DNA of 64,000 bases from assembly GCA_963817955.1 (NCBI GenBank), contig CAWFQK010000002.1:672001-736000 (forward strand), written 5' to 3'. Shown here one piece after another: positions 1 through 64,000 of the stretch. Source of the DNA: an uncultured Gemmatimonadaceae bacterium. GTDB taxonomy: Bacteria > Gemmatimonadota > Gemmatimonadetes > Gemmatimonadales > Gemmatimonadaceae. A program made the position numbers and the translations under genes. The notes beneath the pieces were generated by a model. It worked only from the letters and a program-made list of their open reading frames with translations, was not told where the DNA came from and made no database searches. Within the stretch, counting starts at the first letter, position 1, and each line of letters starts with the position of its first letter.

Positions 1-208
1 TCGTGATGAACGAGAAGGACTTATCCGAGAAGATCGTGATCTCGACCGGGAGAATCGTATCCTGGCCCTGCGTGCGAGCGTTGAACTCTTTGCAGAAGGC
101 CATGATGTTGATGCCCTGCGGACCAAGCGCCGTACCCACTGGAGGGGCCGGATTGGCTTTGCCCGCGGGGATCTGCAGCTTGACGAACCCCGTGACTTTC
201 TTTGCCAT
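1..208 (-). CDS. rplK: 50S ribosomal protein L11 (5' part, runs off window)
   Basis: Manual translation [43 protein letters not shown]; downstream of nusG. Confidence 0.97.
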
Positions 209-297
209 AGTACTCCTGACTGAATTCCGCCGTGTAGCGGTCGTTCTCCCACGGTGTGATTAGAGTCGTCGTGGTATCCGACCTCGTGCGAACCCGC

Positions 298-843
298 TCA
301 ATACGCCTTCAACTGCAGGTAATCCAACTCCACCGACGTCGGGCGTCCGAAGAGCGACACAGACACCCGCACCTTACCCTTGTCCGCCATCACTTCTTCG
401 ACCGTGCCGTTGAAATCGGTGAACGGTCCTTCGGTGATCGCCACTGCCTGACCCACCATGAACGGGATCTCCTCGCGAGGCACTTCTGCCTCCGCCTCGT
501 CGGCGATTCCGAGAAGCCGATTCACCTCGTCTGGACGCAACGGTTGCGGGAGCCGCGAATCATGCCCCACGAACTTGATGACGCCCTGGATTCCATTTAC
601 GACGTGCGCCGTCTCCTGGTTCAGATCCATCTCGACCAGCACATAGCCGGGATAGAGCTTCCGTTCCACCGTGACCTTCTTGCCGTTCTTGATCTCCACC
701 ACTTCCTGCGTCGGCACGAGCGCCTGGCGGATCGAACGATCTGCAGCCGGGCGTGCGTCGCCTTCGATCTTCCGCTGAATCAGCGTGCGAACTTTGTTTT
801 CGTGACCGGCCGTCGTCTGGATCGCGTACCAACGGTGTTCCAT
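298..843 (-). CDS. nusG: Transcription termination/antitermination factor NusG
   Basis: WYAIQT..GHE, KLYPGYVLVEM, KOW motif EGPFTDFNG, VSLFGRPT. Confidence 0.97.
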   Translation of the reverse strand: MEHRWYAIQTTAGHENKVRTLIQRKIEGDARPAADRSIRQALVPTQEVVEIKNGKKVTVERKLYPGYVLVEMDLNQETAHVVNGIQGVIKFVGHDSRLPQPLRPDEVNRLLGIADEAEAEVPREEIPFMVGQAVAITEGPFTDFNGTVEEVMADKGKVRVSVSLFGRPTSVELDYLQLKAY

Positions 844-847
844 GAAT

Positions 848-1108
848 TCAGCGCCCCGTGAAGAGCGATGGAATCGCCTTGATCAGAATGCCCTGCAGGA
901 CGAAGTCGAGGATCGTGATGAACAATCCGAGGACGAGCACGAAGATGATGATCGCCACCGTCGCCGACCGAACCTGCGGGAAGTCGGGCCACGTCACCTT
1001 GCGCATCTCTGCCATGACGCCCTGATAGAACGTCATGACACGGCTCCCCATGCCCGGCGTACTGCCCGAGCCTCCTGGCCCACCAGGACGAGCGACGGCG
1101 TCGGCCAT
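848..1108 (-). CDS. secE: Preprotein translocase subunit SecE
   Basis: EMRKVTWP motif plus one TM helix; between rpmG and nusG. Confidence 0.95.
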   Translation of the reverse strand: MADAVARPGGPGGSGSTPGMGSRVMTFYQGVMAEMRKVTWPDFPQVRSATVAIIIFVLVLGLFITILDFVLQGILIKAIPSLFTGR

Positions 1109-1260
1109 TACTTGGTTTCCTTATGAACCTGATGCTTGTTGCAACGCGGACAGTACTTCTTCCACTCGACGCGCTCTGGGTGCAGGCGCTTGTTCTTTGT
1201 GGTGAAGTAATTGCGATTCTTACAGTCGCTGCACGCGAGAATGATCTTGTCTCTGGGCAT
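1108..1260 (-). CDS. rpmG: 50S ribosomal protein L33, zinc-binding (C+) form
   Basis: Not in ORF track; [55 protein letters not shown] overlap with secE start. Confidence 0.96.
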
Positions 1261-1403
1261 TGCTGTACTTCAGGGTTTAAGGTTTGGGGGCAAAAGGTCT
1301 AGGAAGAGCCGCGCGGCGCGCGTCGGGAGAGGACACGACGAAGTGGCGCGCTAGTGCGCGCCACTCCGAGATTCGAACCCTCGACCTAAACCCTGTCTGT
1401 CAG

Positions 1404-1476
1404 AGCTGACGACCGGGATTGAACCGGTGACCTCACCCTTACCAAGGGTGTGCTCTACCAACTGAGCTACGTCAGC
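1404..1476 (-). tRNA. tRNA-Thr(GGT)
   Basis: Cloverleaf GCTGACG...CACCC TT GGT AA GGGTG...GGTTCAATCC; no encoded CCA. Confidence 0.96.
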
Positions 1477-1536
1477 GAACATGTGATCTCTCTTCAGTCC
1501 TGCCTCGTACTACCCAACCGTCAATCCGTTCCAAAG

Positions 1537-1609
1537 AGCGGGAGACGGGGCTCGAACCCGCGACATCAAGCTTGGAAGGCTTGCGCTCTACCAGCTGAGC
1601 TACTCCCGC
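1537..1609 (-). tRNA. tRNA-Gly(TCC)
   Basis: GCGGGAG...CAAGC CT TCC AA GCTTG...GGTTCGAGCC. Confidence 0.96.
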
Positions 1610-1668
1610 ATACCTGCTCCCTACTCCCGGCCGCATCTCACATCACACCGATCTGCAGGCCACCCAAA

Positions 1669-1753
1669 TGGTGGGGGAAGGATTCGAACCTTCGTAGGGC
1701 GTTAACCCGGCAGATTTACAGTCTGCTGCCATTAGCCACTCGACCACCCCACC
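1669..1753 (-). tRNA. tRNA-Tyr(GTA)
   Basis: GGTGGGG...GCAGA CT GTA AA TCTGC, long variable arm, GGTTCGAATCC. Confidence 0.96.
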
Positions 1754-1821
1754 GGATGTTCGCACGTCCTATCAACTGCCACTCCCCATCGCGGTGACGA
1801 GTCACCTGCACCCAACTCCAG

Positions 1822-1894
1822 AGCTGACGGCCAGAATCGAACTGGCAACCGCCTGATTACAAATCAGGTGCTCTGCCAATTGAGCTACGTCAGC
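1822..1894 (-). tRNA. tRNA-Thr(TGT)
   Basis: GCTGACG...CCTGA TT TGT AA TCAGG...AGTTCGATTC. Confidence 0.96.
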
Positions 1895-1921
1895 AGACAG
1901 GCAATTTTGCGCGAGACTCTT

Positions 1922-1950
1922 AGGATAAGTGAGGCCGGAAACGCTGTCAA
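1922..1950 (-). promoter_or_regulatory. Sigma70-type promoter of the tRNA/rpmG/secE/nusG operon
   Basis: TTGACA-N17-TATCCT on minus strand, ~27 nt upstream of first tRNA. Confidence 0.8.
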
Positions 1951-1991
1951 GCCGCGCTGCGACGGGGGGTTAGCGGCTGCCTAACCAATGG

Positions 1992-3403
1992 CTACCGAAC
2001 AGACTTCCATTTCGTCCCCCCCGGCGTGTCCTCGATCGCAATCCCGCGCGCCGTCAAGTCGCCGCGAATCCGGTCCGCCTCGGCGAAATCCCGCTTCTCC
2101 CGCGCCGCTCGCCGAGCCGCAAGTCGCTCCTCCACCCATCCCGACAACGCCGGATCCTCGACCATCCGGTCCGGCACGATATCCAAGATTCCTTTGATCA
2201 ACGCGAAGCCTTTGCGCGCCCGCTCGAGCGCCTCAGTATCCCCCCCCGCCTGTCCAACTCGGCGTTCGCTCGCGTGATGAACGTGAACATCCCTGCCAAG
2301 GCGCTCGGCGCGTTCAGGTCGTCGAATAGTGCAGCCTCGACCTCGGCTACCGCCACATCCGCCGCCCGAGCAAGCTCCGCCGTTCCACCGCTCGCCGTCG
2401 CCAACCGCTCAGCAAAATCCCCGACGCGGCGCACCGCGTTGATCGATGCCTCCAGCGCATCCTCGGAAAGGTTGAGCTCCTTCCGATAATGGGTGTTGAA
2501 GACGAAATGCCGAACAGCCGCGGCCGAGATGTGTGCCTCGCGCATCCCCTGCACCGTTGTCACGTTCCCGAGACGCTTGGCCATCTTGGTGCCTTCCGTG
2601 AGCAAGAAAGCACCATGGCACCAGAAACGTGAGAACGTCGCGCCCGTTGCAGCCTCGGATTGGGCGATCTCGTCCTCATGGTGTGGAAAGATCAGGTCGA
2701 TGCCGCCGCAGTGGATATCGAGCGTATCGCCGAGCAGGTCGAGCGCCATCGCGGAGCACTCGAGGTGCCATCCGGGCCGGCCGCGGCCCCACGGAGAGTC
2801 CCACGCCGCGCCCGCTGCTTCATCCTCCGGCTTGGCCGCTTTCCACAGCGCGAAGTCCTGCGCGTTCTCCTTGGTGTAATCGTCTTGCGCCACACGCGCG
2901 CCCGACTTCACCTCCCGCGTGTCGAGCCGTGACAGCTTGCCGTAGCCCGCGAAACGGTCGATCGCGAAGTACACTGAATGATCGTCGGCGACGTAGGCCA
3001 CGCCACGCTCAATGAGCCGCTCGACGAGCGAGATCATCTGCGGCACGTACTCCGTCGCCTTCGGATACGCCTCCGCGGGCTCGATCCGCAGATATTCGCG
3101 GTCCTCGTGAAAGATCTTCGTCACCGGTTCGGTGACTTCGCGGATCGTCTTGCCCTGCTCGTGCGCGCGGCGGATGATCTTGTCGTCCACGTCCGTCAGG
3201 TTCATCACCTGACGCACCCCCCAGCCGCGGAGCCGCAGCGCGCGCCGCAACAGATCGCTGAACAGAAACGTGCGAAAGTTTCCGAGGTGCGCCGGATTGT
3301 AGACTGTCGGCCCGCAGCTATAGATGCGAACGGTTTTCCCATCGGCTGGCGCGAACGGCTCCACCGAGCGGGTCATCGTGTTGAACAAGCGAAAATCGGG
3401 CAT
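1992..3403 (-). CDS. cysS: Cysteine--tRNA ligase (apparent frameshift at G8 run ~2240-2247)
   Basis: [29 protein letters not shown]-terminal [11 protein letters not shown] block is in another frame; one extra G restores [23 protein letters not shown]. Confidence 0.93.
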
Positions 3404-3434
3404 CGATCTCGGTGTGCGGGACGGTTTGTGAATG

Positions 3435-3983
3435 CTAGACGGCCCGGAATTGTCGGTCAACAAAACGCGCCTGTTCGAACTTGCGAGCCCGAACGAGCGG
3501 CGCCACGTACAGCCGCCCACCCCGCAGTGTCAGGACACGGCGCGCGAGTCGCCGCACGTCGGCCGGATCGCGTGCGCTCAACACGACCGCGTCATTCCGT
3601 GCGCACCGCTCCTCGATCCATGCTCGAGTCGTCACCAAGGATTGGTTCGTGCCGCTGACATCCACCAAGTGTACATGCCCCCCGTCGGCGGTCCCGCCGC
3701 GCAGGAGATCGGCTGGCGCGTAGTGGTAGAGAACGCGCCGCACGACTCTAGCTCGCAACGACTCGCCGAACCAACGCAGCTCGCCTGAGTCCGGTCGCAG
3801 CAGACCGGCGGCGCACAGTAGCAAGGTCGATTTGCCGGCACCGTGCTCGCCAACGATCGCGACGGCTTCGCCTGGATCCACCACGAGATCGACTCCCCGT
3901 AGCACATCCACCGACGCGACACACGTGCCCGTGCCGAGGGTGAATCGCTTGGTGACACCCCACAACTCGAGCGCGGCGACCAT
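3435..3983 (-). CDS. Short, degenerate ABC-type ATP-binding protein
   Basis: [29 protein letters not shown] (Walker A); no LSGGQ signature. Confidence 0.7.
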
Positions 3984-4200
3984 GCGGCATGCATATGGTC
4001 CGCGGCGCCGCGGTCCGTGACCACGACGCCGCGCGTCGTACCCTTTCACCGCTGCGCCACCCAAATACTGCTTTGTCCGAGGTTGAGCGCTAGGGGCGGT
4101 AACGGCGCGAACGACTGCGACTGGGTCCGTCGCGTTAGCAGACTGTTGACATACGAGTGAATCGCCAGCAATCGGTTACGCGGCTGCGAAGATCGTGATC

Positions 4201-4258
4201 TGAGCGACGCCTGTCATCCTGAGCGACGCCTGTCATCCTGAGCGAAAGCGAAGGATCT
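4201..4258. repeat. REP-like palindrome preceded by two 19-bp tandem copies
   Basis: TGAGCGACGCCTGTCATCC x2 (4201-4238), then TGTCATCCTGAGCGAAAGCGAAGGATCT with an ATCCT/AGGAT stem. Confidence 0.7.
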
Positions 4259-4273
4259 CTGTGACCGATAGAC

Positions 4274-4644
4274 CAGCTTTTGAACGCAGAGGACGCAGAG
4301 AACTGCAGGAGGTCGCAGAGAACTGCCAGAGAACTGCAGAGAACCGTGAAGGATTGTCTCGCCTGGAAGGCTTGGATGATGCCGTCGTGAGGCTCCGATG
4401 GTATCGCCCAGGTCGGGATCATCAACGATATGGGCGGCCTGATTGTGGACTCGGCATCCACAGTTCATTCCACCGATACGCGCTTCCTCTTCCGTACGCT
4501 TCCAGTTCTCTGCAGTCTTCTTTTGCAGTTCTCTTTTTGCAGTTCTCTTTTGCAGCTCTCTGTTGCAGTTCTCTGTTGCAGTTCTCTGTTGCAGTTCTCT
4601 GCAGTTCTCTTGCAGTTCTCTGCGTCCTCTGCGTTCAAAAGCTG
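4274..4644. repeat. Element bounded by a perfect 34-bp inverted repeat with internal (G)CAGTTCTCT sub-repeats
   Basis: CAGCTTTTGAACGCAGAGGACGCAGAGAACTGCA (4274-4307) is the reverse complement of 4611-4644; ~10 CAGTTCTCT-type units at 4503-4621. Confidence 0.9.
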
Positions 4645-4729
4645 TTGCGCCGTTTGCGTTAAAAGGCCGTCCGGCCCTCGAAGTGATCTGACTCCTGTTC
4701 AGCTATTTCAACAGTCTGTTAGGCAAGGT

Positions 4730-4996
4730 CAAGCGATCGGGACGGCGGGTGACTGTGATCAGTCATCAGTAAGCGGTGCTCAGTCGTCAGTCGCGCGGCT
4801 ACGCGACGGCGCCTCGGTCGAGCTGGCCTCCGTGGCCGCGCGTTCTTTTTGGTGGTGGATGTTCGCGCCTCTATTCGCCCGATCGAGGGCTGTCGGGGTC
4901 CGCAGTTGTCGAGGGCTGTCGAGGTCCTCAGTCACTGAGGACTGACGACCCACGCACTGATGACTGACCACAGTCACCCGCCGTCCCGATCGCTTG
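4730..4996. repeat. Element bounded by a 41-bp inverted repeat (1 mismatch) with TCAGTCA/ACTGATG heptamer sub-repeats
   Basis: CAAGCGATCGGGACGGCGGGTGACTGTG(A/G)TCAGTCATCAGT at 4730-4770 and its reverse complement at 4956-4996. Confidence 0.9.
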
Positions 4997-5092
4997 CGCC
5001 TGCCCCCGCTCGATCATCCGCCGACTGCGCGGCAGTAGGATGACAGGGCATCCAGGTTGACCGGCATCTCGTGTCCCGTGTGCCGTGTCACC

Positions 5093-6310
5093 CTACGCGC
5101 TCCGCGTCACGCCTCTCCGCTCGGCGTCGGACACGACGTCGAGCGCGGTGCCGGAAGGCACGAGAACGCCGCCGCCTGGAACCGGCACACGTAACACCAG
5201 CGGTCGTTCGCGTGTCGCGCGGCGAAACCCCTGTCCCTCATAAATGCGCGTGATCAAGATGCGCCGCACGATCACCATGAGCGCTGCCAGCGTGGGTAGA
5301 GCGACGATCAGGCCCATGCCGCCGAGCAATTGCCCCATGACGAGCACGGCCATGATGGTCAGGACCGGCGGCAGATCGACCTTCCGTGACATAACGAGGG
5401 GCGATACCACGTTGCCCTCGATGAGGTGCACGATCACGCCTAGGCCGACGACGAGTAACGCATGGCCGAGCGGGCTGAAGCCGTGCCACCCCGTGCCCGT
5501 CAAAACGAACAGCGCCGGCACGGTGGTGGACAGCAGCGTGCCAAAGAACGGAATGATCGCCACCAGACCGGTGAAGATTCCGAATGGCAGCCAGTACGGG
5601 ACACTCAATATCCACAGACCGAAGGCGGTGATCGCCCCGAGGAACGTCATCGTCAGGAGCTGGCCGACGATGTACGCACGAAGCGAGTCGGCAAGATCGG
5701 CCAGGACGTCGCGCACGAGGTCGCGATGAATTGGCGGAAAGAGCGCGATCAACCACTCGCGATAGAGCGCCGGATGCAACGCCAAGTAGATGGCCATCAC
5801 GCCAACGGCGAAGACATTGATCGCCACGTGCACGATCTCGAACAGCTTCGTCGGAATGCTGGTGAATATTCCGGCCAGCTGTCCGTAAATCGCCTGCAGC
5901 GTGCGGTGATCGCCCGATTGGCCGATCATGTCATGCATGCCGGGAAACCGGCTAGCGAGCGAATCGATTCCCGACTCCCACGAGTTCACGAACGTCGGCA
6001 AATCGAGCACGAGCTGGCGGGTCTGCTCGACGACAGGCGGCACGAGGATGAACGCGAGCAAGACCAGCAACCCGACCGTCCCGATGATCGCGATGGCTAA
6101 CCCGAGCGACTCGGGTGCGCGGAGCCGGCGCTGGATCCAGTCGGAAACCGCTCCCAGGTACAGAGAGACGAGGATTCCGAGCATCAACAGCACAAAAACC
6201 TGAGCGACGGTCTTGAACAGCCAGAGGAGCAGAACTGTCAGAACCGTCGCTGTCAGGATCGGGGCGAACTTGAGACGTCCGCTCCCGTTCCGAATCGCGT
6301 CAGCTGTCAA
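5093..6310 (-). CDS. AI-2E family transporter
   Basis: Multi-TM; IPFFGT, HLIEGNVVSPLVMSRKVDLPP, GMGLIVALP motifs. Confidence 0.9.
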   Translation of the reverse strand: MTADAIRNGSGRLKFAPILTATVLTVLLLWLFKTVAQVFVLLMLGILVSLYLGAVSDWIQRRLRAPESLGLAIAIIGTVGLLVLLAFILVPPVVEQTRQLVLDLPTFVNSWESGIDSLASRFPGMHDMIGQSGDHRTLQAIYGQLAGIFTSIPTKLFEIVHVAINVFAVGVMAIYLALHPALYREWLIALFPPIHRDLVRDVLADLADSLRAYIVGQLLTMTFLGAITAFGLWILSVPYWLPFGIFTGLVAIIPFFGTLLSTTVPALFVLTGTGWHGFSPLGHALLVVGLGVIVHLIEGNVVSPLVMSRKVDLPPVLTIMAVLVMGQLLGGMGLIVALPTLAALMVIVRRILITRIYEGQGFRRATRERPLVLRVPVPGGGVLVPSGTALDVVSDAERRGVTRSA

Positions 6311-7086
6311 TGGCCTTTGTTCTCGCTGGATTCCTCGATCTCGGCGTGCACTTCCTCTTCATTAATTCCCGCGCCGAGTGCTTTCTTCTGCGGTGATCCA
6401 GCAGGGAGCATGCCCATCTTCTGCTTGAGCGCGAGGAGTTGCACGTCCACGCTCCCGGCAACGGCACCCTTCTCGAGCGCCTTGAAATCCTGCGCCAGGC
6501 GATCGCCAGTGAATTCCTCCTCGATCTCGACGGACGCCTTGAGCTGTCGTTCGCTCTGGTCGATGCGCTCTTCCATGCGTGCGAACGCCTCGAACGCCGA
6601 CTTCTCCGATAGCGACGACATCGTTTCGTGGATCCGCTTCTGCGCCTGCGCACGCCGCTGACGGGCAACGAGCAGGTTCTTCTTGCGCTTGGCTTCCTCG
6701 ATCTTGTCGTTGAGGTCGCGCAGCGAGTTCTTCAATTTCTCCGTTTCGGACCGGTGCGACTCCCACGTCTGCTCGAGCTGCTGCCCCGCCGACACGTGCT
6801 CGCCTTGCCGCAGGAGTGCCTGCTTCGCGAGATCGTCGCGGCCTTCCTTGATGGCGAGCATCGCCTTCTGCTCCCAATCCTGCGCTTGCCTGAACTCGGC
6901 GTCGGCCTGATCGCGCAGCCGCTTCTCGTCGGCGATCGCCGTCGCGACCTGTTGCTTGGCTTTCGCGAGCTGCCCGCGCATGTCAACCAGGATCTGGTTG
7001 AGCATCTTCTCGGGGTCTTCGGCCCGCGAGATGAGATCATTGATGTTGGAGCGGAGCAGGCCCGAGAGCCGATCGAATATGCCCAT
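6307..7086 (-). CDS. pspA: PspA/IM30 family protein
   Basis: MGIFDRLSGLLRSNINDLISRAEDPEKML, GRDDLAKQAL, coiled coil. Confidence 0.95.
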   Translation of the reverse strand: MGIFDRLSGLLRSNINDLISRAEDPEKMLNQILVDMRGQLAKAKQQVATAIADEKRLRDQADAEFRQAQDWEQKAMLAIKEGRDDLAKQALLRQGEHVSAGQQLEQTWESHRSETEKLKNSLRDLNDKIEEAKRKKNLLVARQRRAQAQKRIHETMSSLSEKSAFEAFARMEERIDQSERQLKASVEIEEEFTGDRLAQDFKALEKGAVAGSVDVQLLALKQKMGMLPAGSPQKKALGAGINEEEVHAEIEESSENKGH

Positions 7087-7089
7087 GAT

Positions 7090-7494
7090 TTAGCGTGCCT
7101 CGCGGTACGAGCCGATTTCGCGCAGATGAGACGCCAACGCGACGGTGATGCTTTCGTACGCGGCGAGGAACTCCTCGAAATCCAGATGCGACAACTCCAA
7201 TGCTTCGGTCATGACGATCGCCTGGTCTTCGATTCCGTACGACCCGTGCACGAGATCGGTCGCATTCAGCTCGAGCAGGCGGCGACTGAGCGTGGCCAGC
7301 GTTTCGGCGTCGGCGGGAAGCGTCATGACCTTCACGCGCAGAATGACCACCGGCGGCGAATAGTTGACGACGACGCTGAAATCGAGCTCACCGCTCGGCC
7401 GGATGATCCACAGTCCTGGTTCCACTTCGGTGTGGCTCGCCCCGTCGGCGCTGAGCCGATTCAGGAAGCCTTCAATGTCTTCTTTGGTGACCAT
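7090..7494 (-). CDS. CesT/YbjN-like chaperone-fold protein
   Basis: RRLLELNATDLVHGSYGI, LDFEEF; coupled upstream of pspA. Confidence 0.75.
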   Translation of the reverse strand: MVTKEDIEGFLNRLSADGASHTEVEPGLWIIRPSGELDFSVVVNYSPPVVILRVKVMTLPADAETLATLSRRLLELNATDLVHGSYGIEDQAIVMTEALELSHLDFEEFLAAYESITVALASHLREIGSYREAR

Positions 7495-7604
7495 CGCGAA
7501 TCCTTGCGTGGATACTGTTAGTCCTACGAACGAAATCGGCAGACGTTTCAGGCCGAGGCTAAGCTACGCACGACCGCCGGTCGGTGCGAGATCGCCGGGC
7601 GGGC

Positions 7605-8483
7605 TTAGCCCCGCTTGATTTGCACCAATCTTTCTTTCGACAACCGACGACCAGTGGGCGTCGCAGCCAAGCCGCCGCCCGCGGTCTCACGGTAACGTAC
7701 GTCCATCTCGCGGCCAATGTCGCCCATCGTATCGATAACCTCGTCGGCCGGAATAGCGAAGGTGATTCCGGCCAACGCCATCTCGATCGCGGCGAGCGCG
7801 ATGGCGGCGCCAGTCGCATTCCGGAAGACGCATGGCAGTTCGACGAGGCCCCCCAACGGGTCGCAGATGAGCCCGAGCGTGCCCTGCTGTGCCAGCGCGA
7901 CGGCATTCGACACCTGGGTTGGGGTGCCGCCAAGCATCTCCGTGGCGGCACCCGCGGCCATTCCGGCGGCGGCCCCAGTCTCCGCTTGGCATCCACCCTC
8001 GGCGCCGGATAATGACGCACGCTCGGCCACCACCGCGCCGATCAAGCCGGCCGTCGCCAGGGCGTCGACGAGCTTTTCCTCGGAAATGTCGTTCGCGACG
8101 GCGAGCCCGGTGAGGACGGCAGGCAGAACGCCCGCACCGCCCGCCGTTGGCGCGGCGACGATGACCCCCATGGCCGCATTCACTTCCTGGACGGCGAGCG
8201 CGCGCGCAAGAATATCGCGGAACGGCGTGCCGGCGAGTGGTCCCGGCGGTCCGTTCACGAGCTTGGCGGCGTCGCCCCCGACGAGGCCGGACGCGGACTT
8301 GAGATTGCCGGTGCGTCCCAGGTCGACGGCACCCTGCATGACGTAGAGCGCCCGGCGCAGCACGTCACGGATCTCGCCGACGGGCCGCCCCTGATCCTCC
8401 GACTCCCGATCGAGCGCCACGGTGGCCAGCGTCACGCCGCGGGCCTCGGCGTCGCGAACGGCGGCGGCAAGCGAGTGATACAT
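7605..8483 (-). CDS. sdaAA: L-serine dehydratase, Fe-S dependent, alpha subunit
   Basis: IVAAPTAGGAG, SGAEGGCQAE, GLICDPLGGLVELPC, RETAGGGLA. Confidence 0.95.
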   Translation of the reverse strand: MYHSLAAAVRDAEARGVTLATVALDRESEDQGRPVGEIRDVLRRALYVMQGAVDLGRTGNLKSASGLVGGDAAKLVNGPPGPLAGTPFRDILARALAVQEVNAAMGVIVAAPTAGGAGVLPAVLTGLAVANDISEEKLVDALATAGLIGAVVAERASLSGAEGGCQAETGAAAGMAAGAATEMLGGTPTQVSNAVALAQQGTLGLICDPLGGLVELPCVFRNATGAAIALAAIEMALAGITFAIPADEVIDTMGDIGREMDVRYRETAGGGLAATPTGRRLSKERLVQIKRG

Positions 8484-8507
8484 AAGCGTTATAACATTGC
8501 CATTTAC

Positions 8508-9176
8508 TTACGCCGAAACCTTGTCGAGGCGGAACGACCACCGCACCCAGGGGAGCGCGCGGATGTGGTCGCGGACGCGCTCGTCGGGGTACGCGTCGAG
8601 CTCGATCACCATGAACGCGTCGCCGCCACGCTTCTTTCGCGTGAGGCGGAGCGTCGCGATGTTCAGCTCATCGTCGGCCAGCAGGGTCGCGATGCGTGCC
8701 ACCGAGCCTTTGATGTCCTCGGCCACCAGCACGATCGTGTGATAGTTGCCCGACACTTCCACGGGGTATCCGTCGATCTCCGTCACGAGCACGCGGCCGG
8801 CGCCCAGTGACGAGCCCATCATGATGACCGACCGGGCGCCGCGTTCGACCGTGATGCGCACGCTGTTCGGATGCGCCTCCTCGTCGAGCGTCGTCTTCTC
8901 GAAAGTGAACTGGAGCCCTTCGCCCTCGGCAATCTCGAGCGCCGTGCGGATACGCTCATCGTCGGGACGAAAGCCCATGAGACCAGCGGCGATCGCCTTG
9001 TCGGTACCGTGCCCCTCGCCGGTGCGGGCAAAGGATCCATGGAGTTCGATCTTGGCGCGTTCGGGCGTGCCGCCGACGAGCCCGCGCGCGAGCAGCCCGA
9101 GCCGACAGGCCCCCGCAGTATGCGAGCTCGACGGCCCCACCATGACGGGACCGATGATGTCGAGAAGAGAGACCAT
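8508..9176 (-). CDS. sdaAB: L-serine dehydratase beta subunit (ACT domain)
   Basis: DIIGPVMVGPSSSHTAGA, GSFARTGEGHGTD, HPNSV. Confidence 0.95.
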   Translation of the reverse strand: MVSLLDIIGPVMVGPSSSHTAGACRLGLLARGLVGGTPERAKIELHGSFARTGEGHGTDKAIAAGLMGFRPDDERIRTALEIAEGEGLQFTFEKTTLDEEAHPNSVRITVERGARSVIMMGSSLGAGRVLVTEIDGYPVEVSGNYHTIVLVAEDIKGSVARIATLLADDELNIATLRLTRKKRGGDAFMVIELDAYPDERVRDHIRALPWVRWSFRLDKVSA

Positions 9177-9212
9177 GGGGAAAAGTAAGCTCGTTGATAC
9201 TGATTGCCGGTC

Positions 9213-12035
9213 TCACCCGTTCCGAATCAGCATTCCTTTCAAATACGCTCCGGTGTGCGACTCCGGTACCCTGGCCACTTGTTCCGGGGTACCCGCCGCG
9301 ACGACCGCGCCGCCACGATTGCCACCTTCCGGACCAAGGTCGATGATCCAATCCGCAGTCTTGATCACGTCGAGGTTATGCTCGATCACCAACACCGTGT
9401 TCCCGCGGTCGACCAAACGGTGCAGCACATCCAGCAGGACGCGCACATCCTCGAAATGCAGACCGGTGGTCGGCTCATCGAGGATGTAGAAGGTGCGTCC
9501 CGTATCGCGCTTCGAGAGCTCCGATGCCAGCTTCACGCGTTGCGCCTCGCCACCCGAAAGCGTCGTCGCGCTCTGACCGAGATGGATGTAGCCGAGCCCG
9601 ACGTCGGCGAGGGTCACCAGCTTCTGATGAATGCGCGGCTGGTTCTGGAAAAAGCCCACTCCGTCATCCACCGTGAGGTCGAGCACGTCGGAAATCGTGA
9701 GCCCGCGAAAGCGGACTTCGAGCGTCTCGCGATTGTAGCGCTTCCCCTTGCACACCTCGCACGGCACGTACACGTCCGGCAGGAAGTGCATCTCGATCTT
9801 GACGAGCCCGTCGCCCTGACACGCCTCGCAGCGGCCGCCCTTCACGTTGAACGAGAAGCGTCCGGGCCCATAGCCACGGATCTTCGCTTCGGGCAGCTCG
9901 GCAAACAGCTCGCGAATCGGCGTGAATAACCCGGTGTACGTCGCCGGATTCGATCGCGGTGTGCGGCCGATCGGGCTCTGGTCGATATCGATCACCTTGT
10001 CGATGTGCTCGAAGCCGGTGATCCGCGTATGGCCGCCTGGAATGACCCGCGCGCGATAGAAATGCCGTGCAAGCGCGCGATGCAGGATATCCTCGATCAG
10101 CGTCGACTTGCCCGAGCCCGATACGCCGGTGATGGCAACAAACAGCCCGAGCGGAATGTCCACGGTGAGATCGCGCAGGTTGTGTTCGCGCGCGCCCTCG
10201 ATGCGGATGACGCGGTGCGCCTCGATCGGACGACGCGTCGCCGGCATCGCGATCTTCAATTCGCCCGTCAAGAACTTCCCCGTAATCGAGGCGGGATTAC
10301 GCATGATCTCCTCGACGGTGCCGACGGCGATCACTTCGCCGCCATGCTTGCCGGCGCCGGGGCCGAGGTCGATCACGTGATCCGCCGCGCGCATCGTTTC
10401 CTCGTCGTGCTCGACGACGATCACGGTGTTCCCGAGGTCGCGGAGCTGCTCGAGCGTCGCCAGCAGACGGGCATTGTCCCGCTGATGCAGGCCGATGGAC
10501 GGTTCGTCGAGGATGTACAACACCCCGACGAGACGTGAGCCAATCTGCGTCGCGAGACGAATCCGTTGCGCCTCGCCACCCGAGAGCGACTCCGCGGAGC
10601 GACCAAGCGTGAGATACTCGAGGCCGACGTCGACGAGAAAGCGCAAGCGCTCGCGCACTTCCTTGAGAATTGGTCCGGCGATCTCCTGGTCGAGTCCGGG
10701 CACGCCATCGGATCGCACCGTGACACGCTCGAAGAACGACAACGTCTCCGTCACGGGCAGTTCCACGATCTCGCCGATATTGTGTCCCTGCACCGTCACC
10801 GCCAGCGACTCGCGCTTGAGGCGGCGACCGGCGCACACGCTGCATGGCACCTCGATCATGTACTCCTGCAGCTCGAGACGCACGGTGTCGGATTCCGACT
10901 CGTCGTAGCGGCGCTCGATGTTGGCGAGCACCCCCTCCCACTCGACACCGGTGGCCTTCCCGGTCTTCACTGCTTTCTTGTCACCGTACAAAATGCCGTC
11001 GCGCACGGGCTTCGGCAGCTCGCCCCACTGCGTGTTCAGATCGAACTTGAGCTGACGCGCCAACGCCGGGAGCACCACCTTCCGCAGATATCCGCTGGGC
11101 GCCCCCCACGGCAAGATCACGCCCTCGAGAATCGAGATACTGGGATGGCCAAGGATGAGCTGTTCGCTCACGCGCCGCCGCGTCCCAAGGCCACCGCATG
11201 CGGGGCAAGCGCCGAACGGCGAGTTGAACGAGAATTGGCGCGGCTCCAGCTCGGGCAGCGAGATCCCGCAGGTGGGGCAGCCGTACCGTTCAGAGAACAT
11301 CTCGACACTGCCGGTGTCGGCGTTGCTCACCTCGACGACGCCTTCGGCGAGCTTGAGCGCAGTCTCGACGGAATCGGCGAGGCGTGCGCGATCCTCCCCC
11401 CGGACGGCGAGGCGATCGACGATCGCGGAGATCGTGTGATTCTGCCGGCGGTTCAGTTTCGGCGGCGTCGCCAATTCGATCAGCTCACCGTCGACATAGG
11501 CGCGGATGAAGCCCTGCTTGCGCACCGTTTCGAACAGCTCCCGGAACTCGCCCTTGCGCCCCTGCACGAGCGGGGCGCGAATTTCGATGCGGGTGTCGCG
11601 TGGCCAGGTGAGGACCACGTCGGCGATCTGCGCCGCACTCTGCCGTTGCACGGGGCGGCCGCAGTTCGGGCAATGCGGCGTCCCTGCCCGCGCCCAGAGC
11701 AGTCGCAGATAATCGTAGATTTCAGTGACCGTGCCGACGGTCGACCGCGGGTTGTGTCCCGCCGACTTCTGCTCGATCGAGATGGCCGGTGACAGTCCTT
11801 CAATGGAGTCGACGTCCGGCTTCTCCATCAGGCCAAGAAACTGCCGCGCGTACGCCGAGAGCGACTCCACGTACCGCCGCTGCCCCTCGGCATAGATCGT
11901 GTCGAACGCCAACGACGACTTGCCCGATCCGGACAAGCCCGTAATGACAGTCAGTTTGTCTCTCGGAATCGTGACATCGATATTCCGGAGATTGTGCTCT
12001 CGAGCACCGCGTACGACCAGCGAGTCTTCTGCCAT
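9213..12035 (-). CDS. uvrA: Excinuclease ABC subunit A
   Basis: GAREHNL, two Walker A motifs ([16 protein letters not shown]), zinc fingers, LSGGEAQR x2. Confidence 0.98.
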
Positions 12036-12091
12036 AGCCTGTGAAATTTCGGGACCAGACCGGGGCGAAACAAGGCGCTATATTGGCAGCT

Positions 12092-12427
12092 ATGCCCCAT
12101 ACAGACGCCATCGTCGTCCTGACCACTGTCGCAACCGACGAAGAAGCCGTGACATTCGTGCGCACGTTGCTCGACCGGCGGCTCATCGCCTGTGGTACCC
12201 TTTTCCCCGGAGCCCGTTCACTCTACCGCTGGCAGGGAAAGGTGGCAGATGAACGCGAAGTGGTGGTCATGCTCAAGACGCGCGCCGCGCGGCTCGATGC
12301 ACTGCGCGCTGCCTTCACGGAGCTACACCCCTACAAGGTTCCCGAACTGCTCACGCTTCCGGTCGAAGCCGGCTTGGACAAGTACCTCGAGTGGATCAAC
12401 GGCGAGACCACTCTCGCGCTGGCGTAA
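12092..12427 (+). CDS. cutA: Divalent cation tolerance protein CutA
   Basis: [27 protein letters not shown]. Confidence 0.92.
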
Positions 12428-12452
12428 TTCCTCTGACGTAGACGCAGAATAC

Positions 12453-12785
12453 ATGACGTTGAAGGCCGAAGACTCCGATGCAAGCACCCAACTCGAGCGT
12501 GGCAGGTCGCTCTGCCGGCACGCACGCTGGCGCGAAGCGATCGAACCGCTGCAACGGGCCGTAACACTCGATCCCAATCTCGTCGCCGCGCACTACCAAC
12601 TCGGCGACGCCTACAATCAGACGGATCGACTGGTGGAGGCTCTCGAGGCGTACGAAACCGCGGTCCGGCTGGAGCCGGAGAACTGGCGCGCACTCAAGGG
12701 CGTTGGGGTCGTGCTCGACCGCATGCGACGCCCACAAGAGGCCACGGCGGCATACCAGCGCGCGCGCGCGGCACAGCGGCGGTGA
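12453..12785 (+). CDS. Tetratricopeptide repeat protein
   Basis: TPR pattern (EAIEPLQRAVTLDP, AHYQLG, EAYETAVRLEP). Confidence 0.8.
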   Translation: MTLKAEDSDASTQLERGRSLCRHARWREAIEPLQRAVTLDPNLVAAHYQLGDAYNQTDRLVEALEAYETAVRLEPENWRALKGVGVVLDRMRRPQEATAAYQRARAAQRR

Positions 12786-14338
12786 TCAACCGGCGCGCGA
12801 TCGTCGGCGGGGCGATCGTTACCGCCTGGCTGATCGGCCTCGTGCTGCTCATTCAACGCGAATATTTTCGCCCTCAGCTCGAGCGTCTGGCTGAGGCAGC
12901 GACCCGCGTCACACCCGGCGCAGTGTATTACGGCGTCATGCAGGGCGACCGACAGATCGGCTTCGCGTCGTCCACCATCGACACCGCGGAAAAGTCGATG
13001 ACCGTGAGCGACTACCTCGTGGCCGACCTCCCAATGGGCGGCACGACGCACCGCGCCACCGCGCGCACCAACGTCACGCTCACGCGCGCGCTCCGGGTCA
13101 CCAAGTTCGATCTCGCGCTCGAGACCGAAGGGGCGCCGATCAATGCAACCGGCACCATCGAAGGCGATTCGGTGCTCGTGCTCGACATCACCGCTGGCAA
13201 GGAAAAGCCGGATACGCAGCGGATTGCCCTCTCCGGTCCGATTCTCTTGCCGACGCTCGTTCCGCTCGCCGTGGCGCTCGGGGAGCGGCCGACGGTGGGC
13301 AAACATTATCTGTTGCCCATCTTCGACCTGGCGAGCATGGCCCCAACGGACGTCGCCTTTGACGTCCGCGCCGAATCGCTGTTCGTCGTCAACGACAGTT
13401 CGGTCTACGATTCGACCAGCGCGCGCTGGCGGGGCGTGCTTCCCGACACCGTGCGCGCCTGGCAGGTGACCGCCCAGACGCGCGGCGGCTTTTCGGGTTG
13501 GATCGACGAGCAGGGGCGCATCGTGCAGACCATGCAGCTCGGCCTCGTACTGCGCCGCCTGCCCTACGAAGTTGCATTTGAGAACTGGAAAACAGCCCGC
13601 GCGCAGAAGGAAGTCGCCGAGAACCGCGACATCCTCGAAACGACGGCAATCGCCGCCAACAAGCGCATGGGCCACCGCATCGACGCGCTCACGGTACGAT
13701 TGTCGAACGTCAACCTGAGCGGATTCGATCTCACCGGCGGGCGCCAGCGGTTGGTGGGCGATACGCTGACGGTGACCGCCGAGCCGGCCACGGCGCTCGC
13801 CGCGACCTATACGCTCCCCGGCAACCACATCGATCCGGAGCACACGCGCCCCGAGCCGCTCATCCAGAGCGACGCCGTCGTCATTCGCCGCCTGGCGCGC
13901 CAGATCATTGGCGACGAACGTGATCCGCGAATCGCCGCCGAGCGGATCAACACGTGGGTTCACGACTCCATCACCGATCGCATCACGGTCGGTGTACCCA
14001 GCGCGATTCAGGTCTGGACGCGCCGCACCGGCGACTGCAACGAGCACACGCAGTTGTTCGTGGCGCTTGCGCGTGCGGCGGGCATTCCGGCGCGCATCGA
14101 TGCCGGACTCGCGTACGTCAACGGTAAGTTCTATTACCACGCCTGGCCCGAAGTGCTGCTCGATGGCTGGATCGCTGTCGATCCAACGTTCGGCCAATTT
14201 CCCGCAGATGCCGCTCACCTCCGTTTCGTCGTTGGAGGTCTGGCGCGTCAGACGGAACTGCTCCGGCTGATGGGTAATCTCAAGATCGACGTGTTGTCGG
14301 TGAACGGATCCGCAGCCCGATCGAGCACTCTCAAATGA
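12782..14338 (+). CDS. Membrane-anchored transglutaminase-like protein
   Basis: N-terminal TM; GDCNEH...YHAWPEV...DPTFGQ (Cys-His-Asp triad). Confidence 0.9.
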   Translation: MINRRAIVGGAIVTAWLIGLVLLIQREYFRPQLERLAEAATRVTPGAVYYGVMQGDRQIGFASSTIDTAEKSMTVSDYLVADLPMGGTTHRATARTNVTLTRALRVTKFDLALETEGAPINATGTIEGDSVLVLDITAGKEKPDTQRIALSGPILLPTLVPLAVALGERPTVGKHYLLPIFDLASMAPTDVAFDVRAESLFVVNDSSVYDSTSARWRGVLPDTVRAWQVTAQTRGGFSGWIDEQGRIVQTMQLGLVLRRLPYEVAFENWKTARAQKEVAENRDILETTAIAANKRMGHRIDALTVRLSNVNLSGFDLTGGRQRLVGDTLTVTAEPATALAATYTLPGNHIDPEHTRPEPLIQSDAVVIRRLARQIIGDERDPRIAAERINTWVHDSITDRITVGVPSAIQVWTRRTGDCNEHTQLFVALARAAGIPARIDAGLAYVNGKFYYHAWPEVLLDGWIAVDPTFGQFPADAAHLRFVVGGLARQTELLRLMGNLKIDVLSVNGSAARSSTLK

Positions 14339-15093
14339 TCAAGCTCACGAATCTCACGAAGCGCTACGGCGGCTTCACGGCCGTGAATGCGATCGCTCTC
14401 GACGTGCCGCGCGGCGAATTGTTCGGTTTCCTCGGCCCGAACGGCGCGGGCAAGACGACCACACTGCGCCTCATCGCCGGCATTCTCCGACCAACCAGCG
14501 GAACGATCGAGATTGGAGGCGTGAATCTCGCCGCCGACCCCATCAGAGCGAAGAGCAAACTCGGTTTCATCCCCGACCGACCCTTCATCTACGAGAAGCT
14601 CACCGGAGCTGAGTTTCTGCGCTTCGTCGCCGGGCTGTACAACCAGCAAGGCGCCCAGGTGGAGCACCGCGCGCGCGAACTGCTCGCGTTGTTCGACCTC
14701 GAGGAATGGCGCGATGAGTTGGTCGAGAGTTACAGCCACGGCATGCGACAGAAGCTGATCATCGCCAGCGCGTTCGTACACCGGCCGGAGGTGATCGTCG
14801 TCGACGAACCGATGATCGGCCTCGATCCCAAGGCGGCGCGCATCCTCAAGGATCTGTTCCGCGAGTATACCCGTCGCGGACACACGATCATGATGTCGAC
14901 GCACACCATGGAAGTGGCGGAAGCGCTGTGCGATCGCATCGCGATCATCCAGAGCGGCGTCATCCGCGCCTGTGGCACAATGGAGCAACTGCGCGCGAAC
15001 GCCGAGGCGGGCGCGACAGGCCTCGAGCAGATCTTCCTGCGCTTGACGGGAGAGAACGCCGCCCGTGCTCTGGTCGACGTGCTCGATGCGTGA
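14335..15093 (+). CDS. ABC transporter ATP-binding protein
   Basis: GPNGAGKTT, YSHGMRQK, IVVDEP, STH. Confidence 0.95.
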   Translation: MIKLTNLTKRYGGFTAVNAIALDVPRGELFGFLGPNGAGKTTTLRLIAGILRPTSGTIEIGGVNLAADPIRAKSKLGFIPDRPFIYEKLTGAEFLRFVAGLYNQQGAQVEHRARELLALFDLEEWRDELVESYSHGMRQKLIIASAFVHRPEVIVVDEPMIGLDPKAARILKDLFREYTRRGHTIMMSTHTMEVAEALCDRIAIIQSGVIRACGTMEQLRANAEAGATGLEQIFLRLTGENAARALVDVLDA

Positions 15094-16825
15094 CCCAGTG
15101 AGCGCGGCGATGGCTCCAGCCTCCGCCGCTTCCGGGCCGCCGTTGCCGAATCCGTCAACCGCGCACCTGCTCATGCCCAAGTGGCTCACGGCGCGCGCGC
15201 GCGCCGTGTCGGAGGAGCGCGGTCATGGGTTGCGCATGTTCTTTCTCGGCGTGTTTGGCCTCGGGTTCTGGGCGTTCATCTTCCTCATGCTGTACCGCCT
15301 GCTTCGCTACTTTCGCGGCGTACCGGAGATTGGTCCGCTGCTCGCCGGAAAGTTGCTCGGCTTGATCCTGGTGGGCTTCTTCTCGATTCTGCTGCTGTCG
15401 AATGTCATCACGGCGCTGTCGAGCTTCTTTCTCGCGCGCGATCTCGACCTGCTCGTCTCGGCGCCGGTCGATTGGCTCAATCTGTATCTCGCCAAGCTGC
15501 TCGAGACGATGGTGCACTCGAGCTGGATGGTGGTCCTGATGGCGGTGCCGATGTTTGCTGCGTACGGCGTGGTGTATGCGGGCGGCCCGCTGTTTCCCCT
15601 CGTTGTGCTCGTCACCTTCGTGCCGTTTCTCGTCGTGCCGGCGGTGATCGGCAGCGCGATCACCTTGTTGCTCGTGAACGTCTTTCCGGCGCGCCGCACT
15701 CGCGACATTCTCAGCGTCATTGCCGTGCTCGCGGCAGGCGGTGTCGTGGTGCTCTTCAGGCTCGTGCGGCCCGAGCGGCTGGCGCGTCCCGAAGGCTTTC
15801 GGTCGCTCGTGGACTTCATCACCCTCCTCCGCGGACCCACGTCGCCCATGCTGCCGAGCGAATGGGTGCAGCACGCAGTGATGTCGTGGGTGAGCGGGCG
15901 TACCCAATGGCTGCCGTTCTATCTGCTGTGGTCCACCGCCGCTGCGGCACTCGTGATTGGCGCCGTGATGCACCGATGGTTGTATGCCATGGGATTCAGC
16001 AAGGCGCAGGAGAGCGCGGAGCGCTGGGTGCGCAGCGGTGCCATGGCGCGCCTGGGTCGTGCATGCCTCGGTCCCCTCGGCGTCGTCCGCCGCGAGCTCG
16101 TGCTGAAAGAGGTGCGCCTCTTCTTCCGCGACACCACGCAATGGTCGCAGCTCATTCTGCTCGCCGTCCTCGTGATGGTTTACGTCTTCAACGTCAAGTT
16201 TCTCCCGCTCCGCGGAGAAGGCATGACCTTCTTCCTCGTGAACGTCGTGCCGTTTCTGAACCTCGTGCTCGCCGGCTTCGTGCTCGCGTCGATCGCCGCG
16301 CGGTTCATTTTCCCCGGAGTCAGCCTCGAGGGGCGCACCTTCTGGCTGCTGCGCTCGAGTCCGATGTCGATGCGCGAGCTGCTCTGGTCGAAGTTCTGGG
16401 TCGGCACGCTGCCGCTGCTGATCCTGGCGTTGGCGATCGTCGGAATCACGGATTACCTCCTGCAAGTCAGCAGCTTCATGTTCGCGGTATCAATCCTCAC
16501 GATCACGCTCATGACGATGGCCGTCGCGGGTCTGGCGATCGGGTTCGGGACGATGTTTCCACAGTTCGAGACCGAGAACGCGGCGCAGATTCCGACGTCG
16601 TTCGGCGGGCTCGTGTTCATGATGAGCTCCATCGCGCTCATTGGCGGCGTGGTGATCCTCGAAGCGCGCCCGGTCTATTCTTACCTTGGGGCGCAGGCAT
16701 TCGGCACACCGGCAAATCCGATGGAAATGATCATCGGATTTGGCATGGCCGTGATCCTCTGCGGGGCAGCTACCCTGGTGCCGATCGGGGTGGCTCTCCG
16801 GCGTCTGGAAACGATCGAGCGGTAG
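15086..16825 (+). CDS. Putative ABC exporter permease (duplicated ABC-2-like)
   Basis: Many TM helices; SLEGRTFWLLRSSP motif; overlaps ATPase stop. Confidence 0.88.
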   Translation: MRDPVSAAMAPASAASGPPLPNPSTAHLLMPKWLTARARAVSEERGHGLRMFFLGVFGLGFWAFIFLMLYRLLRYFRGVPEIGPLLAGKLLGLILVGFFSILLLSNVITALSSFFLARDLDLLVSAPVDWLNLYLAKLLETMVHSSWMVVLMAVPMFAAYGVVYAGGPLFPLVVLVTFVPFLVVPAVIGSAITLLLVNVFPARRTRDILSVIAVLAAGGVVVLFRLVRPERLARPEGFRSLVDFITLLRGPTSPMLPSEWVQHAVMSWVSGRTQWLPFYLLWSTAAAALVIGAVMHRWLYAMGFSKAQESAERWVRSGAMARLGRACLGPLGVVRRELVLKEVRLFFRDTTQWSQLILLAVLVMVYVFNVKFLPLRGEGMTFFLVNVVPFLNLVLAGFVLASIAARFIFPGVSLEGRTFWLLRSSPMSMRELLWSKFWVGTLPLLILALAIVGITDYLLQVSSFMFAVSILTITLMTMAVAGLAIGFGTMFPQFETENAAQIPTSFGGLVFMMSSIALIGGVVILEARPVYSYLGAQAFGTPANPMEMIIGFGMAVILCGAATLVPIGVALRRLETIER

Positions 16826-16984
16826 GGGCCCCAGTCTACCTTCCGTCCAGTGTGACGCTGCGCCAGGTGCCGGGGTGTCTTACTCGGAATCCCGATCCCT
16901 CGGGACGCCTTCAGTCGATTAGACCCGCTCGCCACCGATCGTGTGTAGGACGAGCCGATCGCCCCCCATTAGGAGAAACCTCAG

Positions 16985-17317
16985 ATGAAGCGTTTGTCGA
17001 TCGCTATCGCCGCGCTGTTGATCGCCGGCACGCAACTCCACGCCCAGGATACCGCAAAGAAGGTCACGCCAGCTGGTGCCGCCAAGGCCACCACCAAGGC
17101 TGCGGGCAAGGCCGCTGCCACCAAGACCGCTGCCACCAAGACGGACGCCAAGGTAGCTACGAAGGCCGCCACGGCCGCCACGACGGAAGCCCCGGCTGCA
17201 ACCGCCGCCGCCACCGCTGCTCCAAAGACCGGCGTCAAGGCAGCAAGCACCAAGACAGGCACGAAGGGCAAGAAGACCGCTGCCGCCGCGAAGGATACGA
17301 CAGCGAAAAAGCCGTAA
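16985..17317 (+). CDS. Secreted Ala/Lys/Thr-rich low-complexity protein
   Basis: AGGAG RBS; signal peptide MKRLSIAIAALLIAGTQLHA-QD; AATK repeats. Confidence 0.75.
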   Translation: MKRLSIAIAALLIAGTQLHAQDTAKKVTPAGAAKATTKAAGKAAATKTAATKTDAKVATKAATAATTEAPAATAAATAAPKTGVKAASTKTGTKGKKTAAAAKDTTAKKP

Positions 17318-17339
17318 CGCTCACTGCTTCACCGGCGGG

Positions 17340-17828
17340 TCAAGCCCCGAGCGGGCTCCCGCAGGTCTCGCAGTACCGCGCGTCATGCGCCACGACAGGT
17401 GCGCCGCAACCGGCGCACCTGTCGTGTAAGTACCGGCCGCAGCCCGAGCAGAACGCGGCATCCGATTCCGGACGTGGACCGCACGTCGGACACGTGGGGT
17501 GGCGTTCCCGAAACACGCTCACCGCCACCTCGATCTCGTCATCGCTCGGCGCCGCCGTCACGACGGGACTGTTCGCTTCGCGGCGCATGGCCACCACCGC
17601 CTGCTGCGTGTACCGCGCTCTCAGTTCGGCATAGTCTGTGTCCGACAATTTGCCCGTGGCCCGGTCGAACTCGATCTCGCGCAACGCGGTCACCGCCTCA
17701 TCGCGCTCGCTCATGCGCGGAGCGACCGCGGCATAGTGCCGTACGCTCGTCGTGCCGAAAAACAGTGGGTAGAGCACGAACGCCAGCGCACCGACCGCGA
17801 GCAGGCTTCCGATCAGCAAGGCGGTCAT
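17340..17828 (-). CDS. CcmI-like N-terminus plus double zinc ribbon protein
   Basis: TM, LREIEFDRATGKLSDTDY, four CxxC pairs; last gene of ccm cluster. Confidence 0.8.
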   Translation of the reverse strand: MTALLIGSLLAVGALAFVLYPLFFGTTSVRHYAAVAPRMSERDEAVTALREIEFDRATGKLSDTDYAELRARYTQQAVVAMRREANSPVVTAAPSDDEIEVAVSVFRERHPTCPTCGPRPESDAAFCSGCGRYLHDRCAGCGAPVVAHDARYCETCGSPLGA

Positions 17829-18445
17829 CAGGCGTCATCTCCTTTCACTGCTGCGTCGAGTCGTTCCAGCTCGTCCAGCGTCGCGTCGCTCGTCGTGGGG
17901 TGGGCGACGATCTGCTCTCGACGCTCGGCGCCCCACCGCCGAAGCATCAAGGCGAGGGCGCCGCCGCCAACGATGACCGCGAGACCCGGAGTGACCCAGG
18001 CCAGCAGGTTGAAACCGGATTTTTTCGGCGCCATGAGAGCACGTTCACCGTAGGCGCCGACAAAGGCGTCGATGATCTCCTGCCCCGTGTATCCACCCTG
18101 CACGAGCGCCATGATGTCGCGGTGCATGGCCGGTGAGACCTGACAGGAAAAATCCGTCGTGCGGCAAGTGAACACGTCGAGCGTGCAGCCACACTGGCAG
18201 CGGATATGAGTCTCGACCTCGTCGCGCTGATCGTTCGTCATCGACGGAACAGCATTCGGCTTGGGCGGAAGCTGTACCGAGCGCGCCGCACCCTGGTCCA
18301 TCGCGAACAGGTTCGTCGTATCACGCACGACGCTGGAGTCGTGCATCACCATGCCGCGCTGTTGTGCGCTGGCGACGCGCGCCCCGCCGATCACTGCCGC
18401 AGTACCGCCGGCGACGCGGGCCAGAAAATCACGACGCGACGTCAT
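17828..18445 (-). CDS. ccmH: Cytochrome c biogenesis protein CcmH-like, twin-arginine signal
   Basis: MTSRRDFL; IRCQCGC...SCQVS; EIIDAFVGAYGERALMAP; C-terminal TM. Confidence 0.85.
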   Translation of the reverse strand: MTSRRDFLARVAGGTAAVIGGARVASAQQRGMVMHDSSVVRDTTNLFAMDQGAARSVQLPPKPNAVPSMTNDQRDEVETHIRCQCGCTLDVFTCRTTDFSCQVSPAMHRDIMALVQGGYTGQEIIDAFVGAYGERALMAPKKSGFNLLAWVTPGLAVIVGGGALALMLRRWGAERREQIVAHPTTSDATLDELERLDAAVKGDDA

Positions 18446-20481
18446 ACGCTCACCGGCAGTTCGGTTGCCATCGCCGGGGATGGGGGCATCACCGCGGCAT
18501 ACCCGGGTTGTGCGCGCCGACGCTCGGCCTGCGGCCACATCACGACGAGGCCGCCAATGGTCATGAGGTACCCGCCAATCCAGACCCACATCACCAGGGG
18601 ATTGAAGGTGACGCGCAGCTCCGCTGTGTCGCTGCCACGCACCCCGGCGAGCACCACATAGGTGTCGAGCTTGGGCGTGGAATGAATACCAACCGCGGTG
18701 ATTGGCTGGAACAGCGGGTTGCGCTGCGAGTCGAAGTACTGCCGCTTTTCGCTCGTGATGATCCCTTGGCGCTTCCCGTCCTTGTATGTCTCCAGTCCCA
18801 CTCCCACGACATCGCGGTCGACGCGGCTGGACGTGGACACGCCCTGGCTCACGAAGCGCCACTGGTGGCCGTACGGGTCGCGCACGTCATATGCCTCGCC
18901 GGTCTTCAGCGTCACGTCATGCTCGGTCTTGAACGCCATCCCCGAGAACGCGGCGAAGAGCATGACGACGCCTGCATGCACGATGTATCCGCCATACCGC
19001 CGTCGGTTGCGCGCCACGAGCCGAACGAACGCGATGATGAAACCCTCGCTGTGAATCACCTGCCGCGCGCGCATTCCCTTGTAGAACTCCTGCACGATGG
19101 TGCCCGCGACGAAGGCGCACAGTGCGTACGTCATGAGCGGATAGAACGCGCGCATGCCGAGGGCGAGGAGTGCCGCGGCCACGATCAGCCCGAACACGGC
19201 GGGCGCGGCGAACTGCCGCTGCAAATTCGACACAGACGCCTTGCGCCACGCGATCAGCGGTCCAACGCCCGTGAGTGCTAGCAGCAAGAGACCCAGCGGC
19301 ACGTTGACGCTGTTGAAGAATGGCGGGCCCACGGTGATCTTATTGTGACGCACCCATTCGGAGATGATCGGAAAAACGGTCCCCCAGAGTACGGCGAACG
19401 AGACCCCGCAGAGCAGCAGATTGTTGTACAGGAACGCTGCCTCTCGACTGACCATGCTCTCGAGCTCAGCCTTCGCTTCCAGATCCCGAAGGCGCGTGGC
19501 AACGAGATAGATCGTGATCCCCGTGGACAAGAAGAAGAACGCGGCGAACCACGGACCCACCGGCGATTCGGCGAACGAGTGCACGCTCTCGATGACGCCG
19601 CTGCGCGTGATGAACGTGCCGAAGATTGCGAGCAGGAAGCTCACCACGACCAGGACCACGTTCCACTTCCGCAGCATGCCCCGCTTTTCCTGCACCATGA
19701 TCGAGTGCAGGAATGCCGTGGTCGTGAGCCATGGAAGCAGCGACGAGTTCTCCACCGGATCCCACGCCCAGTAGCCGCCCCACCCGAGCTCGACGTACGC
19801 CCACCACATGCCGAGCACGATACCAACCGTGAGGAAGAACCACGACACCAGCGCCCAGCGCCGAACCGCCCCAAGCCACTCCGCGTCGAGCCGGCGGGTG
19901 AACAGCGCGGCGATCGCGAAGGCGAATGGGACTGCCGTCGCCACATACCCGAGGTACAGACTGGGCGGATGGAACGCCATGCCCGGGTTCTGTAGCTGCG
20001 GATTCATCCCCTGGCCATCGATCGGCGTGAAATCGAGCCGAGCGAAGGGGTTCGCCTTGAGGCAGATCGTGAGGATGAAGAACAGCAACACCGCGGAGAG
20101 CGTGCCCGTCGCCCATGGCACGAGCTCGCGATTGCGCTTACGGCTCGTGGCGATCGCGAGCGTCCCGTACATCGACAGGATCAACGCCCAGAAGAGCAGC
20201 GATCCCTGTTGACCGCTCCAGAACGCGGTGAAGATGTAGGCGTTCGGCATGTTCGCGCTGATGTGGCTCGCGACGTACTCCACCGAGAAGTCGCGCGACA
20301 ACATCGCCGTCCACAACCCCACCGATGCCAGCACGACCATCGCGAACGTCATGTACAGCCCGCGAACGCCGCTGTCGATCAAGTCATCGCGGCGCAGGGT
20401 ACCGCCCGCGAACGATACCGTCGTAGACCACGCTGCCATCAGCAGCGCAACCCAGAGCGACAACTCACCAATCAATGTCAC
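18442..20481 (-). CDS. ccmF: Heme lyase CcmF/NrfE
   Basis: WSGQQGSLLFW, GMNPQLQ, WGGYWAWDPVEN, RSGVIESVHSF. Confidence 0.97.
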   Translation of the reverse strand: MTLIGELSLWVALLMAAWSTTVSFAGGTLRRDDLIDSGVRGLYMTFAMVVLASVGLWTAMLSRDFSVEYVASHISANMPNAYIFTAFWSGQQGSLLFWALILSMYGTLAIATSRKRNRELVPWATGTLSAVLLFFILTICLKANPFARLDFTPIDGQGMNPQLQNPGMAFHPPSLYLGYVATAVPFAFAIAALFTRRLDAEWLGAVRRWALVSWFFLTVGIVLGMWWAYVELGWGGYWAWDPVENSSLLPWLTTTAFLHSIMVQEKRGMLRKWNVVLVVVSFLLAIFGTFITRSGVIESVHSFAESPVGPWFAAFFFLSTGITIYLVATRLRDLEAKAELESMVSREAAFLYNNLLLCGVSFAVLWGTVFPIISEWVRHNKITVGPPFFNSVNVPLGLLLLALTGVGPLIAWRKASVSNLQRQFAAPAVFGLIVAAALLALGMRAFYPLMTYALCAFVAGTIVQEFYKGMRARQVIHSEGFIIAFVRLVARNRRRYGGYIVHAGVVMLFAAFSGMAFKTEHDVTLKTGEAYDVRDPYGHQWRFVSQGVSTSSRVDRDVVGVGLETYKDGKRQGIITSEKRQYFDSQRNPLFQPITAVGIHSTPKLDTYVVLAGVRGSDTAELRVTFNPLVMWVWIGGYLMTIGGLVVMWPQAERRRAQPGYAAVMPPSPAMATELPVSV

Positions 20482-20924
20482 GCGGCACGCGCTCCGGCCT
20501 TGTAGCCCGCAGTCTGTTTGTACTTTTGCGGCGCGTTCTCATATCGCGAAGCACATTTGGCCAACAATTCGGTCGCCTGAAAGGTGCCGTCTGTGCCCAT
20601 GCGTCCGGACACCACGACATCCACGCTATCCGTGAACGTGTCCGGCGCGATACCCCGGTAAACCACAGGAAACGTGTGGCTACCGTCCGTCACTTGGAAC
20701 GCGTACTCCTTGCCGCCGGGATCGCGCTTGATCGAACCTGGCACCACGCGCGCGCCAATCTTCACGCCCGCGTTGGTGAAGCTAGGATCGGACTGCAGCT
20801 TGGCGGAGAGCTCCGTGGGCGTCAGATAATAGACGCCGGTCTCCTTGATCGAGCTGGCCATGAGATAGCCGGCCACACCGAGCACCAGGGCACCGCCAAT
20901 GAGGAATTTCGACCGTGCTTTCAT
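20478..20924 (-). CDS. ccmE: Heme chaperone CcmE (CxxxY variant)
   Basis: YYLTPTE, VVPGSI, YRGIAPDTF, LLAKCASRY. Confidence 0.92.
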   Translation of the reverse strand: MKARSKFLIGGALVLGVAGYLMASSIKETGVYYLTPTELSAKLQSDPSFTNAGVKIGARVVPGSIKRDPGGKEYAFQVTDGSHTFPVVYRGIAPDTFTDSVDVVVSGRMGTDGTFQATELLAKCASRYENAPQKYKQTAGYKAGARAA

Positions 20925-21030
20925 TAAAAGGACCTCGAGTCCAGACGATGACTGCGCTCGCTGCGCGCCATTCGCCGCCCTCCAATATAAGCTCCGCGCA
21001 CACCGCTAGCTCCTGCGCCCCCCCATGGGT

Positions 21031-21357
21031 TCACCGCTCCGTATGAACGAGCAGCGCGCTTGCTGCCACGATTCCGGCGGCGTCCCACGATAGATCTTTC
21101 GCGCTCGCGGTGCCGCCGCTGTGCTGATCGTACACCTCCTTCCCCACGCTGGTTGCCGACGCCACGAGTGTCGCGCCAGCCAACGCATTGCCGCGGTTCG
21201 CTCCAGTCAGACGAAGAGCGCTGAACGACGCACTCTGCACGAAGGCCGCCGTGACAAAATGCTTTGCTTTGTCTGCTGAGAACCACCGATCCCCGCCCGA
21301 ATGGTCTCCGCCGCCCCCCCCCCAGTGCAGTGTGAACAGCAGCGCCAGGCCACGCAT
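21031..21357 (-). CDS. YfiM/DUF2279-like small membrane protein
   Basis: DRWFSADKAKHF, GKEVYD, ASAKDLSWDAAG. Confidence 0.75.
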   Translation of the reverse strand: MRGLALLFTLHWGGGGGDHSGGDRWFSADKAKHFVTAAFVQSASFSALRLTGANRGNALAGATLVASATSVGKEVYDQHSGGTASAKDLSWDAAGIVAASALLVHTER

Positions 21358-21989
21358 CAGGCCACGCTCCGCTTTGTTTGCCCGGTTGAGATCCCCAAGC
21401 GCTCCAGCTCGCTGCCGATCAGCGCGAGCGCCCGGTCGAGGAGCTGTGGATGTTCGCCCTGATGAATCCAGCTGCTCGCACCAGAAGGATGCGGCAACGG
21501 AATGGCCAACGAGGCTCCGCCGACATGCGACACCTCGTGTCCGCGCCCGATCAGTTGATCGAGCGGAAGGTTCGGCAGAAAGCGCGCGATCGCCAAGCGG
21601 CCGACCGGCACGAGCACCGCCGGCTGAATGATGCGCAACTCCTGCTCGAGCCACGCGGCACACGCAGCCTGCTCACGCGCCGATGGAACGCGATCTCCGC
21701 GCCCGCTCGCACTCGGGCCTGGGTAGCAGCGCGTGATCGCCGCGATGTAGATATGCCGCCGGGCGGTCTGCTCATCCACGCCGACGCGCTCGAGCCAGCG
21801 GAATAGCGTCCTGCCCGCACGGCCGGCGAATGGCTGTCCGCCGGCCGCTTCCACTTTACCGGGCGCCTGACCTACGAGCATCACCCTTGGCGCGACGGCG
21901 CGCGACACAATCGGCTGCACGCCTGCTCCATACCCGCACATTCGGCAATTGGCGAGCGCGCGACAATGCGACTCGAGACGCGACACCAT
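21357..21989 (-). CDS. Uracil-DNA glycosylase family protein (Fe-S type)
   Basis: CRMC, LVGQAPG, PFAGRAG, RCYPG, LPHPSGAS. Confidence 0.9.
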   Translation of the reverse strand: MVSRLESHCRALANCRMCGYGAGVQPIVSRAVAPRVMLVGQAPGKVEAAGGQPFAGRAGRTLFRWLERVGVDEQTARRHIYIAAITRCYPGPSASGRGDRVPSAREQAACAAWLEQELRIIQPAVLVPVGRLAIARFLPNLPLDQLIGRGHEVSHVGGASLAIPLPHPSGASSWIHQGEHPQLLDRALALIGSELERLGISTGQTKRSVA

Positions 21990-21991
21990 CC

Positions 21992-23476
21992 TCAGCCCTC
22001 GTGCGCCGCGTCGCGCGCCCATGCAATGGCGCAACGAACGGCGCGATGCCAACCGTTCATGAGCATCGTAGCCTGATCTCGATTCATGTGCGGTGCGAAT
22101 GATCGAGAGCGCCGCGTGGTGAGAAAATCGTCCACGTTCTTCCATACGCCTGCCGCAATGCCTGCCAATCCCGCTGCGCCGAGCGCGGTTGTCTCCACCA
22201 TGTCAGGACGCTCCACGGCAACACCCAGTACATCCGCCTGGAACTGCATCAGCCAGTCGTTCGTCGTCGCACCGCCATCGACACGCAGACGATCGAAGCT
22301 CGCACCGCTTGCCTCGCGCATGCTCGTCAACACATCCGCCGTCGCGTACGCCATTGCCTCCAGCGTTGCGCGCACCAGATGCGCACGTCGCGTTCCACGC
22401 GTCAGCCCGACGATCGTGCCTCGTGCCTCGGCTTCCCAATGTGGCGCGCCGAGGCCGGTGAGCGCGGGCACAAAGTAGACGCCATCAGTTGAGTCCACGG
22501 AACGCGCGATCGCGTCGCTGTCGCTCGCCTGCGCGATGAGGCCGAGTCCGTCGCGCAGCCACTGCACCGCGGCGCCGGCAATGAAGATTGCGGCCTCGAG
22601 CGCGTACGCGGGCCCACCCGTCGCGTCACACGCGATGGTCGTGAGCAAGCCACTCCGTGGGACAGGGCGTTCCGAGCCGGCGTTCAGCAAGAGAAAGGCG
22701 CCGGTACCGTAGGTGTTCTTGCCGGTGCCGCGCGTACAGCACCCTTGGCCGAATAGGGCCGCCTGCTGATCACCGGCAATCCCGAGGATCGGGAGGTCGA
22801 CACCGAGGAACGAAGCCGACGCTGTACCGAACTCGCCGCTCGACCGTCGCACCTCGGGGAGCATCTCCTTTGGAACCCCGAACAGCGCACACAGCTCGTC
22901 GCTCCACGCCAATTGGTCGATGTCGTACAGCATGGTGCGCGACGCATTGGTCGGATCGGTGGCGTGCACCGCGCCGCCCGTGAAATTCCAAACGAGCCAG
23001 CTATCGATGGTACCGATGGCGAGATCGGCCGCTCGATACCGCGTCAACAACCGCTGCGTGTGCAACAACCATTCGATCTTGGTCGCCGAAAAGTATGGAT
23101 CGGGACGCAGTCCGGTACGCTGCGAGAGCCATGCAGCGCGCGGCGCCAGGTCCTGACACCGCTTGGCCGTCCGCCGATCCTGCCACACGAGGGCGCGATG
23201 CACCGGCCGGCCAGTCGCACGTTCCCAGATCACAACCGTTTCCCGCTGATTCGTGATTCCGACCGCCACGGGATCCGCCCCCGCGCTCGCAATCGCATCA
23301 CGCGCGGCGAGCCTGACGCATTCGAGAATCTCGACCGCGTCATGCTCCACCCACCCAGGCTGCGGAAAGTACTGCGGGATTTCGCGATAGCCCCGGCCAG
23401 CGACGTGGCCGTCTTCACCTATCATCAGGCAGGTAGTGCCGGTCGTTCCTTCGTCGATCGCCAGAACGTGTTTCAC
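21992..23476 (-). CDS. glpK: Glycerol kinase
   Basis: IDEGTTG, GITNQRET, WQDRRT, GDQQAALFGQ, KNTYGTG. Confidence 0.97.
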   Translation of the reverse strand: MKHVLAIDEGTTGTTCLMIGEDGHVAGRGYREIPQYFPQPGWVEHDAVEILECVRLAARDAIASAGADPVAVGITNQRETVVIWERATGRPVHRALVWQDRRTAKRCQDLAPRAAWLSQRTGLRPDPYFSATKIEWLLHTQRLLTRYRAADLAIGTIDSWLVWNFTGGAVHATDPTNASRTMLYDIDQLAWSDELCALFGVPKEMLPEVRRSSGEFGTASASFLGVDLPILGIAGDQQAALFGQGCCTRGTGKNTYGTGAFLLLNAGSERPVPRSGLLTTIACDATGGPAYALEAAIFIAGAAVQWLRDGLGLIAQASDSDAIARSVDSTDGVYFVPALTGLGAPHWEAEARGTIVGLTRGTRRAHLVRATLEAMAYATADVLTSMREASGASFDRLRVDGGATTNDWLMQFQADVLGVAVERPDMVETTALGAAGLAGIAAGVWKNVDDFLTTRRSRSFAPHMNRDQATMLMNGWHRAVRCAIAWARDAAHEG

Positions 23477-24510
23477 GGAGGGAACGCCGCGAAGTCGAAC
23501 GGGGCGCGATGCACTCCACGATCGCTGACGATGGCCGCGATCAGACCCGCCGGAGTGACATCGAACGCCGGGTTATACACATCCACCGAGGGCGGCGCGG
23601 TCTGCGCGCCGAAGCCGCAGCGAACCTCGTCGCCATCGCGCTGCTCGATACAGATGTCGGCGCCGCGCGCCGTGCGCACGTCGAACGTGCTCGTCGGCGC
23701 CGCCACATAAAACGGGATCTCGTGATAGCGCGCCGCGATCGCCACGTGATAGGTGCCAACCTTGTTCGCTACGTCACCGTTCGCCGCAATGCGATCCGCA
23801 CCGACAATGCACAAATCGATGGCCCGCTCACGCATCAACGATGCGGCCGCGCCGTCGGCGAGCACGGTGACGGGTATTCCCGCCCGCTCGAGCTCCCAGG
23901 CCGTCAACCGACTCCCCTGGAGCAGTGGACGCGTCTCGTCGGCGAACACGTGTACCCGCTTGCCCTGCTCCACCGCGACATAAACGGCGGCGAGCGCCGT
24001 GCCCATGCCACCAGTCGCGAGCGCCCCAGTGTTGCAATGCGTGAGCACACGCCCACCGTCGGGAATCAACGCCGCCCCATGCTCGCCAATGGAACGGCAC
24101 ATGGCCCGATCCTCTTCGAGGATCTCGCTGGCGACGCGGCGGATCGACGCGATCATCGCTCGCCCGTCGCCACTCGCCTGTGCGGCTGCGCCAAGCATGC
24201 GGTCGAGCGCCCAGCCCAGGTTGACCGCCGTCGGACGGGTGGCGCGAATCTGCTCGGCGTTCTGGCGGAGCCGCACCAGAAACGCATCACGTCCCAGGTT
24301 GACGTCGCGTCCCATGGAGACGACGAGCCCCATGGCGCCCGCAACGCCGATCGCCGGCGCGCCACGCACGGCGAGCGTGCGGATCGCGTCGCACACGTCG
24401 TCGAGCGTCCGCAGATCGCGCATCACCTCACGCATCGGCAACTGGCGCTGATCGATGATACGCACCGCGTCGCCATTGTCGGACCAGCGAACCGCTTGAA
24501 CGATGTCCAT
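23473..24510 (-). CDS. mtnA: Methylthioribose-1-phosphate isomerase
   Basis: VRGAPAIG, RPTAVNL, THCNTGALA, ETRPLLQGSRLT, NPAFDVTP. Confidence 0.97.
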   Translation of the reverse strand: MDIVQAVRWSDNGDAVRIIDQRQLPMREVMRDLRTLDDVCDAIRTLAVRGAPAIGVAGAMGLVVSMGRDVNLGRDAFLVRLRQNAEQIRATRPTAVNLGWALDRMLGAAAQASGDGRAMIASIRRVASEILEEDRAMCRSIGEHGAALIPDGGRVLTHCNTGALATGGMGTALAAVYVAVEQGKRVHVFADETRPLLQGSRLTAWELERAGIPVTVLADGAAASLMRERAIDLCIVGADRIAANGDVANKVGTYHVAIAARYHEIPFYVAAPTSTFDVRTARGADICIEQRDGDEVRCGFGAQTAPPSVDVYNPAFDVTPAGLIAAIVSDRGVHRAPFDFAAFPP

Positions 24511-24566
24511 GAATGGAAACGTAGGATTCGGTAGTCCGCGCCGAAAGCCGGCCTTAGATTCCCCGC

Positions 24567-25346
24567 ATGGCCTACGAGACTATCACTTACTCGATCGCCG
24601 ACCGCATTGCGACGATCACCGTCAATCGCCCCGACAAGCTCAATGCGCTGAACGATCGCGTGATCGCCGAGTTGGGGGCAGCAATCGACGACGCACGCCG
24701 CAGCAAGGATGTCGGCGGCATCCTGCTCACCGGAGCAGGACGCGCATTTGTCGCCGGCGCCGACATCTCGGAGCTGGAACAGCACGGCGCTGTGGCCGCA
24801 ATGGCGCTCGCGCAACGCGGACAGCATGTCTTCGCACGCTTCGAGACGTCGCCCAAGCCCACCATCGCGGCGGTGAATGGCTTCGCGCTCGGCGCCGGCT
24901 GCGAGCTCGCGATGTCCTGTCACCTGCGAATCGCGTCGGAGGGGGCCAAGTTCGGCCAACCCGAAGTGAAGCTCGGGCTCGTACCGGGGTACGGCGGTAC
25001 GCAGCGTCTCGCGCGGTTGATCGGCAAGGGCCGGGCGCTGCAGTTGCTGCTCACCGGCGACATGATCGACGCGCAGGAAGCGTATCGCATTGGACTGGTG
25101 AACCGTGTGGTTGCCGGCGACCAGCTCATCACCGCGGCGACCACCATGCTGCAGACGATGCTCACAAACGGACCGCTCGCACTCGCGCATTGCATCGAGA
25201 CCGTGAACAGCGGCTACGACCTGCCGCTCGACGCAGGTTTGACCCTCGAAGCAACGGCGTTCGGACTCCTCGCCGCCACCGAAGACAAGCGCGAAGGAAC
25301 CCGCGCCTTCCTCGAGAAGCGCGCCGCGAAGTTCACCGGCGCGTGA
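24567..25346 (+). CDS. Enoyl-CoA hydratase/crotonase
   Basis: NRPDKLNALN, AFVAGADI, GAGCELAM, FGQPEVKLG. Confidence 0.95.
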   Translation: MAYETITYSIADRIATITVNRPDKLNALNDRVIAELGAAIDDARRSKDVGGILLTGAGRAFVAGADISELEQHGAVAAMALAQRGQHVFARFETSPKPTIAAVNGFALGAGCELAMSCHLRIASEGAKFGQPEVKLGLVPGYGGTQRLARLIGKGRALQLLLTGDMIDAQEAYRIGLVNRVVAGDQLITAATTMLQTMLTNGPLALAHCIETVNSGYDLPLDAGLTLEATAFGLLAATEDKREGTRAFLEKRAAKFTGA

Positions 25347-26470
25347 GTGGCGCGACGGCGCGCCTGATCCGCCTCGCCGTCCGAGACTTTCGCAATCTCG
25401 CGCACGTCGAGCTCATGCCGCCGCCCGAGGGGCTGGTCGTCATCGGCGAGAATGGCCAGGGCAAGACAAACCTGCTCGAGTCCATCTACTACCTGCAAAT
25501 CCTCCGCTCGGCGCGCGGCGCCCGCGATCAGGATCTCGTGCGTTTCGGAGCGGACGGGTTCCACATTGCCGCCCAGGTGGAGACGAATACGCGCCACGAG
25601 CTGGGGGTGGGGTTCGAACGTGCCGGCAAGAAGAAGCGCGTGCGGATCGATGGCGTGGTTCCCGAACGATTGAGCGACGCGCTCGGCGCACTGCCATCCG
25701 TGATGTTCTCCCCGGCCGACGTGGAGCTGATCGCCGGGTCGCCGAATGCCCGACGCCGCTTCCTCGACATCATGCTCGCACTCACCGCCCGGGGCTATCT
25801 CGCCGCGCTGCAGCGCTACCGCGGAGCACTCGCACAACGGAACGCCGCGTTGCGCGAGGCGGCACGCGCCGGACGCATGAATCCATCGAGCGTTGCCGTG
25901 TGGGAACCGGCACTCGCGGAGCACGGAGCCGTCCTGTGGATTGCGCGCCGCGAATGGGTGGCGTCGGTCGAAGGCAGATTCGAGCAGCTGTGCCACGAGA
26001 TCGGCGAGTCGGGTCAGGTTCGTATCCGGTACATGAGCGCCGTTGGCGCGGAGGACGATCCGCGACGCGCGCTCGCCAGCGCGCTCGAAGCGAGGCGATC
26101 GCACGACGTGCGGCGAGGGCTCACCCACACCGGACCTCATCGCGACGATCTCGTCGTCACACTCGACGGCCGCGATCTGCGCATTTTTGGGTCGGCGGGA
26201 CAGCAGCGCACGGCGGCGATCGCCTTGCGGATGCTCGAGGCGGCGACGTTTACAGAACGCTCGGGCCGCGCGCCGCTCTTGCTGCTCGACGATCCGTTCG
26301 CCGAGCTCGACGCGCGTCGTTCGTCGCGCATCTTGCATCTTCTGACACGCGACGGACTCGGCCAAACGATGCTGGCCGTGCCGCGACCCGGAGACATCCC
26401 CGCCGAACTGACCGGCTTCGATCGCCTGCGCGTGAGGGCCGGCGAGATCTCGCGCTTCAGCAGTCCATGA
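25343..26470 (+). CDS. recF: DNA replication/repair protein RecF
   Basis: FRNL, GENGQGKTNLLE, GPHRDDL, GSAGQQRT, LLLDD; GTG start overlaps upstream stop. Confidence 0.95.
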   Translation: MSGATARLIRLAVRDFRNLAHVELMPPPEGLVVIGENGQGKTNLLESIYYLQILRSARGARDQDLVRFGADGFHIAAQVETNTRHELGVGFERAGKKKRVRIDGVVPERLSDALGALPSVMFSPADVELIAGSPNARRRFLDIMLALTARGYLAALQRYRGALAQRNAALREAARAGRMNPSSVAVWEPALAEHGAVLWIARREWVASVEGRFEQLCHEIGESGQVRIRYMSAVGAEDDPRRALASALEARRSHDVRRGLTHTGPHRDDLVVTLDGRDLRIFGSAGQQRTAAIALRMLEAATFTERSGRAPLLLLDDPFAELDARRSSRILHLLTRDGLGQTMLAVPRPGDIPAELTGFDRLRVRAGEISRFSSP

Positions 26471-26781
26471 CCGAACGCAAGAAGAAGAAGAAGCCGGAAC
26501 CGATCGGCAACATCGTCGCCAATTATCTCGACCGGAGCGGGCTGGCCGCGCGTGTCGAGCAGGCCGGCGTCATCCCGGAGTGGCCAACCCTGGTCGGTCG
26601 CCAGATCGCGGCCGTCACCTCGCCACAGTCGATTACCAGCGGCGGGACGTTGTTCGTGCATGTGACGACCAACGCGTGGATGAACGAGCTTTCGCTCCTC
26701 GAGCCGGAGTTGCTGCGCTCGCTGAACACCACGCCCGGCCGCGCGCCGGTGAAGCGAATTCGGTGGATCTTGGCGCGGTGA
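26467..26781 (+). CDS. dciA: DUF721/DciA family protein
   Basis: WPTLVGRQIA, LFVHVTTNAWMNEL; recF-DUF721-gyrB synteny. Confidence 0.85.
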   Translation: MTERKKKKKPEPIGNIVANYLDRSGLAARVEQAGVIPEWPTLVGRQIAAVTSPQSITSGGTLFVHVTTNAWMNELSLLEPELLRSLNTTPGRAPVKRIRWILAR

Positions 26782-26846
26782 TGAGGTAGCGTCCGTCGAT
26801 TCGTGCAACCTATTGTTTTTCAACACGTTGCACTATGTCTATCGTC

Positions 26847-26875
26847 TTGCAATTCGTCGCGGATTTTGTTACTTT
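26847..26875 (+). promoter_or_regulatory. Sigma70-type promoter of gyrB
   Basis: TTGCAA-N17-TACTTT with extended -10 TG. Confidence 0.65.
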
Positions 26876-26932
26876 AATAAGGATGTGGGCGCCCCGACTT
26901 TCGGGCTTTGTGCGGGCTGTCTTTCAGGGTGA

Positions 26933-28879
<1,947 letters not shown>

Positions 28880-28971
28880 GCGGTGAATGCAGGGCCGAGA
28901 GTTGATTTGCAAATAGAGTGCAGTAATCCTAACAATCATCTGCCAACTTGGCGGACGGCGCCGAGTAACAC

Positions 28972-29007
28972 CAAGGGGGCGACCGCATGCTTGGCGGCCG
29001 CCCCTTG
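28972..29007. terminator. GC-rich hairpin between convergent gyrB and abi genes
   Basis: CAAGGGGGCGACCGC / GCGGCCGCCCCTTG imperfect stem. Confidence 0.55.
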
Positions 29008-29171
29008 TGCGTCGAATGAGAGGGGCAGGTGCGGCTCGTCACCGAGGCGCGCGACGAAGAACAACGTGGCCTGGGTATCGCGCGACAACGCGCGCTCGGA
29101 TAGGGACTCGTGGCATATGGGGAGGCGTGCGTCATTCGCCCGCGCCCTTTCCAGCGTCGTCCGCTCGCCGG

Positions 29172-30027
29172 TTACGCCAGTGTTACTGCGCCGCCCTTGC
29201 TCTTCGCTTCGTTCTTCCGGCGCGCGCGGGCGAGAAGCGAATCGATCGTCTCAAGGAGTCGGATTCGAACGAGCGGTACTTGGATGTTGGCGTCGAAGAC
29301 GTCCGGCACCTTGTGAAGCGTTGGCGGAACTTGCGACTGTTCCCCGCCCAGCCACCGGAGTGCTTTGCAGATCTCGTCATAGCGCTCCTTCGGCGACGGC
29401 TGCTCAGGCTGCTTCTGCCACACGGGCTCGTGATGGAAGACCCGGTTCCGGAAATGACGGAGCTGATTGATGGTGGCCCTGATGGAGGACATCGTCTCGT
29501 CCTTGGCGTTCGGAAAGACCTGCCGCTCAAACGAGGTTGGAACGGCCGCGATCACCGGATTCCAGAGGTAGACGCCCTTCGTTCCGGGGTGCTCATACGC
29601 AGTCTCGAGCAGCGCGACCCAGAAACCGAACGACATCGCCGCGACCAAGTCGTTGTGGTCGCGGTAGTCGCGCCGCATCTCACCAGTCGTCGGGTCCCGG
29701 ATCAAGTTCGACTTCGCGTCCTGGACCGCGCCCTCGCCGCCAATATGGACAGCCACGCGAGGGTTCCGATCAAGCCACGAGTTGATGTGGTCATAGCGCC
29801 CCGAGGTTGGAAACCGCCGGGCGCATGCGCGATCCAATGTTATTCCGAAGGGCCACTTCGAGTGCCTGCAGCATCGGATAGTAGGCACGGCAGAGCTCGG
29901 CGTTCCAGTAGTATCGCGCCAGCGCGACGCTGTTATCCCCGGATGCTGCACGGAGATACGGCGCCAGTCGGGCGGGCGTGATCTGCTGCACGAGCTGCCC
30001 GATATAGGAGTCTTGCGCTTGGCTCAC
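29172..30027 (-). CDS. Abi-family (Abi_2/AbiF-like) HEPN protein, frameshifted near 29840
   Basis: ARLAPY, YYWN, LEVALRN / LVAAMSFGFW, RNRVFHHEP (HEPN Rx4H); removing one A in CGGAATAACATTG joins the two ORFs. Confidence 0.85.
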
Positions 30028-30064
30028 GGGACAGGTAACATGGAGGTGCAGAGCCGATGCACTA

Positions 30065-30112
30065 TGTTGGCCCCCTATGTACCCGCCAGAGCTACGGTCC
30101 TGGCGGGTTTCT
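30065..30112. ncRNA. Candidate structured RNA adjacent to abi gene
   Basis: Perfect 9-bp stem ACCCGCCAG/CTGGCGGGT (30081-30108) preceded by GGCCCCCTATGT, ~55 nt from abi start; limits uncertain. Confidence 0.4.
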
Positions 30113-30338
30113 GCATTCTACGGCATCGGAGCCGTAGCGGCTACCCACCGCAACTGAACTCGCAACCGGAAGACGCCAGCCGGCGACACTGCGCAGCACG
30201 TTCGCGTGCCTTGGCCCTCAACGCGCTGACCGAACCGTTCTCCGCAGCCATCGGTATCCCGTATTTTCTCATAGTCTCCGGCCTTGGGCGTCCGAAACGA
30301 TCATCCAGGGTCCCGGTTTTTCTTCGCAGAGAGTATGC

Positions 30339-33300
30339 GTGCCGCAGACGATAGGATGGCAGGCCGCCCTACCCGACATCTTGCACGCAGCGACTGCGAC
30401 TCGCCGCTTCCCTCCGTTTGATGAGAAGGCGAGGGCGCGCGAAGTCGCCACGCGAGTCAGCGAGGCGAAGAGGTTTCCCTGGTGGCCTGCCGTAGCCGCC
30501 GTCGTCGCAGTTCTATTGCCACACGGCTGGATCTTGACTCTCGCGGCGCTGCTGCTCTTCGGCGGACTGATACACCAGGCCATGCAGCGCAGTGCCGCCC
30601 TTGGGATAGAGCTCAACCGGGAAACCGAGCGGCTCCGAGCGCACCATCGTGCGCAAGCTGCCCGCCTCGAAGCGGCCGTGGCTGCGGCGAATGCTGGCGA
30701 TGGTGCGGCGCTCGGATCCTTGCTCGCTCGCTGGAACACGCTGCGCCCCGACAGCATCAAGCGATTCCGCATCGAGCTGTCGACACGGCGGACGATCACC
30801 GATGCCCGCGAATGTCTGAGCTCAGTGTGGGAACTCCGCGGGGAAGCGATTCGACGAGGGGATGTCCCCGCAGGGATTCCGCGAATCGGGCGCGGCGGGC
30901 GCACGGTGTCCGATAAGCGAAAGGCCGCTGAGATCGACGAGGACCTGGCGGAACTCAACGCAGCCGCGGTCCTCTCCGTTCTCCTCGCACTCTTCTCGGG
31001 ATCATCCAAGCCTGTCCCAATCGTGGTACGGCTGGTTCTACCGAAACCGCCCGGCGGGGAACTCGTTCCCTGGGTTACCCTTTCGCGGCTGATCGATCGC
31101 GTTACGCTCGAACGGGCCCGTGGATCGGTCACCAGCGCAGTGGAAACCATCCGTCGGCTCGGCGGCGATGTGGGTCGCTGGCGGAATCAGCGCGTCACCG
31201 CCGCGGCGGAACCCGTCGGCGACGCGTTCCGCGTGTCGGCGATCTCCGATGGAATGGACTATCGCTTGGACGGAACGCCGCTCGCGTTGCAGGAGCCAAT
31301 CGAGACACTCTCCGAAGGAGCGGCGTTCGGCACCGTACAACTACCACCTCGCGGCGCGCCCATCATTCTCATGGCCGACCGGCATGCGCCATTGACGGCG
31401 CCGCCCATCCTCGCCTCTATGCCGCCAGGATTGACCACTCCAGTCCCGCCGCTCAGGGTGATCGAGGAGCACGCCCAAGACCCGTACGGAAGCCGCGCCA
31501 CAAGCATCAGTTTTGGCGAGGCGGTCACGCAACGTCCGGAGCCCATGGCTGGTGGCGCCATTCCGCACCCACCTCTACAACTTGGAGCGAGCGTTGGCCT
31601 GTCCAGCGCCATCCCAACGCCCCTGAACGTCAACGGCGAGTTCTCATCCGTCGCGCGCAGGTTCGTTGCCTATCGAGGCGAGCCGGTCGCAACGTTCCTC
31701 GCCTACCAGTCGGACCCGACGTACGCGCAGATGGCCCGGGGACAGCTCAAGTACTACTTCGCGTGGCGCCACGCGGTCCGGAACGGAGAGACGCCGCGGA
31801 CAGATCTGAGCTACATCTTGGTGCATGTCTACGAACTGCTCCACGTAATTGGTGCTGAGACTCCCGTGGATGCGTGCCTGCAGCTCGAGCGCCTCTGGCA
31901 GCGCTATCGTGAGACGTTCCCGAAGCTCGACCACTATATGGTAGATTGGATCTCCGACCTCTATGCGACGGAGGTCGGAACCGATACCGCACTCGATTTC
32001 GTCGAACGCGCAGTCGCGCTGGGAGCGATGACCGGGCCCGACGATCTGTTCATCGCGACAGACAAGCAATGGGCGAGCGGGGCGTATGGCGAGATGAGCA
32101 ACGACAGCCTCGCGCTGCTCGTGGGAGATCCACGGCTTGGCAAGAACCGTTTCTACGTTGAGCACAACGTGGGGCCGACTGGCCAGGGCTGGATCGATCG
32201 CGCGTATCGAGAGGCGCTCTCCGTCACCGACCGATTCTGCCATGGCCAGCATGGCCGCACGCCGCGGGACCAGATGATCGCGTCGGGTGGCTTCCGAACC
32301 ATCACTCGTCAGGCCTTTCAAGGCGCGGTCTACGACTGGAAGCGGAAGACGGTGACCCTCAATGTTCCTGATCTCTCTGACACCGCTCCGGCGGTTCAGG
32401 CCTACCGATGCGCAGTGCGGTATGCGGAGAACCTGTTGCGGAAAGAGCGCAACTTCCCCGCGAAGTTGCGCGGCGTCACGGTCGACGCAGGCCTAGCCCG
32501 GGCGCTCGATGCGCACTTCGCCACGTTCCTCCGCGCCACGCGGCCGCGTGCGAGGGTGACGATCGACCTGTCCAAGGCACAGAATCTCGCCCGAGAGTCT
32601 GCGGATGTGCGAGCGCGGTTGCTCAAGGGTGTCGAGGTTGCTGAAGACGTGGGACCGTTGCCGATCGCCGCCCGGCCGTCGCCCGACATGTCTCGTACGA
32701 CATCGACGGGGCGTACGAAGTCCGGCGAACCAGTGGCCGATGGAGACATACCTGCCGAGCACATCGCCGCAGGCCTGCTGACGGATCTAGCGGCGGTCCA
32801 TGATGTCCTGTCATCGCTCACCGGCCCAGCGCGCGCGCTCGTTGAGGCGCTGGCGGCGCGGGGATGGGAATCCGCCGAGAACGATCCCGACCTCAACGCT
32901 GCCACGGCCGGGGCTCTCATTGGTCCGCTCGTTGACGAGATCAACGAACGCGCGGTTCGTGTGCTTGGCGATGTGCTGCTGGTGACCGAGGAGAACACGT
33001 TGGTAGTGCAGGAGGACTTCCGAGACGAGGTCCACTGGGTCCTCAACGGGTCTCTCGATGGCTTCAGCGATCGCCGCGGGTTGCCGGCGCCTGCCAATGC
33101 GTTGCCCGTTTCGCCGAGTGGGCGTGTGCCCACGGCGGCGGACCAGCCGGACACCGATGGCTTTGGGCCGATCGAGCTCCGCGTGCTCGCGATCATTGCG
33201 GTCGGCGGTCCAGGTGTGCCCGCATCGGTCTCCAAGGCAGCCCGCGAGCAGGCCACAACACCGCTACTCCTGGTGGACCGCATCAACGAGGCCGCGCTGG

Positions 33301-33461
33301 CCTCACCCTACGGCGACATCCTCGTGGACGCCGGGGCCTCGCCGCTGGTGCTGCTGGAGGACGCGCGCGAGTACGTGGTCGCGCTGCTCGACCGCGTTCG
33401 ATCGATCCTCCAATCGCCGCCGGCGTATCCCGATACGGAAGAAAGCGAGCCTGCCACGTAG
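30339..33461 (+). CDS. TerB_N/TerB_C domain protein, Shango SngA-like, with N-terminal TM and extra domains
   Basis: [28 protein letters not shown] (TerB_N); [13 protein letters not shown]; two xVDxINExA..GDxL (TerB_C) motifs. Confidence 0.85.
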
Positions 33462-33616
33462 CGGCGCGGACAGACACGCCCGCCGACGGGCTGTTCCGCG
33501 CGCCCCCGCGCCTCCCGTATACTTGTGGCCACGACCCGAACATCACTGCAGGCCGGCGCGCCGCGCCCCACCCCCTGCGCCGCGATCGCCGACTGCTACC
33601 ATATGGTTCGCTTGAT

Positions 33617-35028
33617 ATGACCCTGCCCGCCTCCCTTGCATCAAATGTCCCCCGCCGAATCCTCACGGCTGTCATGAACTCGGTCGCCGCGGGTGTGACA
33701 CCGCGGACCGGGATCGAACACCTCGCCGTGGGCCGGAAGGAAGAGATTGGGGCCATCGTGACGGATCTCGACAACGTGGGAGAGGGTGGCGCTGCCTTCC
33801 GCGTCATCTCGGGCCCGTTCGGCTCTGGGAAGAGCTTCCTTCTTCAACTGGCGCGCAACTACGCGTTGGAGCGCAACTACGTGGTGATGGACGCCGACCT
33901 GTCGCCAGAGCGGCGCTGGCCGGTGCCCAACGGCAGGGGCTCGCGACCTACCGCGAGCTCACGAAGAATATGGCCACGAAGACGCGGCCGGACGGCGGCG
34001 CGCTGGCAATGATCCTCGAGAAATGGATCTCCGGCGTTCAGGCAGACGTGATGCGCGAGCAAGGGCTCACGGTCACGGACCCGGCGTTTGCGACAGCGGT
34101 CGAGTCGAAGATCGTCGAGACGGTGAACGCGATGGAGGGGCTCGTTCACGGCTTCGACTTCGCGCAGGTGCTCGCCACGTACTGGCGTGGACACGTCGAG
34201 CAGGACGAGACCAAGAAAGCGGCCGCATTGCGCTGGCTCCGCGGTGAGTACGCAACCAAGACGGAGGCGCGCGAAGCGCTCGGTGGGGTCGTGCGCGTGA
34301 TGATTGACGACGACACGTGGTACGACTACGTGAAGCTGCTGGCCACGTTCGTGACCACGATCGGCTACCGTGGGATCGTCGTCATCGTCGACGAGGCCGT
34401 GAACCTGTACAAGATCTCCCACACACAGGCGCGGCTTGCCAACTACGAAATGCTCCTGACGATCCTCAACGACTGTCTGCAAGGGAGGGCACAACACCTT
34501 GGGGTGTTCTTTGGCTCGACCCCACAGATGGTCGAAGACACCCGCCGCGGCCTGTTCTCCTACGACGCCCTTCGCACGCGCCTCCAGGAGAGCCGGTTCG
34601 CCGCCCGTGCAGGACTCCGAGACGTGAGCGGCACCGTCATCAAACTCGAGCCGCTGTCCTTCGAGGAGATCTTCGTTCTGCTCCAGCGCCTGCGACACCT
34701 TCACGCCATGTTCCATGGGTACGCTGAGCGCGTCTCCGACGAGCAGATCAAGGCCTTCATGGAGGAAACGCTGAACCGCCTCGGCGCCGAGCGCTTCACT
34801 ACGCCCCGGGAGATCATCCGAGACTTCATCGCGGTGCTCAATCTGATTCAACAGAACCCCGGCCTCGGGTTCGACTCACTGATCCGTGGCGAGGACTTCC
34901 GGCCGAGCGCGTCCGGGCCGGACACCGATGCCGTCGTGGCCGATACGGAGGAAAACGCTGCCGGGGCGCAGGCGTTTCCCAAGACGGACGGGGGGTTTGA
35001 TGACCACTTCAAGGCGTTCACGCTGTGA
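33617..35028 (+). CDS. DUF2791/BrxD-like P-loop ATPase, Shango SngB-like (frameshift ~33916)
   Basis: GVTPRTG, VGRKEEI, GPFGSGKS, ADLSPERR / GLATYREL, ALRWLRGE, IVDEAVNL, GLFSYDALRTRL, TPREIIRDF. Confidence 0.9.
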
Positions 35029-37361
35029 CAAGGTCGCCTATCCCTGATCTGACGCCGTCAACGCATGCGTTCGACCGACTCGCCCCGTTCATCCAAGCAT
35101 TCATCTGGAAGCACGGGTGGGCCGAACTCCGCGAGATCCAAGTGCAGGCAGCCGCGGCGGCGTTTGACACCGATCGGCACCTTCTGCTTGCTGCCGGCAC
35201 CGCGAGTGGTAAGACGGAGGCGGCTTTCCTCCCGATCCTGACCCAACTCCACGAGAATCCGTCGTCGACCGTTGGCGCGCTCTATCTCGGCCCACTCAAG
35301 GCGCTCATCAATGACCAGTTCCTCCGACTCGGTGACTTGTGCATCGAGGCGGAGATTCCCGTGACGGCTTGGCACGGCGATGTAGCAGCGAATCGGAAGC
35401 ACGATCTCCTGAAGCGGCCGAGCGGCATCCTGCAGATCACGCCGGAGGCGCTCGAGGGCCTGCTCCTCAACCGAAGCGCGGACCTGAGTCGGCTCTTCGG
35501 GGATTTGCGCTGGGTGGTCATCGACGAGGTGCACGCCTTCATGGGGTCCGACCGAGGAGGCCAAGTGCTCGCCCTACTCGATCGACTCTCGCGTTACGCA
35601 CTCGATCGGACGCGGCTCCCGCGGCGCATGGGACTCTCCGCGACGCTGGGGGACTACGCCGAGGCGTCGGCCTGGCTGGATGGGACCACGGGCCGCGGCG
35701 TGCAGGTGATTGCCGAGCAGGGCAGCCGAACGGTCTACCTTCTCGTTGACCACTTCACCGTGAAGCCGGAGCGGAAGAGTCGTCCGGACGAACCGAGCCA
35801 TGACGCCGACGAGCGCGAGGGGGCGCCCCGAGGAGCATCCCACACAGAGGCAAGTGGCGAGACCGATGCCTTGATGGCGGACAGGCTGATCGACCGTCAA
35901 GCGGACCTCTTGAGCGCCGCATATCAAGCGACCCGGGATCGGAAGAGCCTCATTTTCACCAACTCGCGGAGTGACGCCGAGGAGATCATCACCGGACTCC
36001 GGGGTCTGGCAGAACGTGAGCACGCCCCGGACATCTACTTCGTGCATCACGGCAGCGTCGCGGCGGCCCTCCGCGAAAGCGCTGAGACCGCACTGCGGGA
36101 TGGGGAGGGGCCTGCCTGCACCGCGGCCACCGTCACGTTGGAGCTGGGTATCGACCTGGGGCGCCTGGACCGAGTGCTTCAACTCGGGCCTACCTTCACG
36201 GTCTCGAGCTTCCTGCAGCGCCTCGGGCGCGTCGGACGCCGCCGCGGTCAGCGCCCTGAGATGTTCTTCCTCTTGCGCGAGGAGGAGCACGACGGCAAAG
36301 CGCACGTCCTCGACAGAATCCCGTGGGAGCTGCTGCAGACCATCGCGATCATCCAGCTCTACGCCGAGGACAAGTGGATAGAGCCGATCGGGCGAGCGCA
36401 GTTCGCCGGGAGCTTGCTGTACCACCAAACGATGAGTGTGGTGGGTGCGTCTGGCGAACTGACGCCGCCACAACTTGCCGAGCGTGTTCTGACGCTCGCG
36501 CCATTCGTGAACATCCCGCAGGACGACTTCCGATCGCTGCTCCGTCACCTCCTCGCGATCGACCATCTCGAACGCACGGAAGAAGGCGGGTTGATGCTCG
36601 GCCTCACAGGCGGGAAGATCGTTCACAACTACAAGTTCCTCGCGACGTTCCAGGATTCCACCGAGTGGGCTGTGAAGGAAGGCACGCGCGACATCGGGAC
36701 GATCGCGAGCCCGGTGCCCCAGGGTGAGCGGTTTGCGCTCGCGGGACGCACATGGGAGGTCGTGGATCTGATCTCGGACCAGCGGGTGCTCGTGGTCAAA
36801 CGGGTGAAGGGCACGCTGAAGACTCACTTCATTGGCGGTCACGGCGGCGATGTCCATGGTCGCATTGTCGAACGGATGCGGCGCGTGCTCGTGGAGGACG
36901 TGGCGTACCCGTATCTGACCGAACGCGCCGCGGCTCGTCTGTCGCAGGCGCGTGTACTCGCATCAGCGAGCGGATTCGCGACCCGCCCTACAGTGGTGCC
37001 GGTCAGTCGAGAAAAGGTGATGCTTCTCCCGTGGGTCGGAAGTCGAGTGCTCCGCACGATGGCGTTTCGCATCGGGCAAGCCGGGTTCGCGACCGTGGCG
37101 CACGACGACTTCTATCTCACGCTGACTGCCAAGGCGGGCGGCTCGGAGACGATCGCCAAGGGCCTCGCCGCGCTCGCGCAGGAGTCGTGGGTCGCAGACT
37201 CCATCGCGGGGGATCTCGATCGGGCCTTTTGCACGACCGGGAAGTACGACGAGTTCTTGCCTGACGAGTTGCTCAAGAAAGCCTTCGCGGCGGATCATTT
37301 GGACGCCGCCGGTGCCGCCGACCGAATGCGGGTGATGTTCCCTGAGGCCCTGGCGACCTGA
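35025..37361 (+). CDS. Lhr-like DEAD/DEAH helicase, Shango SngC-like
   Basis: TASGKTEAA, PLKALINDQ, DEVH, LSAT, HHGS, TLELGIDLG, QRLGRVGRR. Confidence 0.92.
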   Translation: MTRSPIPDLTPSTHAFDRLAPFIQAFIWKHGWAELREIQVQAAAAAFDTDRHLLLAAGTASGKTEAAFLPILTQLHENPSSTVGALYLGPLKALINDQFLRLGDLCIEAEIPVTAWHGDVAANRKHDLLKRPSGILQITPEALEGLLLNRSADLSRLFGDLRWVVIDEVHAFMGSDRGGQVLALLDRLSRYALDRTRLPRRMGLSATLGDYAEASAWLDGTTGRGVQVIAEQGSRTVYLLVDHFTVKPERKSRPDEPSHDADEREGAPRGASHTEASGETDALMADRLIDRQADLLSAAYQATRDRKSLIFTNSRSDAEEIITGLRGLAEREHAPDIYFVHHGSVAAALRESAETALRDGEGPACTAATVTLELGIDLGRLDRVLQLGPTFTVSSFLQRLGRVGRRRGQRPEMFFLLREEEHDGKAHVLDRIPWELLQTIAIIQLYAEDKWIEPIGRAQFAGSLLYHQTMSVVGASGELTPPQLAERVLTLAPFVNIPQDDFRSLLRHLLAIDHLERTEEGGLMLGLTGGKIVHNYKFLATFQDSTEWAVKEGTRDIGTIASPVPQGERFALAGRTWEVVDLISDQRVLVVKRVKGTLKTHFIGGHGGDVHGRIVERMRRVLVEDVAYPYLTERAAARLSQARVLASASGFATRPTVVPVSREKVMLLPWVGSRVLRTMAFRIGQAGFATVAHDDFYLTLTAKAGGSETIAKGLAALAQESWVADSIAGDLDRAFCTTGKYDEFLPDELLKKAFAADHLDAAGAADRMRVMFPEALAT

Positions 37362-37529
37362 AGACGGCCTACGCCCTGCGGATATATGGCTCTGCGGCCG
37401 CCCCGCCGACGCCATCTCGTGCGCCGGAGCGTCCAACGGGGCTAGGAACGGGTGACTCGGATCCGCCGCAACGCGACCCGCCTCCGGAATGCCGCAGGAG
37501 CCAGCGCACTCGGCGGTGCAAAGCCGAAC

Positions 37530-37640
37530 GGCAATCGGGACTTAGGAGCCCGACTGCCGCGCATAAAAAGGGGGCTCGCCGAAGCGGGCGGGTCATTGCC
37601 TTCCTGGACGAAACGGGTCACACGTTTCGAGCCCAGACGT
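37530..37640 (+). mobile_element. IS630-family transposase remnant (HTH/DDE junction)
   Basis: LPRIK, then slippery ATAAAAAGGGGG, then (K)GARRSGRVIAFLDETGHTFRAQ in shifted frame; rest missing. Confidence 0.7.
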
Positions 37641-37786
37641 TGTCTTCCCCACGGTCAGCCCGATGCCTTGGCCGGGCAGCGCAGCGGCAGTGCCGAACAT
37701 GACGAGGAGCGGTGCGATGGCGCGGCGTAGCGGTGCAGTCTTCAGTAACCGGTGCAGGTCCCACGGTTCGTCACATCGGCTCGAGA

Positions 37787-38164
37787 TTACTTGAGCGTAT
37801 CCAACGAGACGTTCTTGTCGAATACCGTTTGCTGGTCAGGCCTCAAGATGGCACGCACCGCGTCGACATACTTCGTGCGGACGGCGCTCATCTTCAGGAC
37901 GATCTGCATATCGCCACCGCCGCCTTTGCTCAGCTTCCGCGTTTCCGCCACGTAAGCGCCGCGGAGACTATCGACTCGTTTGCGCTGGTCGGCGTTCAGC
38001 GTGATGGCGGTCGGTTCCGTCAGCCAGCGGTCGATGTCCGACGTCGCAGGCCGCGCCGACGCCTGTTGCTTCGCGGCCGGATGATCCGCGACCTGTGCGC
38101 CAGCGACAGCCGGCCGCCCTGCGGCGGCGAGCAAGATGAGACCAAAGATAGCACTCGTGCGCAT
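37787..38164 (-). CDS. Secreted helical protein, possibly Spy/CpxP-like
   Basis: GGAG RBS, signal peptide, LNADQRKRVDSL...VRAILRPDQQTVFDKN. Confidence 0.65.
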   Translation of the reverse strand: MRTSAIFGLILLAAAGRPAVAGAQVADHPAAKQQASARPATSDIDRWLTEPTAITLNADQRKRVDSLRGAYVAETRKLSKGGGGDMQIVLKMSAVRTKYVDAVRAILRPDQQTVFDKNVSLDTLK

Positions 38165-38262
38165 ACGGGACTCCATGATGAGAACGATCGTTTGCCGTCT
38201 ACCGGGAGTGGTGGTGCGGCATCATAGACATCCTACTCCCACACTTTTCTTAGCAGAGCATC

Positions 38263-38374
38263 CTGAGCGTCGTCGGATACGTGTAATTGCCCGCGCGTCG
38301 TTGAGGGAGTATAATCGACTGAGCGTCGTTGGAGGAGTATAATCGACTGAGCGTCGTTGACTGAGTGTAATCGA
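38263..38374 (+). repeat. Four tandem 28-bp units forming promoter-like elements
   Basis: Units at 38263, 38291, 38319, 38347; consensus CTGAGCGTCGTTGnnnGAGTRTAATCGA. Confidence 0.9.
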
Positions 38375-38376
38375 CA

Positions 38377-40848
38377 ATGGTGTTCTTTCCTGACGTGACG
38401 TTTGCGCTACGCGCGCTGAGGAAACGGCCCGGCATCGTCGCCGCCGTCGTCGTGACGCTGGCCCTGGGCATCGGTGCGAACACGGCAGTGTTCAGCCTGA
38501 TGGATGCGGTACTGCTTCACCCGCTTGCCGTCGGTGATCCCAGCCGCCTCGTCACCGTGTACGAGGCTACCCGAGAGACGCCGTATGGCACCAGCGCGCT
38601 GAGCACCTATCGTGAGTTGTCGGCACGCGCCCGCACGGTTGCGGGGATGGCCGCATCATTTACCACCACACTTCCCCTCGGCGACGAGAATCCGCTCGAC
38701 GTGCAGGTCGCGTTCGTCACGGACACATATTTCACGACGTTGGGGGTGCGTGCGGCGCGCGGACGTGTGCTCACACCCGGTGAATCACGCGACGGATCGC
38801 CGCTCACCGTCGTGCTGAGCGGCGCGCTCTGGCGCACACGCTTCGGCGCCGATCCGGGGATCGTCGGCCGGCACGTTCGTCTCCGCGGCCGAGTGTTTAC
38901 CGTCATCGGCGTGGCACCCGACAATTTTCTCGGAACCAATCTGTCGGCCATTCCCGACGCATGGGTCGCGGTCCCGGCGATCGGCACGCTTGGAATCGAC
39001 ATGCTGTCACGCGGCGGCGAGGCGAACCCCGACGTGCCCGTGTTCACGATGATCGCGCGTCTCGCGCCTGGCGTCACCCGTGAGCAAGCCGCCGCCGATC
39101 TCGACTTGCTCGTGCGGCAGGCCGATGCCGCGGGCCGTTCGTCGCTCTACGTGCAACACCCGCGCGCCGGAATGCCCGTGGTATCCGTCGTGCCGATCGT
39201 CGAGAGCGCGACGTCAATGTCCGATCGCGCCTCGCTGCTGCAATTCATGCGTCTCCTCTTTGGCGTCGTCGCGCTGACGCTGTTGTTGGCGTGCATGAAC
39301 GTGGCGAACCTGCTCATCGTGCGCGCAGGCGAGCGCGCCACGGAGTTGGGCATACGGACCGCGCTCGGCGCCAACGCAGGACGCATCGCGCGACAGGTCT
39401 TGACGGAGAATGCGTTGCTCGGCCTCGCCGGCGGCGGCGCCGGGATCGCCGTCGCGTTCGTCACGCTTCGCCTGTTCTCCACGTTCACCCTTCCCGGCCG
39501 CATTTCGGTCGATCACCTCTCGCTCGCGCTCAACGCGCGGGTCCTGCTCTTCACCACCGTGATCTCGTTGGCCACCGCGCTCGCCGTGGGTATCGTGCCG
39601 GCGCTGCAAGCGACGCGTACGAACATCATCGACGTGCTGCGCCGTCAGGAAGGGCAGCGGCAATCGCTTCGCACGCGTGGAGCGCTGATCGCCGCGCAGG
39701 TCGCCATCGCGCTCATCCTCCTGGTGGGCGCCGGACTGTTTCTGCGCAGCATGCGCGCTGGGCTGAGCACCGACCTCGGCTTCGATCCGCGGCCGATCGC
39801 CGCAGTGAGCATCACGCCAAAATTCGAGGGCCGGCACGCCGACAACGTACGTCCCTACCTCGAGATCGTGTCGCAAATGCAGAAGAGAGCCGGAGTGACG
39901 GCAGCAGCGGCGGCGACACACGTGCCGATCGGCGGCGCGGCGATGCGGACCGTCGAGATCGGACCGGAAACCGGCGCGCCAGCAGCCGACCAACGGTCCG
40001 TCATGGCCGGCATCGGTAACGTTACCGACGACTACTTCAAGACCATCGGAGTACCCCTCGTCGCTGGCCGCACGTTCAACAGCGCCGATGTCGTCACGGC
40101 GCCCCACGTGATGGTGCTGAACGAATCGGCCGCACGTGCGCTCTGGCCGCACGAATCCCCGCTCGGCAAGCTCGTTCACTCGCGCGGTTTCACCTATACC
40201 GTGATTGGCGTCGCACGCGACACGAAGTACATAACACTGCAGGACCGAACGGTGCCGTTCGCCTACGTGTCGATTGTGCAGGAGGATTTCTACGCCTCGG
40301 TGAGTTTTCTCGCGCGCAGCGCGGAGCCGCGGGCCGCGCTGGACGTACTTCGGCAGACCGTGCATACGGTTGCGCCGGATCTCAAGACTCCCGACTTCGC
40401 CCGGCTACGCCCGCGCCTCGTCTCCGAGCAGGTCGACATGATCCTCGCGCCCCAGCGTTTTGGCGCGGAGCTGCTCGCAGCGTTCGCGCTCGTCGCGCTG
40501 TGTGTCTCCGCGGTTGGGATCTACGGTACTGTTGCCTATGCCGTCGGGCAGCGCACGACGGAGATCGGAGTTCGCATGGCACTCGGCGCGCAAGCCTCGA
40601 GCATTCTGTCATTGGTGCTGACCGAAACGGGAATTGCCGTGGCGTCCGGCCTGCTCATCGGGGTCGCGGGGACACTGGTCAGCAGCCGACTGCTGGCGCA
40701 CTCCTTTTCCGGGATCGGCGCGGTCGACTGGCTTGCGTTCGCGGGCGGGGCGTGCGCCGTTCTCGTCGTCGCGGCGAGCGCATCATGGATTCCGGCCCGG
40801 CGCGCAATGCAGATCGACCCCGCGAGAGCGATGCGGGGATTGCAATGA
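38377..40848 (+). CDS. ADOP/MacB-FtsX duplicated permease
   Basis: TLALGIGANTAVFS, LACMNVANLL, ELGIRTALGA, EIGVRMALGA, PARRA. Confidence 0.93.
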   Translation: MVFFPDVTFALRALRKRPGIVAAVVVTLALGIGANTAVFSLMDAVLLHPLAVGDPSRLVTVYEATRETPYGTSALSTYRELSARARTVAGMAASFTTTLPLGDENPLDVQVAFVTDTYFTTLGVRAARGRVLTPGESRDGSPLTVVLSGALWRTRFGADPGIVGRHVRLRGRVFTVIGVAPDNFLGTNLSAIPDAWVAVPAIGTLGIDMLSRGGEANPDVPVFTMIARLAPGVTREQAAADLDLLVRQADAAGRSSLYVQHPRAGMPVVSVVPIVESATSMSDRASLLQFMRLLFGVVALTLLLACMNVANLLIVRAGERATELGIRTALGANAGRIARQVLTENALLGLAGGGAGIAVAFVTLRLFSTFTLPGRISVDHLSLALNARVLLFTTVISLATALAVGIVPALQATRTNIIDVLRRQEGQRQSLRTRGALIAAQVAIALILLVGAGLFLRSMRAGLSTDLGFDPRPIAAVSITPKFEGRHADNVRPYLEIVSQMQKRAGVTAAAAATHVPIGGAAMRTVEIGPETGAPAADQRSVMAGIGNVTDDYFKTIGVPLVAGRTFNSADVVTAPHVMVLNESAARALWPHESPLGKLVHSRGFTYTVIGVARDTKYITLQDRTVPFAYVSIVQEDFYASVSFLARSAEPRAALDVLRQTVHTVAPDLKTPDFARLRPRLVSEQVDMILAPQRFGAELLAAFALVALCVSAVGIYGTVAYAVGQRTTEIGVRMALGAQASSILSLVLTETGIAVASGLLIGVAGTLVSSRLLAHSFSGIGAVDWLAFAGGACAVLVVAASASWIPARRAMQIDPARAMRGLQ

Positions 40849-40908
40849 CTCAGAACGGGCGAACCAGTCGCCACATGCGACCACAGTTTATTTTGACCGA
40901 ACTGACAC

Positions 40909-41280
40909 GTGTCCATACTACATGACGTTCCGCAGCGTCGGGAACCACCGCAGCTCTTCGAGCTGATCGCCCAGTGGGCAAGGCGCGCATCCGACGGCGT
41001 GCTTGCACTCTCCGCGGGCGTCGGTGCGGTCGGAAGTTGTGCATTGTTCATTGCGCGACCGGCGTGGTGGGCTTACGCACTCCCTGTCGTGGCTCTCGGC
41101 GCGGTCGGCTTCTGGGGAATTGCAGAGCGAGAACTCACGTCCGACAGTCGTGCCGTGAATGACTCGCGCCGTCGCCTTTTACGACTCGCGCAGATGGTCG
41201 CCGTCACAATCGGGTCTGCGGCTGCGGCAGTTTCAGGGCTCGCCGTCTGCCGTCTCGCGATTGGAACCTGGATTTCGTAG
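40909..41280 (+). CDS. Hypothetical membrane protein
   Basis: Three hydrophobic segments; ends IGTWIS. Confidence 0.55.
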   Translation: MSILHDVPQRREPPQLFELIAQWARRASDGVLALSAGVGAVGSCALFIARPAWWAYALPVVALGAVGFWGIAERELTSDSRAVNDSRRRLLRLAQMVAVTIGSAAAAVSGLAVCRLAIGTWIS

Positions 41281-41343
41281 CCGAGGTGGCCCGACCTCCG
41301 GCCATGGCTGCGCGACGTGATCCGGTCGAAACGTTAGAACGCC

Positions 41344-42268
41344 TTAGCGACCCGGATGAAGCTGGCGCAGCCAACGTGGGTCTAATCGCGTATCCACGCG
41401 GATGGTCGCTGGGTGCCGGATCCCAGCACGGATGCTCCACGGCAGGATGTAGGAGGCAAGCAGGATGCTGTCGAGCCGTTGGCTGAGCACATAGATCCGC
41501 TCGCCGTTGCCTGCCACTCGAAGTGCGCGATGTGGGAGCACCAACGTCTGCAGGTAGGCTCCGCTTTCAGCGTAGAGGTCCACCATGCGGTCCGCGCCCG
41601 CGGTGTGACCGGCAAACAAGACGGCCACTCCACCGGGATAGCTCGTCGCGTCGCGCGTGTACACTGGAGCGCTATGCCTGATTCGGTACCAGATGGATCG
41701 ATACCATGGTTCCTGAATGACGGGTTCGACAAATGGGCCCAGCGGACGGACGGCCGAGTCGGTAACGATCATCACGGTGCTCATGCGCGGCGCCCACATC
41801 AGGCACGGGCCGCCCAACGACCCACCGAAGTGGACCTCCGGCCACCTCACGGCGAGACCGTCCACGTACCCACGCGGAATGCGCAGCGCCCGCACGTGAG
41901 CCGGCGGCGATAGGGGCTGCACAAACACGGTCTCCGGGTGGGCGTTCTCGATGAATGCGATCGCTCTCCCGTCGATGACGCACCCCACGCGCGGCGCACC
42001 AGCGGAGTCCAGCGTCGCCTCGATCTTGCTCGTGGCCGATACGGTACGGCTCACCACCCGCCCTGAGGCCGAATCGAGATACCATGTGATGCCGTCAGGG
42101 GTGACGCCGCAGGCGAGCTTCCCACTCCAGATCTCCGACCCCGCCAACGCGAATGACGGCGGCACCTGTACCGGCTACGCGATTGTCCGCGCTCGGCGAA
42201 CAACTGACCAGCGCCAGTGCCCCTATATAATAGATGTAACACGACGATCGAGCAGCGAAGGAAGCCAT
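41344..42268 (-). CDS. Putative lipoprotein, beta-rich (frameshift ~42170-42190)
   Basis: MASFAARSSCYIYYIGALALVSC lipobox-like start lies in a different frame from ORF 41344..42165. Confidence 0.45.
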
Positions 42269-42328
42269 CAGCAGATTCTAAGGCTTCACGTTGAGCGAAG
42301 CAAACATCATCATACTGACGTTCGGCCA

Positions 42329-44011
42329 CTACCGCTGAACGCGGCTCGCAGCCGAGCGCTCGCGAGCACGCGCGCGGGGGCAGGTTTCGTGCTGCACCGC
42401 CAGTAACGCCATCGCGTTCGCGTTGACGACGCGCATGGCGTCGACGCGCTCGGCGTTCCACCAACGCCATGGTGCATCCTCGTTTTGGCGACGCACGGCG
42501 GCAGAGGATGGGCCCCACTGCCGCAGCAGATGCCGGGCGGCGTCACAGCGCTGCATATCGAGACTGGAATCCGCCTCGGTGCCGGGGATCAGCATCGCGT
42601 TGGGCGGCGAGAGCGTCGCCTGCGTCGCGACGGACGCGGCCTCGCCACCCAAGGTCGCCAGATACCGGATGTCCAGCGGGTGAGCGGCTGACGTCGAGAG
42701 CGATTTGGCGCGCTGCACGTTGATCCGGGCGACGAGCGCGTCGGGCGGGACGAGGTTGAGCACCGCCAACGTAACCAGGCCCGACACGACCAATCCAGCC
42801 ACGAACGGCTGCCCGCGATCCCGAAGCACCGTACGCGCGAGCCATACCAACACGAATGCCAACCACCCCATGGCGATGAGGGGGTAGAGGCGATCGGTCG
42901 TCAAACCGAAGTAGAACATGTAGAGTCGCAGGCGCAGCACCGCCGAGACGATCATCACTCCGAGCAGTACAATGATGGGCAGCGCGAGACGAGTATGCCG
43001 ACGCCGCAACGCAGCTCCGGCGAGTGGATCGAGCGCGGCACGCGTCGCGACCAGCACCGGCACGACGAGCGCGACCACCCACATCACCTGAAAGAATCCC
43101 TGTCGTGCGTACTCCGCGGCAGTGAGCCCCGTGCGCTCCTGCAGGAACCGCTCGCCGCCAAACAGCCAGCCGAACTGCACGGCCACAAAGGCACCAAACA
43201 GGACGAGGAGCGTGCCGAGTGCGCTGGTCACCTCGGGTACGCCGATTCGGATGAGCGGCGCTGCGGGGGCTCGATCCGGAACCTCCCTCGACATCAGTGC
43301 GCCGCGTGCCCAACCGGCGGTCGTCGCGGTGAAGAAGCCTACGAGAAAGACATGCGACACAAGGGTCAACATGTCGAATTCCGGCAGGCGAATGAGGCTG
43401 GCGAAAATCGGGTCAGCCGATCGCAGCAGCGCACCGAATACGAGCAGCAACGCACCAGACAGCGCGACGGCGCGTAGCGCGGTGGGAAACACGCGCGCCG
43501 CGTTTCGCCTGCTCTGCCCACCAGCCACATCTCGCAACGCAAGCGGGATCAACCCAACGATGATCTCACCAACGAGCGATGCGACACCCCATACGGTGTC
43601 GCGCAATCGCTCGGCGAAAAGTGCCGCGCGCGGGCGGGCCAGTGCGACGCCGGCCAGCGTCACGGCGCCGACGGCGGCGATGAAGTCGAAGAACACCAGC
43701 GTTGCGGAATCGCGCCACGCAATCGCGGCGGCGAACAGCAGGGCGGTGGCAAGCCAGGCGCTCGCTTCAACGGGCAGCGCGCGTCTCGCCCGCCACGTCA
43801 TCGCGATCGCGGACAGGACAGCGAGTGCAATCCAGAGCGGGAAGCCGAGTCCATCCGGACCGCCCCGGAGCAGCGCATCGCCGGCGATGCCGAGGAGGAG
43901 CGCGTGCACAAGCACGCGTCTGGCGAATTCGGGGCGAGTCATATCGCCCACGCGCTCGTGTATCGAATGGACCGTTGCGATCGCGTCTGGGTCCGGCGTC
44001 AGGGTCGTCAT
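42329..44011 (-). CDS. DUF4153/DUF4173 membrane protein
   Basis: LLRSADPIF, AEYARQGFFQ, YFGLTTDRL, ARINV, DIRYLATLG. Confidence 0.88.
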   Translation of the reverse strand: MTTLTPDPDAIATVHSIHERVGDMTRPEFARRVLVHALLLGIAGDALLRGGPDGLGFPLWIALAVLSAIAMTWRARRALPVEASAWLATALLFAAAIAWRDSATLVFFDFIAAVGAVTLAGVALARPRAALFAERLRDTVWGVASLVGEIIVGLIPLALRDVAGGQSRRNAARVFPTALRAVALSGALLLVFGALLRSADPIFASLIRLPEFDMLTLVSHVFLVGFFTATTAGWARGALMSREVPDRAPAAPLIRIGVPEVTSALGTLLVLFGAFVAVQFGWLFGGERFLQERTGLTAAEYARQGFFQVMWVVALVVPVLVATRAALDPLAGAALRRRHTRLALPIIVLLGVMIVSAVLRLRLYMFYFGLTTDRLYPLIAMGWLAFVLVWLARTVLRDRGQPFVAGLVVSGLVTLAVLNLVPPDALVARINVQRAKSLSTSAAHPLDIRYLATLGGEAASVATQATLSPPNAMLIPGTEADSSLDMQRCDAARHLLRQWGPSSAAVRRQNEDAPWRWWNAERVDAMRVVNANAMALLAVQHETCPRARARERSAASRVQR

Positions 44012-44123
44012 GCAGAGTACTTTATGATGTAAAGCCTGCAGGCGCAAGAGGCCCTGGAATTGAATCGAACAGACGCGACTATACATCGAATAGATGGTGC
44101 TGCAGGCCGAATCGACGGTAGGA

Positions 44124-44157
44124 ACGCGAACGGCCGCCCTCGGGCGGCCGTTCGCGT
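44124..44157. terminator. Perfect 15-bp hairpin downstream of 44191..44949
   Basis: ACGCGAACGGCCGCC-CTCG-GGCGGCCGTTCGCGT. Confidence 0.75.
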
Positions 44158-44190
44158 GTACTGCGGATTGTGACCTGCTGGTGCGACGAA

Positions 44191-44949
44191 CTACGCGGCC
44201 GACACCTCACTTGCCGACGGAGGAGTTACCAGTGGCGTGGCGACGGGTGATGTGGTGACCGGTGGGGTGGAGACCGGCAACGGCGTCGTCGCAGTCGTCG
44301 ACCCGATCTTGATGCCTGGTTTGCGCTGGATGCGTTTGGCGGTCTGCCAGGCGGCGAGCAAGGCCTGGTCGGCGCCGATGAGCGGCAGGAGTTGCGAATC
44401 GAGCAGCTTGATCATGTTGCGTCCGCGCTGCTCCTCGATCGACAGTCCTGCCGTGGCGCCGCGTCGACGGACGCCGAATGTTGCTCGACCATCGAGCGAT
44501 TCCTTCATCGTCTCCGCCGCTGCCTCGAGGCGTGCGATGAAATCGGTCGACAGCCCGCCGTCGATCAGCACGGCCTCGTGCCGCCGCGACGCCTCGGCCA
44601 TGGCCGCCGCCGAAGCGAGCAACGGCTCCGTCGAGACCTTGGCCCGCGGCATCGTCAGCGAGCTGAAGTCCGGGACTGCCTTGAGCCGGATCTTCGCGAC
44701 CGCCGCGATGCCCTGCATGTGATGCGTGCGGAGTGCGACCCGGAGCGTCTGCTGGCGCGACGTCTCGCCCCGACTCGCGCGACTGCCGTCCTCTTGCGCC
44801 GCTGCATGCGCCGTGAGTTGCGCGATCGTGTCCCTGAGCTCCCGTATCGTCGTCGAGCCGGTCAGTGCGATGAACGGGCCGGGATTCGCTGCGATGAATG
44901 CGTCGCTGCGGCGGAGCGTCTCCAAGGTACTGCCTTCACTGTATTTCAT
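44191..44949 (-). CDS. Uncharacterised alpha-helical protein with Pro/Thr-rich tail
   Basis: GGAGG RBS before MKYSEGSTLETLRR; amphipathic helices; GLSTDFIARL, GATAGL, LLAAWQTAKRI. Confidence 0.75.
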   Translation of the reverse strand: MKYSEGSTLETLRRSDAFIAANPGPFIALTGSTTIRELRDTIAQLTAHAAAQEDGSRASRGETSRQQTLRVALRTHHMQGIAAVAKIRLKAVPDFSSLTMPRAKVSTEPLLASAAAMAEASRRHEAVLIDGGLSTDFIARLEAAAETMKESLDGRATFGVRRRGATAGLSIEEQRGRNMIKLLDSQLLPLIGADQALLAAWQTAKRIQRKPGIKIGSTTATTPLPVSTPPVTTSPVATPLVTPPSASEVSAA

Positions 44950-45058
44950 ATGGCCTCCAAGTGGCCATGGGGGCGCCAAAAGAAAACTGCACGCCGGCGG
45001 GCGCCCGACGCGCCGGCGTGAAGAGAGAGCAACAGACGTGAGACGTGTCGCGATCGCC

Positions 45059-46235
45059 GTCGGGAGTGACGGAATGGTCGCCGAGAGAGACGGACTCGTC
45101 GTCGGGAATGACGGAATGGTCGCCGGATCCGACCGAGTCGCCTTCGGAAGAGTTGGAGTCGCGTTCGGAAGAATCGGAGCCTCGTTCAGACCGGTCGGAG
45201 TCAGCGTGAGAAGCGGTGGTCTTGCCTGTTCGGTGCGGAGTCCGTCCTCGACGCGAGCGCCTGCGAGCTTCACGACCGGGCGTGGCGCCTGCGCACGAGA
45301 CGATTCCATCGGCTGCATCAGCCATCCCTGCTGTTACGCCAGCCATCCCAGCTGAACGCGAGCGACTGGGTCGTACACGCCGATCCATTGGCTGTGGACA
45401 CGAACCCATTCCACGTTGACACGGATGAGTCCCTCGTGACATCGCGCGAGAGAGGTCTCAACGGCCGAGAGTCCGATGTTGACGGCGAGGACTCCTGGCG
45501 TGACGCCGGTCGATCCCTCCGGCACGGCGTGCAGTGGGTGGTGCACACGCGGGCATTCGAGCTGAACGAGCCGGAAAGCCTCCTGGACGGCCGCGAGTCC
45601 GATGTTGACTGCGAGCCGTTCGTGCTTACACGCGAGCTGTTCGTGCTTGCGCGCGAGGAGTTCGTGCTTGACCGCGCGCCGTGCCCTCTCACCACCGGCG
45701 AGTCACCCCTCGACGCGCGTGGGTTCCCTCTCAACCGGAAGGACTCCGCCCTGACCGAGACGCACTCTCAGGTGGACGTCAGGGCATCCCAGCGAACGAA
45801 GCGAGGATTGTGGGTGGACGCGCGTGAGATGGGCGTGAATGCGCGGGAGAGGCGTGTTGGCGAGAGACGGTCCGGTGTGGCGTGAGCGGCATCGGGGCTC
45901 GACACCGGTGTATTCCCTCTTGACCGGAATGACTCCGCCCTGAGCAGTGGCTGGTGCGAGCTGGATGCGCCGGAGTGCCTGCTCGATCGCCGCTCATTCG
46001 GTCTCGACCGCGAGGACTCCCACCTGCACACGCGTCAATTCGGTCGAGACCGCGAGGGATTCCACCTGCACACGCGTGAATTCGATCGAGACAGCGAAGG
46101 ATTCCCTATGAGCAGGCGTCGATTCCGTCTGAACACGCGTGCATCCCCTCTGCACGCCGACCGATTCCTTCTCGGCACGGTCGCATCCCCTCGGGCCGCC
46201 AATCGATTCCTTGTCACCGCCCGTTCGTCCCGCCA
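45059..46235. repeat. ~1.2-kb degenerate 21-bp periodic tract
   Basis: GANTC at 45238, 45427, 45469, 45490, 45595, 45700, 45742, 45931, 46015 (all multiples of 21 apart); also 45093, 45135, 45156, 45198. Confidence 0.85.
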
Positions 46236-46446
46236 TGATCGTAGTCCTATATATTAGTTCCGAAAACAGGGGGTCAGCGCAAGGGCCAATATGTCCGATT
46301 GACCAAAACCGACATGTTTTGACGATTTCGGCGTTAGTACTAGTAGAGAGACACGTCAGTCGCGATGCCGCTGACCCGTGTGGTGTGTCCCCTCAACCTT
46401 CGCGCAGGTCATTGGTTCTCATTCACAGAGCGGTGCCGGCGCGCCG

Positions 46447-46530
46447 TCACTGCCGCTTGAATGCGTACACGCCGAATAGGCCGCCGGCGTAAACGCGATC
46501 CGTGTCGATCGACGGCGCGGTGACTCAATA
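46447..46530 (-). pseudogene. Possible C-terminal fragment of a beta-propeller protein
   Basis: VTAPSIDTDRVYAGGLFGVYAFKRQ* with upstream in-frame stop. Confidence 0.3.
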
Positions 46531-46673
46531 TGCTGGTGCGTCGCCGTGCACCAAGTCACCGCCGAATGGTCTTGGGGTGCGAGCGCCAGGCGCGCTTGAA
46601 CAGGCCGCATAGCGGGCCAATGAGCGTCATGCTCGAGACGCCCCCGCGCGTCTCGAGCAGATCGAATTCCGAC

Positions 46674-46702
46674 TTGCCCCCGCATGCTGAATTCGGCATA
46701 TT
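46674..46702 (+). promoter_or_regulatory. Promoter with palindromic operator of the TA module
   Basis: TTGCCC-N17-CATATT containing ATGCTGAATTCGGCAT; GTG start 6 nt after -10 (leaderless); 12-bp hairpin at 46630-46659. Confidence 0.6.
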
Positions 46703-46708
46703 CCACGT

Positions 46709-46944
46709 GTGAACACCGAGACGGGATCCCTCAAACCAACTGAGTGGATGGGCTCCGCGCTCGACGATCTCCGGGCGCTGCCTGACGAGTCCCGACGCGT
46801 TTTTCGGGTACGCCCTTCACCTGGCGCAACTCGGCCAACACCACCGCCTGGCGAAACGGATGAAAGGCGAATTTGCCGGCCTCATCGAGGTCGTCGATGA
46901 TTTCGATCGCGATACCTACCGCGCGATCTACACGGAAATTGATC
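46709..46944 (+). pseudogene. RelE/HigB (Gp49-like) toxin, frameshifted and C-terminally deleted
   Basis: LKPTEWMGSALDDLRALP..F / GYALHLAQLG..AKRMKG..EVVDDFDRDTYRAIYT; the usual VLHAFQKK C-terminus is absent. Confidence 0.8.
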
Positions 46945-47325
46945 ATGACCAAGCGAGTCGCAGGAAAGGGCAGCAAAGCGAGCAAGTCGCGCCACGACAT
47001 CGACGACATCCCCGTCACGCGTGGGAGCGGAAATGTGTACGCGGATCTCGGTTTTGCGAACCCGGCTGAGGAGATGGCCAAAGCCGAGCTCGCGATCATG
47101 ATTGACCAGGTGATCCGGGAGCGTCGGCTGACGCAGCAAGCGGCGGCCACGCTCATGGGCATCGATCAGCCCAAGGTGTCGCACATGTTGCACGGCCGGC
47201 TCGGCGGTTTTTCTACGCAACGGCTCATGGAGTTTCTGACCGCGCTCGGCCGCGATGTCGAGATTGTCGTGCGCGCCGCGCCGCGGTCGCGGAAGCGTGG
47301 CCGGCTGCACGTCGCTGCCGCCTGA
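46945..47325 (+). CDS. HigA-like XRE/HTH antitoxin
   Basis: GSGNVYADLG, LTQQAAATLMGIDQPKVS, GFSTQRL, LGRDVEI. Confidence 0.9.
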   Translation: MTKRVAGKGSKASKSRHDIDDIPVTRGSGNVYADLGFANPAEEMAKAELAIMIDQVIRERRLTQQAAATLMGIDQPKVSHMLHGRLGGFSTQRLMEFLTALGRDVEIVVRAAPRSRKRGRLHVAAA

Positions 47326-47483
47326 ATCTGCGGCGCGGACGGCCGAGCGCGTCCGCGCGTTTGGCTTCGCCTCGCGGGACGAGTATTCTGAGTAGCAGAG
47401 GCCGATGCTTCGCCCTACCCATTTAGGTATCGGACAACCAGCCCGCCATACCCTATTGTTCTGACACCCCACGTCGCACGCCA

Positions 47484-48060
47484 ATCACGTCTCCACGAGA
47501 TCCGAACCCTGACTTCGAATCCGTCGTTGCCGAGGCACGGGCGTTACAGGCGCAGCTTCCGTGGCTTCGCCTGATCTGCGTCGGTGGCACTGCGGCGGCG
47601 CTGCACGCCCGACATCGCTTCAGCTGGGTGCCCACGCCGGAAGAGACTTTACGCATCAAGGCGTGGATGGTGGCGGATCGTGGCGCCACACGTGATTACC
47701 TCGACGTCGCGGCGCTCGGCGACCTACTCGGGGAGGCACGCGCCACCCAAGCGCTCGCGCCCCTCAGCCAGTTGTACGAGAACCTTGGAACTGAGACGGC
47801 GACCATGCGGTTCGCTCAGGCCGCTATGAACCGGCCGGTTGATGCGGACGAGGTGGACCTTCGGGCATATCGCGGTCTCGCCGCGCCGTATCAGGACCTG
47901 GAGTACATATTGCGCCGCGTGCGCGAATGGGCGGTGCCTGCACTCGAGCGGGAGCTCGGCACGGCACATGAGTCACCGATTGCCGGGCGGGAGCCGGAAC
48001 AGCCCCCTTCGTCAGGGCAACAGCCACGTCACGACGGGTCCGGATCGAGGAAACCACTAA
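47484..48060 (+). pseudogene. AbiEii-like nucleotidyltransferase toxin with internal deletion
   Basis: VGGTAAALHARHRFS joined directly to WVPTPEETLRIK..RGATRDYLD; catalytic DxD strand missing; no in-frame ATG found. Confidence 0.7.
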
Positions 48061-48374
48061 TGAAGCAGCGGCGAGAACATCTGGCCGACGAGTTGGCGGA
48101 ATCGCCCATTCGGAGCCGCCCGGGGCGTGTCACGGCTCAGGAGAGTTTCCTCGATCTCGTTGACGATCTTGCTCAGGGCGACTTGGAGACGTGGCGACGC
48201 ATCTACGCAGCCGCGCTCCACGACCAGACGGTCCGCGCGGCCGTGGAGCGCGCGACTCGTTTAGTTGACCAGGACTTCGCGAGTGCTGGAGCGCTCTGGC
48301 AGGCGCTCATCGAGCGGATGCCGCCAGCCGTGGCCCGTGGCCCGTGTCCCCCGCCCGTCAGCCGAAGATCCTGA
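48060..48374 (+). CDS. Putative partner (antitoxin) of the nucleotidyltransferase
   Basis: TAATG coupling at 48058-48062; DDLAQGDLETWRRIY helix pattern. Confidence 0.5.
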   Translation: MKQRREHLADELAESPIRSRPGRVTAQESFLDLVDDLAQGDLETWRRIYAAALHDQTVRAAVERATRLVDQDFASAGALWQALIERMPPAVARGPCPPPVSRRS

Positions 48375-48471
48375 CGAACTTCATCAGGATCAACACCAAC
48401 ATGCCGATCAGGTAGATACGCAGCGCCAGCAGCGCGACGCGAACGGTTCTCGTTGTCTGAATGCGTGGCAT
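48358..48471 (-). CDS. 37-aa single-TM micro-protein of the NRAMP operon
   Basis: Not in ORF track; MPRIQTTRTVRVALLALRIYLIGMLVLILMKFVRIFG, 6 nt after the MgtE-N gene stop. Confidence 0.7.
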   Translation of the reverse strand: MPRIQTTRTVRVALLALRIYLIGMLVLILMKFVRIFG

Positions 48472-48477
48472 GGGACT

Positions 48478-49728
48478 CTACTTCACGATGTCCTTGTAGT
48501 GGATGACGCCGAGCAGCTGATTCGCGTCGTCCACCACGGGCAACATACGATAACGATACTTCTCGAACATATCCGACAGTTCGTTCTCGAGCAGATGCTG
48601 ATCGGCGGAGACGACGGGCGTCGCCATCAGGTTGCCCAACGTTTCAGCTTCGTCGGCAAGCACCGCCTCCCGCAGGTCGACGACTCCCACCAGCAGGTTC
48701 GTGGGCGGCTGAATCACGTAGATGTAGTACACGAACCGCGGGGCCAGATTCGACTGATGGATGCTCGCCAGCGCCTCGCCCGCCGTCGTGGTCGGCGGCA
48801 GCGCGACAAATTCGGATGACATCAACGAATGCGCGTCCGCGTCGTGCCGCTCCAGGAGCGCCTGCGCGCGTGCTGCCCGATCCTTGGACAGCAGCAGCAT
48901 CAACTCGTTGCGGTCCTCGTGCGGCAGTGACTCCAGCAGATCGGCGATCTGCGGTACGGACATCTCAGCGAGAATTTCCCTCGCGCGGTCCGGCGACAGA
49001 TCGGCCACGATCTGTCGTTGTGCGCGCGGCTCCGCGTCCATCAACGTCTCGGCGGCCTTCTCGGAATCGAGCACGGAGAACACCGCTTCCTGCTCTTCCC
49101 CGGACAGCTCCTCGAGTGCATCGGCCAGATCCTCGCTGGGCAGCTCGAGCATCTGCTCGCGAATGACCGACAACGAGAGCCGCTTGCCGGGCGCAGCATC
49201 CTCGATGGACAGTGGCTGCACACTGCGCCAGGGAATGAGCTCGTCCTTCTGCCACGATAGCCAACCCAGATGCCACTTGCGGAGGAACCCGTTGAAGGAC
49301 GTGTCGACGTGGACGAGAATTCCGCGGCCGCGGCTCACGAGAAGATGCACGTCGTTCACGATTGCGACTCGACGGTCTTCCATGTCCAGCACCTCTTTGC
49401 CCATGAGGTGCTCGTTCAGGAGAATCCAGCCCGGCTGGTCCACGAACGGCGGGTAGGTGTCTCCGATCTCGGGGGGCTGGACGAAGATGGTCCCACCCTC
49501 GATCCGCGTCACCCGCTCCCACGGAATGAACTCGGTGGGATTCCCCCAACCGTGGCTGATGAATACTCCCACCGCGTCCGGGTACGGCTCGCTGAGCCGG
49601 AACACGAGGTCCGTGAGCTTTCCGATGCGGAAGGATGCACGTGTCTCGCTCACCTGGTGTCCCAGGAGGTCCGAGAAGAAGAACAGCGTGTACTCGGTCG
49701 CGGAATTCGCGGATGTGGGCGCGGTCAT
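48478..49728 (-). CDS. Soluble PRC-barrel + MgtE N-terminal + CBS pair protein
   Basis: EDLADALEEL, AAETLMDAEP, AHSLMSSEF, YYIYV, LPVVD; no TM domain. Confidence 0.88.
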   Translation of the reverse strand: MTAPTSANSATEYTLFFFSDLLGHQVSETRASFRIGKLTDLVFRLSEPYPDAVGVFISHGWGNPTEFIPWERVTRIEGGTIFVQPPEIGDTYPPFVDQPGWILLNEHLMGKEVLDMEDRRVAIVNDVHLLVSRGRGILVHVDTSFNGFLRKWHLGWLSWQKDELIPWRSVQPLSIEDAAPGKRLSLSVIREQMLELPSEDLADALEELSGEEQEAVFSVLDSEKAAETLMDAEPRAQRQIVADLSPDRAREILAEMSVPQIADLLESLPHEDRNELMLLLSKDRAARAQALLERHDADAHSLMSSEFVALPPTTTAGEALASIHQSNLAPRFVYYIYVIQPPTNLLVGVVDLREAVLADEAETLGNLMATPVVSADQHLLENELSDMFEKYRYRMLPVVDDANQLLGVIHYKDIVK

Positions 49729-49737
49729 TGTCAGGCG

Positions 49738-51078
49738 CTACTTACCGAACGACTCGAATAGCTTGGGGAACATGACTGAGAGGCCAAAGACAGATGAGAC
49801 CAGGATCACGAACGCCGTGATGGACCAGTTGGCGATGTTCTGCGACCGCGTGTTGGTGTGTTCGCCCATCAGCGGCTTGTCATTCAACAACAGGATGAGG
49901 AAGACGAGCGCGGCCGGTAGCAAGGTCACGGCCACCACCTGCACGAAAATGGTGATCGCGTCCTGTGCTTGCGTGCTCGACACCAGCGACACGACGCCCG
50001 CCGAGAGCAGCGTGAGCAGATAGGCCACGTAGAACCACGGCGCCTCGCGCACGCTCCGGTTCAGCGAGTGTGCCCAGCCAAACACCTCACCCAACGCCCA
50101 GCTCGACGACAATGATATGCAGAGCGCCCCGAGCAGCCCGGCATCGAACAGGCCCACGGCAAACAGCGTCTTCGCCCACTGCCCCAGGTGCCCCTGCATG
50201 ACCTCCGGCATCTTCGCCGCCGTCTCCGCGGCAGACTCGACAGAGATCGGTCCACCGGGATGATAGTAGAAGACTCCGGCAGCAGCGATGATGATGAACG
50301 CCGCCACCGTGCAGGTGAGGATCGAGCCAAACAGCGTGTCGATCTTTCCGAACTTCACGTCCTTGATGTCCAGCCCCTTGTCCACCACCGCCGACTGTTG
50401 GAAGAAGATCTGCCAGGGTGTGATGGTGGTGCCGATGTTCGCCATGACGAGCGTGATCAGCGCGACGGCGCCAAACTGCGGCCCGAGCTTGAAATGCGGG
50501 GCGTAGAATCCGCGACCGACCTCACCCCAGCCGCCGCTCACGTTGCCGGTCTTCATCGCCCAGATCGCCGCGGGGATATACACAAAGTTGAACAGACAGA
50601 ACAGGAGCGTGAGCTTCTCGAACGTCCAGTACCGGCCGGTGATCACGATCGCCATGAGAAGCATCGTGACGCCGATGAACGTGATCCACGGAGGTATGTT
50701 GAACAGCGCCATCGCCTGCGTCATGCCGATGTATTCGGTGACGAGGGTGAGCCAGTTGATCACGGCGAGATCGAACACCGAGAACCAGCCCCACACCGGA
50801 CCGAAGGCGTCGAAGATCGCCTCCGCGTGGCCACGCTTGGTGACGGCGCCGAGGCGGACGGTCATCTCCTGGACGTAGTACGCCATCGGCACCAGGATGA
50901 TGAACGCCCACAGCATGTTGAAGCCTGTCTTGGCGCCCGTCTGTGCGTACGTGGAGATCCCGCCGGCGTCGTTGTCGGCAACCATGGTAATGACGCCAGG
51001 GCCGAGTACCGCGAGAAGAATGACCCAGCGGCGCTTCAGACGGGATAGTTGATGTAGGAGCCTGCTGATCCAATACAC
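49738..51078 (-). CDS. NRAMP-family divalent metal (likely Mg/Mn) transporter
   Basis: GPGVITMVADNDAGGISTY, QEMTVRLG, IGTTITPWQIFFQQS. Confidence 0.92.
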   Translation of the reverse strand: MYWISRLLHQLSRLKRRWVILLAVLGPGVITMVADNDAGGISTYAQTGAKTGFNMLWAFIILVPMAYYVQEMTVRLGAVTKRGHAEAIFDAFGPVWGWFSVFDLAVINWLTLVTEYIGMTQAMALFNIPPWITFIGVTMLLMAIVITGRYWTFEKLTLLFCLFNFVYIPAAIWAMKTGNVSGGWGEVGRGFYAPHFKLGPQFGAVALITLVMANIGTTITPWQIFFQQSAVVDKGLDIKDVKFGKIDTLFGSILTCTVAAFIIIAAAGVFYYHPGGPISVESAAETAAKMPEVMQGHLGQWAKTLFAVGLFDAGLLGALCISLSSSWALGEVFGWAHSLNRSVREAPWFYVAYLLTLLSAGVVSLVSSTQAQDAITIFVQVVAVTLLPAALVFLILLLNDKPLMGEHTNTRSQNIANWSITAFVILVSSVFGLSVMFPKLFESFGK

Positions 51079-51261
51079 GCGCCGAGGGCTCCCATCATTT
51101 TAGGTAGCTTTACACCAGATCCACGAGCTGTTCGGTGGCCTCGGCCTGTTCGGACTCGGGATCAACTGCGGGGTCGACCACATGATAACGCATTTGGTCG
51201 CCGAACGGGTCGCCACGAGCCCATTTGATCACGCCAGGCCACCACGGTCGCCGGCGGACGG

Positions 51262-52167
51262 TCAGTTGGACGCCACCAGCCGCACTTGCGTTCCCCAGGG
51301 ATCGCGTGCTGTCAGGTCCCTCCCATCGCGGTCCGCGATGAAGCCCTGGCTTTGCAGGCTCGCCGCGGCCGCATTGATCGCCATCTGATTGGGTACGACG
51401 AGTTCCCACTCGAGCAGCCGCGCGTCCTCGCTCGTAGCAACGGGCGCATTGGCCGCCCAGGTATTCGTTCCGAGGTGGTGATGGTATCCGCCGGCGGACA
51501 TGAACAGTGCACCCGGATACTCCCAGACGATCTTGTCAAAACCGAGCGCCTGGTGGTAGAAACGTTCGCCATGGTCCAGATCGCGCACGGAGAGGTGCAC
51601 ATGTCCAATCACCGTGCCAGACGGTGCGCCCGTCCATGGCTCGCCCCCAGCCGCCGCGACGAGATTCGGGACGTCGAGCGGAGTCGTGGTCATGATGATC
51701 TGTCTGTTATCGAACCGCCATTGGCTACGCGGGCGGTCGGCATACACCTCGATCCCGATTCCATCAGGATCCTGGAGATATACCGCCTCGCTGACGAGGT
51801 GGTCGGACATGCCGGCATGTACCCCGAGCGACGCGAGATGCGTGACGAACCGCCCGAGCGCGGCGCGATCAGGCAACAGGATGGCGAAGTGGTACAAGCC
51901 AAGATGCCCGCGACGTGAAACGGCACGGACGCCCGGCTTTTCGTGCAGCTCGACGAGCACGCGCTGATCGCCCCGCGCACCAAGCATCGCAACGTCGCCC
52001 GATCGCTGGATCACGCGCAGGCCAATCACGCTCTCGTAGTAGCCAACCGAGCGTTCGAGATCGGCAATCTGCAACCGCACGCGGCCGATGTGCGTCGCGT
52101 CTGGTAAACGAAAGCCGGGCGGCGCAATGCCATACTGGAGCATCTGGTGTCCTGCGGTATCGCTCAT
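51262..52167 (-). CDS. catE: VOC family catechol 2,3-dioxygenase (CatE-like)
   Basis: GLYHFAILLP, DHLVSEAVYLQDPDG, GHVHL, GGYHHHLGTNTW. Confidence 0.88.
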   Translation of the reverse strand: MSDTAGHQMLQYGIAPPGFRLPDATHIGRVRLQIADLERSVGYYESVIGLRVIQRSGDVAMLGARGDQRVLVELHEKPGVRAVSRRGHLGLYHFAILLPDRAALGRFVTHLASLGVHAGMSDHLVSEAVYLQDPDGIGIEVYADRPRSQWRFDNRQIIMTTTPLDVPNLVAAAGGEPWTGAPSGTVIGHVHLSVRDLDHGERFYHQALGFDKIVWEYPGALFMSAGGYHHHLGTNTWAANAPVATSEDARLLEWELVVPNQMAINAAAASLQSQGFIADRDGRDLTARDPWGTQVRLVASN

Positions 52168-52196
52168 TGGAACCTCACGGGTTCCTGTGGATCACA

Positions 52197-52646
52197 TCAC
52201 CGGCGCAACGTGGGTTGCACCGCGGCATCGGCGCGCCGTCCAGCAAGGATGGCGTCGACCGAGTACCCACCTGGCCCGGCGAGCATCAGCGCAATGCTCG
52301 TCCCGAGCAGCGTAAACGGGAACTCGTAGCCAGTCGGCAGAAAGAAGCCGTTCTTGAAATGGACGAACAGGATGGCGCCGATCATGTCGGCGGCAATGCA
52401 GAGCGTGGCGAGCCGCGTGAACAGGCCGATGATCAGCGCAATACCGGCCAGGAATTCCACGACGCCAATGAACGGCCCGATGATGCCAGGCAGCGGAATG
52501 CCCATGTGCGTGAACGCGGCGGCAGTGCCGGACAACCCGTAGACGAATAGCTTTTGCCCACCGTGCATGACGAAGACGCAACCGAGTATCACCCGAAGCA
52601 GGAACAGGGCGCCGTCGATGCGGTTGGAAGCAGTACGCGAGGCCAT
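52197..52646 (-). CDS. DoxX family protein (CatD-like)
   Basis: LRVILG, HGGQKLF, GLFTR, GYEF, GPGGYSVD; upstream of catE. Confidence 0.9.
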   Translation of the reverse strand: MASRTASNRIDGALFLLRVILGCVFVMHGGQKLFVYGLSGTAAAFTHMGIPLPGIIGPFIGVVEFLAGIALIIGLFTRLATLCIAADMIGAILFVHFKNGFFLPTGYEFPFTLLGTSIALMLAGPGGYSVDAILAGRRADAAVQPTLRR

Positions 52647-52684
52647 CGGGTGAATTCTCTTGGTTGAGGGACGAACCGCGGCAA

Positions 52685-54802
52685 TTACCGGTCTCCCGGC
52701 TCCGGGTTCAATCCGCGCTGCACGAGCAACGGTTCGACGCTCGGCGCCCGTCCGCGGAATTTACGATAGAGCGCCGCCACGTCCTGCGTGCCGCCGCGCG
52801 ATAGAATCTCGTCGCGGAACGTCTGGCCATTCTGACGCGTGAGACCGCCACGTTCGGTAAACCAAGCGTATGCGTCGTGATCGAGCACTTCGGCCCAGAG
52901 ATAAGCATAGTACCCCGCCTCATAGCCGCCATGCCAGATGTGCGCGAAGTACGTCGTTCGATAACGCGGCGGCACTTCGTGAAGGCTCACCTGGTAACGC
53001 GCCAAGGCTTCGGCTTCGTAGACGTCTACATCCTGTATGGGCGCACCTGGTGGGAGTGTGTGCCAGCCCATGTCGAGCAGCGCCGCCGAAATGTACTCGG
53101 TGAGGGCGAACCCCTGATTGAACGTGCGCGACGTCTTCATCTTGTCCACCAATGCTTGCGGCATCGGCGTGCCAGTCTGATGGTGCTTGGCGTAGTGCGC
53201 GAAGACCACCGGGTGCGTGGCCCAGTGCTCGTTGAACTGCGACGGAAACTCGACAAAGTCGCGTGGGACGTTCGTACCGGACAGCATGGGGTACTGCACA
53301 GACGAGAACATGGCGTGCAACGCGTGGCCGAACTCGTGAAACAACGTCGTCACGTCGTCGAAGCTGAGCAACGCGGGCTGACCCGGCGCCGGCCTCGAGA
53401 AGTTCGCAATATTATAGACGACGGGCCGCGTGCCGAGGAGCGTCGATTGACCGACGAATTCGTCCATCCACGCGCCGCCACTCTTGTTGTCACGCTTGAG
53501 GAAATCACCGTAGAAGAGCGCCAGCGGCGAACCATCCGTGTCGAGCACCTCGAAGACGCGCACCTCGGGATGATAGACGGGAAGATCCTCGCGCTCCCTG
53601 AACGTGATGCCGTATAACTGGTGCGCGGCAAAGAACACCCCGTCGTGTAATACACGATCGAGCTCGAAGTACGGCTTGATCTGCGATTCATCGAGATCGT
53701 ATTCCGCCCTGCGCACCTGCTCCGCATAGTACTGCCAGTCCCACGGCTGCAGGGCGAACCCACCCTGCTGGCTGTCGATCAGCGCCTGCATCTTCGCCGC
53801 TTCCGTGCGTGCCTTGGCGGCAGCCGGCGCGCCGATCTCGGTGAGCAGCTTGATCGCGGCCTCCGGCGTCTTGGCCATCTGATCATCGAGGACATAGGCT
53901 GCCGCGGTCGGGAAACCCAGCAGATGAGCGCGGTCGGCGCGCAGTTGCGCGAGTCGCTGCATGATGGCGCGCGTGTCCATGCTGTCGCCGCGATCGGCGC
54001 GATGGATGGATGCCTCGAACAACCGCTGCCGCGTGGCGCGGCGTCGCAATGTTTCCTGAGATGGCTGCTGCGTCGTGTTCTGGAGCGGGAGGACCCACCT
54101 GCCGGCAAGCTGGCGCTCCTTCGCCGCCTCGGCGGCGGCTTCGACATCCACAGGACTGAGCCCCTCGAGCTCCTCCGCGTCGTTCACGATGAGCGCGCCA
54201 GCCTTCGTCGCAGCGAGCAGACGGTTCTGCAATTCGGTGGTGAGCGTGGACTCTTCCTGATTCAACGCGCGGAGCCGGGTCTTATTCGCCTCGTTCAGAC
54301 GCGCGCCGGCGCGCACGAAGTCCAGATAGTAGCGCTCAACCAACTGCACCTGCTCTGGCGTGAGCCCCGAGTCCTCACGCTGATCGTGCAACGAGCAGAG
54401 GCGCTGAAACAGTCTGTCATTGAGAAAAATTGCATCGCTGTGCGCCGCAAGCTTCGGGGCGACTACGCCTTGCACGGCCTGCAGCACGTCATTGGTGTTC
54501 GCCGCGGTAATGCCGTTGAACACCTTGAGCACACGCGTCAGCAGTTCGCCCGAGCATTCGAGCGGAACGATCGTGTTCTCGAACGTCGGCGCGACACTCG
54601 CGTTCGCGATCGTCTCCACCTCCGCCAGATGTTGCCGCATGCCTTCTTCAATTGCCGGCTGAAAATCGGCGTCGTGTATCCGATCGAACGGAGGCGCCTG
54701 AAACGGCAGCTCGCTTGCTCGGGCGAACGGATTGTCGTGAGGAAGGGCCGATGGCGTCGGTGGGGTCACGGCCGGGGCAGAGGGACGCACGGTCGAGCTC
54801 AC
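52685..54802 (-). CDS. dcp: M3 family peptidyl-dipeptidase Dcp
   Basis: FHEFGHALH, RDFVEFPSQ, KSGGAWM, YYAYLWAEVL; start chosen from RBS. Confidence 0.92.
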   Translation of the reverse strand: MSSTVRPSAPAVTPPTPSALPHDNPFARASELPFQAPPFDRIHDADFQPAIEEGMRQHLAEVETIANASVAPTFENTIVPLECSGELLTRVLKVFNGITAANTNDVLQAVQGVVAPKLAAHSDAIFLNDRLFQRLCSLHDQREDSGLTPEQVQLVERYYLDFVRAGARLNEANKTRLRALNQEESTLTTELQNRLLAATKAGALIVNDAEELEGLSPVDVEAAAEAAKERQLAGRWVLPLQNTTQQPSQETLRRRATRQRLFEASIHRADRGDSMDTRAIMQRLAQLRADRAHLLGFPTAAAYVLDDQMAKTPEAAIKLLTEIGAPAAAKARTEAAKMQALIDSQQGGFALQPWDWQYYAEQVRRAEYDLDESQIKPYFELDRVLHDGVFFAAHQLYGITFREREDLPVYHPEVRVFEVLDTDGSPLALFYGDFLKRDNKSGGAWMDEFVGQSTLLGTRPVVYNIANFSRPAPGQPALLSFDDVTTLFHEFGHALHAMFSSVQYPMLSGTNVPRDFVEFPSQFNEHWATHPVVFAHYAKHHQTGTPMPQALVDKMKTSRTFNQGFALTEYISAALLDMGWHTLPPGAPIQDVDVYEAEALARYQVSLHEVPPRYRTTYFAHIWHGGYEAGYYAYLWAEVLDHDAYAWFTERGGLTRQNGQTFRDEILSRGGTQDVAALYRKFRGRAPSVEPLLVQRGLNPEPGDR

Positions 54803-54812
54803 GACCGATCCC

Positions 54813-55058
54813 TCACACGCGCCGCGCCCCACCGCCCCCACCGATGTACGTGAGCTGCTTACCGACCGCGACGTGCACGGCGACGATTGCAATGACGACG
54901 AGTCCAGTCGAGATCCAGGTGACGACCGACATCACCGGCGTCATACCCCCGGTTGTCGTGGAGCGGCTGAGGTACGCCACATACAGGTATGCGGCAACGT
55001 AGGCCACGCTCAATGCATACATGGCGAGCCCGGCCAGACGAGCAAGTTTGGGAGGCAT
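54813..55058 (-). CDS. Small two-TM hypothetical protein
   Basis: GAGG RBS; two hydrophobic helices. Confidence 0.6.
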   Translation of the reverse strand: MPPKLARLAGLAMYALSVAYVAAYLYVAYLSRSTTTGGMTPVMSVVTWISTGLVVIAIVAVHVAVGKQLTYIGGGGGARRV

Positions 55059-55117
55059 CGTTTCCTCGTGACCGCGAAGTGAATACGTAAGTTCTTCGCG
55101 TACGCGACAGTACGCAA

Positions 55118-56449
55118 CTAAAAGACCAGGGCCTCGACGCCGGCCCGCGTGACGCGGTGCGAAACGAGCGGGAGCGGCGGATCGCATTCGTCCGACACAC
55201 CAATCGCGGCGAGCAACGCCTGGCGTCCTTTGTCGATCCCCGAGTGATTGTGCGCGAAGATCGTCGCCAGCGGCTCGCCGGCCTCGACCCAATTACCGGG
55301 GCACGCCGTGATGACGAACCCGACACTGGGATCGACGATGCCGTCGACCCTCGTACGCCCCCCCCCCATCTCGATGATGCCGCGTCCAATGGCGCGCGGC
55401 TCGATGCCGGAAACGAATCCACGTCGCGGCGAGTGGAATACCTCGGACTCAGCGGCCTGCGGTAGGACAGCGGGGTCATCGACAACACTCGGATTCCCTC
55501 CCTGCGCTTCGATGATCTGCTGGAACTGGCGCGCAGCACGGCCGTCGGCGATCGCAGCGGACATGTCCCGTCGTGCGGATGCCTGATCCGGCGAATGGCC
55601 GGCGAGCATCAACATTTCGGCGCCAAGCGCATACGTCACTTCCATGAGATCCGCTGGACCCTCGCCCTTGAGGGCGGCAATCGACTCTTCGACTTCGAGC
55701 GCATTGCCGCAAGCCCGTCCGAGTGGCCGATCCATGGCCGTGAGCAACGCTACTACCGGACATCCATGATCCGCGCCAAGTGCAATCATGATCTCCGCTA
55801 ACGCCAGTCCGCGCTCGAGTTCAGGAAGGAACGCGCCGCTGCCGCGCTTGATGTCGAGAACGAGACCGGTCAACCCCTCCGCGAGCTTCTTGCTCATGAT
55901 GCTCGCGGCAATGAGCGGAATGGATTCGACGGTCGCCGTGGCGTCGCGTAGCGCGTACAGCTTGCGGTCGGCGGGCGCGATCTCTGGCGTCTGTCCAATC
56001 AGCGCACAGTTGATCTGCTCGATCTGCGCGCGCGCCTCAGCGAGCGAAAGGTCGGTGCGGAAGCCGGGAATCGATTCGAGCTTGTCGAGGGTACCGCCGG
56101 TATGCCCGAGCGAGCGCCCGGACATCATCGGCACAGCAACGCCGAGGGAGGCGACGAGCGGCGCGAGCACGAGCGACACTTTGTCACCGACGCCACCGGT
56201 GGAGTGTTTGTCGATGCGCGGGCGACCGAGATCCGACAGATCGAGCCGGTCGCCACTCGCGAGCATGGCATCCGTTAGAGCCGCCGTTTCGCCGCGATCG
56301 AGTCCGCGGAGATAGCAGGCCATTAATAGGGCCGCCATCTGATATTCCGGCACATGGTCTCCGGCATACGCCGACAGCAGCGCACGCCATTCCCCTGACT
56401 CGATCCGTCCTCCATCACGCTTTCGCTCGATCAGACGATGTGCGAGCAT
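55118..56449 (-). CDS. pdp: Thymidine/pyrimidine-nucleoside phosphorylase
   Basis: DKHSTGGVGDK, SGRSLGHTGGTLDKLE, SIMSKK. Confidence 0.95.
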   Translation of the reverse strand: MLAHRLIERKRDGGRIESGEWRALLSAYAGDHVPEYQMAALLMACYLRGLDRGETAALTDAMLASGDRLDLSDLGRPRIDKHSTGGVGDKVSLVLAPLVASLGVAVPMMSGRSLGHTGGTLDKLESIPGFRTDLSLAEARAQIEQINCALIGQTPEIAPADRKLYALRDATATVESIPLIAASIMSKKLAEGLTGLVLDIKRGSGAFLPELERGLALAEIMIALGADHGCPVVALLTAMDRPLGRACGNALEVEESIAALKGEGPADLMEVTYALGAEMLMLAGHSPDQASARRDMSAAIADGRAARQFQQIIEAQGGNPSVVDDPAVLPQAAESEVFHSPRRGFVSGIEPRAIGRGIIEMGGGRTRVDGIVDPSVGFVITACPGNWVEAGEPLATIFAHNHSGIDKGRQALLAAIGVSDECDPPLPLVSHRVTRAGVEALVF

Positions 56450-56500
56450 TGAGCCGGATTAGGGGTGCTGTCCACTGATCTCGTTCCTACGGAGTTGGTC

Positions 56501-57178
56501 ATGAAACTTCATGTGGCTTGTGCCGTCGGTGGGCTGGTAGTCGGCCATGCGCTGGGCGCGCAGACCGGCGCGGATTCGAACAGCTACGCCTGGCTCGTGA
56601 AAGCCGCGTCGGCAGCAGTGGATTCCGGCGAGTTCAACACGAATGTCGAGCAACGCACGGCACAGTACAGAAGGGCAGAACAGTACGCGCGTCGCGCCGT
56701 TGCGGCAAACCCCGGCGATGCCGAGGGACATTTCGAACTGGCAAAGGCAATCGGTCGGAATGCGCTCACCATGGGCACACGGGACAAGATCAAGTTCGCG
56801 GGCGAGGTGCACGAGCAGGCGATGGATGCGCTGAAACTCAGCCCGAAGCATGGCGGTGCGCTGCACGTCATGGGCGTTTGGAACGCCGAGATCATGCGGC
56901 TGAACGGGTTCTCGCGCATGATCGCGAAGAACTTCCTCGGCGGCAAGATCTTTGGCGAAGCAAGCTGGGACAACGCCGAGAAGTACCTCCAAGAGGCAGT
57001 GGCGGCCGAGCCAAACCGCATCACGCACCACCTCGACCTTGGCGCCGTCTATGCCGATCGGAACGACAAAGCGCGGGCGATCGAACAATACGAGTGGGTC
57101 GAGCGCGCGCCGGCCACGGAGTTCAATGACCGGCATTACAAGGATGAAGCCGCGCGCCGTCTGAAGGACCTACGCTGA
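56501..57178 (+). CDS. Secreted TPR-like protein
   Basis: Signal peptide, TPR helices. Confidence 0.75.
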   Translation: MKLHVACAVGGLVVGHALGAQTGADSNSYAWLVKAASAAVDSGEFNTNVEQRTAQYRRAEQYARRAVAANPGDAEGHFELAKAIGRNALTMGTRDKIKFAGEVHEQAMDALKLSPKHGGALHVMGVWNAEIMRLNGFSRMIAKNFLGGKIFGEASWDNAEKYLQEAVAAEPNRITHHLDLGAVYADRNDKARAIEQYEWVERAPATEFNDRHYKDEAARRLKDLR

Positions 57179-57179
57179 T

Positions 57180-57485
57180 CTAGTCGATCATGCCGGCAAA
57201 CGCGCCGGCATGATCACGGCGATGCTGCCTTGCCCGTTGCCGGCGCCGAACTGCACGCCTGATTTCGTCGCGCAGGTCGTCCCACGCGTCGTGACCTTTC
57301 CGGGTGAGCCGGCGTCCCGTTCGGCGGAGTGAATGCCGCGTGTCCTCGCCCGCTTGCGGCGCAAAGAGCAAGGCTCCAGCGACGCCGAGCGCCGCGCCGA
57401 GCGCAACCCCAGCGGCAAAGCCAAACGCCCCGGAGCCGTCATGCCTGGAGAATAGGGATTTCGCAGTCCCGGGCCGGACGCTCAT
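57180..57485 (-). CDS. YtxH-like protein
   Basis: FAAGVALGAALGVAGALLFAPQAGEDTR. Confidence 0.8.
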   Translation of the reverse strand: MSVRPGTAKSLFSRHDGSGAFGFAAGVALGAALGVAGALLFAPQAGEDTRHSLRRTGRRLTRKGHDAWDDLRDEIRRAVRRRQRARQHRRDHAGAFAGMID

Positions 57486-57769
57486 GGGCCGACTCGCCGC
57501 GGGTCGCGGAAAGTGTACAAGGTCTGGGGCGCGTCTTCCGCGCGAAACAGGGCCGGCGTACGACATGTGTGGGGGTCTCCGTGATCCATGGTAAGGAAAT
57601 TGCGACAAACCGGCCTTAACGAGATATTTCCCGGCGCCGCGTGCTGGAACGAGATATTCTGTGCATCGCACCCTGCCGCCACCTAATATCCTGCCGTGAA
57701 ACTCAAACCTGCTCTGCACCGCGACGCTGGACATGCTGCAGGTTCACCATCGACGGTGTGAGGACTCGC

Positions 57770-58165
57770 ATGGCCACGAACGGAAAAAGGGTTCTTCTCG
57801 TCGAGGACAACGAGGACAACCGCATCGTCTATTCCACCATTCTTCGCCATTTCGGCTATACGGTCTCCGAGGCGCTGAATGGAGAGGAAGGGATCGCCAA
57901 GGCGCGGTCGGAGAAGCCCGATCTGATTCTGATGGATATTTCGATCCCCGTCATCGACGGGTGGGAAGCGACGCAGGTGCTCAAGCACGATCCGCAGACC
58001 CGAGAGATCCCGATTATCGCGCTCACAGCCCATGCACTGGCCTCCGATCGAGAGAAGGCGATGGAGGTGGGTTGCGATGGCTATCTCGCCAAGCCATGTG
58101 AGCCGAGGGTGGTCGTTGCCGAAGTCCAACGATTCCTCGGAAAGAGCGATGGAAGCCCCGCGTGA
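57770..58165 (+). CDS. Single-domain response regulator (DivK-like)
   Basis: LLVEDN, DLILMD, IIALTAHA, YLAKP. Confidence 0.93.
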   Translation: MATNGKRVLLVEDNEDNRIVYSTILRHFGYTVSEALNGEEGIAKARSEKPDLILMDISIPVIDGWEATQVLKHDPQTREIPIIALTAHALASDREKAMEVGCDGYLAKPCEPRVVVAEVQRFLGKSDGSPA

Positions 58166-59133
58166 GACCGCCCCTGCGCGCATCCTGATCGTCGACGATC
58201 ACGAAGACAATATCGAGCTACTACGCGCGCGACTCGAGTCGTGGGGCTACACCACGGAAAGCGCCGCTGACGGAGAGGAAGCACTCTTCAAAGTCGAAGC
58301 GTCACCGCCGGACCTGATCCTGCTCGACGTCATGTTGCCGAAGATCGACGGCATCGAGGTCGCGCGCCGCGTCAAGGGCGACAGCATGCTGCCGTTCATA
58401 CCGATCATCATGCAGACGGCGCTGGACGCGACGGAGAACAAGGTCGAAGGCCTCGAGGCGGGTGCCGACGACTACATCACCAAACCCATCGACTTCGCCG
58501 AGCTCAAGGCGCGGCTCAACTCCATGCTGCGCATCAAGCGCCTGCAGGAGGAGCTCGAGGAGCGCGAGCGCCAGTTACTGGAAGCCAATGAACGTCTGCG
58601 ATACATGTCACAGACGGACAGCCTCACGGGACTCGATAATAGACGGCATCTCGAGGAACGCCTGGAGGAGATGTTCGAGCACGCCAGCCGGCTTGCCGAA
58701 CCGTTCTCCTGCGTCATGTGCGATCTCGATCGTTTCAAGAGTGTGAACGACACGTATGGGCACCAGGCGGGTGACGCGGTGCTCAAGCAGTTCGCGCGCA
58801 TCCTCCGCAACGAGGTGCGCGAGATCGACCGCGTCGGCCGGTACGGTGGCGAGGAGTTCATGCTGCTCCTGCCCGGCGCGGTGCTCGACTCGGCGGCGAC
58901 GTTCGCGGAAAGGGTGCGAAAACAGGTCGAGGCACATACATTCACGTTCGACGGCGCCCCGATCCAACGCACGGCGAGCTTCGGGGTGTCTGCTTGGCCA
59001 CACCCGCGCGTCGAGAACTGCGACGCATTGATGCGCGCCGCCGATGACGCGCTGTACGTCGCGAAGGAGACCGGCCGCAATCGGGTCGTTCGCTTCGACA
59101 GCGACGAATTCAACGAGCACATCGCGGCGGAAG

Positions 59134-59147
<14 letters not shown>
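58149..59147 (+). CDS. REC-GGDEF diguanylate cyclase
   Basis: REC domain; TDSLTG, DLDRFK, REID I-site, RYGGEEF. Confidence 0.95.
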
Positions 59148-61993
<2,846 letters not shown>

Positions 61994-62007
61994 TCAAGGA
62001 GAGCCCG

Positions 62008-62565
62008 ATGGCATCGTCGATCGACCTATCCGGGAATGCGCTCGTCGCCCTGACGCGCGATTCGCTGATCGCATTGCGCAACGGCCTGTTCCGCGACGTC
62101 GGGCCGAACGCGGCGGCCCTGCTCCAAGAGGCGGGATATGCCGGGGGGCCGGCGCTGTTCGATGCGTTCACACGCTGGCTGTCGGCGCGCGGCTTGTCAG
62201 CGCCCGAATCGCTGCCCGCCACGGAGTTTGCGTCGCGCGCATCGGAATTCTTTCGCGACACCGGGTGGGGATCGATCGCCCTCGGCTCCATGGAGTCGGT
62301 CGCCACGGTCGATTCCGCCGACTGGGCGGAAAGCGATCCGGCATATCCGCTCGAGTTTCCAGGATGCTACTACACCGCGGGCGTGATGGCCGATTTCTTT
62401 GGCCGACTCGCCGGCGTACCACTGGCGGCTATGGAAGTAGAATGTCGCTCGATGGGTGCCGAACGCTGCCGGTTCCTGGTGGGCGGACCGGAGACCATGC
62501 AGCGCGTCTACGATGCGATGGCCGACGGTACGACGTACGATCAAGCGGTGGCGGCGTCGGTGTAG
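62008..62565 (+). CDS. V4R domain protein
   Basis: GWG, C..AG, EVECRSMGAERCRF. Confidence 0.85.
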   Translation: MASSIDLSGNALVALTRDSLIALRNGLFRDVGPNAAALLQEAGYAGGPALFDAFTRWLSARGLSAPESLPATEFASRASEFFRDTGWGSIALGSMESVATVDSADWAESDPAYPLEFPGCYYTAGVMADFFGRLAGVPLAAMEVECRSMGAERCRFLVGGPETMQRVYDAMADGTTYDQAVAASV

Positions 62566-62576
62566 CGCCGCCGAGT

Positions 62577-63110
62577 TCACGGTCCCGCTTTCAACGCCTC
62601 GGCGTACAGGGGATTGGGCACGAGGTCGCCGTCGATCAGCACTTCGCGATCCCAAGGCAGAATGATGGTGCTTTCCGTCGCGAGCGCGTGATAGTCCGGC
62701 GTGTAGGGGCCGGTCTGAAAGGCAACGGCGGTGCGCACGTCGGCGGCCCCTGCATTCACTATCGCCGCAACGGCGAGGCGGATCGTGTCGCCCGTGTCGC
62801 ACGTTTCGTCCACCACGAGCACGCGCCGGCCGCGAGCCGACGGCGGCGCGGCACTGAGGACGGCGGGCGTTTCGCGTACGGCTTCGGCGCCAAACCGACG
62901 GCTGACGATCATGGAGTGGAACTCACGTCCGAGAATCGCGGCAATCACGGCGCCCGGTACGACTCCGGCGGCGGCGATCCCTACCACCAGCTCGGGGTCG
63001 TAGCTGCGGGCCACCTTGAGTGCGAGTCCACGAGAGAGCTCGCCAAACAACGGCCACTCCACCTCGAAAACCCCCCGGGACTGCTCGATCATCGATCGGC
63101 GTGGCGACAT
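62577..63110 (-). CDS. Phosphoribosyltransferase family protein
   Basis: VLVVDETCDTGDT PRPP loop; IILPW. Confidence 0.88.
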   Translation of the reverse strand: MSPRRSMIEQSRGVFEVEWPLFGELSRGLALKVARSYDPELVVGIAAAGVVPGAVIAAILGREFHSMIVSRRFGAEAVRETPAVLSAAPPSARGRRVLVVDETCDTGDTIRLAVAAIVNAGAADVRTAVAFQTGPYTPDYHALATESTIILPWDREVLIDGDLVPNPLYAEALKAGP

Positions 63111-63292
63111 GCTGGTAATCTACCGTTGCGTCGAGTGGCGTGGATGCACGTTTGACGCCGCGCACGGCGGGTTTTCATAGGGACATCGTGGTTGATCCTG
63201 TTACTTTCAACCGATACCTTTGCCGCACGCCATGTCATTCCTCTGGCAGCCCTGATGCGGCTGTTTTGTTGTCCCAAACATTATCGAATCGC

Positions 63293-63745
63293 ATGTCCTG
63301 GTGGAGTCGCCTGATCGGCGGGAAATCTGGTGGCGACCTCAAGCCTCAACGCCTGGATTATTTGAGCGAGGCGATGGCGCTGGAGCGTCAGGGAGATTAC
63401 GACGCTGCCCTGACGTCGTACCGCCTGGCACTGCGCGACCGGCCGAACGACACGAAGATTCTGCAGAACATGGCGATCGCCTTCACGAAGACGACTCGCC
63501 CCGAGGAAGCCATTCGGTGCTATCGGGCCGCACTCGACCACAATCCGCAGCTCTCCGGGGCACATTACGGGCTCGCCTTTTTGCTCATGAAGCGTGGCGA
63601 TCGCGACGGCGCCATCAAACACCTTGACGCGTTTCTCGCTCAGACGCCGTCTGGACCGGAATCGGCACGCTGGGTCCGGCATGCAGAGGAGACATTGGAG
63701 ACGCTCCGAGCGAGCGAACCCGTCTCCGACGACTCCGAGCACTAG
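63293..63745 (+). CDS. TPR protein
   Basis: Three TPR-like repeats. Confidence 0.85.
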
Positions 63746-63746
63746 C

Positions 63747-64000
63747 GTGGGCCAGACTCTCGCGATTGTGAGCCAGAAGGGCGGCGTCGGAAAAACGACG
63801 ACAGCCATCAACATCGCGGCGGCCTTGGCGCGCCGGGGCAGGAAGACGCTCCTGATCGACGCCGATCCCCAGGGATCAGTCCGCTTCGGGCTTGGACTCA
63901 GCGCTGCAGCGACCCGCGTCGGCCTGTCGGACTACCTCGCCGGCACGCATGAAATGCATGAAGTCGTTCGGCCGACCAGCCTGCCGTGGCTGCGCGTCGT
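63747..64000 (+). CDS. ParA/Soj family ATPase (5' part)
   Basis: Manual translation [26 protein letters not shown]. Confidence 0.92.

Follow-up and report, generated by a model that had tools for sequence, protein, structure and literature searches.

In the ParR-parC, TubR-tubC and Rep-iteron systems, direct repeats phased at roughly two helical turns stand directly upstream of the small gene for their binding protein. These centromere-like or iteron arrays are plasmid-borne, consist of a few nearly identical repeats overlapping the promoter, and are accompanied by a partner NTPase or a replication origin. At the RNA level, CsrB/RsmZ and CrcZ are free-standing sponge small RNAs that present their motifs in hairpin loops at irregular spacing. 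A third arrangement, that of the type III loci (ToxIN, CptIN and TenpIN), is set out in Blower et al. 2012 (PMC3401426): a promoter, a tandem array of short repeats, a short palindromic terminator and a protein gene follow one another, and the terminator is described as determining how much repeat RNA is made relative to protein mRNA. ToxI, for example, has 5.5 repeats of 36 nt. According to the same source, a promoter at the array start is a preferred, not a strict, criterion, and undiscovered type III families are expected to be findable by exactly this layout.

The locus described here lies in a window of 64,000 nucleotides, the whole stretch of DNA analysed, from an uncultured Gemmatimonadaceae bacterium; the sequencing runs listed for the stretch include no RNA run and comprise three soil-metagenome DNA runs, with small shares. 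It centers on a repeat tract of 57 units with a 21-nt period (45043-46239), situated between a promoter-like box (46246-46282) and, on the minus strand, a 252-aa gene (44191-44949). This tract forms the non-coding centre of a gene cassette specific to the lineage, in which the box, the array, a hairpin with a U-rich tail, a Shine-Dalgarno sequence, the gene for a basic protein and a strong terminal hairpin follow one another on the gene strand. The features of the cassette are as follows.

46283..46365, minus strand: right cassette boundary, a conserved non-coding block that precedes the box and contains an inverted repeat (46291-46297 / 46310-46315); from 18 aligned right ends.
46246..46282, minus (gene-sense) strand: promoter-like box, composed of TTGCGC, 17 nt, RACTA, an AT-rich stretch and TAGG; from the alignment of cassette right ends.
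45232..46239, minus strand: array main block, in which 48 units of 21 nt keep a single phase without indels, non-coding, holding the TGA at 45883; from a rows-of-21 layout.
45043..45231, minus strand: gene-proximal sub-block, 9 units of 21 nt with a 2-nt phase shift, C-rich on the gene-sense strand; from the same layout.
44971..45020, minus (gene-sense) strand: structured RNA element, a terminator-like hairpin combined with either a pseudoknot or an alternative helix; from covariation and matches of model R1.
44954..44958, minus strand: Shine-Dalgarno GGAGG, 4 nt ahead of the ATG at 44949; read from the sequence.
44191..44949, minus strand: gene for a 252-aa basic protein, predicted helical bundle (residues 1-212) and disordered Pro/Thr/Ala-rich tail (213-252); from a structure model and homologues.
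44124..44157, minus strand: perfect 15-bp GC-rich hairpin with loop CTCG, directly 3' of the gene, terminator-like, sharp left cassette boundary; from 12 aligned left ends.

Compared to the type III loci, the cassette has its repeat array, terminator-like hairpin and protein gene in an identical order, behind a promoter-like box, and the array and the hairpin, the latter known here from sequence, agree with the criteria given in PMC3401426. The original prediction that no described system has this layout was thus too strong, although the proteins and the repeats are quite different. The type III proteins are ToxN, CptN or TenpN endoribonucleases, whereas the cassette protein is basic, all-helical in its model, and without a match to these. 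ToxI, as described, has a few near-identical ~36-nt repeats folding as pseudoknots; by contrast, the cassette has 57 units of 21 nt (22-74 elsewhere), with a lag-21 identity of ~0.46 and a folding z-score of ~0. In addition, the hairpin loop of the cassette pairs with a downstream segment, and a single genome has 21 boxed cassettes, most with a decayed gene. The cassette resembles the centromere and iteron arrays in having phased, roughly two-turn repeats just upstream of the gene for a candidate binder, where repeat and protein could co-diversify. It differs in that tens of units lie downstream of the box, and the cassettes are chromosomally dispersed with no common neighbour and no matching DNA-binding fold: neither a partner NTPase or replication gene in the flanks of 22 copies, nor a ribbon-helix-helix or winged-helix binder in the protein model, was found. 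Similarly, the many short, loosely conserved candidate binding motifs on one presumed RNA recall CsrB/RsmZ/CrcZ, which lack the exact spacing, the array length of up to 1.5 kb and the linkage in cis to a gene. Full-text searches on tandem repeats of Gemmatimonadetes/Gemmatimonas and on 21-nt/bp repeats, in a collection that covers few subscription journals, yielded no description of such arrays. The arrangement appears to be without a described counterpart, if one sets aside its distant resemblance to RNA-antitoxin loci.

Period and coding capacity of the array

Autocorrelation of 44950-46262 gave a lag-21 identity of 0.458, compared to a mean of 0.276 (sd 0.04) for lags 1-70, with lags 42 and 63 ranking next. 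Tandem Repeats Finder recovered only short fragments within the tract. The lag-21 filter also picked out four other stretches of the window, with maxima of 0.42-0.47; almost all of their highest-ranking lags are divisible by 3, like those of ordinary coding DNA. The layout in rows of 21 bears out the original count of ~55 diverged units, and likewise the 2-nt shift of a sub-block, here of nine units, and the nine GANTC motifs in exact phase over 777 bp (45238 to 46015). In total, 20 GANTC sites occur in 45000-46270; six are displaced from the main phase by +1 base, and four of the five sub-block sites by +2 bases. The motif is not the constrained element: its G (29/48) and A (20/48) are weakly conserved, and it recurs because T10 and C12 of the unit are conserved. 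A GANTC methylation lattice was rejected on the same counts. The conserved positions of the main block are instead T10 (44/48), T17 (40/48), C12 and C21 (37/48 each), C16 (34/48) and A20 (32/48), and the information content per unit position ranges from 2.09 bits down to ~0.1. This conservation within the unit is strongly position-specific, and the conserved positions agree from copy to copy, where the variability is 0.01 at position 10 and up to 0.196 at other positions.

Indels between copies are mostly 21, 42, 63 or 84 nt, the array size across cassettes is 22-74 units, and unit turnover is rapid, as two copies with a tract-site difference of ~1.5% yet differ by whole units. Phase is kept across up to 35 motif-bearing units spanning ~51 repeats, though unit identity is only about half. 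The tract had been called indel-free, which holds for the main block of the window copy but not for the sister copies, at least 12 of 22 of which have 1-2-nt phase slips; in two copies, +1-base phase variants look serially amplified. Overall, the array preserves the 21-nt period and a few unit positions, and unit number and sequence turn over. In prediction, the array RNA folds no better than its shuffles do (z of -0.04, -1.25 and +0.60; sense strand, -0.04 and +0.60); a structured-RNA array was rejected on these scores, which indicate that the units are not structured like ToxI pseudoknots.

The plus-strand frame is open from 45112 to 46257 but for one TGA at 45883, its sole stop, as originally noted, and could be read as a heptad-repeat protein gene that is interrupted at that position by a sequencing error or by a nonsense mutation of recent date. 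Its GC content by codon position (0.714/0.503/0.738) resembles that of genuine genes here; moreover, two sister copies keep the frame open over 366 and 386 codons, and gene callers predicted it as a gene in two others. Among 11 related copies, it contains 5 stops against 23.8 expected from column shuffles, a signal treated as weak, since other frames behave alike in some copies and the copies are related. The substitutions do not follow this frame. Differences between the window copy and a sister fall on the three codon positions in 18/252, 8/252 and 23/252 cases in the gene, compared to 81/295, 85/293 and 88/295 in the tract, and variability by codon position of the plus frame among nine copies is 0.101/0.138/0.118. 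The tract shows no codon-position bias among the copies. Codon-level purifying selection is absent in every frame, in agreement with the original view that no frame is convincingly coding.

The openness of the frame has another source. It remains open across the 1-2-nt phase slips, and in one sister copy a single long open frame crosses all three unit registers, so that the openness stems from unit composition. No conserved start codon was found for the tract frames, and the sub-block and main block are shifted against each other by 2 nt. Neither strand has a stop-free frame in 9 of 13 arrays from four genera, and no single frame is open in all 13; in other subfamilies and genera, every frame of the array is interrupted by stops. 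Database relatives of the plus-frame product are confined to this genome. Altogether, the marks of a coiled-coil-type heptad-repeat gene (an open frame with a start, wobble bias and conservation in relatives) were sought and not found, and the tract is non-coding and no broken gene. Two further candidates were rejected: period-3 composition as a coding sign, which is strong in the window subfamily and inconsistent in the others (A/T power included), and minus-strand coding in register with the gene. The minus frame of the same codon register has 3 stops here, the open frame upstream of the gene is only ~25 codons long in a relative (L019), and an N-terminal extension is not conserved in relatives.

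Cassette copies, hairpin and protein

The 21 boxed cassettes of this genome include that of the window, and strongly 21-periodic DNA makes up ~0.94% of the genome. In all 21, the array lies between the box and the hairpin/gene and begins 1-164 nt downstream of the box; the gene is intact in 8, a remnant in 10 and absent in 3. All 22 blastn copies, which are 70-90% alike and not near-identical, have an array, as do 5 of 8 distant paralogues (upstream of the gene) and 15 of 19 motif-bearing loci in four genera. Two bacterial families of Gemmatimonadota contributed 12 homologue loci (10 and 2, respectively); the strongest upstream period is 21 or 42 in every one of them, and the lag identity is at least 0.54 in 8, compared to 15/400 random windows. 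The period persists at 26-31% protein identity across the two families and is common to all subfamilies; unit sequence is subfamily-specific. By these sequence comparisons, the association of gene and array is old. The original prediction had staked itself on 21-bp tracts flanking the homologous genes, and they do; these arrays and the lack of codon-level selection support its notion that a feature acting at the nucleic-acid level is paired with this protein family.

For about 24 periodic segments, no gene of the family lies in the vicinity. An HMM scan of 24 orphan-array flanks, run without a positive control, found no family gene, nor did inspection of two orphan loci by eye; model R1 found no strong motif in 12 orphan-array loci. 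As 8 of 21 genes are intact and ~24 segments are gene-less, the array can persist without a gene in cis. The flanks of the 22 copies have no gene in common and no partner NTPase. Of the marks of an insertion sequence or MITE-type mobile element, no transposase, terminal inverted repeat or target-site duplication was seen in alignments of 12 left and 18 right ends; the only gene of the cassette is one without a family.

The box includes the AT-rich element of the original prediction, whose good ribosome-binding site, here the GGAGG before the ATG at 44949, and perfect 15-bp hairpin are likewise present. The box pattern has 21 matches in the genome and none in a reversed control. Its TTGCGC and AT-rich hexamer are 20 nt apart, which is not sigma-70 spacing, and the box was not picked up by a consensus scan. 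An ECF-sigma promoter was rejected as a general reading, as the GGAAC of the box is replaced by GGAGAC in other subfamilies; an ECF sigma gene adjoins the locus of one relative.

Between the array and the ribosome-binding site, a hairpin with a T-run was detected at 45013-44989 (minus strand). In the stem S1, 45020-45011 is paired with 44999-44990, and seven loop bases, GGGCGCC (45006-45000), are complementary to GGCGCCC (44977-44971), which lies past a U-rich linker (44989-44978) and would form a second helix, S2. The window copy and its sister show no difference in 94 positions over 44950-45043. Pairing in S1 and S2 amounts to 93.1% compared to 83.9% in shuffles, none of 500 of which reached 93.1%, and ten pairs over the two helices show double-sided changes (7 of 10 pairs in the S1 stem). 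S2 was left out of the model behind the covariation alignment. The compensatory changes support both helices as RNA structure, and box and pseudoknot are more strongly conserved than the gene. Searches of Rfam 15 gave two chance microRNA matches only for 43800-46800 (E of 0.15 and 0.23) and no match at E up to 0.1 for five canonical loci. Further downstream, a short 6-bp hairpin is predicted (~44950-44970), whose loop and 3' arm contain the Shine-Dalgarno sequence.

The 252-aa protein belongs to a lineage-specific multi-copy family. Homology between the cassette copies begins at ~44114 in the 12 aligned left ends. The core pI is 10.0-11.4 in all 12 aligned members. In the structure model, the longest helices have ~55 residues; by helix geometry, such a helix would measure ~80 Å, close to the length of 21 bp. 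Pfam assigned no family to any of 12 members, and NCBIfam and PADLOC gave no consistent match, with weak BrxD matches against PADLOC in 2 of 12 (best E 9e-4). The model contains no helix-turn-helix or ribbon-helix-helix fold. Structural similarity searches (Foldseek against PDB and BFVD, VIA-align wide) revealed generic long helical bundles only, with a best Foldseek E of 0.075 and a best VIA Z of 9.6, a common score for helical bundles according to the tool. The PDB sequence search gave no match below E 0.1, and the ESM Atlas matches were unnamed Gemmatimonadota clusters only. The protein is thus modelled as an all-helical bundle of pI 10-11 outside known families.

A proposed transcribed binding platform and its alternatives

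We propose, with a probability of about 0.5, that the array acts as a transcribed leader forming a phased binding platform for the encoded basic protein. The position of the array, which follows the promoter-like box and precedes the covarying RNA pseudoknot, favours a transcribed leader. The array would be transcribed as a long leader in which each unit is a binding module, most likely for the encoded protein, every 21 nt taking up one protomer or an oligomer of fixed size. By analogy to the type III toxin-antitoxin loci, the hairpin may set the share of transcripts that end after the array or read into the gene, and the loop-to-downstream helix may then shape the read-through mRNA close to the ribosome-binding site. 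Several observations point the other way: the box spacing is not that of sigma-70, the array RNA is predicted to fold no better than shuffles, the C skew of the window copy is marginal, arrays last without a gene in cis, and the plus frame is depleted of stops. More tentatively, and with some doubt, the cassettes may represent a new class of cis-linked nucleic-acid/protein pair, in which a basic helical bundle sits in 21-nt register on a repeat RNA (or DNA) whose template immediately precedes the bundle's own gene, the array:protein ratio is metered by a terminator with a pseudoknot, and unit and protein co-diversify into many non-cross-reacting cassettes per genome. On this reading, they would constitute a filamentous ribonucleoprotein, or an antidote-toxin system unrelated to known type III families, filling ~1% of the genome.

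A lattice at the DNA level would place duplex sites every two helical turns, with one face coated by the encoded basic protein or a nucleoid factor, and act as a roadblock, silencer or pairing site; centromere and iteron arrays, too, stand upstream of their binding protein's gene. The period is exactly 21 in every subfamily, with lags 18-24 otherwise flat, and A/T power at 10.5 nt is 46-73x background in four arrays including the window's (61.5x in its main block). Together with two B-DNA turns per 21 bp, this power fits a DNA lattice too, and the basic protein with helices near 21 bp in length suits a lattice as well. However, the principal A/T power of other arrays is at 7 nt, and the array lies downstream of the box without overlapping it. 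In addition, sense-strand C exceeds G in 14 of 15 arrays and in 17 of 21 boxed cassettes (G is at least equal to C in the other 4/21; 0.33 against 0.31 in the window copy), which a symmetric duplex site does not explain. With neither a helix-turn-helix or ribbon-helix-helix fold in the modelled protein nor a partner NTPase gene or common neighbour in the flanks, we consider this reading rather unlikely; the two-helical-turn lattice originally suggested stands as one option, and the placement of box and pseudoknot favours the transcribed leader.

As a special case of the leader platform, the cassette might be a true type III-like toxin-antitoxin or abortive-infection module, whose toxin is restrained by unit RNAs cut from the array. 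Tandem array, palindromic terminator-like hairpin and gene are all present, each subfamily has its own unit sequences, and genes have decayed more often than arrays, a pattern that a dispensable toxin with a retained antidote would produce. Nevertheless, matches to toxin or defence families are absent apart from the weak BrxD ones, the predicted fold is all-helical, and no structure is predicted in the array RNA. The number of cassettes, at least 20 in one genome, would be unusual, and 22-74 units of 21 nt, about half identical, stand against the 5.5 repeats of 36 nt given for ToxI in PMC3401426. Such a module is unlikely.

Alternatively, the array could be a functionless minisatellite, born once in an ancestral gene's leader, sustained by duplication and loss of units, and travelling with a dispersed, partly decaying gene family. 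The quick gain and loss of whole units, the seemingly serial amplification of off-phase variants, and the many decaying cassettes and orphan arrays are what it would produce. It becomes improbable in the face of unit positions conserved alike across copies, a phase kept over tens of half-identical units, a period that outlasted protein divergence in two bacterial families, and a box and pseudoknot conserved above the level of the gene. A heptad-repeat gene broken at 45883 is highly improbable given the absent wobble signature.

In practice, gene callers render such arrays as long false 'heptad-repeat' proteins, as in two copies here. That a period is conserved without sequence, in two bacterial families and next to a single protein family, is rarely seen and points cleanly to physical register between protein and nucleic acid. 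If the proposed platform is real, the protein would represent a new nucleic-acid-binding family, and the leader a new structured RNA element, a loop-to-downstream pseudoknot on a terminator-like hairpin. The cassettes would then possibly add a new RNA-antidote branch in Gemmatimonadota, to our knowledge a phylum with almost no molecular genetics.

Order of the cassette and its 21-nt array

The cassette lies on the minus strand of the window and comprises, in gene-sense order:

46246-46282, minus strand, box
45043-46239, minus strand, array of 21-nt units
44971-45020, minus strand, hairpin
44191-44949, minus strand, gene of the 252-aa protein
44124-44157, minus strand, terminal hairpin

The order of box, array, pseudoknotted hairpin, Shine-Dalgarno sequence, basic helical protein gene and terminal hairpin is conserved. 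Over 44950-46262, identity is highest at lag 21 (0.458, compared to a mean of 0.276 with an sd of 0.04 across lags 1-70), followed by lags 42 (0.45) and 63 (0.416). Written in rows of 21, the main block (45232-46239) consists of 48 units in a single phase without indels, to which the sub-block (45043-45231) adds nine units at a phase offset of 2 nt. The best-kept positions in the 48 units are T10 (44/48), T17 (40/48), C12 and C21 (37/48 each), C16 (34/48) and A20 (32/48), and the G and A of GANTC are weakly conserved within units. The original prediction proved exact on nine GANTC sites in one phase over 777 bp with those of the sub-block 2 nt off, on a frame antisense to the gene (the + frame) that is open over 45112-46257 except for a TGA at 45883, and on a perfect 15-bp terminal hairpin. 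Indels that separate the copies measure mostly 21, 42, 63 or 84 nt, and in a few cases 1-4 nt.

Another stretch, 16989-17362, passed the lag-21 filter but has no relation to the arrays, since all of its top lags are multiples of 3. It has a stop at its end and, judging by eye from repeated GCC, AAG and ACC codons, may encode a low-complexity tail rich in Ala, Lys and Thr.

Across an alignment of nine copies, the three codon positions of the + frame have variabilities of 0.101, 0.138 and 0.118, highest at the second. When the window copy is compared with the sister closest to it, the three codon positions of the gene show 18, 8 and 23 changes in 252 sites each. The corresponding counts for the tract are 81/295, 85/293 and 88/295, a divergence about four times that of the gene and without a wobble signature; in this pair the 94 positions of 44950-45043 show no difference. 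The + frame has no conserved start codon among the copies examined, and at least 12 of the 22 copies slip in phase by 1-2 nt. An open frame of 393 codons in one copy crosses all three unit registers, and thus openness follows from the unit make-up. In 9 of 13 arrays from four genera, every frame on both strands has stops, and the 13 have no open strand or frame in common. On the coding-like side, GC by codon position resembles that of genes in the window copy, and an A/T period-3 pattern is seen in the window's subfamily, although inconsistent in others. In addition, 11 related copies have 5 stops in the + frame compared to 23.8 expected from column shuffles, a deficit that is weak as evidence, since some copies have it in other frames as well. 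On these sequence comparisons we judge that the tract is not a protein gene; the array is non-coding, with its period and a few unit positions constrained.

Copies of the cassette in the source genome

The source genome (G000; nine contigs, 94% complete, 4.3% contamination), in which the window spans C2:672001-736000, itself holds 48 matches to the + frame product. As revealed by blastn of 43800-46800, a unit of ~2.25 kb (44114 to ~46365) is repeated at 22 places with 68-90% identity, and all 22 copies carry a 21-periodic tract of ~0.8-1.5 kb, including those with a middle that BLAST could not align. The flanks share no common gene, and no transposase, inverted repeat or target duplication was seen at the flanks or ends. 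On the left the unit ends sharply with the terminal hairpin, and its right boundary follows a ~110-nt block that is better conserved than the gene. A pattern from this block has 21 matches in the genome, all in gene-sense orientation, compared to 0 in the reversed control, and in 21/21 the array (22-74 units) begins 1-164 nt downstream. Eight of these 21 cassettes have a full-length gene, ten only remnants or frameshifted pieces, and three no gene. Genome-wide, 69 strongly 21-periodic segments total 42,649 bases (~0.94% of the genome); 21 of them sit directly upstream of a relative of the 252-aa protein gene (family gene) or its remnant, and for ~24 the scans, within their sensitivity, showed no family gene in the vicinity.

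Individual copies differ in their surroundings. Behind the box at C1:443233-443269, one array is followed by two tandem family genes, of which the first covers profile positions 1-250 (E 2e-67) and the second, more divergent, begins 19 nt later (E 6e-20). The window cassette is flanked by a DUF4153 membrane protein gene (42329-44086, minus strand; Pfam E 1.5e-60) and another copy (C4, 1540905) by its 64%-identical paralogue, indicating that at least one cassette was duplicated along with its neighbour. A sister copy in the C4:116690 region starts ~12 bases past an apparent tRNA 3' end, judged by eye, the one case of tRNA-like neighbour sequence among 12 left ends examined. At the flanks of ~10 copies, a repeated element of ~100 nt (60-90% identity) was found near several cassettes, visible as 26-60-residue matches among spurious ORFs. 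An orphan 21-nt array, with a unit resembling that of the C4:914 cassette, occupies positions 1543-2139 of locus L075 (C4:28800-32500), between a 262-aa ORF and a putative smpB read from translation; neither family gene nor hairpin motif was detected in this locus. Runs of a GTGTCCC-like 7-nt repeat adjoin the right ends of several cassettes and also form separate arrays, scored as 21-periodic because three 7-nt units make 21; they are a second, distinct short tandem repeat family in this genome:

C3:64579-64936, 7-nt repeat array
C4:1196080-1196498, 7-nt repeat array
C4:1559586-1559947, 7-nt repeat array
C5:210092-210428, 7-nt repeat array

The protein family and its linkage to the array

The AlphaFold2 model of the protein, from a 12-row alignment, is confident (pLDDT 85) and predicts an all-helical bundle with two ~55-residue helices and a disordered Pro/Thr/Ala-rich tail. 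Fold searches returned only generic long helical bundles (best Foldseek E 0.075, best VIA Z 9.6), Pfam, NCBIfam and PADLOC gave no fitting family, and in the ESM Atlas the protein falls among unnamed Gemmatimonadota clusters. Strong basicity is shared by all 12 members in the alignment, whose core pI is 10.0-11.4 and net charge +6 to +13.

Relatives were found in 17 of 41 genomes searched, the source genome included, and within the genus in 13 of 24 (1-12 matches each, 23-46% identity). A sample of the phylum placed the family in 47 of 301 genomes, with matches in two bacterial families of one order (f1, 6/69; f2, 40/125) and in 0/106 genomes of ten other families. Upstream 21-nt periodicity is present at five of eight distant paralogues in the source genome (27-58% identity), whose arrays score 0.61-0.78 compared to a background 95th percentile of 0.449, and at 15 of 19 hairpin-motif loci from four genera, with the other lags in 18-24 flat. 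At 12 homologue loci (10 from f2, 2 from f1), the strongest lag within 6-45 is 21 or 42 in every case, and eight reach at least 0.54; among 400 random windows of the source genome, the top lag is 21 or 42 in 15.5%, and 15 reach 0.54 at those lags. That such tracts flank homologous genes, as originally proposed, was thus borne out. The unit consensus varies among subfamilies and the 21-nt period is constant. The link between gene and array is old, co-inherited with the protein family at the order level. At one relative's locus (L019), a divergent putative ECF-type sigma factor gene (207-905, read from translation) adjoins the array; none was seen at other loci.

The pseudoknotted hairpin and the reading of the array

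Ahead of the ribosome-binding site, the gene-sense strand carries a GC-rich hairpin with a U-rich tail. Comparison of paralogues revealed complementarity between the loop and a segment just past the U-rich linker. Both sides of this pairing change in step from one subfamily to another, giving at least four pair types, that of the window differing from the common one. A covariance model of seven hairpins, with the stem alone annotated, finds the element in the source genome and also in 17 of 121 genomes of the bacterial family at E ≤0.001. Outside the source genome, seven of eight matches at E ≤3.6e-6 have a downstream homologue, with the matching part beginning 17-43 nt after the motif, and the eighth has an array without the gene; of the weaker matches, four have a homologue, and the 13 without one were taken as chance. 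Across 21 instances (20 distinct) aligned with the model, 93.1% of cells are paired versus 83.9% in shuffles (0/500 reach 93.1%), with both-side changes in 10 of 17 pairs and at most 53% paired in slid controls. The second helix, outside the model, is 92.1% paired with both-side changes in three of seven pairs, and two window-type rows misaligned by 2 columns count against it. Rfam gave no match to the element. Its covariation indicates that the gene-sense RNA between array and gene is under selection.

The location of the array downstream of the box, the adjoining RNA pseudoknot and a C-rich sense strand (14/15 arrays, and 17/21 cassettes) argue for RNA as the acting molecule, and the C-richness runs opposite to the usual sense-strand bias, which is towards purine. 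A duplex-DNA lattice with two turns per unit is nevertheless a serious rival, given the period of exactly 21 and an A/T power at 10.5 nt that is strong in some arrays. Position-specific conservation within units, and a phase kept across units only about half identical, make a purely neutral minisatellite unlikely.

In its order of parts, the cassette matches the criteria for type III toxin-antitoxin loci given in PMC3401426; its protein, unit size, unit number and unit similarity all fail against those families. A search of full-text literature, largely outside subscription journals, found no description of such arrays. On the favoured reading, the array would be a transcribed leader with one binding module per 21 nt, for which the encoded basic protein is the most likely ligand, and the hairpin may meter read-through into the gene.
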